A stretch of DNA of 64,000 nucleotides from Candidatus Eremiobacteria bacterium. GTDB taxonomy: Bacteria > Vulcanimicrobiota > Vulcanimicrobiia > Vulcanimicrobiales > Vulcanimicrobiaceae. Numbering within the stretch: position 1 is the stretch's first letter; each line of letters starts with the position of its first letter. A model generated the notes under the pieces. The model saw only the letters and a list, made by a program, of their open reading frames with translations. It was not told the origin of the DNA and made no database searches. Positions 1-64,000 of the stretch are shown here, piece after piece. Position numbers and translations under genes: made by a program. The DNA is taken from the NCBI GenBank assembly GCA_963737065.1, contig CAVTRC010000001.1, positions 1,280,001 through 1,344,000 on the forward strand. The letters run 5' to 3'.

Positions 1-570
1 CGCTGCATCGAGAGCCGTGTAGACGCGGTTGGCTCCACCGAACGATTCGCTCTCGACAATAACGTCGTCACCGCGTTGCGCCTCATTGATGAGCCGAGCT
101 TCGGACGAGAGAGCATCGCGCTTGCGGACCGAAAAGAACGGCGTCGCGCGCTCTTCGATGCCCGATACCGCATCACGGACCATTTGAGCATCGCGTTGGA
201 AATCGTCGCGTACGATTGTGTCGCCGCCGTCGTCGGGCCAATTGCGATCGTCGAGGAAGAGCGCATCGTCGACGACCGCGCCTTTGAGATGAAGCATCGG
301 ATCGGATGCGTTGGCCGAACGATGAACGAATCGCGCGTCAGCGCCCGCGTTGCGTAATCGGGCTAGCGCGTCGGCGTTCGCTTTTCCGACGTTGCCGTCA
401 TCCTTATAAATGTAGCCTTCGAGGCGAACGCGCACGCGGGCGCCGTGCTTTGCAGCATCGGTCAGCGCATCGAGCACGGAGCCGCGCGGCAATGTATAGG
501 CGGTAAGCGAGACATCATGCGCGCGCTGCAGCGCCGCAACAAGTTCACCCGTTGAACTAAGTGCAATCAT
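1..570 (-). CDS. Phospholipase D-like domain protein (3' end runs off window)
   Basis: Manual translation from ATG at 570 (MIALSSTGELVAALQRAHDVSLTAY...) is open to the window edge and contains an HxKxxxxD motif (HLKGAVVD); not in the ORF track because no stop is present. Confidence 0.7.
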   Translation of the reverse strand, partial: MIALSSTGELVAALQRAHDVSLTAYTLPRGSVLDALTDAAKHGARVRVRLEGYIYKDDGNVGKANADALARLRNAGADARFVHRSANASDPMLHLKGAVVDDALFLDDRNWPDDGGDTIVRDDFQRDAQMVRDAVSGIEERATPFFSVRKRDALSSEARLINEAQRGDDVIVESESFGGANRVYTALDAA

Positions 571-630
571 CGCGCGTACTATCCCGACAAAGGGCGGGCA
601 CAGCAAGGGCGTGAAAGAGCGAAAATTCCT

Positions 631-1356
631 ATGGCAATGAAGCCCGTCTCGTCCCCGGCCGGTGACAAAGGCGCGTTCGTGCGCGAAATGTTTGCGCGCA
701 TTGCGCCGCGCTACGACGCCGCGAATCGTGTTCTGACCGGCGGTATGGACGAGCGCTGGCGCAAGCGCGCGATTGCTTTACTCGCCGCGCCTCGCGCCGG
801 CCGCGTGGTCGATCTATGCTGCGGCACCGGGGACGTCGTCTTTCATCTGCTGCGTACGGATCCGACGTTGCGCGTCGACGCCGTGGATTTTTGCGCGCCG
901 ATGCTGCAATGCGCGCGCGAGCGCGCCGTGAAGGAAGCTCGCGGCAACGCACGCTTTGTCGAAGGCGACGTGATGTCGCTTCCGTTTGATGACGACACCT
1001 TCGACGGGGCGACGATGGGCTTTAGCATGCGCAATGTCGTCAGTATCGATGACGTTCTTCGCGAAACGCTGCGCGTGTTGCGTCCCGGCGCGCGCTTCGT
1101 CAACCTGGATGTCAGCAAAGCCTCGAACCGATTTTGGAAGCGCGCGTTCGATGTCTATTTTTACGGCATCGTCCCGCTCATCGGCGGCATCGTCGGCGGA
1201 TCGAAACAGGCGTATTCATATCTTCCCAACTCGCTCACGCATCATCCGGACGCGGAACATTTGCGCGAGCGTTTCACGCGCGCCGGCTTTGCGAATGCGG
1301 GATTCGTTCGGCTAATGGGTGGTTCGATTGCGATACACTACGGAACGAAGCGCTAA
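631..1356 (+). CDS. menG: Demethylmenaquinone methyltransferase (MenG/UbiE family)
   Basis: MFARIAPRYDAAN, SAM motif VDLCCGTGD, FSMRNV, AYSYLPNS; adjacent to a polyprenyl synthase. Confidence 0.9.
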   Translation: MAMKPVSSPAGDKGAFVREMFARIAPRYDAANRVLTGGMDERWRKRAIALLAAPRAGRVVDLCCGTGDVVFHLLRTDPTLRVDAVDFCAPMLQCARERAVKEARGNARFVEGDVMSLPFDDDTFDGATMGFSMRNVVSIDDVLRETLRVLRPGARFVNLDVSKASNRFWKRAFDVYFYGIVPLIGGIVGGSKQAYSYLPNSLTHHPDAEHLRERFTRAGFANAGFVRLMGGSIAIHYGTKR

Positions 1357-1357
1357 C

Positions 1358-2312
1358 GTGCAGGCGTCAGAGGACCGCGAACCCGCGATGTACCATCTCG
1401 TGGAGTCGTTTTTCCGCTCCACGTTCTCGACCGACAATCCGCTCATCACCGAGGCGGTAAAGCGCATGCTGGCAGCGGGCGGCAAACGATTGCGCCCGCG
1501 CGTCACGCTGCTCGCGGCGTCCGCGTGCGGCGGTGATCCGCTCGAGCACTTGCATCTGGCGGCCTATATGGAACTCATTCACGTCGCCACGCTGATTCAC
1601 GACGATGTGGTCGATAACGCGCAGACACGTCGCGGCGTCAATGCGACGGCGATCGATTATGGTAACCGCGTGAGCGTTCTCGCGGGCGACTACCTCTTTG
1701 CATGGATCTTCAAGAACGTGACCGCCGGCTATCGCCATCCGATTCCGAACATTCTTGTCTGCAACGCTCGCCGACATTTGCGACGGCGAGGTACTGCAAT
1801 TGCGCGGTCTCGGCGACCTGGATCTCCCGCTCGGCGCGTACATCGATATAGCGCGTAAGAAAACCGCATCGCTCTTTGCGGCGTCGGCGCAATGCGGCGC
1901 GATCATGGGTGGCGGCTCCGAGCACGAGATCGCGGCGCTCCTCGAATTCGGTGAAGCGTATGGCATCGCGTTCCAGATGAATGACGATCTGCTCGATATG
2001 ACGGCCGACGAACGCTCGCTCGGGAAGCCGGTCGGAAACGATCTGACCGAACGGAAAATGACAATTCCGTTAGTTCTCGCGTTGCAGAACGGGAATGACC
2101 GCTTTCGCGACCGCGTCGCGCGTTTATATTCAGGAAGCAGCCACGACGGAATCCCCGGCGTTATTGCGGGCATCGCGGCCGAAGGCGGCCTCGAGCGAAC
2201 GCGCAAGGAAATCGCGTCGTTCGTTGCGCGGGCAAAGTCCTCGCTGGAGCCTTTGCCTTCCGGTCCGGCGAAGGAAGAATTGACGAAGCTAGCCGACGCG
2301 CTCGCCGGTTAG
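1358..2312 (+). CDS. Polyprenyl diphosphate synthase (HepT/IspB-like), split by a +1 frameshift near 1755
   Basis: GGKRLRP and first DDxxD (HDDVVD..RRG) in ORF 1319-1858; KKTA, FQMNDDLLD and GKPVGNDL in ORF 1755-2312. Start codon uncertain. Confidence 0.85.
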
Positions 2313-2328
2313 CGTAAAGGAGAATACG

Positions 2329-2628
2329 ATGATTTACCCCGTGCTGGCGTTCATCGACGCGCCGATCATCATCGGCATCGTCGCCGTGGCCGCTCTGCTC
2401 TTCGGTGCGGACAAGCTGCCCAAGCTCGCACGCAGCGCAGGACAAGCGAAAAAAGAATTCATGATGGGTCAAATCGAGGCGGACGAGGCCACGAATCGAG
2501 CCCGCGAAGAGATGCGCTCGCGTACAGCGACAGAGAAATCGGATGTGATGAACAACGTCGAAATCGGCAACGCCGCGGGCGAACCCATTCCTCCGCCCAG
2601 CCCCGGCCACGGGACGCAAAGCTCCTAG
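2329..2628 (+). CDS. tatA: Twin-arginine translocase TatA/TatE subunit
   Basis: N-terminal TM helix then LLFGADKLPKLARSAGQAKKEF; RBS AAGGAG upstream. Confidence 0.9.
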   Translation: MIYPVLAFIDAPIIIGIVAVAALLFGADKLPKLARSAGQAKKEFMMGQIEADEATNRAREEMRSRTATEKSDVMNNVEIGNAAGEPIPPPSPGHGTQSS

Positions 2629-2642
2629 GATAACATTCGCGC

Positions 2643-3431
2643 GTGGCACTACGGCTCGATCCGCGCAGCGGGACCAACGTTGGAGATTCATCGCAAAGCG
2701 ATGAACCGGCGTGGGATCAGAAGGAGATGCCGTTCACGGAGCACCTGCGGGAGCTCCGTACGCGTTTATTGGTTTCGCTCGGAACCGTCGGCGCAATCGC
2801 CGTCTTGCTCTTCTGGCCGTCGAAGTTTGCGATCCAATGGATGCAAGCGCAGTATCTGCACGGCACGCCGCTCAACGCGTTCGGCCTGGCCGACGTCTTG
2901 TTCACCGAGTTCAAGTTCTCCGTAATCGGCGGCGTCGTGATCGGTTTGCCGATGCTCTTCTACCAGGCGTGGATGTTCGTCGTACCGGCGATTCATCCGC
3001 GGACGCGGCGGATGGTCTACTCCTTCATCGTGCCGTCGATGCTCCTCGCGTTTGGAGGCCTTGCGTTTGCGCACTTCATCGTGATCCCGCGCGTGGTCAA
3101 TGCACTGATCAACATGACGAAAGAGATCGCGACGCCGACGTTCGGCGTCGGTCAAACGCTCGGATTTATTCTGATTCTTTTCGGCCTTTTCGCACTGATC
3201 TTCCAACTGCCCATCGTGCTGGTCGGACTTGCCCGTTTAGGAATCGTTAATGGACGTTGGCTATCGAAGTACCGTCGCCATGCGCTCTTCGCGATGGTTG
3301 TAGCAGGCGGTATCGCCGCGCCGGACGGCAATCCGATCACGATGGCGCTGCTCGCGCTTCCGATGTACGTGCTTTACGAAATCTCTATCTGGATCATTCT
3401 CTTCTTTGAACGCTCGTGGCAACAAAAGTAA
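2643..3431 (+). CDS. tatC: Twin-arginine translocase TatC
   Basis: MPFTEHLRELRTRL, FQLP, APDGNPITM...LYE; multiple TM helices. Confidence 0.93.
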   Translation: MALRLDPRSGTNVGDSSQSDEPAWDQKEMPFTEHLRELRTRLLVSLGTVGAIAVLLFWPSKFAIQWMQAQYLHGTPLNAFGLADVLFTEFKFSVIGGVVIGLPMLFYQAWMFVVPAIHPRTRRMVYSFIVPSMLLAFGGLAFAHFIVIPRVVNALINMTKEIATPTFGVGQTLGFILILFGLFALIFQLPIVLVGLARLGIVNGRWLSKYRRHALFAMVVAGGIAAPDGNPITMALLALPMYVLYEISIWIILFFERSWQQK

Positions 3432-4802
3432 TCGCGCTCTACGATGACTTCACCCGCACGTTCGGCAACGTGCTCTTTGCCGTATTGCTGTTCGTCGTTT
3501 GGGGCATTCTCACGTTGATCGGTGTGATCGTCGATCAAGGCAAAGATCCGACCACGTACTTCAATACGTATCCGGCGGCACTCGCTCGCGCGATTTTACG
3601 CCTCGGTTTTGATAACATCTACCACTCGCCATGGTACGTGGGGATCGTCGGACTCATCCTGATTTCGCTCGCCGTCTGCACGTTCAAACGCGTCATTCCC
3701 GCGCGGTTGCCGCCGTTGCGCCCCGTGAAGATCGACAAGATTCCGCTCAACGGATCAATCGTGGTTCGTGGCGACGAGACGAACGTACGCGCCCGCGTCG
3801 AGTCGTTCTTTCGTTCGCGCGGCTGGAACGTACGCAAGCGCGAATTCGGCGGAACGGAGTGGAGTTTTGCCGACAAGCACAACTGGGCACGGCGCGGAGT
3901 TTTGATTGCGCACCTCGGATTCACGATTATCGCGGCCGGCACGACGGTCTACTGGGCGCGCGGATTCTCCGGCGAAGCCGCCGTCGTTACCGGCGAAACC
4001 GTGCGCATTGCGAAGACGAATGCGATTCTCACCCTTAACTCGTTCCGCTATAAGATCACGCCGATTCTCACAAAGAGCGGCATGGTCTATCAGCCGACCG
4101 ACTACGTTTCGAACGTCACGGTCACGGGACGTGACGGCGTGCCGAAGCACATGGTAGTGCGCGTCAATCACCCGATCGACGTCGACGGCACGTTGTACTA
4201 TCAGGCGAGTTACGGCTTTGCGATGACGATGCGCTTCACGCACGAGGGCGTCAACGTTCCGTCGCTCTCGGACCACGTGTTCAAAGAAGGCGACGCATTC
4301 AACATTCCGGGCACGCGCAACACGTTGCTCTACGACCGCTTCGTGCCAACGGTCGACAAGCAGAGCGGCATGCCTGCCGCCGATCCGCGCGTGAACGATC
4401 CCGCGGTTATTCTGAGCGTCCAGCAGAGCGGCGAAACGGCCGGCTCGGCGCTCGTCCCCCTGCACACCTCGATCGATCTGGGCAACGGCTGGCGCGTCAC
4501 GCCGGAGCGCTACATCTTGTATAGCGGGTTTCAGTACCGGTACGACCCCGGTATCCCGCTTGGTCGGAATCGGTGCGCTCGTCTTGCTCGCCGGACTTAT
4601 TACGTCGTTCTACTTCCTGCCCGCGCGTCTCTACGTCCGCGTCGACCCCTCGGGAGCCGGTTGTACCGTTGGCGTAGCTGCGACGACCGTGAAGGGGTAC
4701 GATATTTTCGCAGGACAGTTCCAAGCGCTTCTGCACGACTTGCAGAATACGATGGAGCCGCCCGGGACCAATCCTCACTTGCAAGCAGCGGAGGCCTACT
4801 GA
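3416..4802 (+). CDS. resB: Cytochrome c biogenesis protein ResB/Ccs1, +1 frameshift near 4560
   Basis: FDNIYHSPWY, LIAHLG, VNHP...YQASYG, YDPG; the last TM helix continues in ORF 4560-4802. Confidence 0.85.
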
Positions 4803-4806
4803 CGAA

Positions 4807-5814
4807 GTGACCGGACATTTGCAAGCCGACGAACTGCTCATGATCGTCGCGATCGCAAGTTACGTGGTAGGCGGTATCGCGCTGCTTATCTATTTCTTCT
4901 CGCGCGAAGCGTGGTTACGTAATCTCGGCGCGCCGCTCGCGATCGTCGGATGCGTCGCGCAATTTGCGCAGCTGGTCGTGCGCTTCGAACTCACCGGCAT
5001 TTGGCCGCTGCTCAATCTCTACGGGTCGCTTTCGCTCTTCGCGGCGATGTCGGTCGCGATCTTCATCGGTTTTGCCATCCGCTACAAGCTGTGGTTCGCC
5101 GGCGGATTCGTGCTTGCAATCGCGGCGATCTTTCTTGCGTACGGGGTGACGTGGAATGAAGGCACGATGCCGCCCGTTCCGTCACTGCAGTCGTACTGGG
5201 CGAAAATTCACGTGCCGATCGTCGTGTCGTCGTACGCGGCGTTTCTCGTCGCCTTCGTCTTCTCGTGCATATATTTGATCAAGTACTACGCCGAACAGAA
5301 GATCGGTGAGAAGAGCGTTATCGCCTCCGCAGTATCCGATATCGGAAATATTGCGGTACGCACGACGTTCCAGTATCAGGCAGCCGCTGCTGCCGTTCGG
5401 GATGCCGGACTCGCGCGTGCCACCGCGCTATCGGGCGCCACGCCGCAAGTCGCCGCTGCGGCCGCCGCCGGAAACCCGCTCGCGCAATGGCTCGAAACAT
5501 TGCCGTCGCTCGCGCAACTCGACGTCATTGTGTATCGCGCGGTCGCAATCGGTCTGCCCTTGATCTCGCTCGGGATCATCACCGGCGCGGCGTGGGCAAA
5601 AGAAGCGTGGGGCGCGTATTGGCAGTGGGATCCAAAAGAAACCGCCGCTCTCTGTACGTGGATCATCTATCTCGCGTACATGCATCTGCACACGCGCAAC
5701 GCATGGCGCGGATTACGCACGAATTGGGTGAGCGTCGGCGGATTCGTGCTCGTGATCTTCACCTACCTCGGCGTCAACATCTGGATAAGCGGTTTGCACA
5801 GTTACAAAATGTAG
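4807..5814 (+). CDS. ccsA: Cytochrome c biogenesis protein CcsA/ResC (system II)
   Basis: WWD domain WAKEAWGAYWQWDPKE, LQSYWAKIHV, C-terminal GLHSY. Confidence 0.93.
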   Translation: MTGHLQADELLMIVAIASYVVGGIALLIYFFSREAWLRNLGAPLAIVGCVAQFAQLVVRFELTGIWPLLNLYGSLSLFAAMSVAIFIGFAIRYKLWFAGGFVLAIAAIFLAYGVTWNEGTMPPVPSLQSYWAKIHVPIVVSSYAAFLVAFVFSCIYLIKYYAEQKIGEKSVIASAVSDIGNIAVRTTFQYQAAAAAVRDAGLARATALSGATPQVAAAAAAGNPLAQWLETLPSLAQLDVIVYRAVAIGLPLISLGIITGAAWAKEAWGAYWQWDPKETAALCTWIIYLAYMHLHTRNAWRGLRTNWVSVGGFVLVIFTYLGVNIWISGLHSYKM

Positions 5815-6235
5815 CGCCCGGCTGCGTCTCGGTGCTGGATGACAACGGCTGGGGCTTTGGCTGACGCACCACGTTACGTTCCTCGGTGACGGCGGCGGCA
5901 AGATCGGGGCGTCAACGCCGCCAGTTGATAAGTTGCAACGCCGCGCTGATGAAATGCGTCTGCCGTTATGAGCCTGAGGCCGCGTGGCAGAATCAGCGTT
6001 GGGCCTTTCGTTGTGAGCGGCGCATTGACGGGACACGCGGTGTGCAAGCGCGAGGAGAGCCACGCACGATGAGGATGCTGATGCGGTCGGGACCGTTCGA
6101 ACACGAAAACGCTCGAGATTCCCAATGTATATTTCATAGTCTCAGGTCGCCAAATGTAGACACTTCTTTTAAGGTGCCTACTGGAGTTGACCCGCTTCCG
6201 TGGAGACTTTCAATCTTACAGAGAAAGGTCTCCAT

Positions 6236-6547
6236 ATGGCAAAGCGCCCCACCTATCCGCCGGAATTCCGGCATAGGATCCTCGAGCTGGTCGGTTCCGG
6301 CCGCAGCGTGAACTCCGTCGCGGTCGAATTTCAAGTTGCTCGACAATCGATCGTGAACTGGCTGAAGCAAGACGACGTTGATACGGGCCGCCGCGACGGC
6401 GGTTTAACAACGGACGAACGCAAAGAACTTGCGGCACTGCGCCGTGAAAATAAGCGCTTAAAACTCGAAGCGGAAATCCTGTCAAAAGCCGCGGCCTGGT
6501 TCGCTCGGGAAACGCACGCGGTTCCGAGCAAATCTTCGGATTCATAA
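6236..6547 (+). CDS. IS3 transposase OrfA (HTH)
   Basis: YPPEFR...SVAVEFQV..SIVNWLKQ, coiled coil ELAALRRENKRLKLEAEILSKAAAWFA. Confidence 0.9.
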   Translation: MAKRPTYPPEFRHRILELVGSGRSVNSVAVEFQVARQSIVNWLKQDDVDTGRRDGGLTTDERKELAALRRENKRLKLEAEILSKAAAWFARETHAVPSKSSDS

Positions 6548-6949
6548 AGGCGTACCAGGCCAACTATACGATTACGATGCTGTGTCATGTGCTCGACGTT
6601 TCCCCGAGCGGATACTACGCGTGGTGCAACCGATCGCCGTCGAAGCGCCGCCAAGACGACATCGTTCTCGGCGATCAGATCGATGCGTTCTATCGGAAGT
6701 CGTATGGTATTTACGGCCGTCCGCGCTTGCATGCGGATCTTCGCGAAGCCGGCATTCGGATCTCCGGAAAGCGCCTTGCGCGGTTGATGCGCGAACGCGG
6801 AATTGTCGGCGTTTCTCGGAGGAAATCCACAGTCACGACCATACGCGATCGGGATTCGCGTCCGGCGCCTGATCTCGTTGAGCGCAATTTCCAAGCCGAT
6901 GGGCCTGACCAGCTTTGGGTCGCTGACATTACGTTGTATCTTGGACCGA

Positions 6950-7130
6950 CGCGGCGAACAACCGTCGCGAGGTGGGGATAGCACGGATATTACGTGAGGC
7001 AGCAACAGCCTGAGATGTAGATGTCGCACCCCACTGCATTTTCAGCGCCGCAGGAGATCGGACGATAGCAAAGACGTTGCTCATCGAGCGAAGAGTCTGG
7101 ATTTACAAGGCTGATCCGCGGGTGGCGCGA
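6950..7130 (+). ncRNA. Putative IS110 bridge RNA (target-binding and donor-binding loops)
   Basis: Stem GTGGGG/CCCCAC encloses ATATTACGT (6987-6995) and GATGT (7014-7018), matching the insertion site. Stem GATCGG/CTGATC encloses ACGATAGC (7062-7069) and TACAAG (7104-7109), matching the element ends. Transcript ends are estimated. Confidence 0.8.
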
Positions 7131-7155
7131 TTTCGATTTGAAATGTGGAGGCGCT

Positions 7156-8139
7156 GTGAAATTCATCGGGATTGATGTCTCTCGTGATAAGCTCGACTGC
7201 GCGGTAGTCGACGACTGTGGAACCGTTATTCAACGATCGCGAGCATTTAAGAATAGCGCTGATGGCGTCGATGCGCTCCTGAAGTGGGTCGGAAAAATCG
7301 CCAGTAAGGGGCACGCGCGGTTTGTCATCGAGGCAACGGCAGCCTATCACGAGATGGCCTCACTGCGCCTTGCGAAGACCGGTGAATTCGTCGCAATCGT
7401 GAACCCATTTCACGTGCGTTCTTTAGCGCGCGGGCTAGCCATGCTCAGTAAGAGTGACGCGATTGATGCGCTCGTCCTTGCGCAATATGGGCGTCTTGCA
7501 AAGCTGCGCCGATGGGTACCGCCAGCTGCGCAGCTTGTTGATATTCAGGCTCTTTTGCTGCGGCTCGATGCGATTGAATCAGACCTCTTGCGTGAGCAGA
7601 ATCGTCGCGAGCAGGCTGCAGCCAGAGAATCCGCGACGCTTGTGATTGGCTCGATTGACGCGAGTATCAAATTCCTAAAGCGTCAGCGGAAAAGCATCGA
7701 ATTCGCGATCAGCAAATCGATTGAAACCGCTCCGGGTATCGCGGATGACGTCGAGCGCTTACGCTCGATCCCCGGCGTGGGCGAAAAGACAGCAAACCGC
7801 ATGGCGACCATGCTGCGTATGCACGACTTTAAGTCGGCGCGTGAAGTGGCCGCCTTCTGCGGCCTCGTTCCGGTCGAGCATAAATCCGGAACGAGCGTCT
7901 ATCGCAAGCCGCGACTCTCGAAGGCCGGCAACCCAAGAATGCGGGCGGCTCTATACATGGTTGCAGTCGTCGCCATGCGGTTGAACCCCGACGTCAAGGC
8001 GCTTTACGATCGACTCGTAGGACGCGGTAAAGCAAAAATGGCGGCTCTCGGTGCGTGCATGCGTAAGATCGTTCAGATATGTTTCGGCGTACTGAAGTCG
8101 GGAAAAACGTACGCCCCGCAGGCTGTTGTTAGAGCTTGA
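7156..8139 (+). CDS. IS110-family DEDD recombinase/transposase
   Basis: GTG start with GGAGG RBS; GIDVS, IEAT, KSDAID (D-E-D-D); SIPGVG, GLVP..HKSGTS (catalytic Ser), GNPRMRAALY. Confidence 0.95.
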   Translation: MKFIGIDVSRDKLDCAVVDDCGTVIQRSRAFKNSADGVDALLKWVGKIASKGHARFVIEATAAYHEMASLRLAKTGEFVAIVNPFHVRSLARGLAMLSKSDAIDALVLAQYGRLAKLRRWVPPAAQLVDIQALLLRLDAIESDLLREQNRREQAAARESATLVIGSIDASIKFLKRQRKSIEFAISKSIETAPGIADDVERLRSIPGVGEKTANRMATMLRMHDFKSAREVAAFCGLVPVEHKSGTSVYRKPRLSKAGNPRMRAALYMVAVVAMRLNPDVKALYDRLVGRGKAKMAALGACMRKIVQICFGVLKSGKTYAPQAVVRA

Positions 8140-8141
8140 CT
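8136..8141 (+). promoter_or_regulatory. -35 box (TTGACT) of the IS110 circle-junction promoter; pairs with -10 TATCTT at 6937-6942 after excision
   Basis: Joining the right end to the left end gives TTGACT-17 nt-TATCTT directly upstream of the putative bridge RNA. Confidence 0.75.
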
Positions 8142-8720
8142 TCCCAGACGATATCTATATCCCGACCTGGGGTGGATTCGTATACCTCGCAATTGTGCTC
8201 GATGCTTACAGTCGTCGAGTCGTCGGCTGGGCACCTGCTAATCACTTACGCACCGAACTTGTTCTGCAAGCGCTCAACTCAGCAATCTATCGGCGACGGC
8301 CGGAAAACGTTATCCATCACTCGGATCAAGGCTGCCAATACACCTCAATCGCCTTCGGCCTGCGGTGTCGCGAAGCCAAGGTACGCCCGTCGATGGGTTC
8401 AGTCGGTGATGCATACGATAACGCGATGTGCGAGAGTTTCAACGCAACGCTCGAATGCGAACTACTTGCGCGAAGTTCGTTCAAAAGCCAGCGTGAAGCT
8501 GAACAAGCGATCTTCGCGTATATCGAGGGTTTCTACAACCCGCATCGCCGGCATTCCGCAATCGGGTATCTCTCACCGAACAACTTCGAGCGCCGCATGA
8601 GTCATGCCGCTTGATGTCCAAGTCGCATTTCTCCGCGAAAGCGGGTCAACTCCAGTGGGCATCGGGCGGCGTTGTTGGTCAGCAAACCAATTACACCAAC
8701 GAAGGGGCGCTAGTTAAGGG

Positions 8721-9299
8721 ATGTTAGTTCTCGTTTTTCCGTTTATTCTCGCAACGCAACTACTTGCGCAAGCTACTCCAGAACCGTGGGCACATTACGA
8801 ATTGGCAGGAAGCTCCCTTAGGCAATTCGCTGCCAGCTATGACGCAGAAGTGCGCGGCAAGGAATCGCAATTTGCTGGTACAATCGTCCGCATCTCTAAA
8901 CTTGTTGACGGCGGAAGTCAGGTGACATTCGAGCGAAAAACCGGACAGCCAATGGGCTTTCGAGTTACGCCGGATAATAAGGTCGTTGCTGCATCTGCGT
9001 TGCAAGAATCAAATACAGAAGGCGTCCCGTTTGCGGACGCCCGCGCTATGGCGATCACCTACGACGCCTGGAAGGCGGGTCAAGTTAAAATTCCAGAGTC
9101 GGCCGCTGCGTTCAACGCAGATCGGTTCAGCGTCAGCGAACGCGGAATATTCAATTATCCCACGGGCTTGCCCGGATACTACGTAACATTCCAGCCCATC
9201 GGCAACGTCCCAAAAGTGGGGCGGGGGTGTCCTCCAACCCGAAACTATCGAGTCGATCCGAACACGTGGCAGGTGACCGAAGAACCAATTATTTGCTAA
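8721..9299 (+). CDS. Hypothetical secreted protein
   Basis: 192-aa ORF with signal-peptide-like N-terminus, two C-terminal Cys, visibly lower GC than the flanks; no family recognised. Confidence 0.6.
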   Translation: MLVLVFPFILATQLLAQATPEPWAHYELAGSSLRQFAASYDAEVRGKESQFAGTIVRISKLVDGGSQVTFERKTGQPMGFRVTPDNKVVAASALQESNTEGVPFADARAMAITYDAWKAGQVKIPESAAAFNADRFSVSERGIFNYPTGLPGYYVTFQPIGNVPKVGRGCPPTRNYRVDPNTWQVTEEPIIC

Positions 9300-10038
9300 G
9301 CATCCGTGCCGCGCCAAGAACGCTGCTCGCGGATTCGCTTCGCGCTCGCACTATTTTATCGGCGCATCCGCCCGCAAAAACGCTGCGCAAGATATTGGCG
9401 AACAGCAAGCGATGTCGCCGTCTACGGAAGAACGCGGCGAATCCGGTTTCGCTTTTTCATTGATCTGCGTATGAGAGGGACGGCGTCAACGTCTGGAAGC
9501 GATTCGCACACGATGCGGAACGCGCGTCGGCGAAACCACATTTCGGTGTTGAAGCCTACGTGATCGAGAAGCAGAAACCGCCCAAATTCGACGTCGCGCT
9601 CAGGGCAGACTCCGTGTAGGCCGGTATCGCACGTGGATGCCGTCCAACCGCGAAAACACGTCAGCGCGGACCCTTGCCAACGGAAGAAGCACGGTAGAGG
9701 CGAACGGAAAGCTGTGCCGCCGAAAACGTCGTAGCGTAGTGGTTTTGCATAATGAACGGCTTCGCCTCGCCCTGCGCAAGGACGTCGACGCCGAACGCGG
9801 GCGAACGACCGAGTCCCGGGCAGTCGATCGGTCGTGGGCGCGGTCGTGCTGAACATGATCAACGACTGCGCGGAACGCGCTTTACCGACGAGAGGCCGAC
9901 AGACAGTGCCCCCGACACTCACGCGCTTGGTCGCGCGACCTACGTGACGCGCAATCCGGACAACCCCCGGCTGCAAAGTCGGCACTCGCCGCGTGCGCGT
10001 GACTTTCTTTGTAGCGCCCAGCAGACGGCGACCGTACA

Positions 10039-10761
10039 ATGCGTGGTAAAAGGTCGAAGTTCACCCATCGGAGAGTGCGAGTTTTGTCGAAAGAGGCTGC
10101 CGCGGGCCCACCAGGCGCCCAGCGTAAGATTTACAGTGCGTACGACGAGCCCGGAACAGCGCGAGAAATTAGCCGCCGTCAGTTCATGGCGAATGCGACG
10201 CTGGCCGTGGGCGGCCTCGTCGGCCTTGGTCTAGCGATTCCCATCATCGGATCGCTTATCCCGAAAGGAGGCAGCGGCACGGGAAATTGGGCGCCGCTCA
10301 ATCCCGATGAAGTCAAACAGTTGCAAGATGCGACGTCGAAACCGCTCAAGCTGACGTTCGCGCTGAAATCGAAAGATTCGTATCTGCCGGAGCAGTCCAC
10401 CGAAGAGTACGTGTGGGGCATCAAAGTCACCGATCCGGACAAGTTCAAATCAGCTCGCCCCGACCTCTTCAAGCACGGCGACAATACATTGCCGTACGAC
10501 GTCATCACGATGAGCTTTGTGATCTTCAGCCCGATCTGCCCGCACCTCGGATGCCGCCCGGTGTGGAATGGTGACGCTTCGCGATTCCAATGCCCGTGCC
10601 ACGGTTCGCAGTTCAACTTCGACGGCGAACATCTCGCCGGACCGGCGCCGCGCGGCATGGATCCCCTTCCGTTCAAGGAGCAAAGCGGCACGGCGGACGT
10701 GATGTGGATACGGTATCAATCCGGCGTTCCGGACCGCATCGTCATCTCGTATCAGTCGTAA
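10039..10761 (+). CDS. qcrA: Rieske iron-sulfur subunit of a quinol:cytochrome c reductase
   Basis: Tat motif SRRQFM plus TM helix; CPHLGC and CPCHGSQF boxes; GPAPR. True start may be TTG at 10084. Confidence 0.92.
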   Translation: MRGKRSKFTHRRVRVLSKEAAAGPPGAQRKIYSAYDEPGTAREISRRQFMANATLAVGGLVGLGLAIPIIGSLIPKGGSGTGNWAPLNPDEVKQLQDATSKPLKLTFALKSKDSYLPEQSTEEYVWGIKVTDPDKFKSARPDLFKHGDNTLPYDVITMSFVIFSPICPHLGCRPVWNGDASRFQCPCHGSQFNFDGEHLAGPAPRGMDPLPFKEQSGTADVMWIRYQSGVPDRIVISYQS

Positions 10762-10778
10762 GGAAGGATCGCTCTCGA

Positions 10779-12311
10779 ATGCTCAATTGGATTGAAGCGC
10801 GTACCGGCTTCGTCTCGATGACGAAGGAGTTCCTTACGGAAGACGTTCCCGGCGGCGCGAGTTATTGGTATGTGTTCGGCAGCGCGACGCTCTTCGCGAT
10901 GATCGTGCAGATCGCGACCGGGATTTTTCTTACGTTCTTCTACGCACCATCGGCTGCGACCGCGTGGGAGTCGACGCGCGCGATCTATCTAAATCCGTAC
11001 ACGCACTTCTTGCTTTCGGTGCACTATTGGGGTGCATCGGCAATGATCGCACTCGTCTTCTTGCATCTGCTGCAAGTGTTGGTTTGGGGTGCGTACAAAT
11101 CGCCGCGCGAACTGCAGTGGATCGTCGGCGTCATACTGCTGGTCGTAACGCTCGTGCTCGGTTTGACCGGCTACTTGCTGCCGTGGGATATGGACGCGTA
11201 CTTCGCGTCGCAGGTTTCACTCAATATCGCCGGCCTTCCGCCCGGCGGCGGGATCTTGCAAAGCATCGCGCAGGGCGGCGGCACGATGGGCACCGATACG
11301 ATCAATCGTTTCTTCGGTCTACACGTATGGCTGATGCCGGCCGTGCTCGTTTTACTCGTCGGCGCCCATCTGGCGATTTTCCGCCACAACGGCTCGGCGG
11401 GACCGGTTGTCGACGATCCGCGCAAACTGCGTCCTGGGCGTTTCTGGCCGGATCAGATGTTCATGGACGCCGTCGCATCCTTCGTCGTCTTTTTGATCAT
11501 CATCGCGCTCTCGTTCGCTGCACCGCCCTTCCTCGACGCGAAAGCGGACCCGACGAACGCGGCGTTCGTGCCCTACCCGGCGTGGTATTTCTTGTTCCTC
11601 TTCGGACTGTTGAACTTCGTGCCGGTGTTGCTGCAGGGCAGCCACATTCCGTTCCTCGTTTCGCAAGCGAACGCGCCGTGGGTGGAACTCTTCGCCGCAA
11701 TCGTTGTGCCGACCATCGGCGGACTCGTCGTCCTGTTGCTCCCGTGGCTCGACCGCAGCACGGTGCGCTCGTTCCGCGCGCGCCCGGCCATCCTATGGAC
11801 GACGTTGGTCGTGATCGTCTGCATCGTCGCGCTTTCGTTCTACGCGCAAGCGACGATACAAGCGCACATTGCCGCATCCGGCATCACGCCGCAGACGGAA
11901 GCGCAAGTCCTCGCCGCGCCGGCTTCAAATGAAGGCGGCACGTCAAACGGCACCGGCGCAACGGTCGGCGCACCGGGCGGTTCGAGCGCTGCGAGCCCGC
12001 AGGTCGCTGCGGGACAACAAGTATTCTCGCAAAACTGCTCGACGTGTCACGGCGCAAACGGTCAAGGCCAACCCGGCGTCGCACCGCCGCTTTCCAAGAA
12101 TCCGTTCGTGACCGGTGATCCCAACGCCATCATCAACGTCGTGAAAAACGGACTGCACGGACAAACGGTGATGGGTCAAACGTATGGTGCACCGATGCCC
12201 GCGTGGAAGTCGTCGCTCTCGAAAAAGGACATCGCCAACGTCATCACGTTCATTCGCGGCGGCCTACCGGGCAACAGCGCAAGCGCGGTCAAGGAATCGG
12301 ACGTCAAATAA
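10779..12311 (+). CDS. qcrB: Cytochrome b (b6-like plus subunit IV region) fused to a C-terminal c-type cytochrome
   Basis: Four heme-b His (SVHYW..FLH, GLHVW..GAH), TGYLLPWD, PAWY at the PEWY position, C-terminal CSTCH...MPAW. Confidence 0.9.
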   Translation: MLNWIEARTGFVSMTKEFLTEDVPGGASYWYVFGSATLFAMIVQIATGIFLTFFYAPSAATAWESTRAIYLNPYTHFLLSVHYWGASAMIALVFLHLLQVLVWGAYKSPRELQWIVGVILLVVTLVLGLTGYLLPWDMDAYFASQVSLNIAGLPPGGGILQSIAQGGGTMGTDTINRFFGLHVWLMPAVLVLLVGAHLAIFRHNGSAGPVVDDPRKLRPGRFWPDQMFMDAVASFVVFLIIIALSFAAPPFLDAKADPTNAAFVPYPAWYFLFLFGLLNFVPVLLQGSHIPFLVSQANAPWVELFAAIVVPTIGGLVVLLLPWLDRSTVRSFRARPAILWTTLVVIVCIVALSFYAQATIQAHIAASGITPQTEAQVLAAPASNEGGTSNGTGATVGAPGGSSAASPQVAAGQQVFSQNCSTCHGANGQGQPGVAPPLSKNPFVTGDPNAIINVVKNGLHGQTVMGQTYGAPMPAWKSSLSKKDIANVITFIRGGLPGNSASAVKESDVK

Positions 12312-12367
12312 CAACGGAATATCAAACCGTCGACGGTCGAATGCGCGCATGTCGCAACTGCGCGCGT

Positions 12368-15300
12368 TTATTGTGAGGCGCTTTTCGTGGGCGCGCCGTT
12401 GGTCGCGATCGCCGTACCGCTCGAGCTAATGTTGCCGCATCGTCGTAAAGCGCCAGGACGCGGCTCGTGCATCGAGACGAAGACAATCGGAACGACGAAA
12501 AGCGTAAGGAGCAATGAACTGGTTAGGCCGCCGATTACAACGGTTCCGAGCGCTTGACGATACTCCGCGCCGGCAGTGTGACCGAGCGCAAGCGGCAGCA
12601 TTCCGCCGACCATCGCCGTCGTCGTCATAACGATCGGGCGGAAACGACGTCGCGCCGCTGTTTGAATCGCTTCGAGCGGAGGCATTCCCGAGCGCACCGC
12701 ACGCTCCGCAAACTCGACGAGTAAGATGCCGTTCTTCGCGACGAGCCCGACGAGCATGACTACGCCGAGCATCGAGTAGAGATTCAGCGGCTGACCGACA
12801 ACCCATAACGCGCCGAACGCACCGATGATAGCGAGCGGGACCGTCGCCATGACGACGAGCGGTACCGTGTAGCTGCGATACAATACGGCTAGTACCGCGT
12901 ACGAGAGCAACACCGAGAGGCCGAAGGCGCGGCCCATGGCTGAAACTGCATCGATGAACTGCTCGATGTCGCCGCGCGGCTGCAGAAAAGCGCCCGGCGG
13001 CAGTGCGGCGGGCAACCTCGTCGCAAGATCGCGAACGACGCTTCCGACCGGCGCTCCGTCACGCGCGTTTGCCGTAACCGTGACGATGCGCGCGCGATTC
13101 TCACGATGGATGACGAGCGGTTCCGAGTGCACCACCTCGGTCAGCACATCCGCAAGCGGAACCAAAATTCCGCTTTGGCTACGCACGAACGTCGACGAGA
13201 ACGCCGGCGTGCGGTTTCGCACGTCGACGTCGATCAAGCCGTCATCGGTGCGCACCCGCGTCGCCAAGGCGCCTGCAGTTGCGATGCGCGCCGTTTGCGC
13301 CGCGTCATCCCCGTTGACGTTCAGCACGTCGGCGCGACCCTCGTCGACGCGCCAATCGACGTTCTCAACGCTGCCGACGTCGCTCCGGCGCACGTCGTCG
13401 GCGCGGGGGTTCTCGCGCAGCAACTGCGCGACGTTCCCCGCCGCAACCGACAGCGCAGGTTCACTGCCGGCGATTTGGAACGCGATGGGCGCGGTTCCGC
13501 CCATGCCGCGTCCGCTCTGGAGAATCGTTGCGCCCGGGACCGCGGCCCCCAAGGATTTCGCAAACCGGGCAATCGCGATGCCATCCGACGTCTGATCGCG
13601 CAGTTCGATACCGATTTCTGCAACATTGCTTGCGAGCACGTCGGTCGTTCCATCAAAGGCGCGTCCCGCGGTCGTTACAACGTCGGCGACGGCGCCATTC
13701 TGTAATGTCTGCGACGCAAACACCCGTGCGCCGTCTTGCGTGCGCTGCAACGCCGTGCCCGCGGGGTACGTCAGATCGATCGTCACCTCGCCGCGTCCGG
13801 CAGGCGGCGAAAATTCCGTCGCAACGCTTCCATTGGCAACCGGTACGCACGAGACGAATGTCGCGAGGATCGAACCCGCGATTACCAGCCTCCGATGCCG
13901 CCACGAGGCGGGCAACCACACGTCGGCATAGCGGTGTGCTATCGCCGTTTCGGTGCGTGCGAACGACGACAGTGCGTGCGATACGGCGTTGCGCGCGGCA
14001 TACAATGGTCCAACGCGCATTGTCCACGGTAGGCGTTTCGGTACGCGAATACTGCACGCCCAGCGCGCACAGAGCAGCGGCGCAAGCGTAAACGAGACGA
14101 GCAGCGAGAACGCGGTTGCGATGACGATCACCGCCGCGAACTCACGCATGAATTCGCCCACGATTCCGCCCATAGCGGCAATCGGAGCAAACACCGCGAC
14201 GTCGACGAGCGTGATCGCAATCGTCGCCCCGCCGAGTTCCGCCCGCCCGGCGAGCGCCGCATCCTCTCCGCTCGCGCCGCGTTCCATTGCCCGGGTAATC
14301 GCTTCGATGATCACGATTGAGTCGTCGACCAGGATGCCTACGATCATCGCCAAGCCCATGAGCGAAAGGACGTTCACCGAAAATCCGAACGCGCGCATCA
14401 TCACGAATGTGGCCAGTATCGAGGATGGAATCGCAAGCGCGGCCACGACCGCAGTTCGCCACGCGTGCAAAAACACGAGCATCGTGAGGAGCGTCAACCC
14501 GATGCCCTCGAGGAGCGTCTGCTGGACGCCGGCAACCGCCGCATCCGTGAACGGCTGATCGCTGTGATATTCTTCGATGCGAACGAGCGGAATCGTTTCC
14601 CGCAGTTGCGCGACGGTTCGGCGTACGGAGCCGATTGTGGCTCCGGCTTGCGCTCCGTCTGCGCTCGTGACATAGAGCAATACGGCATCATCGCCGTCGA
14701 ACGTCGAACGCGTCACCGGATCGGCGAAGCCATCGATGACGTCGGCAATTTCGCGAAGCCGTAACGCAGAGGCTGGAAGCTCAACCGTGCGCGCGCCGAC
14801 ATCCGAAGCGGTGCGCGAATCGTCACGCACGTTGACGAGACTCTGCGATGCGCCCGTAACAACCGTTCCTCCCGGATAAAGCGTCGCGGCACCCTGCGTT
14901 GCGCGCAAGACGTCCAACGGCGTTCCGCCGAGAGCTTGCAACGCTTGCGCTCGCGGCATGACGGTAAACGTTCGTTGCGGCTCGCCGTCGACGCGCACGG
15001 TACCGACTCCGGACGTTGTTCGAAGCGCAGGGAGAATCGTCCGATCCAACTGTATCGTCAGCGACCGGAGATCGAGCGCTGCGGACGAGACCGCGAGTTC
15101 GATGACCGGGCGCTGCGATGCATCATCCCGCGTTACGAGCGGCGGCAAAAGATCCGCCGGCAGCTTCACGCGCGCCGCATCCACCGCTTCCTGCACATCG
15201 GACTGCGCGCTTTGCAGCGAAACACCGAAGTGGAAGCGTACCGTCACTTCCGCGAACCCGCTTTGCGTCGATGCCGTGACTCGATCGACGCCGGAGAGTC

Positions 15301-15517
15301 CGTCGAGCGCGTCTTCGAGCGGCTCGATGACGAGGCGTTCCATCTCAGCGGGACTCGCCCCGGGATAGGCTGACGAAACGACGATGCTCGGAAAAGCGAC
15401 GTCGGGCAAAACGCTTCGTCCGAGCAGCGCAAACGAGATCGCGCCCAGGATAGCAACCGCGAGATAAAACAGCGTCACGGCAACCGGATGTTCGAGCGAC
15501 GCGCGCGTGAGCCACAT
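12368..15517 (-). CDS. RND efflux transporter permease (AcrB/AcrD/AcrF family)
   Basis: YPGASPAEME, GILVDDSIVIIE, GLVAKNGILLVE, RFRPIVMTT; 1049 aa. Confidence 0.92.
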   Translation of the reverse strand: MWLTRASLEHPVAVTLFYLAVAILGAISFALLGRSVLPDVAFPSIVVSSAYPGASPAEMERLVIEPLEDALDGLSGVDRVTASTQSGFAEVTVRFHFGVSLQSAQSDVQEAVDAARVKLPADLLPPLVTRDDASQRPVIELAVSSAALDLRSLTIQLDRTILPALRTTSGVGTVRVDGEPQRTFTVMPRAQALQALGGTPLDVLRATQGAATLYPGGTVVTGASQSLVNVRDDSRTASDVGARTVELPASALRLREIADVIDGFADPVTRSTFDGDDAVLLYVTSADGAQAGATIGSVRRTVAQLRETIPLVRIEEYHSDQPFTDAAVAGVQQTLLEGIGLTLLTMLVFLHAWRTAVVAALAIPSSILATFVMMRAFGFSVNVLSLMGLAMIVGILVDDSIVIIEAITRAMERGASGEDAALAGRAELGGATIAITLVDVAVFAPIAAMGGIVGEFMREFAAVIVIATAFSLLVSFTLAPLLCARWACSIRVPKRLPWTMRVGPLYAARNAVSHALSSFARTETAIAHRYADVWLPASWRHRRLVIAGSILATFVSCVPVANGSVATEFSPPAGRGEVTIDLTYPAGTALQRTQDGARVFASQTLQNGAVADVVTTAGRAFDGTTDVLASNVAEIGIELRDQTSDGIAIARFAKSLGAAVPGATILQSGRGMGGTAPIAFQIAGSEPALSVAAGNVAQLLRENPRADDVRRSDVGSVENVDWRVDEGRADVLNVNGDDAAQTARIATAGALATRVRTDDGLIDVDVRNRTPAFSSTFVRSQSGILVPLADVLTEVVHSEPLVIHRENRARIVTVTANARDGAPVGSVVRDLATRLPAALPPGAFLQPRGDIEQFIDAVSAMGRAFGLSVLLSYAVLAVLYRSYTVPLVVMATVPLAIIGAFGALWVVGQPLNLYSMLGVVMLVGLVAKNGILLVEFAERAVRSGMPPLEAIQTAARRRFRPIVMTTTAMVGGMLPLALGHTAGAEYRQALGTVVIGGLTSSLLLTLFVVPIVFVSMHEPRPGALRRCGNISSSGTAIATNGAPTKSASQ

Positions 15518-15640
15518 GATCGGTGAATACGCGCCCCCGTGCAGCGCGCTTTGTGGTTTGCACGGTCATTTACTTCGCATCGAACTATTATCGCGTTTAC
15601 GCATGCGCGGCGCGGCGGGTCTGTGCGCTACCGTTGCATC

Positions 15641-16006
15641 ATGAATACACTCCTTGTTGCAGCGGCGCTTGTCGCCCAAATGAATATGAGCGGCCCACCG
15701 GCCATGTCCGCCGCGGAGCTCGCGAAGACCTCAACGGGCGCGCAGTTGCACTTTGTGTTGCGCATCGACCGGATGCAGCGCACTACCGTCGTCGGACATG
15801 TGCTCGACCCGATCGGCGGCAATGACTACCACGTGAGCGCATCTGTAATTTCCGTCCACGTCGCGAACGATCTGCCGGTCGTGATGGGTTCGCATGACGA
15901 GCTCAGACCGGGCGCGGTCCTCTACGTCTACGGCGTCGCGACAAAACCGAGAGCCGCCGATGCAACCAAGCTCGTAATCATTACGCCGTACGTCAAGACG
16001 CAATAG
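15641..16006 (+). CDS. Hypothetical exported protein
   Basis: Hydrophobic N-terminus, Met-rich segment, beta-rich body; closely followed by the next ORF. Confidence 0.6.
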   Translation: MNTLLVAAALVAQMNMSGPPAMSAAELAKTSTGAQLHFVLRIDRMQRTTVVGHVLDPIGGNDYHVSASVISVHVANDLPVVMGSHDELRPGAVLYVYGVATKPRAADATKLVIITPYVKTQ

Positions 16007-16008
16007 CG

Positions 16009-16404
16009 ATGCTCGTTAGCGACGTAAGCGCGATAAGCGGATGGGCATCGATCGCAGCAATCGTCGCGGCGCTTGGCGCCGGCGTCGGTCTTCGCCGCGT
16101 GAAACGCGCACCTTCGCTCGTGCGCCGCATGCGTCCGCACTACGTCCTCGGCTACGCTGCGGTCGTCTTCGCGTCGATTCATACCATCCTGGCAACCTCG
16201 CTCGTGCGCGAAACGCCGAGTACCGGGATACGGTTCGCAACCGTCGCCTTTATCGCGCTCGGTGCGCAAACGTTCGTGGGAGCAAGTTTACAAGAGCCGG
16301 GCGCTTATCGGCGCGTGCTGCGCGCGTGGCATCTTTCGACGATCGCCGTACTCGCGCTTACGCTCGCCGTTCACGTTATGGTAAACGGCGCGTTTGCGAT
16401 GTAG
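16009..16404 (+). CDS. Small 4-TM membrane protein, possible di-heme cytochrome b
   Basis: Four hydrophobic helices; two His pairs each 14 residues apart. Confidence 0.6.
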   Translation: MLVSDVSAISGWASIAAIVAALGAGVGLRRVKRAPSLVRRMRPHYVLGYAAVVFASIHTILATSLVRETPSTGIRFATVAFIALGAQTFVGASLQEPGAYRRVLRAWHLSTIAVLALTLAVHVMVNGAFAM

Positions 16405-16972
16405 CCTCGTCATCCGTCGTCCATCCCGGCTTCCATTTCGAGTTCTGCAGGTTCGCAATCGCGGTCTTTGTCCACGCGATATCCGCCTGCACACGGTTTG
16501 TTGCATGCGTCATCGCGAGCAGGGCGGCTGCTCCACGATCCTCCGGTTTCCCATATAAGCGCAAGAGCCGCTTTTCGTGTGCCGTGAGCGCGGCGAGGCG
16601 TTGCGTCAAGAACGCGCGAGCATCTTCGCGTGGAAACTGTCCGAGCAGCACGCAGGCCACTTCGAACGTGGCGTCCGGAATTTGGGGATCGTTAAAGACG
16701 GCTGCCATTACGCTATCGAAGCGCCTGCGGCCGTTCGGCGCTACCTGGTAGACCGTTTTTGTTTTTCGGGGTCCGCGCGCTGCGGCTTCCGAGCGGGCGA
16801 CGATCATCCCGTTCGCCTCGAGCTGCGCGAGCTGTTCGTAGATATTTCCGCGTGCAAGCGCGCGATAAAGCGGCCCATGCATCTTCACCGCGCGCGTGAG
16901 GTCGTATGCGGAGAGCGGCCCGCGTCGCAGAATACCGAGAACGAGCAGTTCCCGTCCAGCATCAAGTGCCAT
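16376..16972 (-). CDS. PadR-family transcriptional regulator
   Basis: LLVLGILRRGPLSAYDL...GNIYEQLAQLEANGMI...KTVYQVAPNGR. Confidence 0.85.
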   Translation of the reverse strand: MALDAGRELLVLGILRRGPLSAYDLTRAVKMHGPLYRALARGNIYEQLAQLEANGMIVARSEAAARGPRKTKTVYQVAPNGRRRFDSVMAAVFNDPQIPDATFEVACVLLGQFPREDARAFLTQRLAALTAHEKRLLRLYGKPEDRGAAALLAMTHATNRVQADIAWTKTAIANLQNSKWKPGWTTDDEATSQTRRLP

Positions 16973-18614
16973 TGCACGGAGGTCCGTCGACCAAATACAG
17001 CGCGCCGCTGCCGTTCGTATGGACGAGCGTTCGCGTGCGGCCATAGAGCGGATCGACCGTGGGCCGTTTCTTCTGTGTGACAAGCCAGACGCGCGGGTGC
17101 GCGCAGATGACGTTGCGCGCCGGCTGTCCTTCGTCGCTGGTCATAGCGCCGGGCGGCGCCAGCGCGTAGACCGGCGGCATCGTGTAAAACAAGAGTGCGT
17201 TCGCACCGCGAAAGTCTTGAATCGCCACGGCGTCGCCCGCTCTGCGGCGCTGATCGATGATGCGTGCGAAGTCCGGAACGGGCTTGAACTGTTCGGCGTG
17301 CGGCAACGCGACGATCGCAAGAATGTCGACCGCAACCAGCGTCGCCGCGCTGAGCGCATACGGAGCCCATTCGATCGTGGACCGGCGGAGCAGCAGAAGC
17401 GTCGTGATCAGGGATCCGATGAAGATCGCGAGCCCGAATTCGATCAAGTCCGGCGCGACGCTCAGCGCGGACGCCGTCAATTTGTTATCGCGGACGAAGA
17501 CGGTGACCGCAATCGCGCAGAGGCCGATGAAGATCGGAACGCTCGCTGCGGACATCACGATCGAACGGCTCGTACCCTTGCGAAGAACCGCATCGAAGTA
17601 CAAGGCGACGATTAATGCGAGCGCGGGGCATTCGAGCGCGATGTAGTTGGGAAGCTTCGTTGCGGCCAAACTGAAGAACACGAACGGCACGACGATCCAT
17701 GTGAATGCGAGCCGCCACAGTCGCGCGATGTTATTCGGCGTCGCGGGCGAGCGAAGAGCACGCACACCGTAGACAATTGCCATCGGAAGGAATGCAATCC
17801 ACGGGAAAAAGCCCAGTATGACGACCGGAATGTAGTACCATACAGGCCCCGCTTGATTTTCGATAACGCCGGTGTAGCGTCCGATCGTGTAATGCCCGAT
17901 GAGTTGAACGAGCGCGCGTGTTCCCGAGTGAACGGCGATTGCAATGAGCCACGGCGCGACGATTGCCACGTAAGCGAGCAGTCCGCCGATCCAGCCGCGC
18001 GCGGTCGGTAGATGCGTCGGCTCTTCTCGGTGGTTCCAGAATGCAAAGGGTACGATCACGAGCAACGCGACGACGGGTGCAACCGGTCCCTTCGCAAGGA
18101 AACCGAATGCTACCGCAATCCATCCGTAAATGAAATACCGGTTGCGCCCGGTTTCGAGCGAGCGAAACCACCAGAAGATTGCGAGCGCGACGGCGAGATC
18201 GAGCAGTGCGTCCATGATCGCGAGCCGCCCGATAACGGCTTGGAACAAGCAGCTGGAAAGGACGATGCTCGCGCACACGCCGATCCGCGTTCCCGCTTGG
18301 CGCGAAACGGCATAGCCCGTCATCGCACCCATGACGATCGTCGCAAGTGCCGAGGGCAGCCGCAATGCAAACGCCGAGAGGCCGAACGCCTTGACGAACA
18401 GCGCGGCAATCCAAAAATAAAGCGGCGGCTGAACGAACCATGGGGCGCCGTTGAGATGCATCACGACCCAATCGTGCGTGAGAAGCACCTCGCGAGCGAC
18501 CTCCCCGTAGGCGGTTTCACTGTTGTCCCACAGCGTTCCGACGCCGAGGCCGGGGAGCGTGATAAGCGCCGCGATAACAGCACCGACAAAAGCCGCACGC
18601 GCGGGTCTCTCCAT
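16962..18614 (-). CDS. ArnT/PMT-like (GT-C fold) membrane glycosyltransferase
   Basis: LWDNSETAYGEVARE, QPPLYFW, RLPSA, LAKGP, TKLPNY; polytopic. Confidence 0.88.
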   Translation of the reverse strand: MERPARAAFVGAVIAALITLPGLGVGTLWDNSETAYGEVAREVLLTHDWVVMHLNGAPWFVQPPLYFWIAALFVKAFGLSAFALRLPSALATIVMGAMTGYAVSRQAGTRIGVCASIVLSSCLFQAVIGRLAIMDALLDLAVALAIFWWFRSLETGRNRYFIYGWIAVAFGFLAKGPVAPVVALLVIVPFAFWNHREEPTHLPTARGWIGGLLAYVAIVAPWLIAIAVHSGTRALVQLIGHYTIGRYTGVIENQAGPVWYYIPVVILGFFPWIAFLPMAIVYGVRALRSPATPNNIARLWRLAFTWIVVPFVFFSLAATKLPNYIALECPALALIVALYFDAVLRKGTSRSIVMSAASVPIFIGLCAIAVTVFVRDNKLTASALSVAPDLIEFGLAIFIGSLITTLLLLRRSTIEWAPYALSAATLVAVDILAIVALPHAEQFKPVPDFARIIDQRRRAGDAVAIQDFRGANALLFYTMPPVYALAPPGAMTSDEGQPARNVICAHPRVWLVTQKKRPTVDPLYGRTRTLVHTNGSGALYLVDGPPCNGT

Positions 18615-18663
18615 ATTGGCGGACGGTTTTTGGCGCGGGGATGAGGAACTCATCCGAAAGTCC

Positions 18664-20553
18664 ATGCTTCCGATTGCCTTGCGCTGTAATGGCCGCCGCG
18701 CGCTTCTCGTTGGTGGTGGAGACGTTGCCCTGCGCAAAGCGGAAACGCTTCTAGAAGCCGGCTTGATCCTTTACGTCGTCGCTCCGGACATCGACGTGCG
18801 CTTGCGCGCGCTCGTTGACGCGCGCAGCGGCCGGTGCATCGAGCGCCGCTATGCCGCCGGCGATATCGAAGGAGCCGATCTCGTAATCGCGGCGACGGAT
18901 GACGATGCGGTCAACGCGGCAGTGATCGACGATGCACGTGCAGCACGCGTCTTAGCATGCGACGCAAGCGATGCACGTCGCGGCGACTTCACGATGCAAG
19001 CGACGGTTCGCGTCGGCGATTTGACCTTCAGCATCGATTCAGGCGGCAGCACGCCGGCATTTGCAATGCGTCTGGCGCATGAAGTGAGCGAGCGTTTTGG
19101 AGCGCAGTACGGCGGTGCCGCACGAACGCTCGCGCGCATGCGCGTGTATGCCCGCACGGTCTTGAATCGCGACGAACGGGCCGCCGTTATGCGCCGGATG
19201 GCGGAACGCCCGATCGACGAACTCGCGAAGATGAATCCGGCCGAGGCGGAGCACGAGGTCGAAGAAATGGTTGCGCGCATTCGCACCATCGGTGGGCGCA
19301 GCGAAACGCAAGCGTTCGTGTGTGCGACCCGCGGCAGCGCGCTCGCGATCACGCAAAGCCGTTACGTCGCCGCACGTCTCGCCGAACACGGTGTTGCTTC
19401 CACGATGCTCAACGTGACGACGACGGGCGATCGCGTCCAAGACCGTCCGGTCGCCGCGATCGGCAGCGTGAACGTTTGGGTGAAGGAACTCGAACTTGCA
19501 TTGCGTGACGGACGCGCACACTACGCGGTTCATTCATGCAAAGACCTTCCCGCCGTGTTGCCGCCCGATATGGCGCTTGCCGCGATCTCACGACGCGAAG
19601 ATGCGCGCGATGCCTTTTGCAGCGAACGATTCGAGCGCTTCGAAGAGTTGCCCAGTGGAGCTGTCGTTGGAACGTCGAGCCTGCGCCGCCGCGCGTTTCT
19701 GCAAGCGCAACGTCCCGATCTTCGGTACGAGGACGTGCGAGGTAACGTCGACACCCGCTTGCGAAAGCTGCGCGAAGGAAAGTACGACGCAATCGTCTTG
19801 GCGATGGCCGGTCTGAACCGGCTCGACGCGCGCGCAACGCATACGGTACCATTCGAGCCGGATTCGATCGTGCCGGCCGTCGGACAAGGTGCGCTTGCCG
19901 TTGAAACGCTCGCGGAGAAGGGCGATGTGGCGGCCAGTCTTCACGAGGCGATCAATGATGAGCGGACGGAGATTTGCGTGACGGCCGAACGCGCCGCGTT
20001 ACGGGAATTGCGCGCGGGGTGCAATGCACCGCTCGGCATTCACGCTCGTGTCGTGGACGAGCGTTTGACGGTGAACAGCGCATACGCGGTGATGGGACGC
20101 AACGTTGTTCTTCGCGAAAGCGTCGCTACGGACGTCAATCTGCGAGCTGCGCGCGACGCGGGCATCGAGCTCGCGAAGAAGTTGACCGCCGCACTCGAGC
20201 GGGAGCGTCCAAAGCTCGTCGTACTGCCGCGCACGCAACACCATCCAAGCCGCATCGCCGCCGAGTTACGCGCTCGCGGCATGGAAGTCGTTGAACTGCG
20301 CGACGGCGAGCCGGGTCCCGACCCGGACGATCGCGTTCCCGACCTGCTCATCTTTCCGTCGAGCGGTTCCGTCGACGCAGCCCGCACGTACCTGCAAGCC
20401 TTGCGCCGCTACGAGCGACGGCCGCGCGTTGCGGCAATGGGCCCGCAATCCGGCGCGGCTGCGCGTGACGCGGGCTTCGAACCGGACATCATCTCGGGCG
20501 AAGCGTCGATCGACGCATTCGTCGCCATGATCGCGGAGCAACTGGATCGATGA
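18664..20553 (+). CDS. hemC: Fusion: precorrin-2 dehydrogenase (SirC/CysG-N) + porphobilinogen deaminase HemC + HemD-like half domain
   Basis: [58 protein letters not shown] (cofactor Cys); C-terminal IFPSSGSV...AAMGPQSG. Confidence 0.88.
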
Positions 20554-21521
20554 ATATCCGCCCGCGCCGTTTGCGGCGCACGTCCGTCGTCCGCTCGCTC
20601 GTGCGCGAACATCACGTGCGCGTCGATCGTCTCGTGCAGCCGCTCTTCGTCGTTGCGCGGGCGTCCGACGCCGGCGCAATTTCTTCGATGCCCGGGGTAT
20701 CGCGTCTAACGGTGGATCAAGCCGTCGACGAAGCGCGCGAACTGTTCGCTCTCGGCGTCCGCAGCGTGCTGCTTTTCGGCATTCCGGAGTTCAAAGACGC
20801 GCTCGCGTCGAGCAATTACGATCCCAACGGCGTCGTGCAACAGGCGATTCGGGCGCTCAAAACAGCGCTGCCCGAGATATACGTGATTGCCGATCTCTGC
20901 AACTGCGAGTATACGGATCACGGGCATTGCGGCATCGTTGACGAGCGGGGCGGCATCGACAATGATGCGACCGTTGCATTGCTCGTGCGAACCGCGCTCA
21001 CATATGCGGAAGCCGGCGTCGACGTCGTCGCCCCCTCGGACATGATGGACGGCCGCGTCGAAGCGGTCCGCAGCGCGCTCGACGCGCGATCGTTCGAAGA
21101 CGTGTCGATCATGGCGTACAGCGCAAAATACGCATCCGCATTCTACGGTCCGTTTCGTGAAGCGGCTGACTCGGCGCCGCAGTTCGGCGACCGCCGCACG
21201 TATCAAATGGATCCACCGAACGCGCGCGAAGCGCTGCGCGAAATGGCGCTGGATATCGAAGAAGGCGCCGATTTTATCATGGTCAAGCCCGGCCTCGCGT
21301 ATCTCGACATCGTGCGCGCCGCGCGGGACAATTTCGACGTGCCGATCGCCGTTTATAACGTAAGCGGCGAATATGCGATGGTGCAGGCGGCGATCGCGAA
21401 CGGTTGGCTCGAAGGCGATCGCACCGTCGATGAACTTCTCGTTTCGTTCGTGCGAGCGGGTGCGGACGTCATCATCACATACTTTGCAAAGGAGTATGCG
21501 CGACGTCATGCGGGCGGCTGA
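20550..21521 (+). CDS. hemB: Porphobilinogen synthase (Zn-type)
   Basis: [45 protein letters not shown]. Confidence 0.96.
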
Positions 21522-22071
21522 TGTAACGACGGTTATCCTTGCCGGTGGCCGCGCGACGCGCCTCCCCGGGAAGCTCGAACGTCTGATCGCGGGCGAACCG
21601 CTGCTTGCGCGTGTATATCGCAACGTGCGCGACGCGGCGCCCGTCGTCATCGCGGGTGCGGGAACGTTTGCGCCGCAGCTCGATGCCGTGCTCGACTGCC
21701 CGCTCATCATCGATCGTTGGCCCGGACGCGGACCGCTCGGGGGATTGGTTTCGACGTGCGGCGAGATTCCGACGCCGTGGATTTTTGCGCTCGCGGGTGA
21801 CGCGCCTAATGTCACGCCGCGCGTGTTGGAAGCGCTGCTCGCCGCCCGCCGAGAGAACGACGAAGCGGTCGTGAGCGAGCACGACGGACGCGCAGAGCCT
21901 CTTGCATCGCTCTACCGCCGCGACGCGCTCAAGCGCGAAGGTCGCGCAGTGTTGCACGAGGACAAACCCTCGATGCACGCGCTACTCCGTCGCCTCCACG
22001 TACGGCGCGTACCATTGCCGGCCAGTCTCTTTCTCAATATCAATACCCCCGTCGATTTAGGGAGACTCTGA
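21508..22071 (+). CDS. mobA: Molybdenum cofactor guanylyltransferase
   Basis: [18 protein letters not shown]-terminal FLNINTP. Confidence 0.85.
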
Positions 22072-22101
22072 AGACGTGGCACGTCGCCTCGAAGGTACGT
22101 C

Positions 22102-23409
22102 GTGAAGTTCGAACGTTCGATTTCCGCTTTTGCTCGCGCGAAAAACGTCATTCCAGGCGGCGTGAACTCGTCCGTGCGCGCGTTCAAAGCGGTCGGCGGT
22201 TCGCCTGTCTTCATGAAGGGCGGAGCCGGTGCCATGATGACGGACATCGATGATAACGAATTCATCGATTACGTGCTCTCGTGGGGGCCGCTCATTCTCG
22301 GACACACGCATCCGGCCGTCGTTAAAGCGATTCAAAGCGCCGCTGCGCGCGGCAGTTCGTTCGGTACACCGACGGAAGCCGAGAGCGAACTTGCCGAGCT
22401 GATCGTCGCGATGGTTCCGAGCATCGAGCGCGTTCGCTTCACATCAAGCGGAACCGAAGCAACGATGAATGCCGTTCGCCTCGCGCGCGGCTTTACGCGC
22501 CGCGAACGGATCGTCAAATTCGCGGGTTGTTATCACGGTGCCGCCGACGCATTTCTCATTGCTGCCGGATCCAGTGCCTTGACGCTCGGCGTTCCGAATT
22601 CGCCCGGCATTCCGAAGAGCACCGCATCGGAGACGATCGTCGTTCCCTACAACGACCCCGAAGCGCTCGCTGCCGCCTTCGAACGATACGGCAGCGAAAT
22701 TGCGGGAGTCATCATCGAGCCGTACGTCGGTAATATGGGCCTCGTTTTACCGGACGACGGCTACTTGCAGCGCGTCCGCGATCTCTGCACGCAATACCAC
22801 GCCGTGTTGATTTTCGATGAAGTGATGACCGGATTTCGCGTCGCGCGCGGCGGCGCGCAAGAACGCAGCGGCATCATGCCCGACCTCACGACGCTCGGCA
22901 AAGTCATCGGCGGCGGTCTGCCGGTCGGTGCGTTCGGCGGACCCGCAGAGATCATGAACTATCTCACCCCGGACGGTCCGGTCTTTCACGCAGGAACGCT
23001 TTCCGGAAATCCGCTTGCGATGGCGGCTGGAGTCGCGACGCTGAAGTTCGTCCGCGACGACACTACGCTCTACGAACGGCTGCAGGTTCTGACGCGGCTG
23101 CTGGCCGACGGCCTGCACGAGATTTTCTCCAAGCACGCCGTCCCACACACCACGGCGTACGCGGGTTCGATGTTCGGCTTTTTCTTCACGGACGGCCCCG
23201 TTCGTGATATGGAGAGCGCCATGAAGTCAGATACGGCACTCTACGCGAAGTACTTCCATGCAATGCTGGAACGCGGCGTGTATCTCGCTCCCTCGCAGTT
23301 CGAAGCCGGCTTCATCTCGAGCGCCCATACGACGCGCGACATCGAGCGTACGCTTGCTGCCGCCGACTCGAGCCTCTCCGAGATTCGCGCACGCGTGGGC
23401 TCGGCGTAG
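22102..23409 (+). CDS. hemL: Glutamate-1-semialdehyde 2,1-aminomutase
   Basis: PGGVNSSVRAF, SGTEATM, FDEVMTGFR, GKVIGGGLP, GTLSGNP, PSQFE. Confidence 0.96.
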   Translation: MKFERSISAFARAKNVIPGGVNSSVRAFKAVGGSPVFMKGGAGAMMTDIDDNEFIDYVLSWGPLILGHTHPAVVKAIQSAAARGSSFGTPTEAESELAELIVAMVPSIERVRFTSSGTEATMNAVRLARGFTRRERIVKFAGCYHGAADAFLIAAGSSALTLGVPNSPGIPKSTASETIVVPYNDPEALAAAFERYGSEIAGVIIEPYVGNMGLVLPDDGYLQRVRDLCTQYHAVLIFDEVMTGFRVARGGAQERSGIMPDLTTLGKVIGGGLPVGAFGGPAEIMNYLTPDGPVFHAGTLSGNPLAMAAGVATLKFVRDDTTLYERLQVLTRLLADGLHEIFSKHAVPHTTAYAGSMFGFFFTDGPVRDMESAMKSDTALYAKYFHAMLERGVYLAPSQFEAGFISSAHTTRDIERTLAAADSSLSEIRARVGSA

Positions 23410-23424
23410 GGTCCAGGCGCCCTT

Positions 23425-24066
23425 ATGATCGATCCGGCGATCCCGCGCCTCTACGCATACCGTCGCGCGCTCTGCGAAGCGCAAGCGGTGGGCAAGACCA
23501 CGATCACCTCACACGGGCTCGCCGCAACGCTGGGTCACGCCATTTCCAGCACGCAGATACGCAAGGACCTCTCGACGCTCGGCGCGCTCGGCCGTCGCGG
23601 CCAAGGATATGCGATCGACCCGCTCGTCGAGCAGCTCGCGTGGGTTCTCGGATTGGAACAGGATTGGCGTGTCGCGATCGTCGGGTTCGGCTACTTAGGT
23701 CATGCGCTTGCAACGTTCATCACGTCGCGAGAATCCCGGTTCAAGATCGCGGCGATCTTCGACCGCGCGACGGACGTCATCGGAACGGCGTGGCAGGGTA
23801 TCGTGGTCTCAGACATTACGCACATGGAACGGATCGTGCAGGACGCCGGCTGCAACATCGGCGTGATCGCTGTCCCCGCTGCCGCCGCGCAAGCGAGCGG
23901 GCAGCGTTTGGCATCCGCCGGCGTGCGCGCGATTTTGAACTTCGCGCCCGCGTCGCTCCATTTGCGCGCGCCGGTCATCGTCCGCAATATCGATCTCGCC
24001 GGTGAAATGTCGATCCTCACGCATTGGTTGACCGCGATCGATGCCGTCGACGAGGCGCAAGCGTAA
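23425..24066 (+). CDS. rex: Redox-sensing transcriptional repressor Rex
   Basis: RLYAYRRAL, QIRKDLSTLG..GRRGQGY, Rossmann GFGYLG, ILNFAP. Confidence 0.9.
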   Translation: MIDPAIPRLYAYRRALCEAQAVGKTTITSHGLAATLGHAISSTQIRKDLSTLGALGRRGQGYAIDPLVEQLAWVLGLEQDWRVAIVGFGYLGHALATFITSRESRFKIAAIFDRATDVIGTAWQGIVVSDITHMERIVQDAGCNIGVIAVPAAAAQASGQRLASAGVRAILNFAPASLHLRAPVIVRNIDLAGEMSILTHWLTAIDAVDEAQA

Positions 24067-25406
24067 TGCCGTTAGTGTGCATGGGACTCTCGCACCACAC
24101 GGCGCCCATCGAAGTGCGCGAGCATCACGCGTTTCCTGCGTCGCGCGTGGTCGAAGCGTTGACGGCGCTGCTCGATTACGAAGCGGTGAAAGAAGCGGTG
24201 ATGCTTCAAACGTGCGGGCGCCTTGAAATTTATGCCGAGATCGACGACTATGAGCCCGGCGTCGCGCAACTGCGCAGCTTTTTGAGCAACTTCGGTCACG
24301 GCTCCGCGCGCGAGCGCTACGACCTGGATTCGTATCTCTACACGCTCCTCGGACGCCAGGCGGTCGAACATCTCTTCCGCGTCGCAACCGGCCTCGATTC
24401 GATGCTGATCGGTGAAGCGGAGATCCTCGGGCAAGTCAAAGACGCATACATCGACGCGCAGAAAGCAAAGTCGCTCCGCCGCACGTTACATCGCCTGTTC
24501 CGCGAAGCGCTCAACGCGGGCAAACATGCCCGCACGCAAACCTCCATCGGCGAGGAATCAAGTTCGATCGCGACCGCGGCAATTGAGGCGGCGAAAGCGC
24601 GACTCGGCGTGCTGGACGGAAAATCGGTCGTCGTAATCGGCGCCGGAAAGATGGGGCGCACGGCGGTGCGGCGCTTGCGTCAAGAAGGCGCCGATCACCT
24701 GATCGTCACGAACCGCAGCATATCGCGCGCGCAAGAACTCATTGCCGAAGTCGGCTTCGGTGAAGCGGTTGAGATGCCGGGCCTCGTCGATGCGCTCGCT
24801 GCGGCCGATATCGTCGTCACGTCGACCGGCGCGTCGCATTTCGTCGTGACGCACGACCATGTCGTGCGCGCCATGGAGCGCCGTCCCGATCGCCCGCTCT
24901 TTATCATCGACATCGCGGTACCGCGTGACGCAGATCCCGACCTCGCAACCATCGCGAACGTCGCGCTCATCGACATCGACGGGTTGAAAACCGTCGTCGA
25001 CGAGAAGATGGACGTGCGACGCGAAGCCATTCCGGCCGTTGAAGAGATCATCGCCGAGTTCATCGATCGTTTCAGCGCGTGGTACGGGTCGCGACTCGCC
25101 GTGCCGGTCATTGCATCGCTGACGCAAAAAGCCGAGGCGATTCGCCTCAGGGAGCTCGAACGCGTCTTCTCGCGCTGTCCCGACTTGAGCGAGCGTGAAA
25201 AGATGCTCGTCACCGGCATGTCGATGACGATCGTTTCGAGACTCTTGCATTCCGTCGTCACGAAGATCCGCGAGAAGGCCACGAGTAATCACGCCGAAGC
25301 GCTGATGCATGCGCGCATGCTCGACGAACTCTTCGAGCTCGACCTCGCCGAACGTATTTCCGAACTGATGCCGCATCCGCGACTCGCGGACGCCGGCGAT
25401 GAATAG
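24066..25406 (+). CDS. hemA: Glutamyl-tRNA reductase
   Basis: GLSHHTAP, TCGRLE, GLDSMLIGEAEILGQVK, IGAGKMG, DIAVPRD. Confidence 0.95.
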   Translation: MPLVCMGLSHHTAPIEVREHHAFPASRVVEALTALLDYEAVKEAVMLQTCGRLEIYAEIDDYEPGVAQLRSFLSNFGHGSARERYDLDSYLYTLLGRQAVEHLFRVATGLDSMLIGEAEILGQVKDAYIDAQKAKSLRRTLHRLFREALNAGKHARTQTSIGEESSSIATAAIEAAKARLGVLDGKSVVVIGAGKMGRTAVRRLRQEGADHLIVTNRSISRAQELIAEVGFGEAVEMPGLVDALAAADIVVTSTGASHFVVTHDHVVRAMERRPDRPLFIIDIAVPRDADPDLATIANVALIDIDGLKTVVDEKMDVRREAIPAVEEIIAEFIDRFSAWYGSRLAVPVIASLTQKAEAIRLRELERVFSRCPDLSEREKMLVTGMSMTIVSRLLHSVVTKIREKATSNHAEALMHARMLDELFELDLAERISELMPHPRLADAGDE

Positions 25407-26917
25407 CGGAACCGTCTCGCTCGTCGGCGCGGGACCCGGTGATCCCGGCCTTTTGACTCTCCGAGCCGCGGCTGCGTTGCAGCGCGCGGACGTGCTTCTC
25501 TACGATGCGCTCGCAAGCGACGCAGTCGTCGCGATGGTGCCTGCGTCGTGCGAATGCATCTTTGTCGGCAAACGCGGAGCGAATCACGCGATGCCGCAGA
25601 GCGAGATCGAAGCGCTGATGATGCGAAAAGCGCGCCAAGGAAAGACCGTCGTGCGACTCAAGGGCGGCGACCCGTTCGTGTTCGGTCGCGGCGGTGAAGA
25701 GGCGCAGACGCTGCGCGAAGCGGGCATTCCGTTTGAGATCGTGCCGGGCATCACGTCGGCGATTGCCGCGCCCGCGTATGCCGGTATTCCGGTGACGCAC
25801 CGCGAGTTCAACACCGCGTTCACGGTGCTCACCGGACATGAAGATCCGGCCAAATCCTCATCGACGATCGACTGGGCGAAACTCGCCGATCCGCATCGCA
25901 CGCTCGTACTTCTGATGGCGATGGGAAATCTCGACACGATCGCCCACACATTAGTGGATCACGGGCTGAGTACGGAAACGCCGGTCGCCGTCATCCAAGA
26001 CGGCACACGACCGACGCAACGAACCGCGGTCGGGACGCTGTCCACGATCGCAGACGTCGCGCGTACCGGCGGACTGGAAGCGCCGGCAATCGTCGTCGTC
26101 GGCGACGTCGTAACGTTGCGCGACGAACTTCGGTGGTTCGATCGGACGCCGCTCTTCGGCAAGCGGGTGTTGGTCACGCGTCCCGCGCATCAGGCAGAAC
26201 AATTCGCGAACGCACTCTATGCACGCGGCGTAGAGCCGATTCTCGCGTCGACGATTGCGATCGTCCCGCCCGACGACATTCATGCCGCGCATCGCGAGAT
26301 CGACCGGCTGGCGGAATACGCATGGCTCGTCTTCACTTCACAGAACGGCGTCGATGCATTTTTCGACCGTCTGAATTCGCTTGATGCCGACGCGCGCTAC
26401 ATCGGAAAAACGAGAGTCGCTGCGATCGGGGAAAAGACCGCCGAGCGGCTGCGCGAGAACGGTGTTCGCGCCGACATCATCCCGGCTGCGTATATCAGCG
26501 AAGAGGTCGCGCGAACGTTGATCGAGGCGACGAACGACGGCGATCGGATTTTGATCTACCGCGCGCAAGAAGCGCGCGACGTTCTTCCCGAGATGCTCGA
26601 AGACGCCGGCCGCGTGCCAACCGTCGTCGCAACGTATAAAACCGTGTTCGACGCGGATCCGCAGTTTGCCGAGAAAGTCGCGCGCGCCGATATTTTGACA
26701 TTTACGAGCGCGAGCACGGTTCGAGGGTTCGTCGAACTGCTCGGCAGCGAAGTGGCCGCCATCGCGGCCGCGCACAGGCAAGCTCATCGCGTGTATCGGA
26801 CCAATCACGGCCGAGGCAGCAGAGAGCGCGGGGCTGCATGTCGACGTGGTCGCCGACGTTTATACGACCGAAGGACTGCTCGACGCACTCGAAGCGCACC
26901 TTACGCTCTTTGCATGA
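25399..26917 (+). CDS. cobA: Uroporphyrinogen-III C-methyltransferase/synthase fusion (CobA-HemD), +1 frameshift near 26777
   Basis: VGAGPGDPGLLT, RLKGGDPFVFGRGGEE, PLFGKRVLVTR, FTSQNGV, FTSASTV; HemD tail IACIGPITAEAA...EGLLDAL continues in the +1 frame to TGA at 26915-26917. Confidence 0.9.
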
Positions 26918-26945
26918 GCGCGTCTCGGACACGCACCGGCATCAC

Positions 26946-27713
26946 GTGCAAGCGCTGATCGGGATTGCACTCGCCGCCGTCGTCGCATACGCGGCTCATC
27001 GGGCGCGTGCGCTTACGTTCAGCGGCGCGATTGCAGCGCTCGTCATCGGTGCAATCACGTTCGGCATCGGAGGATGGCAAGCCGCAGTTACCGTTTTCTC
27101 GTTCTTCATTCCATCCACGATCTTGTCGCGCGTCGGAAAGCGCCGCAAACGTGAATTCGTCGACGTCGGCAAACAAGGCGCACGTGACGCTTGGCAAGTC
27201 GCGGCAAACGGCGGGATAGCCGCGCTCGCGATGCTCTTTGCGCCGCGCTTCGGCGGTATCATGCTCGCAGCGTTCGCCGGTGCATTCGCCGCCGCATCAG
27301 CCGATACGTGGGGCACGGAAATCGGCACTCTGGCACGCGCAACGCCACGTTCGATACGTACGCTCAAACCCGTACCAACGGGCCTGTCGGGGGGCATAAC
27401 TGCGCAGGGAACGATTGCGGAATGTGCGGGCGCGCTTTTCGTCGGCGGCGTGGCTGCAGCGCTGCACGTCGCGCCGCTTCTCCCGGTCGCGGTTGGCGGC
27501 ATCGCGGGCGCCTTTCTCGATTCCGTACTCGGCGCAACGGCACAGTCGTTGCGGTACTGTGGGCGATGTGGGCGCGAATGCGAGACGAATCCCCACGCGT
27601 GTGGAACGCCGACGGCGCTGCGCCGCGGGTTCGAGTGGTTCGAAAACGACGCCGTCAATTTCGCCGCGACGCTGTGCGGCGCCGTCGTCGCAATCGTGCT
27701 GACGCGAGCGTGA
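26946..27713 (+). CDS. DUF92 (TMEM19-like) membrane protein
   Basis: RDAWQVAANGG, ADTWGTEIG, GLSGGIT..G, DSVLGATAQ, NDAVNF. Start uncertain. Confidence 0.85.
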   Translation: MQALIGIALAAVVAYAAHRARALTFSGAIAALVIGAITFGIGGWQAAVTVFSFFIPSTILSRVGKRRKREFVDVGKQGARDAWQVAANGGIAALAMLFAPRFGGIMLAAFAGAFAAASADTWGTEIGTLARATPRSIRTLKPVPTGLSGGITAQGTIAECAGALFVGGVAAALHVAPLLPVAVGGIAGAFLDSVLGATAQSLRYCGRCGRECETNPHACGTPTALRRGFEWFENDAVNFAATLCGAVVAIVLTRA

Positions 27714-27718
27714 AATCC

Positions 27719-28290
27719 TTACCGGCGAACCGATTCGACGATCAAAAACCACGGCCGCGTTGCGAGCCGCTGCTCGTGCGCCGACGCACCGTGCGCCGCG
27801 GGTAATTGCGGTTCGATGAGCCGCCGCAGCGAAAAGTTTGCCGCAACGAGTTCGTTGATTATCGCGTCCAGCACGTGCTGTGTTTTGAAGTAAACCTCCA
27901 CGAGCGGGCCGGTCATTGCGGGGTGATGTACTGACATGACGAAGCGCCCACCGGGAACGTGAGCGAACACACAATGAGATCGACGCTCGCGTCGTCCATC
28001 CATCATAGCGGCTCGGCCAAGTCATGGCGCCGGGCGTAGACGTTGCGTAGTTGCTTCGCATCGACGATCGCGATCATCTGCGCGCTTGCGTCCAGGGCGG
28101 TGACCGCTGCAGCGGTTGCGAAAGCAGCGGCGTAATAGCCCGCAGCGCATCCCGCGTCGATGATCCGCAGGCCGGCGACGTCGCCGATCGCGTGTAGCAT
28201 CGCCGGCCGTTCGTACCCGGCATTGTACAAACTCGCATCAGCGTGACGCGCGTACGTGCGAGCGTCCGCCTCATAGAGCGGATTACGTGC
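27719..28290 (-). pseudogene. Class I SAM methyltransferase, disrupted by a frameshift and an internal deletion
   Basis: YERPAM...IIDAGCAAG...HDLAEPL, then MMDDASVDLIVCSLT in another frame, then PGGRFVMSVHHP in a third; no clear start. Confidence 0.65.
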
Positions 28291-28531
28291 CGTACTTCTT
28301 CTCCAAGTAATCGATGATCGCGTCATCGTCGTCGGCAATTTTTACCTCGCCGTCCGTCATCGACGGAATGCCCGTTACACCGAAAATGTCGTTGACAACG
28401 GTTCGCTTCGAGTGCTCGTGCGGCACGTTGACGACTTTATAGTCGAGCAGCAAATCGGTCATCGCGCTGCGCACGCGCGCGCAGTAGGGGCACCATTCGG
28501 CTTGGTAGAGGACGATGTTGGTGTCGATCAT
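28283..28531 (-). CDS. Glutaredoxin-like protein
   Basis: LYQAEWCPYC...GVTGIPSMTD; AGGAG RBS before ATG at 28531. Confidence 0.85.
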   Translation of the reverse strand: MIDTNIVLYQAEWCPYCARVRSAMTDLLLDYKVVNVPHEHSKRTVVNDIFGVTGIPSMTDGEVKIADDDDAIIDYLEKKYGT

Positions 28532-28579
28532 GACTCTCCTGGTCACCCGAAGGCCGGGTAAGGCGTTTAGCAAATTACG

Positions 28580-29281
28580 ATGGATATGGGCGCCACGTGG
28601 GGGCCGGACCGGTTGCTCTATCGGGCGATAGTGCTCTCGCTCGCGCTGCATCTGCTCGTTGCGCTGTTCATTCCCGCGCTCGCGACGTTTCAAGGAAACG
28701 GCCCATCGATCGAAACGATTTCGTTCGTGCGGGTTATCCATATAAGCGTCCTGCCGCAGCGTCCGGTTGCGCACGAAAGGCCCGCTGCGGCACCCGTTAA
28801 AGCGCCCGCACCGCAAATTCAACCACAACATCGCGCGACGGCCCGACCCGCGGAACGCGCGCCTGCGCCCGCACCCATAAGCCGTGCGCCGGTCAGCGCG
28901 GTGGAACCGCGCAAGGGAAGTGCGGTCGCGCAGGTCCAGTCGACTGCGCCACCCGCCGCGGTTACGGCAACGCCGCAGGCAGCAAACGTTGCAAGCAATG
29001 AAACGGAAGAACACACCGGCGGCTACATGCCGCTCGGGGCCGAAGAGCCGGCTCCCGTGCTCGATCCGGCGATCCGAAAATCACTCGCAGCGCTGGGCAT
29101 TCACACGACGCTCACGATCGACGTCGACGCGAACGGAAAGACGACAAACGTGACGTTCTCGCCGCCGGTCGACACGAACATCGAGAATCAAATTCGAACG
29201 ATGCTCGCAAGCGCGCATTGGGATCCGGCAATCTGCGGCGCCGGCGTCGCGTGCGAAGCGCAAACGACGATCAAGCTGTAG
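28580..29281 (+). CDS. TonB-like membrane-anchored Pro-rich protein
   Basis: TM helix with SxxxH (SLALH), Pro/Ala-rich linker, compact C-terminal domain. Confidence 0.55.
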   Translation: MDMGATWGPDRLLYRAIVLSLALHLLVALFIPALATFQGNGPSIETISFVRVIHISVLPQRPVAHERPAAAPVKAPAPQIQPQHRATARPAERAPAPAPISRAPVSAVEPRKGSAVAQVQSTAPPAAVTATPQAANVASNETEEHTGGYMPLGAEEPAPVLDPAIRKSLAALGIHTTLTIDVDANGKTTNVTFSPPVDTNIENQIRTMLASAHWDPAICGAGVACEAQTTIKL

Positions 29282-29295
29282 CGCAGCCTCGCGCA

Positions 29296-29844
29296 TCACG
29301 CCCTCGCGTAGATTTGACAAGCCGCCGACCCGCCCAAACGGAAAAATCCCAAGTCGCCGAATCCGATGCGCTGCCCTTCGTCGTGCCCCGCAACGAAAAG
29401 GAGCACGCGTCCTTCAATCGCGCGCAATTCGCGGCGCATGAAGCGCAATTCGCGGATGCGGGAACGGTCCTTTGCCAGTTGCGCCGCAACGAGTGTGAGC
29501 GGCTTGCGGCCGTAATCTCCCGCGACTTCAAGCAAGCCACGACGGTCGAACGGGCGCAGCGGCGCAAGCGGAAGATAACGGTCGTGTACGTCGTGTGGCG
29601 TAAAGCGATCGCGCCAGAACAACGCTTGTCCACCGCGATATGCCCATCCGCAGTCGAAGCGCGTTGCGACCGCGAGCGCATCTCCGGCGTCGATGCCGTG
29701 TATTGCGAAAAATGACGGCCGTGCGCCGGCGATGCGCTCGGCGAAGCGCCGAGTAGTGCCCACGCGGCGCGATTCATTCGCGAGGGAGAGGCAGAGCGGC
29801 CAGTCGATGAACTTTACAGAATCGATTTCCCTAAGCCCGAACAA
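29296..29844 (-). CDS. Hypothetical protein (possibly a degenerate endonuclease/exonuclease/phosphatase fold)
   Basis: ORF continuing the arginase operon; only weak family resemblance; start uncertain. Confidence 0.45.
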   Translation of the reverse strand: MFGLREIDSVKFIDWPLCLSLANESRRVGTTRRFAERIAGARPSFFAIHGIDAGDALAVATRFDCGWAYRGGQALFWRDRFTPHDVHDRYLPLAPLRPFDRRGLLEVAGDYGRKPLTLVAAQLAKDRSRIRELRFMRRELRAIEGRVLLFVAGHDEGQRIGFGDLGFFRLGGSAACQIYARA

Positions 29845-30704
29845 ATCAATTCGACGGCGAGCGCCGCAGTTTGATTTCGCGTGTCCAGAATCGGATTGAT
29901 CTCGACCATTTCCATCGATCCCAGCATTCCCGTTTCATGACACATCTCCATGATGAGATGCGCTTCGCGGTAACTCAAACCGCCTTTGACGGGTGTTCCG
30001 GTTCCCGGCGCTTCACTTGGATCGATGCCGTCCATATCAAATGACACATGAATGCGGCTCGTGCCGCGTCCGGCGATCGCAAGCGCCTCGTCCATAACGC
30101 GCGTCATGCCGAGTTTATCGACATCGCTCATCGAAAATGCGCGAACGCCGGATTCGCGCAAAAGCGACTTCTCGAGCTCGTCGACGTCGCGTAAACCGAT
30201 TTGCACGCTGGTCGCACGCTCGGCGTAGCCGTTCTTGAGCACGAACCACAACGGCATGCCGTGCACGTTTCCCGTCCGCGAACTTTCGGGAGTGTTGATA
30301 TCGGAATGCGCGTCGATCCAAATCAGCCCGGGCGCTGCATCGTATCCGCGGGTCAAGCCGGCCAGAGTTCCCATTGCGATAGAATGATCGCCGCCCAATA
30401 CGATCGGCAGCCCGTCATCCCGAACGCTGCGCTCGACGGTGTGGGCAAGCTCGTTGCAAACGCTTTGGATAACGTTCAAATACTTTGCCGACGGATCGTC
30501 CGACTCGAGCGCTTCACGATCGGGAACATGCAGGTTGCCGTGATCGATGATCTCCGCAATGTGCAGGCCTCGCAGCTTGTCGTGCAGCTTTGCATATCGG
30601 ATCGCGGAGGGACCCATGTCGACCCCGCGCCGGCTCGCGCCGAGATCCATGGGCACGCCGATGATGTCGACGCGCGTCGGGCGTTGCACGGACGTAGTCG
30701 TCAC
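29814..30704 (-). CDS. rocF: Arginase
   Basis: GVPMDLGASRRGVDMGP, GGDHS, DAHSD, GNVHGMP, SFDMDGIDP, GTGTPV; GTG start with GGAGG. Confidence 0.93.
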   Translation of the reverse strand: MTTTSVQRPTRVDIIGVPMDLGASRRGVDMGPSAIRYAKLHDKLRGLHIAEIIDHGNLHVPDREALESDDPSAKYLNVIQSVCNELAHTVERSVRDDGLPIVLGGDHSIAMGTLAGLTRGYDAAPGLIWIDAHSDINTPESSRTGNVHGMPLWFVLKNGYAERATSVQIGLRDVDELEKSLLRESGVRAFSMSDVDKLGMTRVMDEALAIAGRGTSRIHVSFDMDGIDPSEAPGTGTPVKGGLSYREAHLIMEMCHETGMLGSMEMVEINPILDTRNQTAALAVELICSGLGKSIL

Positions 30705-31786
30705 GCGGCCTCCTGGTTCGTAAGGTGCAGCAGAATCACCCGTAGCGCTCCGGCAATCGGTACGGCGATCAGCATGCCGAAGATGCCGCCCAGTTCGGCG
30801 CCCGCCAGAACCGCCAAGAGCACGATCAGCGGACTGAGTTTCACTTGCCTGCTTACGATCACCGGAGAGATGAAGTGCCCTTCCAGTTGATAGATACCGA
30901 TGAACACCGCGGCGACCACCAATGCATTTCCCCACCCGTTGTTTACGAATGCGATGCCGACTGCCGGAATGAAGGTCAGCACCGCTCCCACATACGGAAC
31001 CAGATCGCCGATCGCCGCCAGCACCCCGAGCAAAAACGCGTACGGAACGTGCAGAAACAGCAGCGCGATCGTGAGCAGAATTCCCACCGTCGCGGCGACG
31101 AGCAACTGTCCGCGCACGAACCCACCGATGACTCTATCGATATCGCCGATCAGCGAACTTGCCGCAGCCCAGCGTTCCCGCGGAACGATGCGGTAGAATC
31201 CGGCGAGCAGACGGTCGAGGTCGGCAAGCAAATAAATCGAGAGCAGCGGGATGATCACGAACGTTGCAATGATACTGAAGGCACCGAGGAGGATCGTGAA
31301 GAGATGACTCGTCGCTTCCAATCCGTGCGTACGGAGCCAGTCGACCGCGAACTGCGGAAACTTCAACATCTCTTCGCGGATCGAATCAGGAAGACGTGAA
31401 AGGATCGGGTCGCGCGGATTGAGGAGATACGACCGGTATGCGTCCGCGAATTGCGGACCGTGCTGCGCGATCGCCTTCATATCATCCGCGATCCGCGGAA
31501 CGAAGAAATAGAGCCCGACCGCGACGAGAACGACTAACGAAAGATACACGACCGCAAGCGCCAATCCGAGCGGCATGCGAGCGCGAAGCCGGTGCACGGC
31601 CGGATACACGAGATACGCGAGGAAGATAGCGCCGACGACGATGTAGAGCAAGCCGCCCACGTGATCGATGAACAGCAGTGCAATGTTGCCGAGATAGAGC
31701 AACAGCGCAATTACGACGAGCAGCTTGAGCGCATACGTCAACCGTGCCTCCGTGAGCCAGCCCCACGGATTGCGTCGTTGCTGCAT
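30701..31786 (-). CDS. AI-2E family transporter
   Basis: LAYLVYP, GGFVRGQ, VPYVG, QLEGHFISP, GIFGMLIAVP. Confidence 0.9.
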   Translation of the reverse strand: MQQRRNPWGWLTEARLTYALKLLVVIALLLYLGNIALLFIDHVGGLLYIVVGAIFLAYLVYPAVHRLRARMPLGLALAVVYLSLVVLVAVGLYFFVPRIADDMKAIAQHGPQFADAYRSYLLNPRDPILSRLPDSIREEMLKFPQFAVDWLRTHGLEATSHLFTILLGAFSIIATFVIIPLLSIYLLADLDRLLAGFYRIVPRERWAAASSLIGDIDRVIGGFVRGQLLVAATVGILLTIALLFLHVPYAFLLGVLAAIGDLVPYVGAVLTFIPAVGIAFVNNGWGNALVVAAVFIGIYQLEGHFISPVIVSRQVKLSPLIVLLAVLAGAELGGIFGMLIAVPIAGALRVILLHLTNQEAA

Positions 31787-31892
31787 TACGCTGCGCGTTC
31801 TATCGCGCGCAAAGGCCACACGCGTTTCATTACCCAGGTCATCCCGTTCGGTACGGAGGCTTCGCCCTCCCGGAGTCGTAGTTTTCGCGCTT

Positions 31893-32918
31893 ATGTATCG
31901 GAGGGCGCTTGCCGCGTTTCTGGCGTGTGTCGCTTCGGCGTGCGTGCTCGCTGCCTGCGCGCGCCATCGCGGCGCCGCGCCCGGACAACTCACGCTCGGC
32001 ATGGTGACCGATGTCGGCGGCCTCGGCGATCAATCGTTCAACGATTCCGCCTACCGCGGGCTGCTCGCGGCGCGCACGAAGCTCGGCGCGTACGTGCAGG
32101 TTCTACAATCGCGTTCCGCCGCGGATTATCAGCCGAACCTCAACGCGCTCACGAATCTTCATTACGGGATGATCTACGCCATCGGGTTCTTGATGGGACT
32201 CGACTTAGATTCGGTCGCGAAGGAGCATCCGTCGCAACGCTATGCGATCATCGACGCGGTCGTGGACGATCGGAACGTCACGTCAATCACGTTTCGCGAA
32301 CAAGACGGATCGTTTCTCGCCGGGGCGCTGGCGGCGATGGTGAGCAAGAATCACCACATCGGCTTTCTGGGCGGCGCCGATATTCCGCTGATCGAAAAGT
32401 TTGAGGCGGGGTATACGGCTGGTGCGCGCGAGATCGATCCGTCCATTCAAGTCGACGTGAAATACGCCGGAAGTTTCGACGATGTCGCGGCGGGCAAAGA
32501 GCTTGCGAATCTGCTCTTCAACGGCGGCGCGGACATCGTCTTTACCGCAGCGGGAAAAGTGGGCCTCGGTGCGATCGAAGCTGCGAAGGCGCGCGACGGT
32601 GATTTCATCATCGGCGTCGATTCGAACCAAGACGCGCTTGCGCCGGGCAAAGTTCTAACGTCAATGGTCAAAAAAGTCGACGTCGCCGTGTTTGACGTCG
32701 CGAGATCACTGCGTGACGGCCATCCGATGAGCGGACACGTCGTCTTCGGTCTCAAGGACGGGGCAATCGGTTTGACGGATTTCGCGTATACCAAAGCGTA
32801 TGTCGACCCGGCGCGGCGAGCGCGGCTTGCGGCGATCCAACGCGCGATCGTGAGCGGCCGGATCTCACCGCCTGACTCACGCGCTGCGCTCGCCGCGTTC
32901 AAGCCGGTAGCACTGTAG
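31893..32918 (+). CDS. BMP-family ABC substrate-binding lipoprotein
   Basis: Lipobox LAAC, GGLGDQSFN, FLAGALAA, IGVDSNQ, TSMVKKVD. Confidence 0.92.
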   Translation: MYRRALAAFLACVASACVLAACARHRGAAPGQLTLGMVTDVGGLGDQSFNDSAYRGLLAARTKLGAYVQVLQSRSAADYQPNLNALTNLHYGMIYAIGFLMGLDLDSVAKEHPSQRYAIIDAVVDDRNVTSITFREQDGSFLAGALAAMVSKNHHIGFLGGADIPLIEKFEAGYTAGAREIDPSIQVDVKYAGSFDDVAAGKELANLLFNGGADIVFTAAGKVGLGAIEAAKARDGDFIIGVDSNQDALAPGKVLTSMVKKVDVAVFDVARSLRDGHPMSGHVVFGLKDGAIGLTDFAYTKAYVDPARRARLAAIQRAIVSGRISPPDSRAALAAFKPVAL

Positions 32919-32919
32919 C

Positions 32920-34311
32920 GTGAACCGTGAGCCTGCGCTCGAACTGCGTTCGATTCGCAAAGCGTTTCCCGGCGTGGTCGCGGTGGACGGGGCGAGTCTT
33001 GCACTCTATCCCGGCGAGATTCACGCGCTCGTCGGCGAGAACGGTGCAGGCAAATCAACGCTTTCCGCGATTGCGTTCGGCGAACTAAAGCCCGATGGCG
33101 GAACGGTGAGCGCGCGCGGAACCGTTGGGCTCGTTCATCAGCATTTCGAGTTGGTCGGACGTCTGCGCGTCTGGGAGAACGTCCTGCTCGGACGCGAACC
33201 GCGTCGCGGATGGAGAATTGATGCGCGCGCGGCGCGAGAGCGCGTGCGGAAACTTGCGGATCGCAACGGCCTGGAGATCGATCCCGACGCGGTGGTGGAG
33301 ACGCTACCGGTCGGCGTGCAACAGCGCGTCGAACTGCTGCGCGAATTGGATCGTGAACCGTCGGTGCTGCTGCTCGATGAACCGACGGCCGCATTAGCAC
33401 CGGCTGAAATCGCGTCATTCTTCCAAACGGTAAAAGCGCTCGCCGCGCGCGGCACCGCGATCATGATCGTGACGCATAAACTGCAAGAAGTGATCGCGTA
33501 TTCCTCGACGGTCACGGTGATGCGGCACGGAAAGATCGTCGCCTCAATGACGACGGCTTCGACGAGCTCCGATACAATCGCGCAAGCAATGGTCGGCGGC
33601 CGCATTCCCGCGGTTGCGCAGCGTGAAGCGCGCCCGCTGGAACCGTGTTTGTCGGTTCGTACGAACGAGTTTTCGCTCGACGTACGCTCGGGTGAGATCG
33701 TCGGAATCGCGGGTGTTGAAGGCAACGGCCAAACCGCGCTCGCGGACAGCATCGCAGGCGTGATCCCGCATGATGGTACGATCGCGATCGAACGCGCCGG
33801 TCGCCCAGCGCTCGGCGTGATTGCGCAGGACCGGCAAGCACAAGGCCTCGTGATGGGATGGTCGATCGTCGACAACGTGATGCTCGGACGTCAGCAGGCG
33901 TTACGACGCGGTGCACTGCTCGATCGGAGGCGCGCGCGCGTCGACGCGCAGTCGATCGTGCAACGCTTCGACGTTCGCACGGCAAACCTCGACGTCGCCG
34001 TCAAAACGCTTTCCGGCGGTAATCAGCAAAAAGTTGTCGTCGGACGCGCGCTGATCGACGAACCGGCGCTCGTCATTGCATACAATCCGACGCGCGGGAT
34101 CGACGTCGGCGCGGCCGCGCTCGTCCAGTCGCGACTGATCGAAGCTCGCAACCGCGGTTGCGCGGTTCTGTTGATCTCTTTTGAACTCGACGAATTGCTC
34201 GCGATTGCGGACCGCATCGCGGTCATGTATCGCGGGCGCATCACCGGCGAATTCGATCGCAGTGTGTTCGACCGTTCGGCGATCGGACGACTCATGGCCG
34301 GCCTCTCGTGA
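32920..34311 (+). CDS. ABC transporter ATP-binding protein (CUT2, two domains)
   Basis: GENGAGKST, VHQHF, LDEPT, LSGGNQQK, PTRGID. Confidence 0.92.
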   Translation: MNREPALELRSIRKAFPGVVAVDGASLALYPGEIHALVGENGAGKSTLSAIAFGELKPDGGTVSARGTVGLVHQHFELVGRLRVWENVLLGREPRRGWRIDARAARERVRKLADRNGLEIDPDAVVETLPVGVQQRVELLRELDREPSVLLLDEPTAALAPAEIASFFQTVKALAARGTAIMIVTHKLQEVIAYSSTVTVMRHGKIVASMTTASTSSDTIAQAMVGGRIPAVAQREARPLEPCLSVRTNEFSLDVRSGEIVGIAGVEGNGQTALADSIAGVIPHDGTIAIERAGRPALGVIAQDRQAQGLVMGWSIVDNVMLGRQQALRRGALLDRRRARVDAQSIVQRFDVRTANLDVAVKTLSGGNQQKVVVGRALIDEPALVIAYNPTRGIDVGAAALVQSRLIEARNRGCAVLLISFELDELLAIADRIAVMYRGRITGEFDRSVFDRSAIGRLMAGLS

Positions 34312-35330
34312 ACCGATTGAATCGTTTTGCTCCGCTCGGCGCCGCGCTGTTGGTTGTCGTTCTCATGTCGCTCGCGATGATCGTCGCGGGCACGAGTCCG
34401 ATCGAGGGATTCTCGGCGCTCCTGACCGGCGCGCTCGGCGGGCGCAACGAGCTTGGTGAAACGCTCGTGGCGACGACCGCGCTACTCTTTCCCGCGCTCG
34501 GGATTTGCTTGGCATTCCGCGCGGGGCTCTTCAACATCGGAGCCGAGGGACAACTCGTTATGGGTGCGCTGCTTGCGGGCGCCGCCGGCGCGCAGATGCA
34601 CGTAGCGGCGCCGGTTGCGATCCCGATCATGCTGCTGCTCGGTGCGCTCGGCGGCGGCGTGTGGGGCGGTATCGCGGGATGGATGAAGGCCCGTTTCAAC
34701 GCAAATGAGATCATCTCGACGCTGATGCTCAACTTTGTCGCGGCGTCGTTCGCGCTGACGCTCGTCAGCGGCCCGCTGAAGGGCCCGCTTGCAACCGGCG
34801 CGGAGACGGCGTGGCTGCCGGCACAGTATTGGCTGCCGACGTTAATTCCCGGCACACGTCTCTCCGCTGCGCTCCTCCTCGCGCTTGCAATCGCCGGCGT
34901 ACTCGCTTTTGTTTTTCGCGCGACGGTGTTCGGATACGAATTGAGTGCGGCCGGTGAAGCGCCGGAAGCCGCGCGGCGCAACGGCATCAACATCGAGCGG
35001 CTGACGTGGCTCTCGTTGACGCTCTCGGGTGCGATCGCGGGTCTCGGCGGCGCTTCCATCGTCACCGGTGAACTGCATCGCTTCAACACGCAACTCTCGC
35101 CCGGCTACGGCTTTACGGCAATTGCAGTCGCCCTCGTCGGCGATTTGCAGCCGCTATGGATTTGCGTTGCGGCGTTCGGTTTCGGCATTCTGGAATCGGG
35201 CGGTCTCGCGATGCAGGCGAGCGCGCAGGTTCCGAAGGATGCGATTCACGTGATCGAAGGATTGATCATTCTCGTGCTCGCCGCGCGGCGTTATGTGGCG
35301 ACGCGCATCGAGAACGTGCAGGCCGCGTGA
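34308..35330 (+). CDS. ABC permease (nucleoside-type)
   Basis: AFRAGLFNIGAEGQ, NEIISTLMLN, GYGFTAIAVAL. Confidence 0.9.
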   Translation: MNRLNRFAPLGAALLVVVLMSLAMIVAGTSPIEGFSALLTGALGGRNELGETLVATTALLFPALGICLAFRAGLFNIGAEGQLVMGALLAGAAGAQMHVAAPVAIPIMLLLGALGGGVWGGIAGWMKARFNANEIISTLMLNFVAASFALTLVSGPLKGPLATGAETAWLPAQYWLPTLIPGTRLSAALLLALAIAGVLAFVFRATVFGYELSAAGEAPEAARRNGINIERLTWLSLTLSGAIAGLGGASIVTGELHRFNTQLSPGYGFTAIAVALVGDLQPLWICVAAFGFGILESGGLAMQASAQVPKDAIHVIEGLIILVLAARRYVATRIENVQAA

Positions 35331-36187
35331 TGGAGATTCTCTCGGCGCTCGTCATACTGACGCTGATCAAGGCGACTCCGATCGTCTATGCGGCGCTCGG
35401 CGGCGTGATTTCCGAACGGTCCGGTGTGATCAACATCGGTCTCGAAGGCATGATGGCAGCGGGCGCGTTCACCGCCGCGCTGATCTCATATGCGACCAAC
35501 GTTCCAACGCTCGGTTTACTCGCCGGCATCGGAGCGGGCGCGATTGCCGGACTCGTTCTCGCGCTTGCCGCAACGCGCTTCAAAGTCGACCAAATCGTTG
35601 CCGGAACCGGCATCAACGTCATCTGCGCCGGCGGCGCTGCGTATGGCCTCGTTCTCGTCTTCAATCAACCTGGTGCGAGTAAAGAAGTCAACGCGCTTGG
35701 TCCGAATTACTGGGTGCTTGTCGCGCTCGCATTCGCGCTCGCAATCGCGATGCAGTGGGCGCTCTCACGCACGCCGTGGGGATTGCGCGTGCGCGCGTGC
35801 GGCGAAAATCCGCGATCCGTTGCCGCCGCGGGACTCGACCCGCTCGCGCTGCGAACCGTCGCCGTTACCTTGAGCGGCGCGCTCGCCGGTCTCGGCGGTG
35901 CGTTCCTCTCGATCGGCGAGCTGAATCTGTACAGCGACGGCATGACCGCGGGCCGCGGATTCATCGCACTCGCTGCCGTCATCTTCGGACGTTGGAATCC
36001 AATCGGCGCGACGGCTGCGTCCGTTGTGTTCGGATTGTTCGAGGCGTTGCAATACGTTCTGCAAGGAAAGATCTCATGGCTGCCGGCCGATGCGATGCAG
36101 GCGCTTCCGTATATCGCCGCGTTGATTGCGCTCGCAGGCGTTACCGGGCGCGTCCGCGCGCCTGCATCCGACGGCGTCCCCTATTGA
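35330..36187 (+). CDS. ABC permease (nucleoside-type)
   Basis: SERSGVINIGLEG, GENP, GRGFIALAAVIFGRWNP, LPY. Confidence 0.9.
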   Translation: MEILSALVILTLIKATPIVYAALGGVISERSGVINIGLEGMMAAGAFTAALISYATNVPTLGLLAGIGAGAIAGLVLALAATRFKVDQIVAGTGINVICAGGAAYGLVLVFNQPGASKEVNALGPNYWVLVALAFALAIAMQWALSRTPWGLRVRACGENPRSVAAAGLDPLALRTVAVTLSGALAGLGGAFLSIGELNLYSDGMTAGRGFIALAAVIFGRWNPIGATAASVVFGLFEALQYVLQGKISWLPADAMQALPYIAALIALAGVTGRVRAPASDGVPY

Positions 36188-36241
36188 TCGTTGTCGTGCG
36201 CGATTGTTATAATTGCGCGCAACGTGGCCGATAAAAACGGT

Positions 36242-37183
36242 ATGGGTGTACGTCGCACTGTTGCGGCGCTCAGCGCTGCACTTTTGCTTGTAATCACGTA
36301 CGTTGCTCCCGCGCGTGCGATGGACGCTCCCGCCCCCGTTCGCGTGTTGAACAGCGGTCTGCGCGAACTTGCGGCCCGCTTGCCTGCATCCGCCGCCATT
36401 GAAGTCCTCGATCTCTCCACGGGCTTCCGCGCCGGTTATAACGCGAACGTCGCGATGCCGGCCGCCTCGACGATCAAAGTGCCCGTCATGGTGGAGGTAT
36501 TCCGTCAACTCGAAGACGGCCGCTTCGACCTGAACCGTCGCGTGACGCTGCTAGCAAGCGACAAAGATTACGGTTCCGGCAATCTGTGCGATGCGTCCGC
36601 GGGTAGTACGTATGCCGTCGCCCAGCTGCTCTCCAAGATGATCGATGTCAGCGACAACACGGCAACCAACATGTTGATCCGCCTCGTGGGGCGGCATCAC
36701 ATCAACGCGACGATGACGGATCTTGGTTTGCAACGCACGCATCTCTCGACAGACGTCCGCACCGAGAACTGGGCGGTCCGGACGGCCCTGCGGTCATCTC
36801 CCGCCGACATGGTTCGTCTGCTCGCATTGATGGCGCGCCGTCAGCTCGTCGACGAATGGTCATCCAATGAGATGATTTCCATCCTCGAAGACGACCAAAT
36901 CAACACGTTGCTCCCCGAACCGCTTCCGGTCGACGTACCGGTCGCACATAAGACGGGCAGCTTCTTCGACACGCTCAACGACGTCGGAATCGTATTCGAA
37001 GAAGACGCGCCGTACGTTATTGCGGTGATGACGACGCATCTGCCGTCGCTTTCCACCGGCCGAACGTTTATCCACTCGCTCTCGCGCATGGCGTTCCATG
37101 AAGAAGCGCAACTCGCGCGCTGGCGCACGGTGGCCGGGTGCCGAACCGGTCGCGGCCGGCACCGCAACCATTACGGCGCCTGA
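36242..37183 (+). CDS. Class A beta-lactamase-like serine hydrolase
   Basis: Signal peptide; SxxK (ASTIK), SDN, HKTG. A probable extra G near 37139 would move the true stop to 37241. Confidence 0.85.
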   Translation: MGVRRTVAALSAALLLVITYVAPARAMDAPAPVRVLNSGLRELAARLPASAAIEVLDLSTGFRAGYNANVAMPAASTIKVPVMVEVFRQLEDGRFDLNRRVTLLASDKDYGSGNLCDASAGSTYAVAQLLSKMIDVSDNTATNMLIRLVGRHHINATMTDLGLQRTHLSTDVRTENWAVRTALRSSPADMVRLLALMARRQLVDEWSSNEMISILEDDQINTLLPEPLPVDVPVAHKTGSFFDTLNDVGIVFEEDAPYVIAVMTTHLPSLSTGRTFIHSLSRMAFHEEAQLARWRTVAGCRTGRGRHRNHYGA

Positions 37184-37290
37184 CGTCCGCTACTGGTCGA
37201 ACCCCTCCGACACCGACAACAACGCCGGCGGCGGTCGTTAGTCTCCTCCTAACCAGACACTTTGACGTTGCGCTCGATGCGATCGTCGCA

Positions 37291-40200
37291 TCAAAGGCCG
37301 GCGATGCGTTTCATTTCTGAGATGAGCGCTTCGGTTTGCGATTTGAGGGTTGTGTAGGCGTCTTGCTGTGCCGCTGTCGGCGCACGGTATGCGAGATCGA
37401 GAGAATTCATTTGGAACGCCAGATAGTCGCGCATACGCGACGGATAGACGGCGTCCGCTTCACTGGAATGGAACCGGAATTCGACGACCTGTCGGATCAC
37501 GCGATCGAGTTCCGATTGTTTGGCCGGTGATAACGTGCTGCGCTTTGCGAGCGCGGCGTTCGTCATCGAGTTCAAGGCATTGAGCAGGTCGGCGTATTGC
37601 GTGGCAAGCGCTAAGCGTGCCTGCAACGCATCCGGCGCGGGCGAGAACCGCGGATCGAGCTGAACCTTCAGCGGTTGCTTCACCATCGTGCCGCCGTAGC
37701 TGAGAACGACGGTGTAGTCGCCCGGCAGAACGGTAGGCCCGTCCATGCTATCGCGGAAGTCGTCGGTCGGGACGAGATGGGCGCCGTGAATCTCCACCGG
37801 AGGTGCGTAGCGTAAATCCCACTGGAACGCGTTCATTCCGGATTCCACCGCGGTTAAGCGCCCGAGATGATAGTTCGCAACGCTGATCGCGTCCATCGCG
37901 GTCAGTTCTTCGCCGCTGCGTTCTTTCGCTCGCTTATTTCTCAGCCGAAGCGTAAACGAACGTATCGTCCTGCCGCCGGAATCGACGAACGATAACGTCG
38001 CGGGCGTGCGTCCGCTATAGTCGCGCGGCAAATTGAAGTAGATCGCCGCGCCGTAGTCGGGATTATCGCCGGAATTCGCAAGGAAACCGCCGCCGCCGTA
38101 TGCATGCGTGATCCACGCCGTCTCCGGTTCGAACAGTTGCGCGGTTGACGTCTGCAGCGACGATGCGCGCGCCAGGTCCTCGACCAGCGCGAGGTTGTCG
38201 AGCACCCAGAATGAACGACCGTGCGTCGCGATGGCGACTTGACCTTGGCGTGCGTTGATCTGCAGATCGCGCACTTCGGTGACGGGAAGATTGAGCGAGA
38301 GTGGTTGCCACTGCGCTCCGCCGTCCAAACTGACATACACGGTGCTCCGCGTGCCGGCGAACAGAACGCGCGGTTCACGCGGATCGATTCGCACGGCAAA
38401 GACGGATTGATCTTCCGGAATTCCGTTCACCATCGGCGTCCAATGCGCCCCGTAATCCGTCGTCTTGTAGATATACGGACGCATATCGTCCCACATATAA
38501 CGGGATGCGCTGATGAACGCGGTCCCGGGATTGGTCTGCGACGGTTCGATGCTGCTGATCTGCGTCCACTCGCGCAGGCTCTTCGGCGTGACGTCCTTCC
38601 AGCTCGCGCCGCCGTCGGTCGTAACATGCACGAGCCCGTCCGCCGAACCCGTCCACATCACGTCCTTATTTGCGGGCGAAAGTCCGAGTGAGGCAATGTC
38701 CGGAAACGTCTCCGCACCGGTTTGGTCGGGATAAACCGGCCCTCCGCTCACGCCTTCCGTCGACGTATCGTTACGCGTGAGATCGGGGCTTATCGCCTTC
38801 CACGTTTGACCGTAGTCGTCGCTGCGGAAGACGACTTGCGATGTTTCGAAAAGCGTATGCGGCTCCGCGGACGAGAACATGACCGGATGCGTCCACCCGA
38901 AACGGTATTTCTGATCGATCGATGCGATGCCGGATTTGTAGACGGCGTACGGCGAAACGTTCTGCTCTTCGCCCGTCGCATAATCGAGTTGCGCGAGCGA
39001 ACTGTAGTAGCCCGCTCCGTACGTCACCGTCGGGTTTCGTGGATCGACCGCGACGTACGTGCTCTCGCCGAGCGCAACGGTATGAACGGTGTTGAGCCCG
39101 AGCCCTTCGTTTGACGCGCTCGGAAGCTCGAACGCGCCTTCGTCCTGTTGCGCGCCGTAGACATGGTACGGAAATTGCCCGTCGAGCGCGACGTGATAGA
39201 ACTGTCCCGTCGGCTGATTGTACGTCGTGCTGAACGTTTTGCCGCCGTCGAGCGACACGTTTGCACCGCCGTCGTCGCCGATGATCAATATCTTCGGATT
39301 GCGCGGATTGATCCAGACGATATGGTTGTCGCCGAGGCCCGGACCGAGCGGGTGCCACGTGCGGCCGCCGTCGGTCGTTTTGAAGACGCTATCGACTTCA
39401 GGCGCGTACGCAATCCTCCAATTCGTCGGGTCGACGTAAATCGCCATATAATAGAACGCGCGCTGACGGAGCTTCCACTCGTCGTTCATGCGCTTCCACG
39501 TCGCACCGGCGTCGTCGGAGCGAAACACTCCGCCGTCGTTCGCCTGGACGATCGCGTAGACGATACGCGCGTTATTCGGTGCAACGGCGACACCGATTTT
39601 GCCGAGCGTCCCGCGCGCAAAACCCGGATTGCTCGAGATTTTCTTCCAGTGCGCGCCGCCGTCGGTCGTCTTATACACCGCGCTGCCGGCACCGCCGCTC
39701 GTCAATCCCCACGGCGTTCGCTGCGCTTGCCACATCGTCGCGTATAAAACGTTCGAATTGTGCGCGTCCATGACGACGTTGTTCGCGCCGGTGTTCTCGT
39801 CGACGTAAAGGATCTTCTTCCACGTCTTGCCGCCGTCCGTCGTTTTATAGACGCCACGATCCGCGTTCGGTTTGAAGACATGTCCCATCGACGTCACGTA
39901 CACGATTTGCGGATCGTGCGGATCGATGACCAGTGAACTGGTCTGCCGCGTCTCACGCAAGCCGGCGTAATGCCATGTCTTGCCCGCGTCGGTCGATTTG
40001 TAAATACCGTCGCCGTTTGCGAAGTCTTGTCGGATATCGCTCTCGCCCGTTCCCGCGTAAACGATCTTCGAATTCGACGGTGCAACGGCAATCGCACCGA
40101 TGCTGTTGGAAACGCTTCCCATCTGACCGTCGGTAATGTTTTCCCACGTCGTACCGGCGTTTTCGCTCTTCCAGACACCGCCTTGCACGGCGCCCATGTA

Positions 40201-40386
40201 GAACAGATTCGGTTGATCCGGCACGCCGGCTACGGCCACGACGCGTCCGCCGACGTACGGACCGATGCTGCGCCATTCCAGCTTACTCAGCAGTGTTTGC
40301 GCCGGTGAATTCGATGGTGCCGAAAAAACGGCACCAGGCGCCGCGGCAAATGCCGCGGCGAGAACACTTGCAACAACGCGTTTCAT
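37291..40386 (-). CDS. Secreted VPS10/sortilin-like BNR-repeat beta-propeller protein (copy 2)
   Basis: Signal peptide, WRSIGP..GGR, many (S/T)xDxGxTW Asp-box repeats. Confidence 0.88.
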   Translation of the reverse strand: MKRVVASVLAAAFAAAPGAVFSAPSNSPAQTLLSKLEWRSIGPYVGGRVVAVAGVPDQPNLFYMGAVQGGVWKSENAGTTWENITDGQMGSVSNSIGAIAVAPSNSKIVYAGTGESDIRQDFANGDGIYKSTDAGKTWHYAGLRETRQTSSLVIDPHDPQIVYVTSMGHVFKPNADRGVYKTTDGGKTWKKILYVDENTGANNVVMDAHNSNVLYATMWQAQRTPWGLTSGGAGSAVYKTTDGGAHWKKISSNPGFARGTLGKIGVAVAPNNARIVYAIVQANDGGVFRSDDAGATWKRMNDEWKLRQRAFYYMAIYVDPTNWRIAYAPEVDSVFKTTDGGRTWHPLGPGLGDNHIVWINPRNPKILIIGDDGGANVSLDGGKTFSTTYNQPTGQFYHVALDGQFPYHVYGAQQDEGAFELPSASNEGLGLNTVHTVALGESTYVAVDPRNPTVTYGAGYYSSLAQLDYATGEEQNVSPYAVYKSGIASIDQKYRFGWTHPVMFSSAEPHTLFETSQVVFRSDDYGQTWKAISPDLTRNDTSTEGVSGGPVYPDQTGAETFPDIASLGLSPANKDVMWTGSADGLVHVTTDGGASWKDVTPKSLREWTQISSIEPSQTNPGTAFISASRYMWDDMRPYIYKTTDYGAHWTPMVNGIPEDQSVFAVRIDPREPRVLFAGTRSTVYVSLDGGAQWQPLSLNLPVTEVRDLQINARQGQVAIATHGRSFWVLDNLALVEDLARASSLQTSTAQLFEPETAWITHAYGGGGFLANSGDNPDYGAAIYFNLPRDYSGRTPATLSFVDSGGRTIRSFTLRLRNKRAKERSGEELTAMDAISVANYHLGRLTAVESGMNAFQWDLRYAPPVEIHGAHLVPTDDFRDSMDGPTVLPGDYTVVLSYGGTMVKQPLKVQLDPRFSPAPDALQARLALATQYADLLNALNSMTNAALAKRSTLSPAKQSELDRVIRQVVEFRFHSSEADAVYPSRMRDYLAFQMNSLDLAYRAPTAAQQDAYTTLKSQTEALISEMKRIAGL

Positions 40387-40425
40387 GCTCACCGCTATAC
40401 CGCCGGGTCGTTCAGGTTCCTTTAT

Positions 40426-40459
40426 AAAAACGAAGCCCGCCGGATGACGGCGGGCTTTG
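40426..40459 (-). terminator. Rho-independent terminator between the two paralogs
   Basis: Minus strand AAGCCCGCCG-tcatc-CGGCGGGCTT followed by CGTTTTT. Confidence 0.8.
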
Positions 40460-40492
40460 CGTTGTCCTTCAACAACGTCAAGATAACACCGG

Positions 40493-43400
40493 TCACAAAC
40501 CGGCAGCTGCTTTGATCCGTGCGATCGCCGCGTCGGCTTGATTCTCGAGTTGTTTGGCTGCATCTTGTTCTGCAGCGGTCGGTGCCGAATACGAGAGATC
40601 GAGCGAGTTCATCAGCATCGCGAGGTGGTCGCGAAGCTTGGACGGCAACATGATGTCGGCTTCGCTCGATCGATATCGCGGTTCGTACACCGACGTCACC
40701 GCCATTTCAACGGCGGCGCGTTTCGACGCAGCCAACGACGCCATCTTTCTCTGCGCGGCATTGACCGTTGAGTTCAACTCGTCGATCTTATTCGATAGCT
40801 CCATCGCGAGGGATAGCCGCGACGGCAGTTCATCGGCTGCGGGATTGAAGCGCGGGTCCAGTTGAATCTTGAAGGACGCCTTGCTCGCGTTACCGCCGTA
40901 ATTCAACACGACGGTATAGTCGCCGGGAAGCGTCGTTGGCCCGACGAGATCGTCGCGAAAGTCTTCGGTCGGCACAATATGCTGACCAACGATCTCCGCT
41001 GCGGGAGCGTACCGCATATCCCACCCGAACCTGTTCATTCCGGGTTCGACCGCGGTCGATTGTGAGAGGTGATAGTTCGCCACACTAATCGCGTCCATCG
41101 CCGTCAACTCCCAGCCCTCGTAGTGTTTTGCTTTCTTGTTCTTCAAATGCAAGTCGAACGTGCGAATCGTTTTACCGTTTGCATCTTGGAATGAAAGCGT
41201 CACCGGCGTGCGGCCGTTGTAGTTCGCCGGCAAACTGAAGAAGATGGTCGCGCCGTAATCCGGATTGTCTCCCGACGGCCCGAAGCTGCCGCCGCCGTAT
41301 GCGTGCGTGAGCCAGGCGGTTTCCGGCTGGAAGACTTGCGCGGTTGACGCGGACGGTGAGGTTTCCCGTGCAACATCTTCGATTTGCTGTAGATGATCGA
41401 GCGCCCAGAACGAACGGCCGTGCGTTGCAATTGCGACTTCGCCTTCGCGCGCGTTGATTGCAATATCGCGCACTTCGACGGGCGGCAGATTCAACGCGAG
41501 CGACTGCCACGATGCTCCGGCGTTGAGGCTGACATAGACGCGACTGCGCGTACCGGCGAACATGACGCGCGGTTCGCGCGGGTCAATGCGCACCGCATAG
41601 ACCGATTGATCGGAGGGAATGCCGTTCGTCATTTCGGTCCAGTTTGCGCCGCAATCCGTCGTTTTAAAAATGTACGGACGCATATCGTCCCACATATAGC
41701 GTGACGCCGTAACCCACGCGGTGCACTGCTCGGTTTGCGATGGTTCGAAGCTGCTGATCCGGGACCATTGCGAACCAAGTTGCTTCGGCGTTACGTTTTT
41801 CCAACTGCTTCCACCGTTTTGCGTGACGTGTACGAGTCCATCGGCGGAGCCGGCCCAGATAATATCTTTGTTGACCGGCGAAAAACCGAGCGATGCGACG
41901 TCGGGGAACGTCTCCGCACCGGTTTGATCCCAATACACGTTACCGCCGCTCGGGCCTTCGGTCGATTTGTCGTTACGCGTCAAATCGGGGCTGATCACTT
42001 TCCACGTGCGTCCGTAGTCGTCGCTGCGGAACACGACCTGCGCCGCCTCGAAGAGCGTGTGCGGTTCGGCGGGTGAGAACATGACCGGGTGCGTCCACCC
42101 GAAGCGGTACTTCGTTTCCGCCGCGGAGTGACCCGGAAGGTAGATCGCCCACGGCGTGACGTTCTTTTCGTCGCCGGTGGCAGTGTTCAGACGCGCGAGC
42201 ACGCTGTAATACGCGCCGCCGTACGTCACTTTCGGATCGGTTGGATCAACGGCGACGTACGTGCTTTCACCAAGCGCGACGCCGTGCACGACGTTCAATC
42301 CCAACCCCTCGTTCGATGCACTCGGAATTTCGAACGCGCCCGCGTCCTGCATCGCGCCGTACATGTGGTAGGGGAATTGCCCGTCGAGCACGATGTGGTA
42401 AAACTGCGAGAGCGGTTGATTCGTCGTCGTGCTGAATGTCTTTCCACCGTCGACCGAAACGTTTGCTCCACCGTCGTCGCCGATGATGAGCACCTTCGGA
42501 TTGCGGGGATTGACCCAAATGATGTGGTTGTCGCCGAGTCCGGGTCCGAGCGGCTTCCACGTGTGACCGCCGTCGGTAGTTTTAAAGACGCTATCGACGT
42601 TGGGCGCGTAGGCAACCTTCCAATTCGTCGGATCGACGTAGATCGCCATATAGTAGAACGCGCGCTGCCGGAGTTTCCATTCGTCGTTCACGCGCGTCCA
42701 GTTGGCACCGCCGTTATCGGAGCGGAAGACGCCGCCGTCTTTCGCCTGGACGATCGCATACACCACGTTCGAGTTGTTGGGAGCGACGGCAACGCCCATC
42801 TTGCCCAACTCACCCGTAGCGAAGCCCGGATTCGTGGAAATCTTCTTCCACGTTTTGCCCGCGTCCGTCGTCTTGTAGATCGCGCTGCCCGGGCCGCCGC
42901 TGTTCAACGTCCACGGCGTGCGTTGCGCTTGCCACATCGCGGCGTACAAGACGTTCGGATTCTTTGCGTCCATCACGATCGTGTTTGCGCCGGTGCGCTC
43001 GTCGACGAACAGAATCTTCGCCCATGTCTTCCCGCCGTCGGTCGTCTTATATACGCCGCGCTCGGAATTCGGCTCGAAGACGTGACCCATCGACGTCGCA
43101 TACGCCACGTCCGCATTACGCGGATCTATGACGATGGAACTCGTCTGACGCGTGTCGCTCAAACCAGCGTACTTCCACGTGCTTCCGGCGTCGGTCGATT
43201 TGTACACGCCTTCGCCGTTGGCCCAGTCGCCGCGGATGTCGCTTTCGCCCGTGCCGACGTAGATGACCTTAGAATTTGACGGCGCTACCGCAATCGCGCC
43301 GATGCTGTGCGAGAGCGAGCCCATTTTGCCGTCGGTGATGTTATCCCAGGAACTGCCGTAGTTTTCGCTCTTCCAGACGCCGCCTTGAACGCCGCCCATG

Positions 43401-43585
43401 TAGAAGAGATTCGGTTGGTCGGGTACGCCTGCCACCGCCACCACGCGGCCGCCGATGTAGGGACCGACGAGACGCCACTCCATCTTGCTCAGCAGCTTTT
43501 CGGATGCGGAGCTTGACGCGGCGGGAACAGCATTTGGCGCCACGGCAAACGCCGCGGCTAGTAGAGTAGCAACAAAGCGCTTCAT
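40493..43585 (-). CDS. Secreted VPS10/sortilin-like BNR-repeat beta-propeller protein (copy 1)
   Basis: Collinear paralog of 37291-40386 with the same Asp-box repeats. Confidence 0.88.
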   Translation of the reverse strand: MKRFVATLLAAAFAVAPNAVPAASSSASEKLLSKMEWRLVGPYIGGRVVAVAGVPDQPNLFYMGGVQGGVWKSENYGSSWDNITDGKMGSLSHSIGAIAVAPSNSKVIYVGTGESDIRGDWANGEGVYKSTDAGSTWKYAGLSDTRQTSSIVIDPRNADVAYATSMGHVFEPNSERGVYKTTDGGKTWAKILFVDERTGANTIVMDAKNPNVLYAAMWQAQRTPWTLNSGGPGSAIYKTTDAGKTWKKISTNPGFATGELGKMGVAVAPNNSNVVYAIVQAKDGGVFRSDNGGANWTRVNDEWKLRQRAFYYMAIYVDPTNWKVAYAPNVDSVFKTTDGGHTWKPLGPGLGDNHIIWVNPRNPKVLIIGDDGGANVSVDGGKTFSTTTNQPLSQFYHIVLDGQFPYHMYGAMQDAGAFEIPSASNEGLGLNVVHGVALGESTYVAVDPTDPKVTYGGAYYSVLARLNTATGDEKNVTPWAIYLPGHSAAETKYRFGWTHPVMFSPAEPHTLFEAAQVVFRSDDYGRTWKVISPDLTRNDKSTEGPSGGNVYWDQTGAETFPDVASLGFSPVNKDIIWAGSADGLVHVTQNGGSSWKNVTPKQLGSQWSRISSFEPSQTEQCTAWVTASRYMWDDMRPYIFKTTDCGANWTEMTNGIPSDQSVYAVRIDPREPRVMFAGTRSRVYVSLNAGASWQSLALNLPPVEVRDIAINAREGEVAIATHGRSFWALDHLQQIEDVARETSPSASTAQVFQPETAWLTHAYGGGSFGPSGDNPDYGATIFFSLPANYNGRTPVTLSFQDANGKTIRTFDLHLKNKKAKHYEGWELTAMDAISVANYHLSQSTAVEPGMNRFGWDMRYAPAAEIVGQHIVPTEDFRDDLVGPTTLPGDYTVVLNYGGNASKASFKIQLDPRFNPAADELPSRLSLAMELSNKIDELNSTVNAAQRKMASLAASKRAAVEMAVTSVYEPRYRSSEADIMLPSKLRDHLAMLMNSLDLSYSAPTAAEQDAAKQLENQADAAIARIKAAAGL

Positions 43586-43592
43586 CCAGGCG

Positions 43593-44546
43593 CTATACCG
43601 CTGCTTTTTGCCGGTTCCTGTATGTCGCGGTCACCCACGTGGCATAGTTCGCTTCGCGGTTTCGCACCGCGCGTTGATAGCAGTCCGAAAGCTTGCGCGA
43701 GACCGGCCCCATCGCGCCGTCGCCGACGATGCGCTTGTCGACCGAACGGATGTAGCCGATGCCGGCGGCCGTCCCGGTAAAGAACGCCTCGTCCGCAGTA
43801 TACAGTTCACCGCGGTCGATCGAACGCTCGACGATTCGAATGTCGAACTGTTCTTGTGCGATCTGCATGATCGCACGGCGCGTGCATCCTTCGAGCACGT
43901 TCTGCGAAGGGTCGGGCGTGTAGAGCGTCCCGTTCCGGACCAAGAATACATTTTCCGCGGAACCTTCGGAAACATGACCGTCGTGCGAAAGCAGAATCGC
44001 CTCGTCATATCCGTTGCCGATTGCTTCGCTCTTTGCAAGTGCCGAGTTGACGTAGAGCCCGGTGATCTTCGCGCGCGGTGGCGCGGACGCATCGTCCGCG
44101 CGGCGCCACGAGCTCACACAAACATTGAGACCCTTCGACGTATCGAGATAGTTCGTAAATGGAACCGGAATGATCGCGAAATAATCGGGAACGCCGTGCA
44201 GACGCACGCCGATGTCTTCAGCGCACTTGAAAATGCACGGCCGTAAATACATGTCGGTACGGAAATTATTGCGTTGAACGAGGTCGACCGTAATCCGGAT
44301 CAACTCATCGACGCTATACGGCAACGCCATCGTTAAGATCTTCGCCGAGAGTTGCAGCCGCTCGTAATGATCGCGCAAGAGGACGAGATACAGCTCTTGA
44401 TCTTCCGGCTGCCAGTAGCCGCGGATCCCTTCGAAACAGCCGGTGCCGTACTGCAGCCCGTGCGTAAGCAAACCGACTTTCGCATCCTCATACCGGCGAA
44501 AGTCGCCGTTCGCGAAGACGGTGATCGACGAAAGATCCACGTTCAT
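43593..44546 (-). CDS. ilvE: Branched-chain amino acid aminotransferase
   Basis: HGLQYGTGCFEGIR, AKITGLYVNS, EGSAEN, GCTR, FTGTAA. Confidence 0.93.
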   Translation of the reverse strand: MNVDLSSITVFANGDFRRYEDAKVGLLTHGLQYGTGCFEGIRGYWQPEDQELYLVLLRDHYERLQLSAKILTMALPYSVDELIRITVDLVQRNNFRTDMYLRPCIFKCAEDIGVRLHGVPDYFAIIPVPFTNYLDTSKGLNVCVSSWRRADDASAPPRAKITGLYVNSALAKSEAIGNGYDEAILLSHDGHVSEGSAENVFLVRNGTLYTPDPSQNVLEGCTRRAIMQIAQEQFDIRIVERSIDRGELYTADEAFFTGTAAGIGYIRSVDKRIVGDGAMGPVSRKLSDCYQRAVRNREANYATWVTATYRNRQKAAV

Positions 44547-44864
44547 CTCCCTTAATTACTTGCCGCTCTCCAAAACGGCGGAAATCGCTCGAAGGTTGCC
44601 GCTTCGATTTCGGCGCACCTCTAGTGAGACTCCTAACTTCACATGCCGCGCGTCGTCGAGGTTTTCGTAACGTTGCTATGTCGAGCGCGAGTTCGTCGCA
44701 TACCGCAAATGGCCTGACGCGCAACGTTCGCAGAGTGCGTCGCCGTCTGCAGTTGCTTCCCGGCCCAAGCGGTTCGCAAACCGGCATGCTGATCGGGTGG
44801 TTGCGCGCGTGCCGGCATGAATGATCGTGATGCTCGGCGCGCTCGCCGGCTTGGGTCTAGAGAG

Positions 44865-47135
44865 ATGATGCGTCGTTTGCTCGTGCTAACTGCGATTGCC
44901 ACCATCACCCTCGTGCCGGGCGTGATGCACGCGTTCGCGCGTTCAGCGCCAATCGTTACGGCGCTTCTCCCCACCGGCTGGCGTATCTCGGAGCCCACGT
45001 CGCGCGTCGCGACAATCGGAACGATGCCGCAAGGGGTTGCGCTCTCACCGGACGGCACGGAGCTCGCCGTCCTCGAAGCCGGCTTCAATCCGCCTGCGCT
45101 TCGGATTCTGGCCGTGCCGGATCTTCACACGATTCGCGTTATTCCGGTGAAGGATGCGTTCGGCTCGCCGCTTTGGCTCGGTAACCGGACCGTTCTCGCT
45201 CCCGGCGCTTCAATGGACGCCGTTCTTTCTATCGACGTCGCCGCCGGCGCCGTGACGACGCTTCAACACGCCGAAGGCTACGTAAGCGCGATCGCCGTCT
45301 CCGGTACGACGATGGCAAGCACGAGCGACACAGGCAACGAGGTTGACGCATTTCGGTTGGCCGGCGCGAGCAGTACCCCGCTTCGCACGGTGCGCACGGG
45401 TTCGCACCCGGCGGCGGCCGTTATCGCACGCGATGCGGTGTACGTCGCCGACAAGGGCGCTGCAACGGTCACGAAAGCGCAATTGCGGCTGCACGCGACG
45501 ATCGAACCGCCCGTTACGATCGCGGTCGATCTCCATCCGGCGGCGCTTGCGCTTTCGAGCGATCAACGCCGGCTCTACGTCGCATGCGCCGACGACGATA
45601 CGATCGACGTGATCGATACTGCGAGCGACCGCGTCACGCAGCGCATCAACGTAGGGTTAGCGCGCGGATACGGCGCATCGCCGAACGCGCTTGCCCTCGC
45701 GGCGGACGGGACGCTGTACGCATCGCTCGGCGGCGAAAATGCGGTTGCCGAAATCCGGGGCGGAAAAGTGGTCGCGCGCGTCGCCGCCGGCTGGTATCCG
45801 AGCGGTGTCGCGGTCGATGCGAACAACGTCTACGTGATCGACGGAAAGGGCGAGGGTTCGCACGCGAATCCGCAATTCGACCCGACGGCACACCACGGTC
45901 CCGGGTACGTTGCCGCAATTCTCGACGGATCCGTCCGTAAGATGCCGCGCAGCGCCTTCACCGCTCAAAGCACGGCGATCGTTCTCTCGAATATTCCTTC
46001 ACCGCAACCTACGCCGTCGCAAACGTCCGTGCGCGCAGACGGACCGATCAAACACGTCGTGTACGTCATCAAAGAGAATCGCACGTACGATCAAGTGCTC
46101 GGCGATGTTCCGGGCGCGGACGGCGATGCGCAGCTCGCATGGTTCGGCGAGAACGTGACGCCGAATCAACATGCGCTAACGCAGCGGTTCGGCATCTTCG
46201 ACAACACCTACACCGATGCGCAAGTGAGCGCAAACGGGCATAACTGGTCGACGGCCGCGTTTGCAAACGATTATCTCGAACGTTTTTGGCCACCGAGCTA
46301 CGGTGGGCGCCGCGAGCTTTACGACTTTGAAGACGGGGCGGTCGCGAGTACGCCGCATAACGGATACATCTGGGATAATGCAGACAAACATGGCGTTTCA
46401 CTACGCGATTACGGCGAATTCGTATCCTACGCCGTGATCGGCGGCGGCTTCGTGACGACCAGCATGCCGGGACTCACGGGAAAAATCGACGAGCGCTATC
46501 CCGGATTCGATTTGCAAGTGAGCGACGAACGGCGCATCGACGAATGGAAGCGCGAATTCGACGGCTACGTGCAGCGCGGCGATCTTCCGGCGCTCGAGAT
46601 CGTGCGCCTTCCCAACGACCACACGTCGGGAACCAAACCGGGTTCGCTCACGCCGCAGGCGTACGTCGCGCAGAACGATCACGCGTTCGGCCGCCTCGTT
46701 GACATCATTTCCCACTCGAAGTACTGGCCGAGCACGGCAATTTTCGCAATCGAAGACGATGCGCAAAACGGTCCGGATCATGTCGACGATCAGCGCACGA
46801 CGTTCTATCTCGTCTCACCGTATGCGGCGCACGGCGTACATCACGCGCACTATAGCACATCGGCTGTGCTTCGTACGATGGAGCTACTGCTCGGGCTGCC
46901 GCCGATGTCGATGTACGATGCGGTTGCGCCGCCGCTCTACGACGCATTCACGCTTGCGCCGTCGCTCGCTCCGTTCAACGCGATCCGGCCGCGCATCGAC
47001 GTCAACGCCAAGAACGAACGAACGGCGTACGGCGCAGCTGAAAGCGCGCGCATGGATTTCAGCCGCGCCGATAACGTCGACGACGCGCAGCTCAACGATA
47101 TCCTGCGCCACGCTGCGGGTAAGCCATCCCAATGA
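44865..47135 (+). CDS. Secreted YVTN beta-propeller / phosphoesterase (alkaline phosphatase-like) fusion
   Basis: GWYP propeller repeats, IKHVVYVIKENRTYDQVLGD, LPNDHT, EDDAQNGPDHVD. Confidence 0.88.
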   Translation: MMRRLLVLTAIATITLVPGVMHAFARSAPIVTALLPTGWRISEPTSRVATIGTMPQGVALSPDGTELAVLEAGFNPPALRILAVPDLHTIRVIPVKDAFGSPLWLGNRTVLAPGASMDAVLSIDVAAGAVTTLQHAEGYVSAIAVSGTTMASTSDTGNEVDAFRLAGASSTPLRTVRTGSHPAAAVIARDAVYVADKGAATVTKAQLRLHATIEPPVTIAVDLHPAALALSSDQRRLYVACADDDTIDVIDTASDRVTQRINVGLARGYGASPNALALAADGTLYASLGGENAVAEIRGGKVVARVAAGWYPSGVAVDANNVYVIDGKGEGSHANPQFDPTAHHGPGYVAAILDGSVRKMPRSAFTAQSTAIVLSNIPSPQPTPSQTSVRADGPIKHVVYVIKENRTYDQVLGDVPGADGDAQLAWFGENVTPNQHALTQRFGIFDNTYTDAQVSANGHNWSTAAFANDYLERFWPPSYGGRRELYDFEDGAVASTPHNGYIWDNADKHGVSLRDYGEFVSYAVIGGGFVTTSMPGLTGKIDERYPGFDLQVSDERRIDEWKREFDGYVQRGDLPALEIVRLPNDHTSGTKPGSLTPQAYVAQNDHAFGRLVDIISHSKYWPSTAIFAIEDDAQNGPDHVDDQRTTFYLVSPYAAHGVHHAHYSTSAVLRTMELLLGLPPMSMYDAVAPPLYDAFTLAPSLAPFNAIRPRIDVNAKNERTAYGAAESARMDFSRADNVDDAQLNDILRHAAGKPSQ

Positions 47136-47854
47136 CGCCTTGGGTGCTTGCCGGCACGACGTTTTTCGCGTCCGCGGTCGAATTCGTCGAAGCGGCGACG
47201 ATCGTTCTAGCCGTTGCGGTAACGCAAGGCTGGCGCTGCGCAATCGGTGGGACGCTTGCCGCAACCGCCGCGCTGATCGTGCTCGTCGGCGTCGGCACGC
47301 CGCTCCTCATGAACGCCGTGAACCTCCGGCGGCTCGAATTGATCGTCGGACCGTTTTTGATTCTCTTCGGAATCGCGTGGCTGCGGAAATCGGTATGGCG
47401 ATATGCGGGTCGCAAAGCGCTGCACGACGAGGACGCGATTTATCGGCGGCAGGTGGAGCATTTACGTGCTCGCCGCGAGCAGCGGTATGGCTTTGCGGTT
47501 GCATTTCAAGGCGTCTTCGTGGAGGGACTCGAGGTTGCAGTGATCGTCGTGACGTTCGCGGCATCAACGCCGGCGCTCGTCGCCTGGTCGATGGGCGGTG
47601 CGCTCATCGCCCTCGCGTCGGTGGTGATCGCAACGATCGCGCTGCGAACGCCGTTTTCGCGCGTTCCGGAAAACCTGCTCAAGGGCGTCGTGGGCGTCAT
47701 GCTGCTCTCGCTCGGGACGTTTTGGACCGGCGAAGGCGCACATATCGTTTGGCCGCTTGAGGACGCCGCGCTGTTCGCGTTCATCGCCGGGTACGCGCTG
47801 ATCGGTCTTGCGTTGATCGCGGCCCAACGAAAATTGTTTAATGCGCCTAGTTAA
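47132..47854 (+). CDS. COG4280-like membrane protein (FTR1-related ExxE motifs)
   Basis: VEFVEAATIVLAV, WLRKS, VEGLEV, RVPENLLK. Confidence 0.75.
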   Translation: MTPWVLAGTTFFASAVEFVEAATIVLAVAVTQGWRCAIGGTLAATAALIVLVGVGTPLLMNAVNLRRLELIVGPFLILFGIAWLRKSVWRYAGRKALHDEDAIYRRQVEHLRARREQRYGFAVAFQGVFVEGLEVAVIVVTFAASTPALVAWSMGGALIALASVVIATIALRTPFSRVPENLLKGVVGVMLLSLGTFWTGEGAHIVWPLEDAALFAFIAGYALIGLALIAAQRKLFNAPS

Positions 47855-48106
47855 TGAAATATATGACTTCATCACAGGCGGATCGGTGGTGACGCCCATA
47901 GGCGTGGCGTGCGCGATCGCCGCTGCGTTTCTGATGCCCGCATTCCGTGCGGAAATCTTTGTTGCAATCGTCGCGCTGACGTTCGGAGCGTCGACGTTCG
48001 AGAAACCAGACTGATATGCAGAATGCCAAGCACGGGCTATGTTAAGCACTTCAGCACTCAATCAGGCTGCTAGTTCGCACCGGCTGGATCTACGTAAGGA
48101 GAACAC

Positions 48107-49447
48107 ATGAACGCTTCCGCATCCTCAGGAAACCGCTGGGCAATTGCATCAGCCGGCGTCGTCGTGATGCTCTGCTTGGGAACGGTTTATTCGTGGAGTC
48201 TGTTCACGAACTCGTTCGTCGCCGGTTTTAACTGGTCGACGCAAGATGCGACGCTCGCGTTTGAGCTCGCGATCTTTTTCCTTGGAGTTGGAGCAGTTTT
48301 CGGCGGCCGGTGGCAGGACCGCGTCGGTCCTCGAACCGTCACCATTATCGGCGCCGTTTTGTGGGGAATCGGCGTTGCGCTCGCGGGATTCGGTACCGAA
48401 GCGCTCGGCAAATGGTGGCTGTACCTGACATACGGCGTCCTTGGTGGTTTCGGAACGGGAATGGCATACGTCACGCCGGTCGCAATGGTGACGAAGTGGT
48501 TTCCCGACCGTCGCGGCTTCGGCAGCGGAATGGTCGTCATGGGCTTCGGCCTCGGCGCATTCGTCTACAACCAAATTATCACGCGTCTCGACGTCTACAA
48601 AGCCGCAGCAAAGCCGGCGGGCGCGTTCGTCGCCGCGCGCGCGGCAGCGATTAAAGCCGGAACGACGTTCGATCCGTCGCAGTATGCGATGCCGGCCGGA
48701 TCGCTGCACGGGTTGATGATGCTTTTTGCCGTTTCCGGAATCGTGTTCATCATTCTGGGCGGGCTCAGCGCGATCGTGCTGCGCAATCCGCATGACGCCT
48801 ATACCGTCGCCGGAGCAAGCGAAAGCGCAACGGTGGCGAGCGGCGTGCATCACACGCCCGGTAAAGCGATGCGCATGCCGCAGATGTACGGCTTGTGGCT
48901 GCTCCTCTTTCTCAACGTCACGGCCGGAATCTTGATCATTTCGAACGCCGCGCCGATTTACACCGAATTGACGGGCGCGTCGCCGGCGGTTGCCGGACAG
49001 GTGTATGGGGTGCTTGCGATCTTCAACGGTCTCGGCCGTTTCTTCTGGGGCTGGGTCTCGGATCGTCTGGGACGCGCTTTGACGTATACCGTCATGTACT
49101 TGATCCAGGCGGTGATTTTCTTCTTGATGGCGCACACCGGCGGATTCGTTGCCGTCGGCATCTACTTCGCGATCGTTCTGCTCTGCTACGGCGGCGGCTT
49201 CGGCGTCATGCCGTCGTTCAACGCCGACTTCTTCGGCACGCGCTACATGGGGCAGAATTACGGCATCATTCTGACGGCGTGGGGCGTCGCCGGAATCGTA
49301 GGGCCGTTCATCGCGGCGAAGTTCAAAGATGTAACGGGATCGTATTCGGGAGCGCTTATCCCCGTCGCGATCATGCTATTGATTGCTGCAATCATCCCGT
49401 TCTTCGTCAAGAAGCCGACGGAAGAACCACAACGCGCCACGGCGTAG
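48107..49447 (+). CDS. MFS transporter, oxalate/formate antiporter (OFA) family
   Basis: GTVYSWS, KWFPDRRG, NGLGRFFWGWVSDRLGR, CYGGGF, NYG. Confidence 0.88.
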   Translation: MNASASSGNRWAIASAGVVVMLCLGTVYSWSLFTNSFVAGFNWSTQDATLAFELAIFFLGVGAVFGGRWQDRVGPRTVTIIGAVLWGIGVALAGFGTEALGKWWLYLTYGVLGGFGTGMAYVTPVAMVTKWFPDRRGFGSGMVVMGFGLGAFVYNQIITRLDVYKAAAKPAGAFVAARAAAIKAGTTFDPSQYAMPAGSLHGLMMLFAVSGIVFIILGGLSAIVLRNPHDAYTVAGASESATVASGVHHTPGKAMRMPQMYGLWLLLFLNVTAGILIISNAAPIYTELTGASPAVAGQVYGVLAIFNGLGRFFWGWVSDRLGRALTYTVMYLIQAVIFFLMAHTGGFVAVGIYFAIVLLCYGGGFGVMPSFNADFFGTRYMGQNYGIILTAWGVAGIVGPFIAAKFKDVTGSYSGALIPVAIMLLIAAIIPFFVKKPTEEPQRATA

Positions 49448-49472
49448 TCTTTCTTACAACGCGAGGTCTAGA

Positions 49473-52400
49473 GTGAAAACGACGATCGATCTTACGCAAT
49501 TCGCGTGGCCCGGACAGCTCGGTGCCGGCGAACGCGTGGGCAGCTTGCCGAACGTTCCATCGAAGCGAACGAAGCAACTCAAAGCGCGGATCGCCAACGC
49601 GAAGGCGGTCACGAGCCTTTGCTGTTACTGCGCGGTCGGCTGCAGTTTGCTCGCGTACGTCGATGATGACGGAACGCTCCTCGACGTCGAAGGCAATCCG
49701 GAAAGTCCGATCAACGGCGGACACCTCTGCCCGAAAGGATCGGCGATTTTCGGACTGACGGTGAACGATCAGCGATGGACGACCGTCAAGTATCGCGCCC
49801 CGTACTCCGACCGGTACGAGGAACGCCCGCTGGAGTGGGCGCTCGAGCGCATCGCGCAGCTCACGAGAGAAACGCGCGAGAAAACGTTCGCGCGCGAGTG
49901 GACGAATCCAGTCACGGGCGACAAACGGCGCGTCAATCATACGCTCGGCATCGCATCGCTCGGCGGCGCGACGTTCGGCATCGAAGAGAACTACATGCTG
50001 GGCAAGTTGATGCACTCGCTCGGCGTCGTTTCCATCGAAAACCAAGCCCGAATATGACACTCCTCGACGGTGCCCAGTTTGGGCACCTCGTTCGGGCGCG
50101 GCGGCGCCACCGTTTGGCTTCCGGATCTCGCGAACGCCGACTGCATTCTGATCGAAGGTTCGAACTTCGCTGAAGCGCATCCGGTCGGGTATCGGTTCGT
50201 GATGAAGGCAAAGGAACGGGGCGCGACGATCGTTCACGTCGATCCCCGCTTCACGCGCACGTCGGCAACGGCGGACATCTACGCGCCGATCCGCAGCGGG
50301 AGCGACATCGCATTCCTGGGCGGCATCATCAACTACGTGCTGACGAACGAGCGGTACTTCAAAGAGTACGTGTACGCCTACACGAATGCCGCGAACATCG
50401 TCAGCGAAGCGTTCAAAGATACGGAAGATCTCGACGGCGTCTTTTCGGGATACGACGAAGCGGGCCGCGTCTACGACCCGAGCAGCTGGGAATACGAAAA
50501 AGACGAGAACGGACACGTCAAACGCGATCCGACCTTCGCGCATCCGCGCTGCGTGCTCAACCTCTTGCGCCGGCATTATTCACGGTACACGCCGGAGATC
50601 GTCGAACGCGTCTGCGGAACGCCGCAAGAAACGTTCTTACGGATCGCCGATGTGATCGCATCGAACAGCGGACGCGAGAAAACGACCGCGTTTGCATACG
50701 CGGTCGGCTGGACGCAGCACACGGCCGGCGTGCAGATGATTCGCACGGCCGCGGTGCTGCAGTTGCTGCTCGGCAACATCGGACGCCCGGGCGGCGGAAT
50801 CATGGCATTGCGCGGACATGCCGACATTCAAGGCGCCACGGACATTGCAACGCTCTACGACTTGTTGCCCGGCTATCTGCCGATGCCCTCGGCGCTCCGG
50901 GATGAACAAACGCTCGATGCGTGGTTGAAGAACAACACGAAGCCGACCGGCTGGTGGGCCAACACGCCAAAATATATGATTTCGCTGCTCAAAGCGTTCT
51001 ACGGCGAGCACGCCACGAAAGAAAGCGATTACTGCTACGACTATCTTCCGCAATTGATCGCCGACCACTCGATGCTCCCACTGACCTTCGCGATGAAAGA
51101 CGGTACGGTAAAAGGCTATTTCGCGATCGGACAAAACCCGGGCGCATCGGGTCAAAACGCGGAGCTCATGAAAGCGGCGATGGAACGCTTGGAGTGGTTC
51201 GTCAACATCGACAGCTACGATAACGAAACGGTCTCCTTCTGGCGTCGCGAAGGCGCGGACCCGAGGAGCATCGGCACGGAAGTGTTCTTCCTGCCCGCTG
51301 CGACGGTACTCGAAAAAGAAGGCACGATGACGCAAACGAGCCGGATGCTGCAGTGGCACGATCGAGCGGTCGAACCGGCAGGCGATTCCAAGAGCGACGC
51401 GTGGTACTTCACGTGGTTTGCGAAGCGGCTGAAAGAATTGTACGCCGATTCGACGGATCCAAAAGATCGTCCGATCCGGCACATGACCTGGGATTACGAC
51501 CACGATGATGCGCAGCAGCGCGCAAACGGCGAGCCGTCGGTATTGAAAGTGCTACAAGAAATCAACGGGTATCGCGTTGCGGACGGCGAGCAAGTCGGCG
51601 GCTTCGGCGAACTGAGCGACGACGGATCGACGGCGTGCGGCGGATGGATTTACAGCGGCGTGTGTCCCGACAAGCAGACGAACAAAGCCCGCAACCGAGA
51701 CGCCGGCGGTCCGTACACCGCGCCGAACTGGGGATGGGCATGGCCGGCCAATCGCCGTACGCTCTACAATCGCGCGTCCGCGGATCCGGACGGCAAGCCG
51801 TGGAGCGAGCGCAAGAAGTATGTCTGGTGGGATGAGAGCCAAGGAAAATGGACCGGGATCGACGTGCCCGATTTCATCGCGACGAAAGCACCGGACACGC
51901 CCGCGAATCCCGACGGCAGCGGGATGGACGCGCATTCGGGCTCGGATCCGTTCATCATGATGCTCGACGGACGCGGACAGCTCTTCGTTGCGAGCGGATT
52001 GAAAGACGGCCCGCTGCCCGCGCATTACGAACCGCTGCAATCGGTCGTGGAAAACCAACTCTACGGCCAACAAAGTAATCCAACGCTGGGCGAGTATCTG
52101 CGCGACGACAATCCGTATAACGGTGTCGTGTCCGACGAGTATCCGTACGTGCTGACCACGTATCGCATTACCGAACAATCCGGAATTATGACCCGCTACG
52201 TTCCATGGCTCGCTGAACTGCAGCCTTCGGCCTTTGCGGAAATCGATCCGGATCTCGCCGTCGAAAAGGGCATCAAGAGCGGTGATTGGATGACGATTTC
52301 TACCGCGCTCGGCGATATGGAAGCGCGCGCGCTCGTGAGCGGTCGTTTGCAGCCTTTGCGCATTGGCTCGAAGGGCGAGCGCAAACGCATCCACCAAGTC

Positions 52401-52691
52401 GGCGTGCCGTACAATTACGGCGACATGGTTGGTCTCGCACGCGGAGACAGCGTCGGGAATCTCATTTCGATCGCGCTCGATCCCAACGTATCGATTCACG
52501 AATCGAAAACGTTGACGTGCGACATCCGCGCCGGGCGCCGGCCGCCGCACCGGCGCGGCCGCGTCGACGAAGCCGTCCCCGCGAGCGAACGCGATCCGCT
52601 CGGCCAACCGATCGGCGATTGGGCCAGCGCGCACCACGGTCACGGCTACACGCTTCAATCGGGCGAAGAAGGAGGCGCATCCGACGTCTGA
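49473..52691 (+). CDS. fdnG: Formate dehydrogenase alpha subunit (FdnG/FdoG-type), selenocysteine at TGA 50055-50057
   Basis: CCYCAVGC..LCPKG; NQARI-TGA-HSSTV in frame across the two track ORFs; ALRGH; WAWPANRR; SECIS follows the TGA. Confidence 0.93.
50069..50087 (+). promoter_or_regulatory. Bacterial SECIS hairpin
   Basis: GGTGCCC-AGTTT-GGGCACC beginning 11 nt after the in-frame TGA. Confidence 0.85.
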
Positions 52692-52732
52692 TGGCAACCG
52701 GCATGAGGGTAGAGGTCCGCTAATGGCCCCAG

Positions 52733-52775
52733 CCCTTCGACTCCGCCGCCTACGGCGGCTGCGCTCAGGATGACA
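52733..52775. repeat. REP-like palindromic unit in the fdnG-fdnH spacer
   Basis: CCCTTCGACT-CCGCC-GCC-TAC-GGC-GGCTG-CGCTCAGGATGACA; internal hairpin, flanked by imperfect direct repeats at 52700-52727 and 52788-52815. Only one copy seen in the window. Confidence 0.5.
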
Positions 52776-52810
52776 ACAGAGGTACCTGGCATGAGGTTAG
52801 AGGCGCGCTG

Positions 52811-53656
52811 ATGGCTACAGGGTTTTTTACTGACACAACGCTGTGCATCGGGTGTAAGGCGTGCGAGGTTGCGTGTAAGCAGTGGAACGAGTTGCCGTCG
52901 GACGGATTCTCGTTCAGCGGCAATTCGTACGACAACACGCTCGAGCTTTCCGGAACGACGTGGCGGCACGTCGCGTTCGTCGAGCAAACGGTACCGACGG
53001 AAAACGGCATCGCGAATCGATGGTTGATGAGCAGCGACGTGTGCAAGCACTGCACGAACGCGGGATGTATGGAAGCATGCCCGACCGGTGCAATCATTCG
53101 CAACGAGTTCGACTCCGTTTTTATTCAGCCGGACGTGTGCAACGGCTGCGGATACTGCGTCGTCGCGTGTCCGTTCGGTGTCGTCGACTTGATCGAGCGG
53201 TTCGATCCGCAGGCAACTCGGTACAATCTCGCATCGTTAAACGAAGACCGCCTCGAGGAAGGGCGCACGGCGGTGCAAGGCCACGGCGGCGTTGCCGGCA
53301 AGTGCACGCTGTGCTACGACCGTCAAAAGCTCGGCTTCGTGCCCGCCTGCGCAAAAGCGTGCCCCACCGAGTCGATTCAGTACGGCGATATCGATGAGCT
53401 GCGCGAGCGTGCGCGTGCGCGCGTGGAGACGCTGGCCGAACGCGGCGTCCAGGCGCAACTCTACGGTGCCGACGACGTCGGCGGCGGTGTTGGCCCGCTC
53501 AATGCGTTCTTCTTGCTCACGGACCGGCCGGAAGCGTACAATCTTCCGGCGTTACCCGTGCTGCCCTCGACGCGACAACCGGCCGGATATACCGCTGCCG
53601 CGGTTACCGTGCTCGGCTTGGCGATTGCGGGATGGATGATCTTCCGTAATGCGTAG
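52811..53656 (+). CDS. fdnH: Formate dehydrogenase beta (4Fe-4S) subunit
   Basis: CIGCKACEVACKQWN, CKHC...CMEACP, CNGCGYCVVACP, KCTLC...CAKACP; C-terminal TM helix. Confidence 0.92.
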   Translation: MATGFFTDTTLCIGCKACEVACKQWNELPSDGFSFSGNSYDNTLELSGTTWRHVAFVEQTVPTENGIANRWLMSSDVCKHCTNAGCMEACPTGAIIRNEFDSVFIQPDVCNGCGYCVVACPFGVVDLIERFDPQATRYNLASLNEDRLEEGRTAVQGHGGVAGKCTLCYDRQKLGFVPACAKACPTESIQYGDIDELRERARARVETLAERGVQAQLYGADDVGGGVGPLNAFFLLTDRPEAYNLPALPVLPSTRQPAGYTAAAVTVLGLAIAGWMIFRNA

Positions 53657-54638
53657 CATTCCGAGCCCGGACGACGCGTTTCTCGGCGCGGCTTCGCGCA
53701 ATGGCGAGCAACGCGCGGCAATTCCAACGTATTATGACCGTCCGATGCTCAAGGCGCCGCATTGGGAGTGGAACGTCGTAACGTATCTGTTCCTCGGCGG
53801 CATCATGGGCGGGCTAGGTCTTATTCAACTGCTCGCGCGCCCGGAACGCGAACCGGACCGGAAACTCAAACGCACCGCGCGCTACACCTCATTCCTTCTC
53901 GCAGCCGCAAACCCGGCAATTCTGATCACGCACCTCGGCCGCCCGGAACGTTTTCTCAAGATGCTGCGTATCGTGAAGTTCAAATCACCGATGTCGCTCG
54001 GCACATGGGGACTCGTTTTATACTCGGGCGCTGCCGCAGCCAACATTGTTCGCGAGCTCGCCGTCGAAGGACGCGTACCGCGATGGCTGCGGTTTCTGAC
54101 TCCGCGCGTGATGACGCCGGCGCAGGCGCTGCTCGGCGCGTTTACTGCGGGCTACACCGGCGTGCTGCTCAGTTCGACGGCGAATCCGTTCTGGGGATCC
54201 GGAAAGCGCCACATTCCGGCGATGTCGGTCTGTTCGGGTGTCGCGTCGGCGTGCGCACTCTTAAACTTCTTAGGCGCGATCGAAGGGAATACCGAACCGT
54301 CGCAACGCCTCGAGCGTCTTGAAATCGTCGCCGGCGCCGCCGAGATATTCATCCTCAACGATTTCGAGCGCCGGCATCCGCAATACACGAAGCCGTTCTT
54401 CAAAGGCAAGCGCGGCGAGAGACTTCGCGCCTACACGATGCTTGCGGGAACACTTGCGCCGATCGCGTTGAATGTGCTCGGAATCATGACGAAATTTCCG
54501 AAGCCGCTTGAGGCGATGCGAGTCATCGGCGCATCGTTTCTGACGCTCGCCGGCGGATACGTGCTGCGCGAATCGCTCATTGAAGCGGGTAAAGACGCGG
54601 TGCGCGACCCACACGCCGCGTTCCGTCAGCCCACATGA
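53649..54638 (+). CDS. NrfD/PsrC-family membrane subunit
   Basis: YYDRPMLKAPHW, YLFLGG, HLGRPERF..M, SPMSLG, YTGVLL. Confidence 0.85.
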   Translation: MRSIPSPDDAFLGAASRNGEQRAAIPTYYDRPMLKAPHWEWNVVTYLFLGGIMGGLGLIQLLARPEREPDRKLKRTARYTSFLLAAANPAILITHLGRPERFLKMLRIVKFKSPMSLGTWGLVLYSGAAAANIVRELAVEGRVPRWLRFLTPRVMTPAQALLGAFTAGYTGVLLSSTANPFWGSGKRHIPAMSVCSGVASACALLNFLGAIEGNTEPSQRLERLEIVAGAAEIFILNDFERRHPQYTKPFFKGKRGERLRAYTMLAGTLAPIALNVLGIMTKFPKPLEAMRVIGASFLTLAGGYVLRESLIEAGKDAVRDPHAAFRQPT

Positions 54639-55492
54639 ATGACGCGCCAAACGCCGTACGACCGGGACGCACGGTTGAGACTGCGATCGAACGTCTCGAC
54701 GCGCAAGAAACAAAGCCCGACTACGATCGGATCGTTACGGAGGAGCCGCTCGAACTGCGGTTGATCGCCGGCGGTGCGACGCAGAAGCTTGCCGTAACGA
54801 TGCGAACGCCCGGAAACGATTTTGAGCTGGCCGCCGGCTTCGCGCTCAGTGAAGGCATTATCCATTCGCGCAGCGAGCTCGCCGGCGTCAGGTACTGTAT
54901 CGATCCCGCAATCGACGCGGAGCAGCAGTATAACGTCGTAAGTATTGAACTTACCGCGCCGCAGCTTCCGGATGCGTCGCGCTTCGAGCGTCATTTTTTG
55001 ATGAACAGCTCGTGCGGCGTGTGCGGACGAGCAAATCTCGACGCGCTTCGTGACGCCGGCGTCGAACCGGTCTGTGACGATGCGCGGATCGTTCGCTCCA
55101 TTCTCTACGCGCTACCAGAACGTATGCGCCAAGCTCAGCGGGTGTTCACGACCACGGGCGGCGTACACGCGGCTGCGCTTTTTCGGACGGACGGGACGCT
55201 CGTGGCGGTTCGTGAAGACATCGGACGTCACAACGCCGTCGATAAATTGACCGGTTGGTCGTTGCTCGAGAACGGATTTCCTCTCCATGGAGCGGTGATG
55301 GCGGTTAGCGGCCGGGCCAGCTTCGAGATCGTGCAAAAAGCCGCCGTAGCGCGCGTCCCGATCGTGCTCGCGGTTTCCGCACCGAGCAGTCTGGCAGTCG
55401 ACGTTGCGCGCGCATTCAACATCACGCTCGTGGCGTTCATCCGCGGTACGCGCGCGAACATCTACAGTGCGCCGGAACGCATCATTCCTTAG
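54635..55492 (+). CDS. fdhD: Formate dehydrogenase accessory sulfurtransferase
   Basis: EEPLE, MRTPG, SSCGVCG, TGGVHAA, REDIGRHNAVDK. Confidence 0.95.
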   Translation: MNDAPNAVRPGRTVETAIERLDAQETKPDYDRIVTEEPLELRLIAGGATQKLAVTMRTPGNDFELAAGFALSEGIIHSRSELAGVRYCIDPAIDAEQQYNVVSIELTAPQLPDASRFERHFLMNSSCGVCGRANLDALRDAGVEPVCDDARIVRSILYALPERMRQAQRVFTTTGGVHAAALFRTDGTLVAVREDIGRHNAVDKLTGWSLLENGFPLHGAVMAVSGRASFEIVQKAAVARVPIVLAVSAPSSLAVDVARAFNITLVAFIRGTRANIYSAPERIIP

Positions 55493-57362
55493 CGAGTAGA
55501 CGCTCGAGCCCCGCCGTGACGTCGCCGATCAGCACCGGACGCGCGAACGTCAACGCCGGAGCGAGACGCGCGGCATATTTTTCTCCGCCGATCGCAACGA
55601 TCGGAATGCCGCGCTCGCTGCTGAACGCGCGGAATTGCACGGCATCGGTCCCGCTCAAGCGGTCGGGAGCGGCGAGGATCAGCGCATCGACCGTTTGCGC
55701 GTCGACAATGGCCAGCACATCGTCCAATGCGGGCGCGCTCAGAATTCGATAGCCCGCTTCTTGCAATCCGTATCCCAGAAACAAATGCTCGTTTTGCGGA
55801 TCGACGACGACGATGGTGCGCGGCGCGGCGCGGCGGTCGACACGCCGCGGCAACGTCACGATAAAACGGGAGCCTGTGCCCTCCTCGCTTTCCACGGCGA
55901 TCGTGCCGCCATGGAGCTGCACGAGCTGTTTGGTCATGAACAGACCGAACCCGGTTCCCGAGATACGCAGGCGGCGCGCGTTCGACGCGCGCGAGAAACG
56001 GTCGAACACGCGCGAGACTTCACCCGCGGGAATGCCGATACCGCGATCGCTGACGGTGACGACGACGTGCTGCGGGCGTCCCTCGATGCGGACGCACGGC
56101 TCCGATCCGTCGGGCGAATACTTGATCGCGTTGTCGATGAGGTTCATGAAGACCTGACGCAACCGCTCGTCATCGCCGGACACGCACGTATCGCCGTTCA
56201 CGTCCAACGCGACCGCACGACGGCCGGCAACTTGCGCGACGATGGAAGCAATCAGGATTTCCACATCGACGTCGCCGACGTGCAGCGTCACTTCGTTGCG
56301 CTCCAAACGAGAGAGCGTCAACGTATCCGTCGCGAGTTCTGAGAGTTGCAATGCCGATCGCTTTATGTTGTCGAGGAACTCATGCTGTTCGTCGTTGACC
56401 TCGCCGAATTCGCACGTCAGTTCCGAGAAGCCGACGATCGACGTAAGCGGCCCGCGGAAGTCGTGCGCGAGCATCGCAATCAAATCGCTCTTCGTTTGGT
56501 TCAGTTCTAGAACGGCGCTCCGGCGCTCGTCCAGCTCCTGATAGAGCGAAACGTTGCGAGCGGCCACCGCCACATACTCCGCGATCAAGTCGAATACGAA
56601 GAGATCGGTATTGCGCAGCGACCGCGCGGAGCGAACGCGCAGTTCGAGCGCATAGCGGGCGTCACCAAATTGTCCCGCCGGTACGATGGCCCGCGTGTGC
56701 GCGTCGTCGACGACGCGCGTGCGCATCGACGTCGCGCGCTGAGCGAGCGCATCGTACGTGGCAGCCGACCAGTCCACCGCGCCCATCTCGTCAACCGGTA
56801 TCGTGAATCCATCCGGTCGCACCGCGAGCACCCTGCCCTCGGCGCCCACCAACTGCGAAACGACCTCGCGTACGCTGGTAACGAGGGCGCGTGCATCGAG
56901 CGCCGTGAACAAGCGCCGCGCGGCGCGTGTGAGCGCCAAGAGACGATCGTGCTCTTCGGCCAGCATCGACGTACGCGTCACTTCGTCGGTTATGTCGCGC
57001 TCGATCGAAATCCAATGCGTAACCGCGCCGCCGCCGTTGCGAATCGGATGCAACGTCACTTGATTCCAGTACGTCGTGCCGTCTTTGCGGTAACTGACGA
57101 CTTCCGATTGAACCGCGGTCCCGGCCGCAATCGAGGCCCGAAGAACGCGCATGCCTTCGTCGTCCGGCATCGACTGGCGGAACTCATCGACGGTTCGGCC
57201 CATGGCCTCTTCACGCGTGTATCCGCTCTGTTCGGCGAACGCTTCATTCATGTACGCGAGCCGCAGTTCGCCGGAGTCGTTTACTTCATAGAAGAGAATG
57301 ACGTCACCCGCGACGTTGATCGCGCCAAGCAACAGGTCGACGTCAAGTCCGGGTGCTTTCAT
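55482..57362 (-). CDS. PAS-GAF sensor histidine kinase with a degenerate C-terminal receiver-like domain
   Basis: PAS (NEAF..SGY, RKDG..YW), H-box AHDFRGPLT, NLIDNAIKYS, DRGIG, GTGFGL. Confidence 0.88.
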   Translation of the reverse strand: MKAPGLDVDLLLGAINVAGDVILFYEVNDSGELRLAYMNEAFAEQSGYTREEAMGRTVDEFRQSMPDDEGMRVLRASIAAGTAVQSEVVSYRKDGTTYWNQVTLHPIRNGGGAVTHWISIERDITDEVTRTSMLAEEHDRLLALTRAARRLFTALDARALVTSVREVVSQLVGAEGRVLAVRPDGFTIPVDEMGAVDWSAATYDALAQRATSMRTRVVDDAHTRAIVPAGQFGDARYALELRVRSARSLRNTDLFVFDLIAEYVAVAARNVSLYQELDERRSAVLELNQTKSDLIAMLAHDFRGPLTSIVGFSELTCEFGEVNDEQHEFLDNIKRSALQLSELATDTLTLSRLERNEVTLHVGDVDVEILIASIVAQVAGRRAVALDVNGDTCVSGDDERLRQVFMNLIDNAIKYSPDGSEPCVRIEGRPQHVVVTVSDRGIGIPAGEVSRVFDRFSRASNARRLRISGTGFGLFMTKQLVQLHGGTIAVESEEGTGSRFIVTLPRRVDRRAAPRTIVVVDPQNEHLFLGYGLQEAGYRILSAPALDDVLAIVDAQTVDALILAAPDRLSGTDAVQFRAFSSERGIPIVAIGGEKYAARLAPALTFARPVLIGDVTAGLERLLAKE

Positions 57363-57363
57363 C

Positions 57364-58164
57364 CTACCGCGCTGCCGCCACGCGGTCAAAAAAACGCGCG
57401 AGCATAGTATTGAAGTACGCGGGGTTGTCGGCGTTTGCAACGTGTCCCGCGTCGGGAATCGCCTCGAGTTCTGCGCCCGGAATCGACGACGCAATGACCT
57501 GTGAGAGAGCAAACGGAGCGATCGCGTCGCGCTCTCCGGCTGCGACGAGCACGGGAACGTCGATCGTTGGTAACACGTTCGTATAATCCCCCGTCCACGT
57601 CGCATCCGTCGCTGCAAGATATGATGGAACGGTTTTACACGACATCTGTTCGATCGTTTCGCGCATCCGGTCGGGCGGCAGGCCGAGCTTTGCTGCGCGC
57701 GACCGCGCAAACGCCGGCATTCCCTCCGCTTCCTTGACGGCCGCTTTCACGCTATCGGCATATGCGCGCGCGTTGGGATAGCTGGCGAAACTTCCCACGA
57801 TCACCATCGCTTCGATGCGCTTGGGCGCGCGCTTCCACAGTTCGAACGCGACGACGCCGCCCAAACTACATCCGACGATCGTGAACGACCCGACGCCCTG
57901 CGCGTCGGCTACGGCAAGGACATCGTTCGCATATCCCTCGCGCGTGATGAGCGCCGGCTCGGGCTCCGGCTTCGGAACGCCGTTGCCGCGCAGCTCGATG
58001 GCCATGCAACGCGCACGATCGCGCAACGCCGTCAGCTGATAGTCCCAAATCGCCGCCGTCGAGCCAACGCCATGAACGAATGCGAGCGCCGAACGAGGCG
58101 TACCGGAGAGCCGCGCCGCGGTAGCGGCGCCGTCGCGCGCGGTACAAAAGAACGTTTCGATCAC
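57364..58164 (-). CDS. Alpha/beta hydrolase
   Basis: FVHG, GCSLGG, GERD, AGH. Confidence 0.88.
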   Translation of the reverse strand: MIETFFCTARDGAATAARLSGTPRSALAFVHGVGSTAAIWDYQLTALRDRARCMAIELRGNGVPKPEPEPALITREGYANDVLAVADAQGVGSFTIVGCSLGGVVAFELWKRAPKRIEAMVIVGSFASYPNARAYADSVKAAVKEAEGMPAFARSRAAKLGLPPDRMRETIEQMSCKTVPSYLAATDATWTGDYTNVLPTIDVPVLVAAGERDAIAPFALSQVIASSIPGAELEAIPDAGHVANADNPAYFNTMLARFFDRVAAAR

Positions 58165-59888
58165 GCGCCGTTCCTCTTGCGACCAACGAAGCCGAGCACG
58201 TCTTCTAACGCACGTGCGTTCAGCACGTCGTCTTTCGTGAGGCCTGCGCGGCGCGCCTGGCCCACGGCAAGATCGACGTTACTGAGGTCTTCGACGCCGT
58301 GCGCATCGGAATCGACCGTAAAGGTCACACCGAACGTCTTCGCGCGACGAACCAACTGCGCCGGAAGATCGAGCCTCAGCGCCTGACCGTCGATCTCCAA
58401 CGCGGTTCCGGTTCGTGCCGCGGCGGCGAAAACGGCATCGTAGTCGAAATCGTACCCGGCAAAGCCGTCCAGCCTCCGGCCCGTGGGATGACCGATGATC
58501 GTCACGTAGCGATTTTCGCACGCGCGGATCAGACGCCGCGTCATTGCGTCACGTCCGACGTTCATTCCTGAATGGATGCTCGCAATGACGATATCCAACG
58601 CGGCCAGAACCTCGTCGCTGTAGTCGAGCGTTCCATCCGGCAGCAGATCCACTTCACTGGCGCACAGCGTTCGGATGCCGTAGCGCGAACCGATTGCCGC
58701 CGCCTCGTGACGCTGCTTGTCGAGATCAACGGGGTCGAGACCGTATTTCGGACCGCGTCCCCACGAATGGTCGCTGATCGCGTGATACTCGTAGCCGCGC
58801 GCTTTCGCCGCGGCGATCATCTCTTCAAGCGAGTTACGGCCGTCGCTCCACGTGCAGTGCATGTGGAAATCGCCGCGCACATCGGGGTAATCGATCAACG
58901 CGGGAAGCCGATCGGTGAGCGCAAGATCGACTTCATCGAGTCCGCTGCGCAGTTCAGGGGGAATGAATCGCATGCCGAGCGCTTCATACACGCCTCGTTC
59001 TTCCGAGCACGTAATCACGTCACCGGTTTCAAGGTTCAAGATTCCGTTTTCGCTGACGCGCAAGTTTTTGCGGACGGCGTATTCACGCACCTTGATGTTG
59101 TGTTCGCGCGAGCCCGTGAAATGCTGCAGCAAATTCCCGTAGAGATGATCGGGCAGCACGCGCAAATCGATTTGTAAGCCGTTCTGCAGCCAAATGCTTG
59201 TTTTCGTCGGGCCTTCCGCGAGAACAGCTTCCGCGCGATCCCACGTCGCGAAATAAGACGTAACCGCAGCCGCATCGGCACACGTGCAAACAAGATCGAT
59301 ATCGCCGACGGTTACCTCTTGCCGTCGCATCGATCCCGCATACGTCAAACGATCGTGCGGCGGCCCGTCGCGTAGAAATTCCATCGCTTCGCGAGCGACG
59401 GCGCGCGCGCGCGCAAGAGGCGTTCGTTTTTGCCGACCTTTGTACGCCAGAATGCCGCGCCGCCAGTTGTCGATCGTCTTCTCGCCTAAGCGTGGGACGC
59501 CGGCTAAACTGCCGTGCGCGATCGCAACTTCGAGATCCGCAAGGGATGCGATTTTGTACTCGCGCCACAGCATCGCGGCCGTCTTTGCGCCGATGCCGCT
59601 GACGCCGAGCACTTCAACGATCGTCGGCGGAAAGGTCACGTACAACTCGTCCAACGCGTCGCATGTTCCGCGCTCATGCAACTGTTCGATGACGACGCCG
59701 ATCGACTTACCGATGCCGGGCAGCTTCGTGAGCTCGCCTCCGGCAATCACGTCGCGCAGCGGTGGAGCGTTTTCAACCGATGCCGCGGCCTTTTCGAAGG
59801 CGGTGTATTTGTAGAACGTCTCGCCCGCCATCTCCATCAGCGTGCGGATCTCGAGCAGTTTTTTCGCGATCTCGGCGTTCGAAAGCAT
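58161..59888 (-). CDS. polX: DNA polymerase X / PHP exonuclease
   Basis: HhH motifs (LPGIG), GSMRR..GDIDL, QIDLR, FTGSREHN, PHP HMH..SDG, GHPTGR, SDAH. Confidence 0.93.
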   Translation of the reverse strand: MLSNAEIAKKLLEIRTLMEMAGETFYKYTAFEKAAASVENAPPLRDVIAGGELTKLPGIGKSIGVVIEQLHERGTCDALDELYVTFPPTIVEVLGVSGIGAKTAAMLWREYKIASLADLEVAIAHGSLAGVPRLGEKTIDNWRRGILAYKGRQKRTPLARARAVAREAMEFLRDGPPHDRLTYAGSMRRQEVTVGDIDLVCTCADAAAVTSYFATWDRAEAVLAEGPTKTSIWLQNGLQIDLRVLPDHLYGNLLQHFTGSREHNIKVREYAVRKNLRVSENGILNLETGDVITCSEERGVYEALGMRFIPPELRSGLDEVDLALTDRLPALIDYPDVRGDFHMHCTWSDGRNSLEEMIAAAKARGYEYHAISDHSWGRGPKYGLDPVDLDKQRHEAAAIGSRYGIRTLCASEVDLLPDGTLDYSDEVLAALDIVIASIHSGMNVGRDAMTRRLIRACENRYVTIIGHPTGRRLDGFAGYDFDYDAVFAAAARTGTALEIDGQALRLDLPAQLVRRAKTFGVTFTVDSDAHGVEDLSNVDLAVGQARRAGLTKDDVLNARALEDVLGFVGRKRNGA

Positions 59889-59929
59889 GGGGCGATGCAT
59901 CTTCGGCGTCCGCGGCGAAAACGCCCGCG

Positions 59930-61033
59930 ATGGCGAGAAAGCGGCTCGAGCCGGCGATCTTTAACCTGCCGGTCGACAAGATGCGCGCCGGGTATTACTC
60001 GGATACCTATTTCAACCGCGCGCGCGACATTCTCACACGCGACGGCTACGATCCGCTCGTGCGCATGCAGGTCTTCCAACGCAACGACGCCGTCGTGGGC
60101 GGAATTGATGAAGCGGTCGCGATCCTGAAGCTCTGCAGCGGGCGCATGCGAGACGACGGCACATGGGAACCCGGATGGGAACGGCTGCGCGTTCGCGCGC
60201 TCTACGACGGCGATCACATCGAACCGTACGAGACGGCGCTTACGGTTGAAGGTGATTACACGCTTTTCGCACACCTCGAAACGCCCTATCTCGGGGTGCT
60301 TTCGCGCCGGACGCGTATCGCAACCAATGCACGCGACATCGTATCGGCCGCGCAAGGAAAGACCGTACTGTTTTTTCCGGCGCGCTTCGATCACCATTTG
60401 GTGCAGACCGGCGACGGATACGCCGCGTACGTCTCCGGCGCACTCGGTGTTTCGACGGACGCAAATGCCGAATGGTGGGGCGCGCGAGGGATGGGAACGG
60501 TTCCGCACGCACTGATCGCGGCATACGGCGGCGACACGGTGCTTGCGACGAGGAAATTCGCGGAATATTCGGATCCGAGCGTGAGCGTCATCGCGCTCGT
60601 CGATTTCGAGAACGATTGCGTTCGTACGAGCCTCGACGTCGCGCGCGCCCTCGGACGGCGCTTATGGGGCGTGCGTCTCGATACGTCGGGTACGCTCGTC
60701 GACCGTTCGATCTGGAATCAGATGGGAACGTTTACGCCGACGGGCGTGAATCGCCAGCTGGTCTGGAACGTACGGCGCGCGCTCGATGCCGATGGGTTCG
60801 ACTTCGTGCGCATCGTGGTGAGCGGCGGTTTCACGGCCGCACGGATCTCCGCGTTTGAACGAGCCGGCGTTCCGGTCGATGCATACGCCGTCGGCAGCGC
60901 GTTCTTTGACGGCGCCGGCCGCTTCGATTACACCGCGGATATCGTTGCGCTGCAACGCGGCGGCGTGTGGACCGAGTGTCACAAAGTGGGTCGTCCCGAA
61001 CGCCCGAATGCTCGCCTCGAGGACGTTCACTGA
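59930..61033 (+). CDS. Nicotinate/quinolinate phosphoribosyltransferase-family protein
   Basis: YSDTYF, GTVPHAL, GVRLDT, VSGGF. Confidence 0.8.
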   Translation: MARKRLEPAIFNLPVDKMRAGYYSDTYFNRARDILTRDGYDPLVRMQVFQRNDAVVGGIDEAVAILKLCSGRMRDDGTWEPGWERLRVRALYDGDHIEPYETALTVEGDYTLFAHLETPYLGVLSRRTRIATNARDIVSAAQGKTVLFFPARFDHHLVQTGDGYAAYVSGALGVSTDANAEWWGARGMGTVPHALIAAYGGDTVLATRKFAEYSDPSVSVIALVDFENDCVRTSLDVARALGRRLWGVRLDTSGTLVDRSIWNQMGTFTPTGVNRQLVWNVRRALDADGFDFVRIVVSGGFTAARISAFERAGVPVDAYAVGSAFFDGAGRFDYTADIVALQRGGVWTECHKVGRPERPNARLEDVH

Positions 61034-61034
61034 G

Positions 61035-61601
61035 ATGCACGTCTTGCGAATGCGGGATGCAGTCTACGCGCCGCGCGGCGAAACGATCGTCACACCGGCA
61101 ACGTTCGACGTGGCGCCGGGCGAACGCGTTGCTCGCGTCTGCGCGACAGCGGACGAAGCGCAGACGCTTGCGATGATGGGTGCGGCGCTCGTCAAACCAA
61201 CGAACGGTATCGTGCTGATCGGTGAATACGATCCGCGCGTGCAACCGGTGCACTGCAAACGCATCGCGGCGTTCGTGCCGCACGATCCCTTACCGTTGAC
61301 CGAGCTGAGTGTGGAACACTTCATCGACCATCGCGCAGCATTATGGGATATCGAGCCCGAACGCGCGCGCGCGCATGCCGATGTGTTGCTCGATCGCCTT
61401 GCGGGGTTGCACGAGGCCTTCGCGTATCCCATTGTCGCAGCGTTGCTCGGGTGTCCGTCGCTGCTCGTCCTCGATCGTCCGCAACCGGTTTATGCGAAGA
61501 TCATTCTCGCTGCGGCCGGACCGTGCGCCATCTTCTCTACGCACGTCGATGCGTCGGCCGCGGTCGAATTCAGCATGGTGCGTGAAGAGGTCAACGCGTG
61601 A
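61035..61601 (+). CDS. Degenerate ABC ATPase-like protein
   Basis: ABC scaffold (FDVAPGE, VKPTNG, LLVLDRP, FSTH) but no Walker A or signature motif. Confidence 0.65.
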   Translation: MHVLRMRDAVYAPRGETIVTPATFDVAPGERVARVCATADEAQTLAMMGAALVKPTNGIVLIGEYDPRVQPVHCKRIAAFVPHDPLPLTELSVEHFIDHRAALWDIEPERARAHADVLLDRLAGLHEAFAYPIVAALLGCPSLLVLDRPQPVYAKIILAAAGPCAIFSTHVDASAAVEFSMVREEVNA

Positions 61602-62263
61602 CCCACCGCGCGCTAACGGCGATCGTTGCATCGCGTCTGCGCGGCGAGCGGCGGACGACCGCGTTTGCGTGCGTCACAGCCGCGATCGTCGGATTCATTC
61701 AACCGCACGGCGTTTCACCGATCGCCGACCCGCTGACGGCCGATGTCGCGACGCGAAGCGTTTGGCTCGCGGGCCCGGTTTTCTTTTGCTCTGCAATCGG
61801 CATTGCGCTCGCGCTCGCGCAGGGGCCGGGACGGCATCCCTATCTCGATATCGGTGAACGCAGTGCGCCGCTCTTTGGCCGCGAACTGGCGCGCGCAAAG
61901 GCGATTGCACCCGCGCTCACCGCTACGCTCGCCGCGCTGTTCTATTGGTTCGCGCAATTCTTGAGCGGCTTCGCCGCGCCGCCGGCCTTCTTTATTCTGG
62001 CGGTTGCATCGGTTCTCTCGTCCACGCTCGTCGCGCTCAACGCAACGCTGCGGTCCGGTGCGCGCAGGCTGCTCTACGTCTTGCTTGCGTTTGCAACGAG
62101 CGCGATCGCGTACGCGCTCGCGGTCTATGCCGATTCCGTGACCGATCGAAGTGGTGACGGGGTCGGCGTCGCGACCGAACTGTTGTTTTGCGCCGCGGTC
62201 GGATTCATCGCGCTTCGCCAATACGGTGAAGCACTGGCGCGCAGCGACGCCGCCCCGTCCTAA
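61598..62263 (+). CDS. Hypothetical membrane protein (ABC-2 permease-like)
   Basis: About six TM helices; start overlaps the upstream stop (GTGA). Confidence 0.6.
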   Translation: MTHRALTAIVASRLRGERRTTAFACVTAAIVGFIQPHGVSPIADPLTADVATRSVWLAGPVFFCSAIGIALALAQGPGRHPYLDIGERSAPLFGRELARAKAIAPALTATLAALFYWFAQFLSGFAAPPAFFILAVASVLSSTLVALNATLRSGARRLLYVLLAFATSAIAYALAVYADSVTDRSGDGVGVATELLFCAAVGFIALRQYGEALARSDAAPS

Positions 62264-62287
62264 GCGCTCGCCCTCCGCGGTCGCGCG

Positions 62288-62851
62288 TTACACGACTTGC
62301 GTCGCGCCCGAAGAAGCGAGTTTTTCCAACATTGCGCGGTTGAATTGCGGCATGTCGTCGCCGCCGCGCGTCGTTACCCAATTCGAATCTTGCACGGTCG
62401 GCTGGTCGCGATAGAGGCCCCCGGCATTACGAATGTCGTCTGCAATTGAATGAGCGCCGGTTACTTGGCGGCTGCGCACGAGCTGCGACGAGATCAACAC
62501 TTGCGCGCCGTGGCCGACGCAAAAGATGGGCTTCTTAGCGGCATCCACTTCGCGCGCGAAGCGCTGCACTTCCTTATTGGTGCGGATGCGATCCGGCGAA
62601 GTACCGCCGGGAACGAGCAAGCCATCGAAATCTTCGGCCGTGCAGTCTATGACGAGTTCCTCTGCACGTACGGATTGGCCGTCATCGAGTCCACGTTTGC
62701 CGCGGATCTTCTGACGCGACCGCTCGTCGATACCGACGATTGTCACCACGGCGCCCGCATCTTCGAGCGCCCGGCGCGGTTCTACGAGATCCGCCTCTTC
62801 GAATCCATCGCCGATCAGCGCGGCGATTCGCTTGCCATCTACTCCTTGCAT
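62288..62851 (-). CDS. PfpI/DJ-1 family protein
   Basis: GFEEADL, FDGLLVPGG..PD, xxHG motif, DIRNAGG...D, VTTR..DD. Confidence 0.88.
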   Translation of the reverse strand: MQGVDGKRIAALIGDGFEEADLVEPRRALEDAGAVVTIVGIDERSRQKIRGKRGLDDGQSVRAEELVIDCTAEDFDGLLVPGGTSPDRIRTNKEVQRFAREVDAAKKPIFCVGHGAQVLISSQLVRSRQVTGAHSIADDIRNAGGLYRDQPTVQDSNWVTTRGGDDMPQFNRAMLEKLASSGATQVV

Positions 62852-62886
62852 CGTGCGCCCCTGTTTCGCTCCGGCGTGGTCTCCAC

Positions 62887-63393
62887 CTACAGTGTTCCCC
62901 CGGTCTGCTGAACCGCTGAACGGAGCAGGTAAGCGAGCTCGACTTCGACCTTGCCGAGCGAGTCCAAGACGTCGTCGTGCGCGAGCGCGTCGAGCGTCGG
63001 ATTGCGTCGCGTCATGTCCGCTTCCGGAACGGCGTGGCGCGGATTGATCTCGCGCATGTAAATGCGCGCGTCGTAGCGGATCGGTCCCTCCGGCAAAAAG
63101 TAGAGCGGATCGAGGCCGAATGCATACGCGCTCAGGCCAAGGATGCCCGTGCGCTGCAAAAACTCGATCGGACGCGCGCGCAGCGCCACGGCGAGCGCGG
63201 CGAGCGCGGAGACGCCGATGCGACCTGAACCGCCCAGAATCGCGCGCAGCAGCGGCTCACCTAAACCGGTTGCCTCACCGAGCCGCGCGATCGATACGTT
63301 TCGTTCGCGCGCGAGTTCCGCAAGCGCGGCGCCGAATGCCGATCCTCCGGCTGTTCCCTCGATTCCGTTCCACGCCGGCTGGGACTCGTTCAT
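62887..63393 (-). CDS. XRE-like HTH domain protein
   Basis: FGAALAELARERNVSIARLGEATGL...LAALAVAL; unrecognised C-terminal half. Confidence 0.65.
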   Translation of the reverse strand: MNESQPAWNGIEGTAGGSAFGAALAELARERNVSIARLGEATGLGEPLLRAILGGSGRIGVSALAALAVALRARPIEFLQRTGILGLSAYAFGLDPLYFLPEGPIRYDARIYMREINPRHAVPEADMTRRNPTLDALAHDDVLDSLGKVEVELAYLLRSAVQQTGGTL

Positions 63394-63710
63394 GATGGCA
63401 GCGGCTCCGTGCGAACGTAAATACCGTCTCCTTCGATGCGTACCTCGAAGCGCGGGATCCATGCAAACTCGCCAAGCGTCATTTTTCCCGTTCGCAGATC
63501 GAAGCACCACGCGTGCCACGGACACGTCACGGTTCGATCCTCGATCCAGCCGTCCGCGATCGGGCCACCCTGGTGCGGGCACGAATTTTCAAGCGCGTAC
63601 AATTCACCGCCGACATTGAAGAGAGCGACCTCATAGCGCCCGACCGGAAATGCGTGCGCGGTTCCCGGCGGCAGCGCGTCTCGATCGGCAACGCGAACGA
63701 ACTCGGACAT
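63390..63710 (-). CDS. Rieske-type ferredoxin
   Basis: CPHQGGP and CPWHAWCF boxes. Confidence 0.9.
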   Translation of the reverse strand: MSEFVRVADRDALPPGTAHAFPVGRYEVALFNVGGELYALENSCPHQGGPIADGWIEDRTVTCPWHAWCFDLRTGKMTLGEFAWIPRFEVRIEGDGIYVRTEPLPS

Positions 63711-63724
63711 CGGGTGCGCGGATT

Positions 63725-64000
63725 TCAGAACAACGACTCGATCATTCCTCCGTCGATTGCAATCGTTTGTCCGGTGATGTAGCGTGCCGGTTCGCTGCAC
63801 AAGAACGCAACCATCGGCGCGAACTCGTCTGGCGTCGCGATGTGTTGCAACGGAATGTCTTGCTTTGCGGCAGCCTCCATCGCGTCTTCACTCTCATAGA
63901 GCGCGCGCAAACGATCGGTTAGGATGCGCCCCGTTGCAATCGAATTGACCGTGATCCCGTACCGGCCGACTTCGATTGAGAGGGACTTCAGCGCCGAGAC
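63725..64000 (-). CDS. Short-chain dehydrogenase/reductase (3' part only)
   Basis: KSLSIEVGRYGITVNSIATG...FLCSEPARYITGQTIAIDGG; the 5' part lies outside the window. Confidence 0.85.
   Translation of the reverse strand, partial: VSALKSLSIEVGRYGITVNSIATGRILTDRLRALYESEDAMEAAAKQDIPLQHIATPDEFAPMVAFLCSEPARYITGQTIAIDGGMIESLF

Follow-up and report, generated by a model that had tools for sequence, protein, structure and literature searches.

The window, the 64,000-nucleotide stretch of DNA that was analyzed, contains an IS3-family insertion sequence whose transposase gene is split by a second insertion sequence of the IS110 family. This arrangement raises the question of whether the inserted element lies within the catalytic codons of another transposase because its own RNA directs it there. 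A preliminary description of this DNA had read the element as an RNA-guided parasite of IS3 elements, a reading supported here by its anatomy, the pairing of its guides, the insertion sites of its clade and covariation. We consider it highly probable that the insertion is an RNA-guided IS621-type element programmed for the codons around the first catalytic Asp of IS3 transposases, and that other elements of the same kind form a lineage with it.

The interrupted IS3 element

All features described below lie on the forward strand of the window. The host element spans 6182..8654, limits that follow from the homology limits of two composite copies in the genome, and its terminal inverted repeats are visible. 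The other features of the IS3 family are present as well: orfA (6236..6547) encodes a helix-turn-helix domain (Pfam HTH_Tnp_1, E 4e-10), and orfB encodes HTH_21 and an rve DDE core, which are now separated. The 5′ part of orfB (6577..6934; HTH_21, E 7e-16) ends with the codons for Asp-Ile-Thr and the first base of a Tyr codon; the interrupted frame (ORF 6577..6981) continues into the IS110 element and meets a stop at 6979-6981. The 3′ part (8157..8614) encodes the bulk of the catalytic core (rve, E 8e-19, plus rve_3 and rve_2), and its rve match begins at profile position 18, directly after the insertion. A second copy of the host, flanked by a 3-bp direct repeat, is located at C1:65848-68320 of the genome.

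With the IS110 element removed and the flanks joined (6934 to 8157), orfB reads Ala-Asp-Ile-Thr-Tyr-Ile-Pro-Thr-Trp in frame, which bears out the claim that removal restores the target. The Asp of this motif had been taken for the first of the DDE triad. In an alignment with avian sarcoma virus integrase (E 0.0016) it indeed falls on the first catalytic Asp of that enzyme, with the downstream Asp and Glu also matched, and the start of the Pfam rve match agrees with this assignment. Uninterrupted relatives of the IS3 element occur in 11 family-mate genomes with their two arms directly abutting; nine of them encode Asp-Ile-Thr-Tyr-Ile/Val-Pro-Thr, one has a stop at the Tyr and one a frame change. 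Since the arms abut in these relatives, the IS110 insertion neither duplicated nor deleted a base. The position of the element in the Asp-Ile-Thr-Tyr-Ile codons of IS3 orfB is confirmed.

The IS110 element and its recombinase

The inserted element is 1222 bp long (6935..8156). Its limits are defined by two genome copies that are 100% identical, by ends conserved in relatives and by the empty site in uninterrupted relatives; boundaries and sequence agree with the preliminary description. A one-base ambiguity in the boundaries arises because the same T closes both junction cores (6933-6934 and 8155-8156). The first core base is G at the left junction and C at the right one, and the second is T at both. 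The IS621 core is CT, of which the first base is less conserved, and GT, AT and TT cores also function, according to the account of that system (PMC11208158). Neither inverted repeats nor a target duplication are present.

The recombinase gene (7156..8139; 327 aa) begins with GTG, and a GGAGG-type ribosome site precedes the start by 4 nt. The protein matches Pfam DEDD_Tnp_IS110 (E 1e-22) and Transposase_20 (E 2e-25), with PF01548 and PF02371 both above their cut-offs. Its nearest solved recombinases in the PDB, ISCro4 (E 5e-51) and IS621 (E 7e-48), align over the full length, and together with the IS110 Pfam domains they establish the family membership proposed earlier. Asp7, Glu59, Asp101, Asp104 and Ser244 align with the IS621 catalytic residues named in PMC11208158. 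Positions 6935-8156 hold an intact IS110 insertion sequence of the IS621 type.

Putative hexamers of a junction promoter were read by eye in the two ends. The -10 hexamer (6937..6942) lies in an end that is conserved in relatives and has a precedent in IS621; the -35 hexamer (8136..8141), which overlaps the stop codon of the recombinase gene, corresponds to consensus-like -35 sequences at equal distance in homologous right ends. Once the right and left ends abut, the spacing would be 17 nt by reading. Such a putative promoter would work only after the right end joins the left end, as in a circular form.

The candidate bridge RNA and its guides

The non-coding region upstream of the recombinase gene is 221 nt long. 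An alignment of 29 upstream regions yielded a consensus fold comprising a 5′ hairpin and two modules, each consisting of a stem, an internal loop and a hairpin. Compensatory changes were found in 22 of the 32 consensus pairs, and the share of cells that are paired is 97.1%, against 84.3% in shuffles (none of 500 reached the observed value) and 35-48% when the partners were slid. The 5′ stem-loop (6950..6969, helix 1) shows compensatory changes in six of its seven pairs and also appears in the single-sequence fold. It is followed by the target-binding loop module (6969..7037, helices 2-4), with an outer stem 6969-6977 / 7029-7037 and an inner hairpin 6997-7000 / 7008-7011, and by the donor-binding loop module (7056..7116, helices 5-7), with an outer stem 7056-7059 / 7113-7116. 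The fold of 6935-7160 on its own has a z score of -1.30, 24 of 200 shuffles fold equally well, and the target-loop stem is absent from its minimum-energy structure. The RNA structure therefore rests on the comparative data, as the single-sequence fold is no better than that of shuffled sequences. No Rfam 15 family matched on either strand of 6000-8800. The covariation supports the upstream region as a probable bridge RNA with target and donor loops, and together with homology it suggests that the element is RNA-guided.

The left target guide (6987..6995) consists of 7 nt plus 2 core-reading nt and forms eight Watson-Crick pairs and one wobble pair over its nine positions. The right target guide (7014..7020), 5 nt plus 2 core-reading nt, forms four Watson-Crick pairs and one wobble pair over the five. 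They occupy unpaired columns 61-69 and 89-95, respectively, of the alignment (A2). Together the target guides can pair with the flanks at all 14 positions, 12 by Watson-Crick and two by wobble pairs. In the second module, the left donor guide (7061-7069) matches the right end of the element and the right donor guide (7104-7109) matches its left end. Compared with the other clade members, this element and its relative L026 have the same G-to-A change in both the left donor guide and the right end.

The preliminary description had placed the target guides (6987-6995 and 7014-7018) inside the first stem and the donor segments inside a second one, and they lie there, within 6969-6977 / 7029-7037 and 7056-7059 / 7113-7116. 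It had also supposed that guide segments fall in internal loops; in the covariation-supported two-loop RNA given by the comparative fold, all four occupy unpaired loop columns. Neither strand of the 3.08 Mb genome has a site within one mismatch of the actual or the ideal target 14-mer. Only one further site is fully pairable, and it offers nine Watson-Crick pairs, fewer than the occupied site.

Related elements and their target sites

In a quick version of the recombinase phylogeny, every element found at an x-Thr-Tyr site falls into a single clade of 13 rows (SH-aLRT 100), and none of the 25 rows outside it has such a site. The clade members derive from metagenome-assembled genomes and metagenomes and are 54-74% identical to the present element. 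Ten of the 13 reside in orfB genes that belong to various IS3 subgroups, one in an IS6 transposase gene, one in a DUF932 gene and one in an unrelated gene. In L016 it is the left flank alone that is IS3-like, and for L018 the right flank alone was covered. Pfam searches recovered rve in all seven right flanks tested and HTH_21 in all three left flanks tested; one clade element has DDE_Tnp_IS240 in its right flank. Homologues had been predicted to occupy Asp-x-Thr-Tyr-Ile/Val codons of IS3 orfB, which 10 of the 13 clade rows do, with guides that vary with their targets. The insertion in the unrelated gene lies at a site one base off the IS3-type target, and its guide agrees at 12 of 12 positions with the site that L015 occupies in IS3. 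A site of this kind is expected under RNA guidance at the nucleotide level.

Correspondence between guides and targets was evaluated by permutation over 12 non-core positions in the 26 of 29 elements for which both flanks were available. Cognate pairs agree at a mean of 9.96 of 12 positions and non-cognate pairs at 5.05. The observed sum was reached by none of 20,000 permutations, whether for all elements, for the x-Thr-Tyr clade (10 rows; observed 108, permutation mean 91.4) or for the other 16 rows. Targets that encode Asp-Phe-Thr or Asp-Met-Thr are accompanied by correspondingly altered guides. The nearest relative, L026 (70% identity), resides in the most similar IS3 and has the same guide as the present element despite a different target; the guide of the present element agrees with its own target at 10 of 12 positions but with those of L026 and L030 at 11. 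Guide-target tracking is thus imperfect.

The non-Watson-Crick positions are concentrated at third codon positions (15 of 18). The first core base occupies the wobble position of the Thr codon. There the left guide has G or U whereas the right one has G, and with such a split reading at least one guide would be able to pair with any Thr codon (10 of 10 rows). At the left junction the first core base is still that of the target (G, C or A), and the core at the right junction is CT without exception, again in 10 of 10 rows; these junction cores agree with the top-strand exchange 3′ of the core solved for IS621 as described in PMC11208158.

Copies and distribution

The genome contains two IS110 copies, 100% identical over 1222 nt, each inside one of its two full-length IS3 copies. 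The composites share an identical sequence across 6344-8233; outside it their IS3 arms differ at three scattered sites and in a 52-nt patch. Disregarding the patch, there are three differences in ~1200 nt of IS3 against none in the 1222 nt of IS110, a distribution with a chance of ~0.12. These differences are compatible with two separate insertions as well as with duplication of the whole composite, which may have occurred. The two copies do not constitute independent evidence of targeting.

At E 1e-60 the IS110 element was found in none of 150 family-mate genomes. Each of the four metagenome-assembled genomes with L014-L016 and L018 has one copy. In the order of G151, which is Burkholderiales-type, two of 401 genomes match at E 1e-100: G151 itself and one with L112. 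Nothing above 60% identity was found among 72,556 plasmids (1234 matching records, best 42.8%), and E. coli genomes gave no match at the DNA level. The x-Thr-Tyr clade is rare. Its members are present in both Eremiobacterota-like and Burkholderiales-like genomes. The relative on an E. coli plasmid is not IS621, as it scores 171 bits to the solved chain.

Alternative explanations

The shared site could have been inherited, if a single ancestral IS3 element was hit, the composite IS3::IS110 spread and diverged, and the guide matches are leftovers of that event. Such a history would account for the two composites of this genome, identical over the whole IS110 element and 590 nt of adjoining IS3, and for the residence of the nearest relative L026, with the same left guide, in the most similar IS3. 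However, the clade hosts comprise different IS3 subgroups with very different OrfB proteins as well as an IS6 transposase gene, a DUF932 gene and an unrelated gene, and within the clade guides and targets vary together. Moreover, related IS3 elements are common in uninterrupted form (11 of 150 family-mates) where the IS110 element is absent (0 of 150), and a composite with a broken orfB would be unable to move alone. Descent from one event is, on balance, very unlikely. The guide-target covariation bears equally on the notion that the recombinase itself recognizes the DNA sequence or structure of the site, with the upstream region serving as a leader or promoter and the complementarity arising as a by-product. 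The unremarkable single-sequence fold would suit this notion, but position-by-position covariation links the loop segments to the flanks although the recombinases are conserved, compensatory changes occur in the stems, and an RNA mechanism has been demonstrated biochemically and structurally for the homologue IS621 (PMC11208160, PMC11208158). Recognition by the protein is extremely improbable.

RNA-guided insertion at the first-Asp codons, the preferred reading, could still describe a past event if the present copies are immobile relics. There are just two copies, and since they occupy both full-length IS3 elements no empty target is left in the genome; two guide positions are wobble pairs with respect to this IS3. 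The state of the copies speaks against decay: not one of their 1222 nt differs, the recombinase frame is uninterrupted and all its catalytic residues align, and the ends, the putative promoter halves and the RNA stems are intact. A dead relic seems unlikely, and the element is presumably still active.

Comparison with known systems

IS621, which comes from E. coli, and ISCro4 share with the present element a two-domain recombinase of the same size (about 326 aa, against 327 aa here) with aligned catalytic residues, and a non-coding region upstream of the gene with a 5′ hairpin followed by target- and donor-binding loops. Also in common are a left guide that reads the bottom strand and a right guide that reads the top strand, T as the second core base, a -35 in the right end and a -10 in the left end (putative here), and the absence of a target duplication. 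The protein match amounts to 167-177 bits, with ~35-40% identity judged by eye in aligned stretches. At the first core position the left guide has G or U here, not the donor's C, and the targets have G, C or A. The natural target of IS621 is described as repetitive extragenic sequence, whereas this lineage resides in protein-coding transposase codons.

The sister groups (L017, L032-L050 and others), together with ISPpu9 and ISPpu10, have the same conserved ends and the same RNA scaffold. The guides and flanks of the sister groups are C-rich, repeat-like sequences ending in CCT rather than transposase codons, and ISPpu9 and ISPpu10 are reported within repetitive extragenic sequences.

The IS1111-group elements IS4321 and IS5075 have their guide RNA on the downstream side of the gene, and their inverted repeats are subterminal. 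These DEDD-transposase elements, reportedly described by Partridge and Hall in 2003, are likewise said to land specifically within another mobile element.

ISEc21, an IS110-family element with a seekRNA, is directed to the codons that surround the second Asp of the DDE triad in certain IS3 members (Siddiquee et al. 2024, PMC11187229), and the earlier statement that IS3 targeting had been described for it at a different Asp is correct. As described there, ISEc21 resembles the present element in being an RNA-guided IS110 with an upstream non-coding region and conserved IS3 catalytic-site codons as its natural target. It differs, in a comparison made by description, in its target (the second Asp, against the first here) and in its transposase, which has 358 aa (327 aa here) and belongs to a subgroup of 345-385 aa, the IS621/Piv-like group having 315-330 aa (PMC11187229). 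The present element thus has neither the second-Asp target nor the 345-385 aa transposase of the ISEc21 type. No description of a first-Asp IS3 target was found in the bridge-RNA and IS110 literature covered here. Because ISEc21 is already published, the general idea is in print, and only this target and this lineage seem to be new.

Proposed mechanism and implications

By analogy to IS621, the element would excise as a circle, and the junction promoter would transcribe a ~170-nt bridge RNA from the left end as well as the recombinase mRNA. In the resulting RNA-protein complex, one internal loop of the RNA is predicted to pair with both target strands and the other with the joined element ends, and the DEDD/Ser recombinase would swap strands beside a two-base core with T in second place. 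The target loop appears to be written for the Asp-Ile-Thr-Tyr-Ile codons of IS3-family OrfB; such a specification would fix the orientation co-directional with orfB, split the transposase gene and inactivate the host IS. Across the lineage the guides follow codon variants of the motif in different IS3 subgroups and probably also in the IS6 transposase. The motif would offer a landing site that is non-essential, multi-copy and horizontally moving.

A broader interpretation, offered tentatively and with considerable doubt, is that this bridge-RNA lineage consists of hyperparasites of DDE transposons that use the protein-constrained Asp-x-Thr-Tyr codons of the catalytic site as a landing pad carried from phylum to phylum by the host elements, with a guide tuned to codon degeneracy. 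If so, the co-orientation with orfB would let the promoter of the host IS transcribe the element, and the insertion would shut down the host transposase, with a truncated OrfB fragment that binds DNA remaining. The findings as a whole point to convergence: catalytic-codon targeting by an RNA-guided IS110 is not unique to ISEc21 but arose again in the IS621-like group, at the opposite end of the catalytic core, and persisted through diversification of the clade. Ecologically, one IS family may limit another. The at least 10 natural guide/target pairs, with mostly synonymous differences, represent a record of natural reprogramming, and the naturally tolerated wobble pairs and mismatches at the first core base may help to define design rules for bridge recombinases. 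In practical terms, a recombinase this compact might be directed against IS3 or IS6 elements of production strains.

Host element and insertion site

The IS110 insertion (6935-8156, 1222 bp) separates the two parts of orfB of an IS3-family element (6182-8654), its host. The IS3 orfA (6236-6547) carries HTH_Tnp_1, the 5′ part of orfB (6577-6934) HTH_21, and the 3′ part (8157-8614) rve, rve_3 and rve_2. Joining the flanks at 6934 and 8157 yields an in-frame Ala-Asp-Ile-Thr-Tyr-Ile-Pro-Thr-Trp, and the Pfam rve match opens at profile position 18, directly after the insertion. When aligned to avian sarcoma virus integrase, the motif Asp falls on that enzyme's first catalytic Asp (E 0.0016), and the downstream Asp and Glu of orfB are matched as well. 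Of 150 genomes of the same family, 11 contain a related IS3 element; one of these loci, L101, is from a genome flagged unpublished. Since the orfB arms are directly adjacent in these uninterrupted relatives, the insertion is, by sequence comparison, exact, with nothing duplicated and nothing lost. Nine of the 11 encode Asp-Ile-Thr-Tyr-Ile/Val-Pro-Thr; one of the remaining two has a stop at Tyr and the other a frame change.

The 327-aa protein encoded by the inserted element has the Pfam domains DEDD_Tnp_IS110 and Transposase_20 and matches solved bridge recombinases over its full length (ISCro4, 5e-51; IS621, 7e-48). Asp7, Glu59, Asp101, Asp104 and Ser244 align with the IS621 catalytic residues as named by Hiraizumi et al. 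(PMC11208158). Putative -35-like (8136-8141, right end) and -10-like (6937-6942, left end) hexamers, read by eye, would be spaced by 17 nt if the ends were joined, the same arrangement as is described for IS621. Mechanistically, the element is unexceptional within the IS621-like group; bridge RNAs and their mechanism are established for IS621 (PMC11208160, PMC11208158).

Predicted bridge RNA structure

The guide segments reported in the preliminary description are present, at the coordinates given there, in the 221 nt upstream of the gene. Rfam has no family matching the element region, and the single-sequence fold of the upstream region is unremarkable (z -1.30) and lacks the target-loop stem. 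Relatives were gathered from a one-genome-per-species set (12 loci) and from metagenome contigs (68 loci); those with approximately 43% or more protein identity have the left and right ends in common. In the consensus from an alignment of 29 distinct upstream regions, a 5′ hairpin is joined by a pair of modules, both built of outer stem, internal loop and inner hairpin. Compensatory changes occur in 22 of the 32 consensus pairs, and 97.1% of cells are paired, versus 84.3% in shuffles (none of 500 as high) and 35-48% when partners were slid. Such comparative evidence strongly supports the predicted structure. The target module spans 6969-7037 and the donor module 7056-7116. The earlier placement of the guides in internal loops is borne out, as all four lie in unpaired columns of the 29-sequence consensus: the left and right target guides at 6987-6995 and 7014-7020, and the left and right donor guides at 7061-7069 and 7104-7109. 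The layout matches that given for IS621 in PMC11208160, with the left guide reading the bottom strand and the right guide the top strand.

Guide-target pairing and covariation

All 14 guide positions pair with the flanks (12 Watson-Crick and two wobble pairs). Nowhere in the genome does a site come within one mismatch of either 14-mer, actual or ideal. Among genome sites with T as the second base of the core, the two-base junction at the insertion point, one other is fully pairable, with just nine Watson-Crick pairs, and 67 more pair at 13 positions. Within the uninterrupted IS3 loci (~3.3 kb each), the best site for the guide falls on the Asp-Ile-Thr-Tyr-Ile/Val codons in nine of 11, two of these being equal to the occupied site. 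As for the donor, this element and its nearest relative, L026, share one base change that appears alike in the right end and the donor guide.

Covariation of guides and targets was assessed for 26 of the 29 elements, the three without a right flank being left out. Cognate matches averaged 9.96 of 12 non-core positions versus 5.05 for non-cognate combinations, and none of 20,000 permutations reached the observed sum, either for all 26 rows or for the 16 outside the clade described below. The 10 clade rows gave a sum of 108 against a permutation mean of 91.4, with 0/20,000 reaching 108. The row for L014 was shifted by one base for an extra base at its left junction; L022, L037 and L045 were retained, their low scores arising from end or alignment offsets. 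This element and L026 carry the same guide although their targets differ, and that guide matches two foreign targets a little better than the one this element occupies.

A clade at transposase catalytic codons

A quick maximum-likelihood tree built from 38 recombinases places 13 rows, this element among them, in one clade on a long branch (SH-aLRT 100). By target labels set by hand from the flanks, ten members (this element, L026, L028, L014, L031, L015, L016, L029, L030 and L036) lie in IS3 orfB at Asp-x-Thr / Tyr, L018 in an IS6-type transposase, L040 in a DUF932 gene at Arg-Tyr-Thr / Tyr-Ile, and L033 at Asp-Tyr-Thr / Tyr-Val of a gene without a Pfam match. Outside the clade, not one of the 25 rows occupies an x-Thr-Tyr site, and both guides and flanks there are C-rich with a CCT end. 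Pfam recovered rve in 7/7 right flanks and HTH_21 in 3/3 left flanks tested, a test that did not include L028. The host orfB genes are diverse: the residue following the Asp is Ile, Phe or Met, and guides vary to match. The lineage is rare in the collections searched.

Several members depart from the common pattern. The L018 contig preserves the right flank alone, where DDE_Tnp_IS240 matches from profile position 20, beginning nine codons past the junction. L016 is IS3-like on its left flank only; the right flank (2540-2680) does not continue that orfB, and a deletion, a rearrangement or a chimeric contig may account for this side. The left junction of L014 (130-145) is one base longer than in all other clade members, the result of misassembly within a run of T or else of imprecise joining. 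The L033 guide matches 12/12 positions at the L015 IS3 site (Asp-Phe-Thr-Tyr-Val) and 11/12 at its own (junction flanks at 1250-1290 and 2490-2520), which looks like a natural off-target insertion one base from an IS3 site, as guidance at the nucleotide level predicts. In L040 (290-310 / 1630-1650) the left guide is altered at several positions toward its own DUF932 site; this may be a case of natural retargeting, to a different gene that is typical of mobile elements. The metagenome contigs L034, L052 and L053 have identical upstream regions, identical recombinases in two cases, and C-rich flanks that are similar yet distinct, pointing to a single repeat-targeting element that has recently inserted several times.

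In the 10 clade rows compared, Watson-Crick pairing is lacking at 18 of 140 guide positions, 15 of which fall on third codon positions. The core opens with the wobble base of the Thr codon, which is G, C or A at the left junction, while the right junction reads CT in 10/10 rows. At this position the left guide has G or U and the right guide reads C. In each of the 10 rows the target base is paired by one guide or both. According to Hiraizumi et al. (PMC11208158), the first core base is less conserved, GT, AT and TT cores work for IS621, and the top strand is cleaved 3′ of the core. The clade junctions fit these core rules and this cut position.

Relation to known elements

The IS110 observation was real, and its interpretation as an RNA-guided parasite of IS3 elements is supported by the domains, RNA covariation, guide-target match and clade flanks; the element is very probably RNA-guided and transposase-targeting. 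The statement that ISEc21 targets IS3 at a different Asp was also correct: Siddiquee et al. (PMC11187229) trace its target to the codons surrounding the DDE motif's second Asp in certain members of IS3, whereas this element targets the first. The same paper places the ISEc21 subgroup (345-385-aa transposases) apart from the IS621/Piv group (315-330 aa). No report of a first-Asp target was found in the literature searched. What is new is this target and the adherence of a whole clade to it across host IS subgroups and phyla, a transposase targeting convergent with that of ISEc21.

Two composite copies in the genome

The genome contains two 100% identical copies of the element, each at the same site in its own copy of one IS3, and has no other full-length copies of that IS3; a 112-nt fragment (C1:322005-322117) is 88% identical. 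The composites are identical over 6344-8233 and differ at 15 of 52 positions in an orfA patch (6292-6343) and at 8234, 8282 and 8437. These differences fit both two insertions and copying of the whole unit, so the genome provides one event for certain. The patch corresponds to C1:65958-66009 and has the look of a mosaic produced by gene conversion with a diverged IS3.

The second IS3 copy (locus L002; ends at 745-760 and 3205-3220) has a 3-bp direct repeat at its ends and breaks an open reading frame. The window copy (6173-6184, 8652-8663) lacks a repeat of this kind, a sign that one of its ends may have been rearranged later. Another transposase-like ORF (L002 3590-4222) lies ~400 bp downstream of the second copy, and the region is therefore an IS cluster. 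Upstream of the window IS3, 3416-5814 holds two long ORFs that, by inspection of the translations, resemble ResB-type and CcsA-type proteins of cytochrome c biogenesis, the second with a Trp-rich motif.
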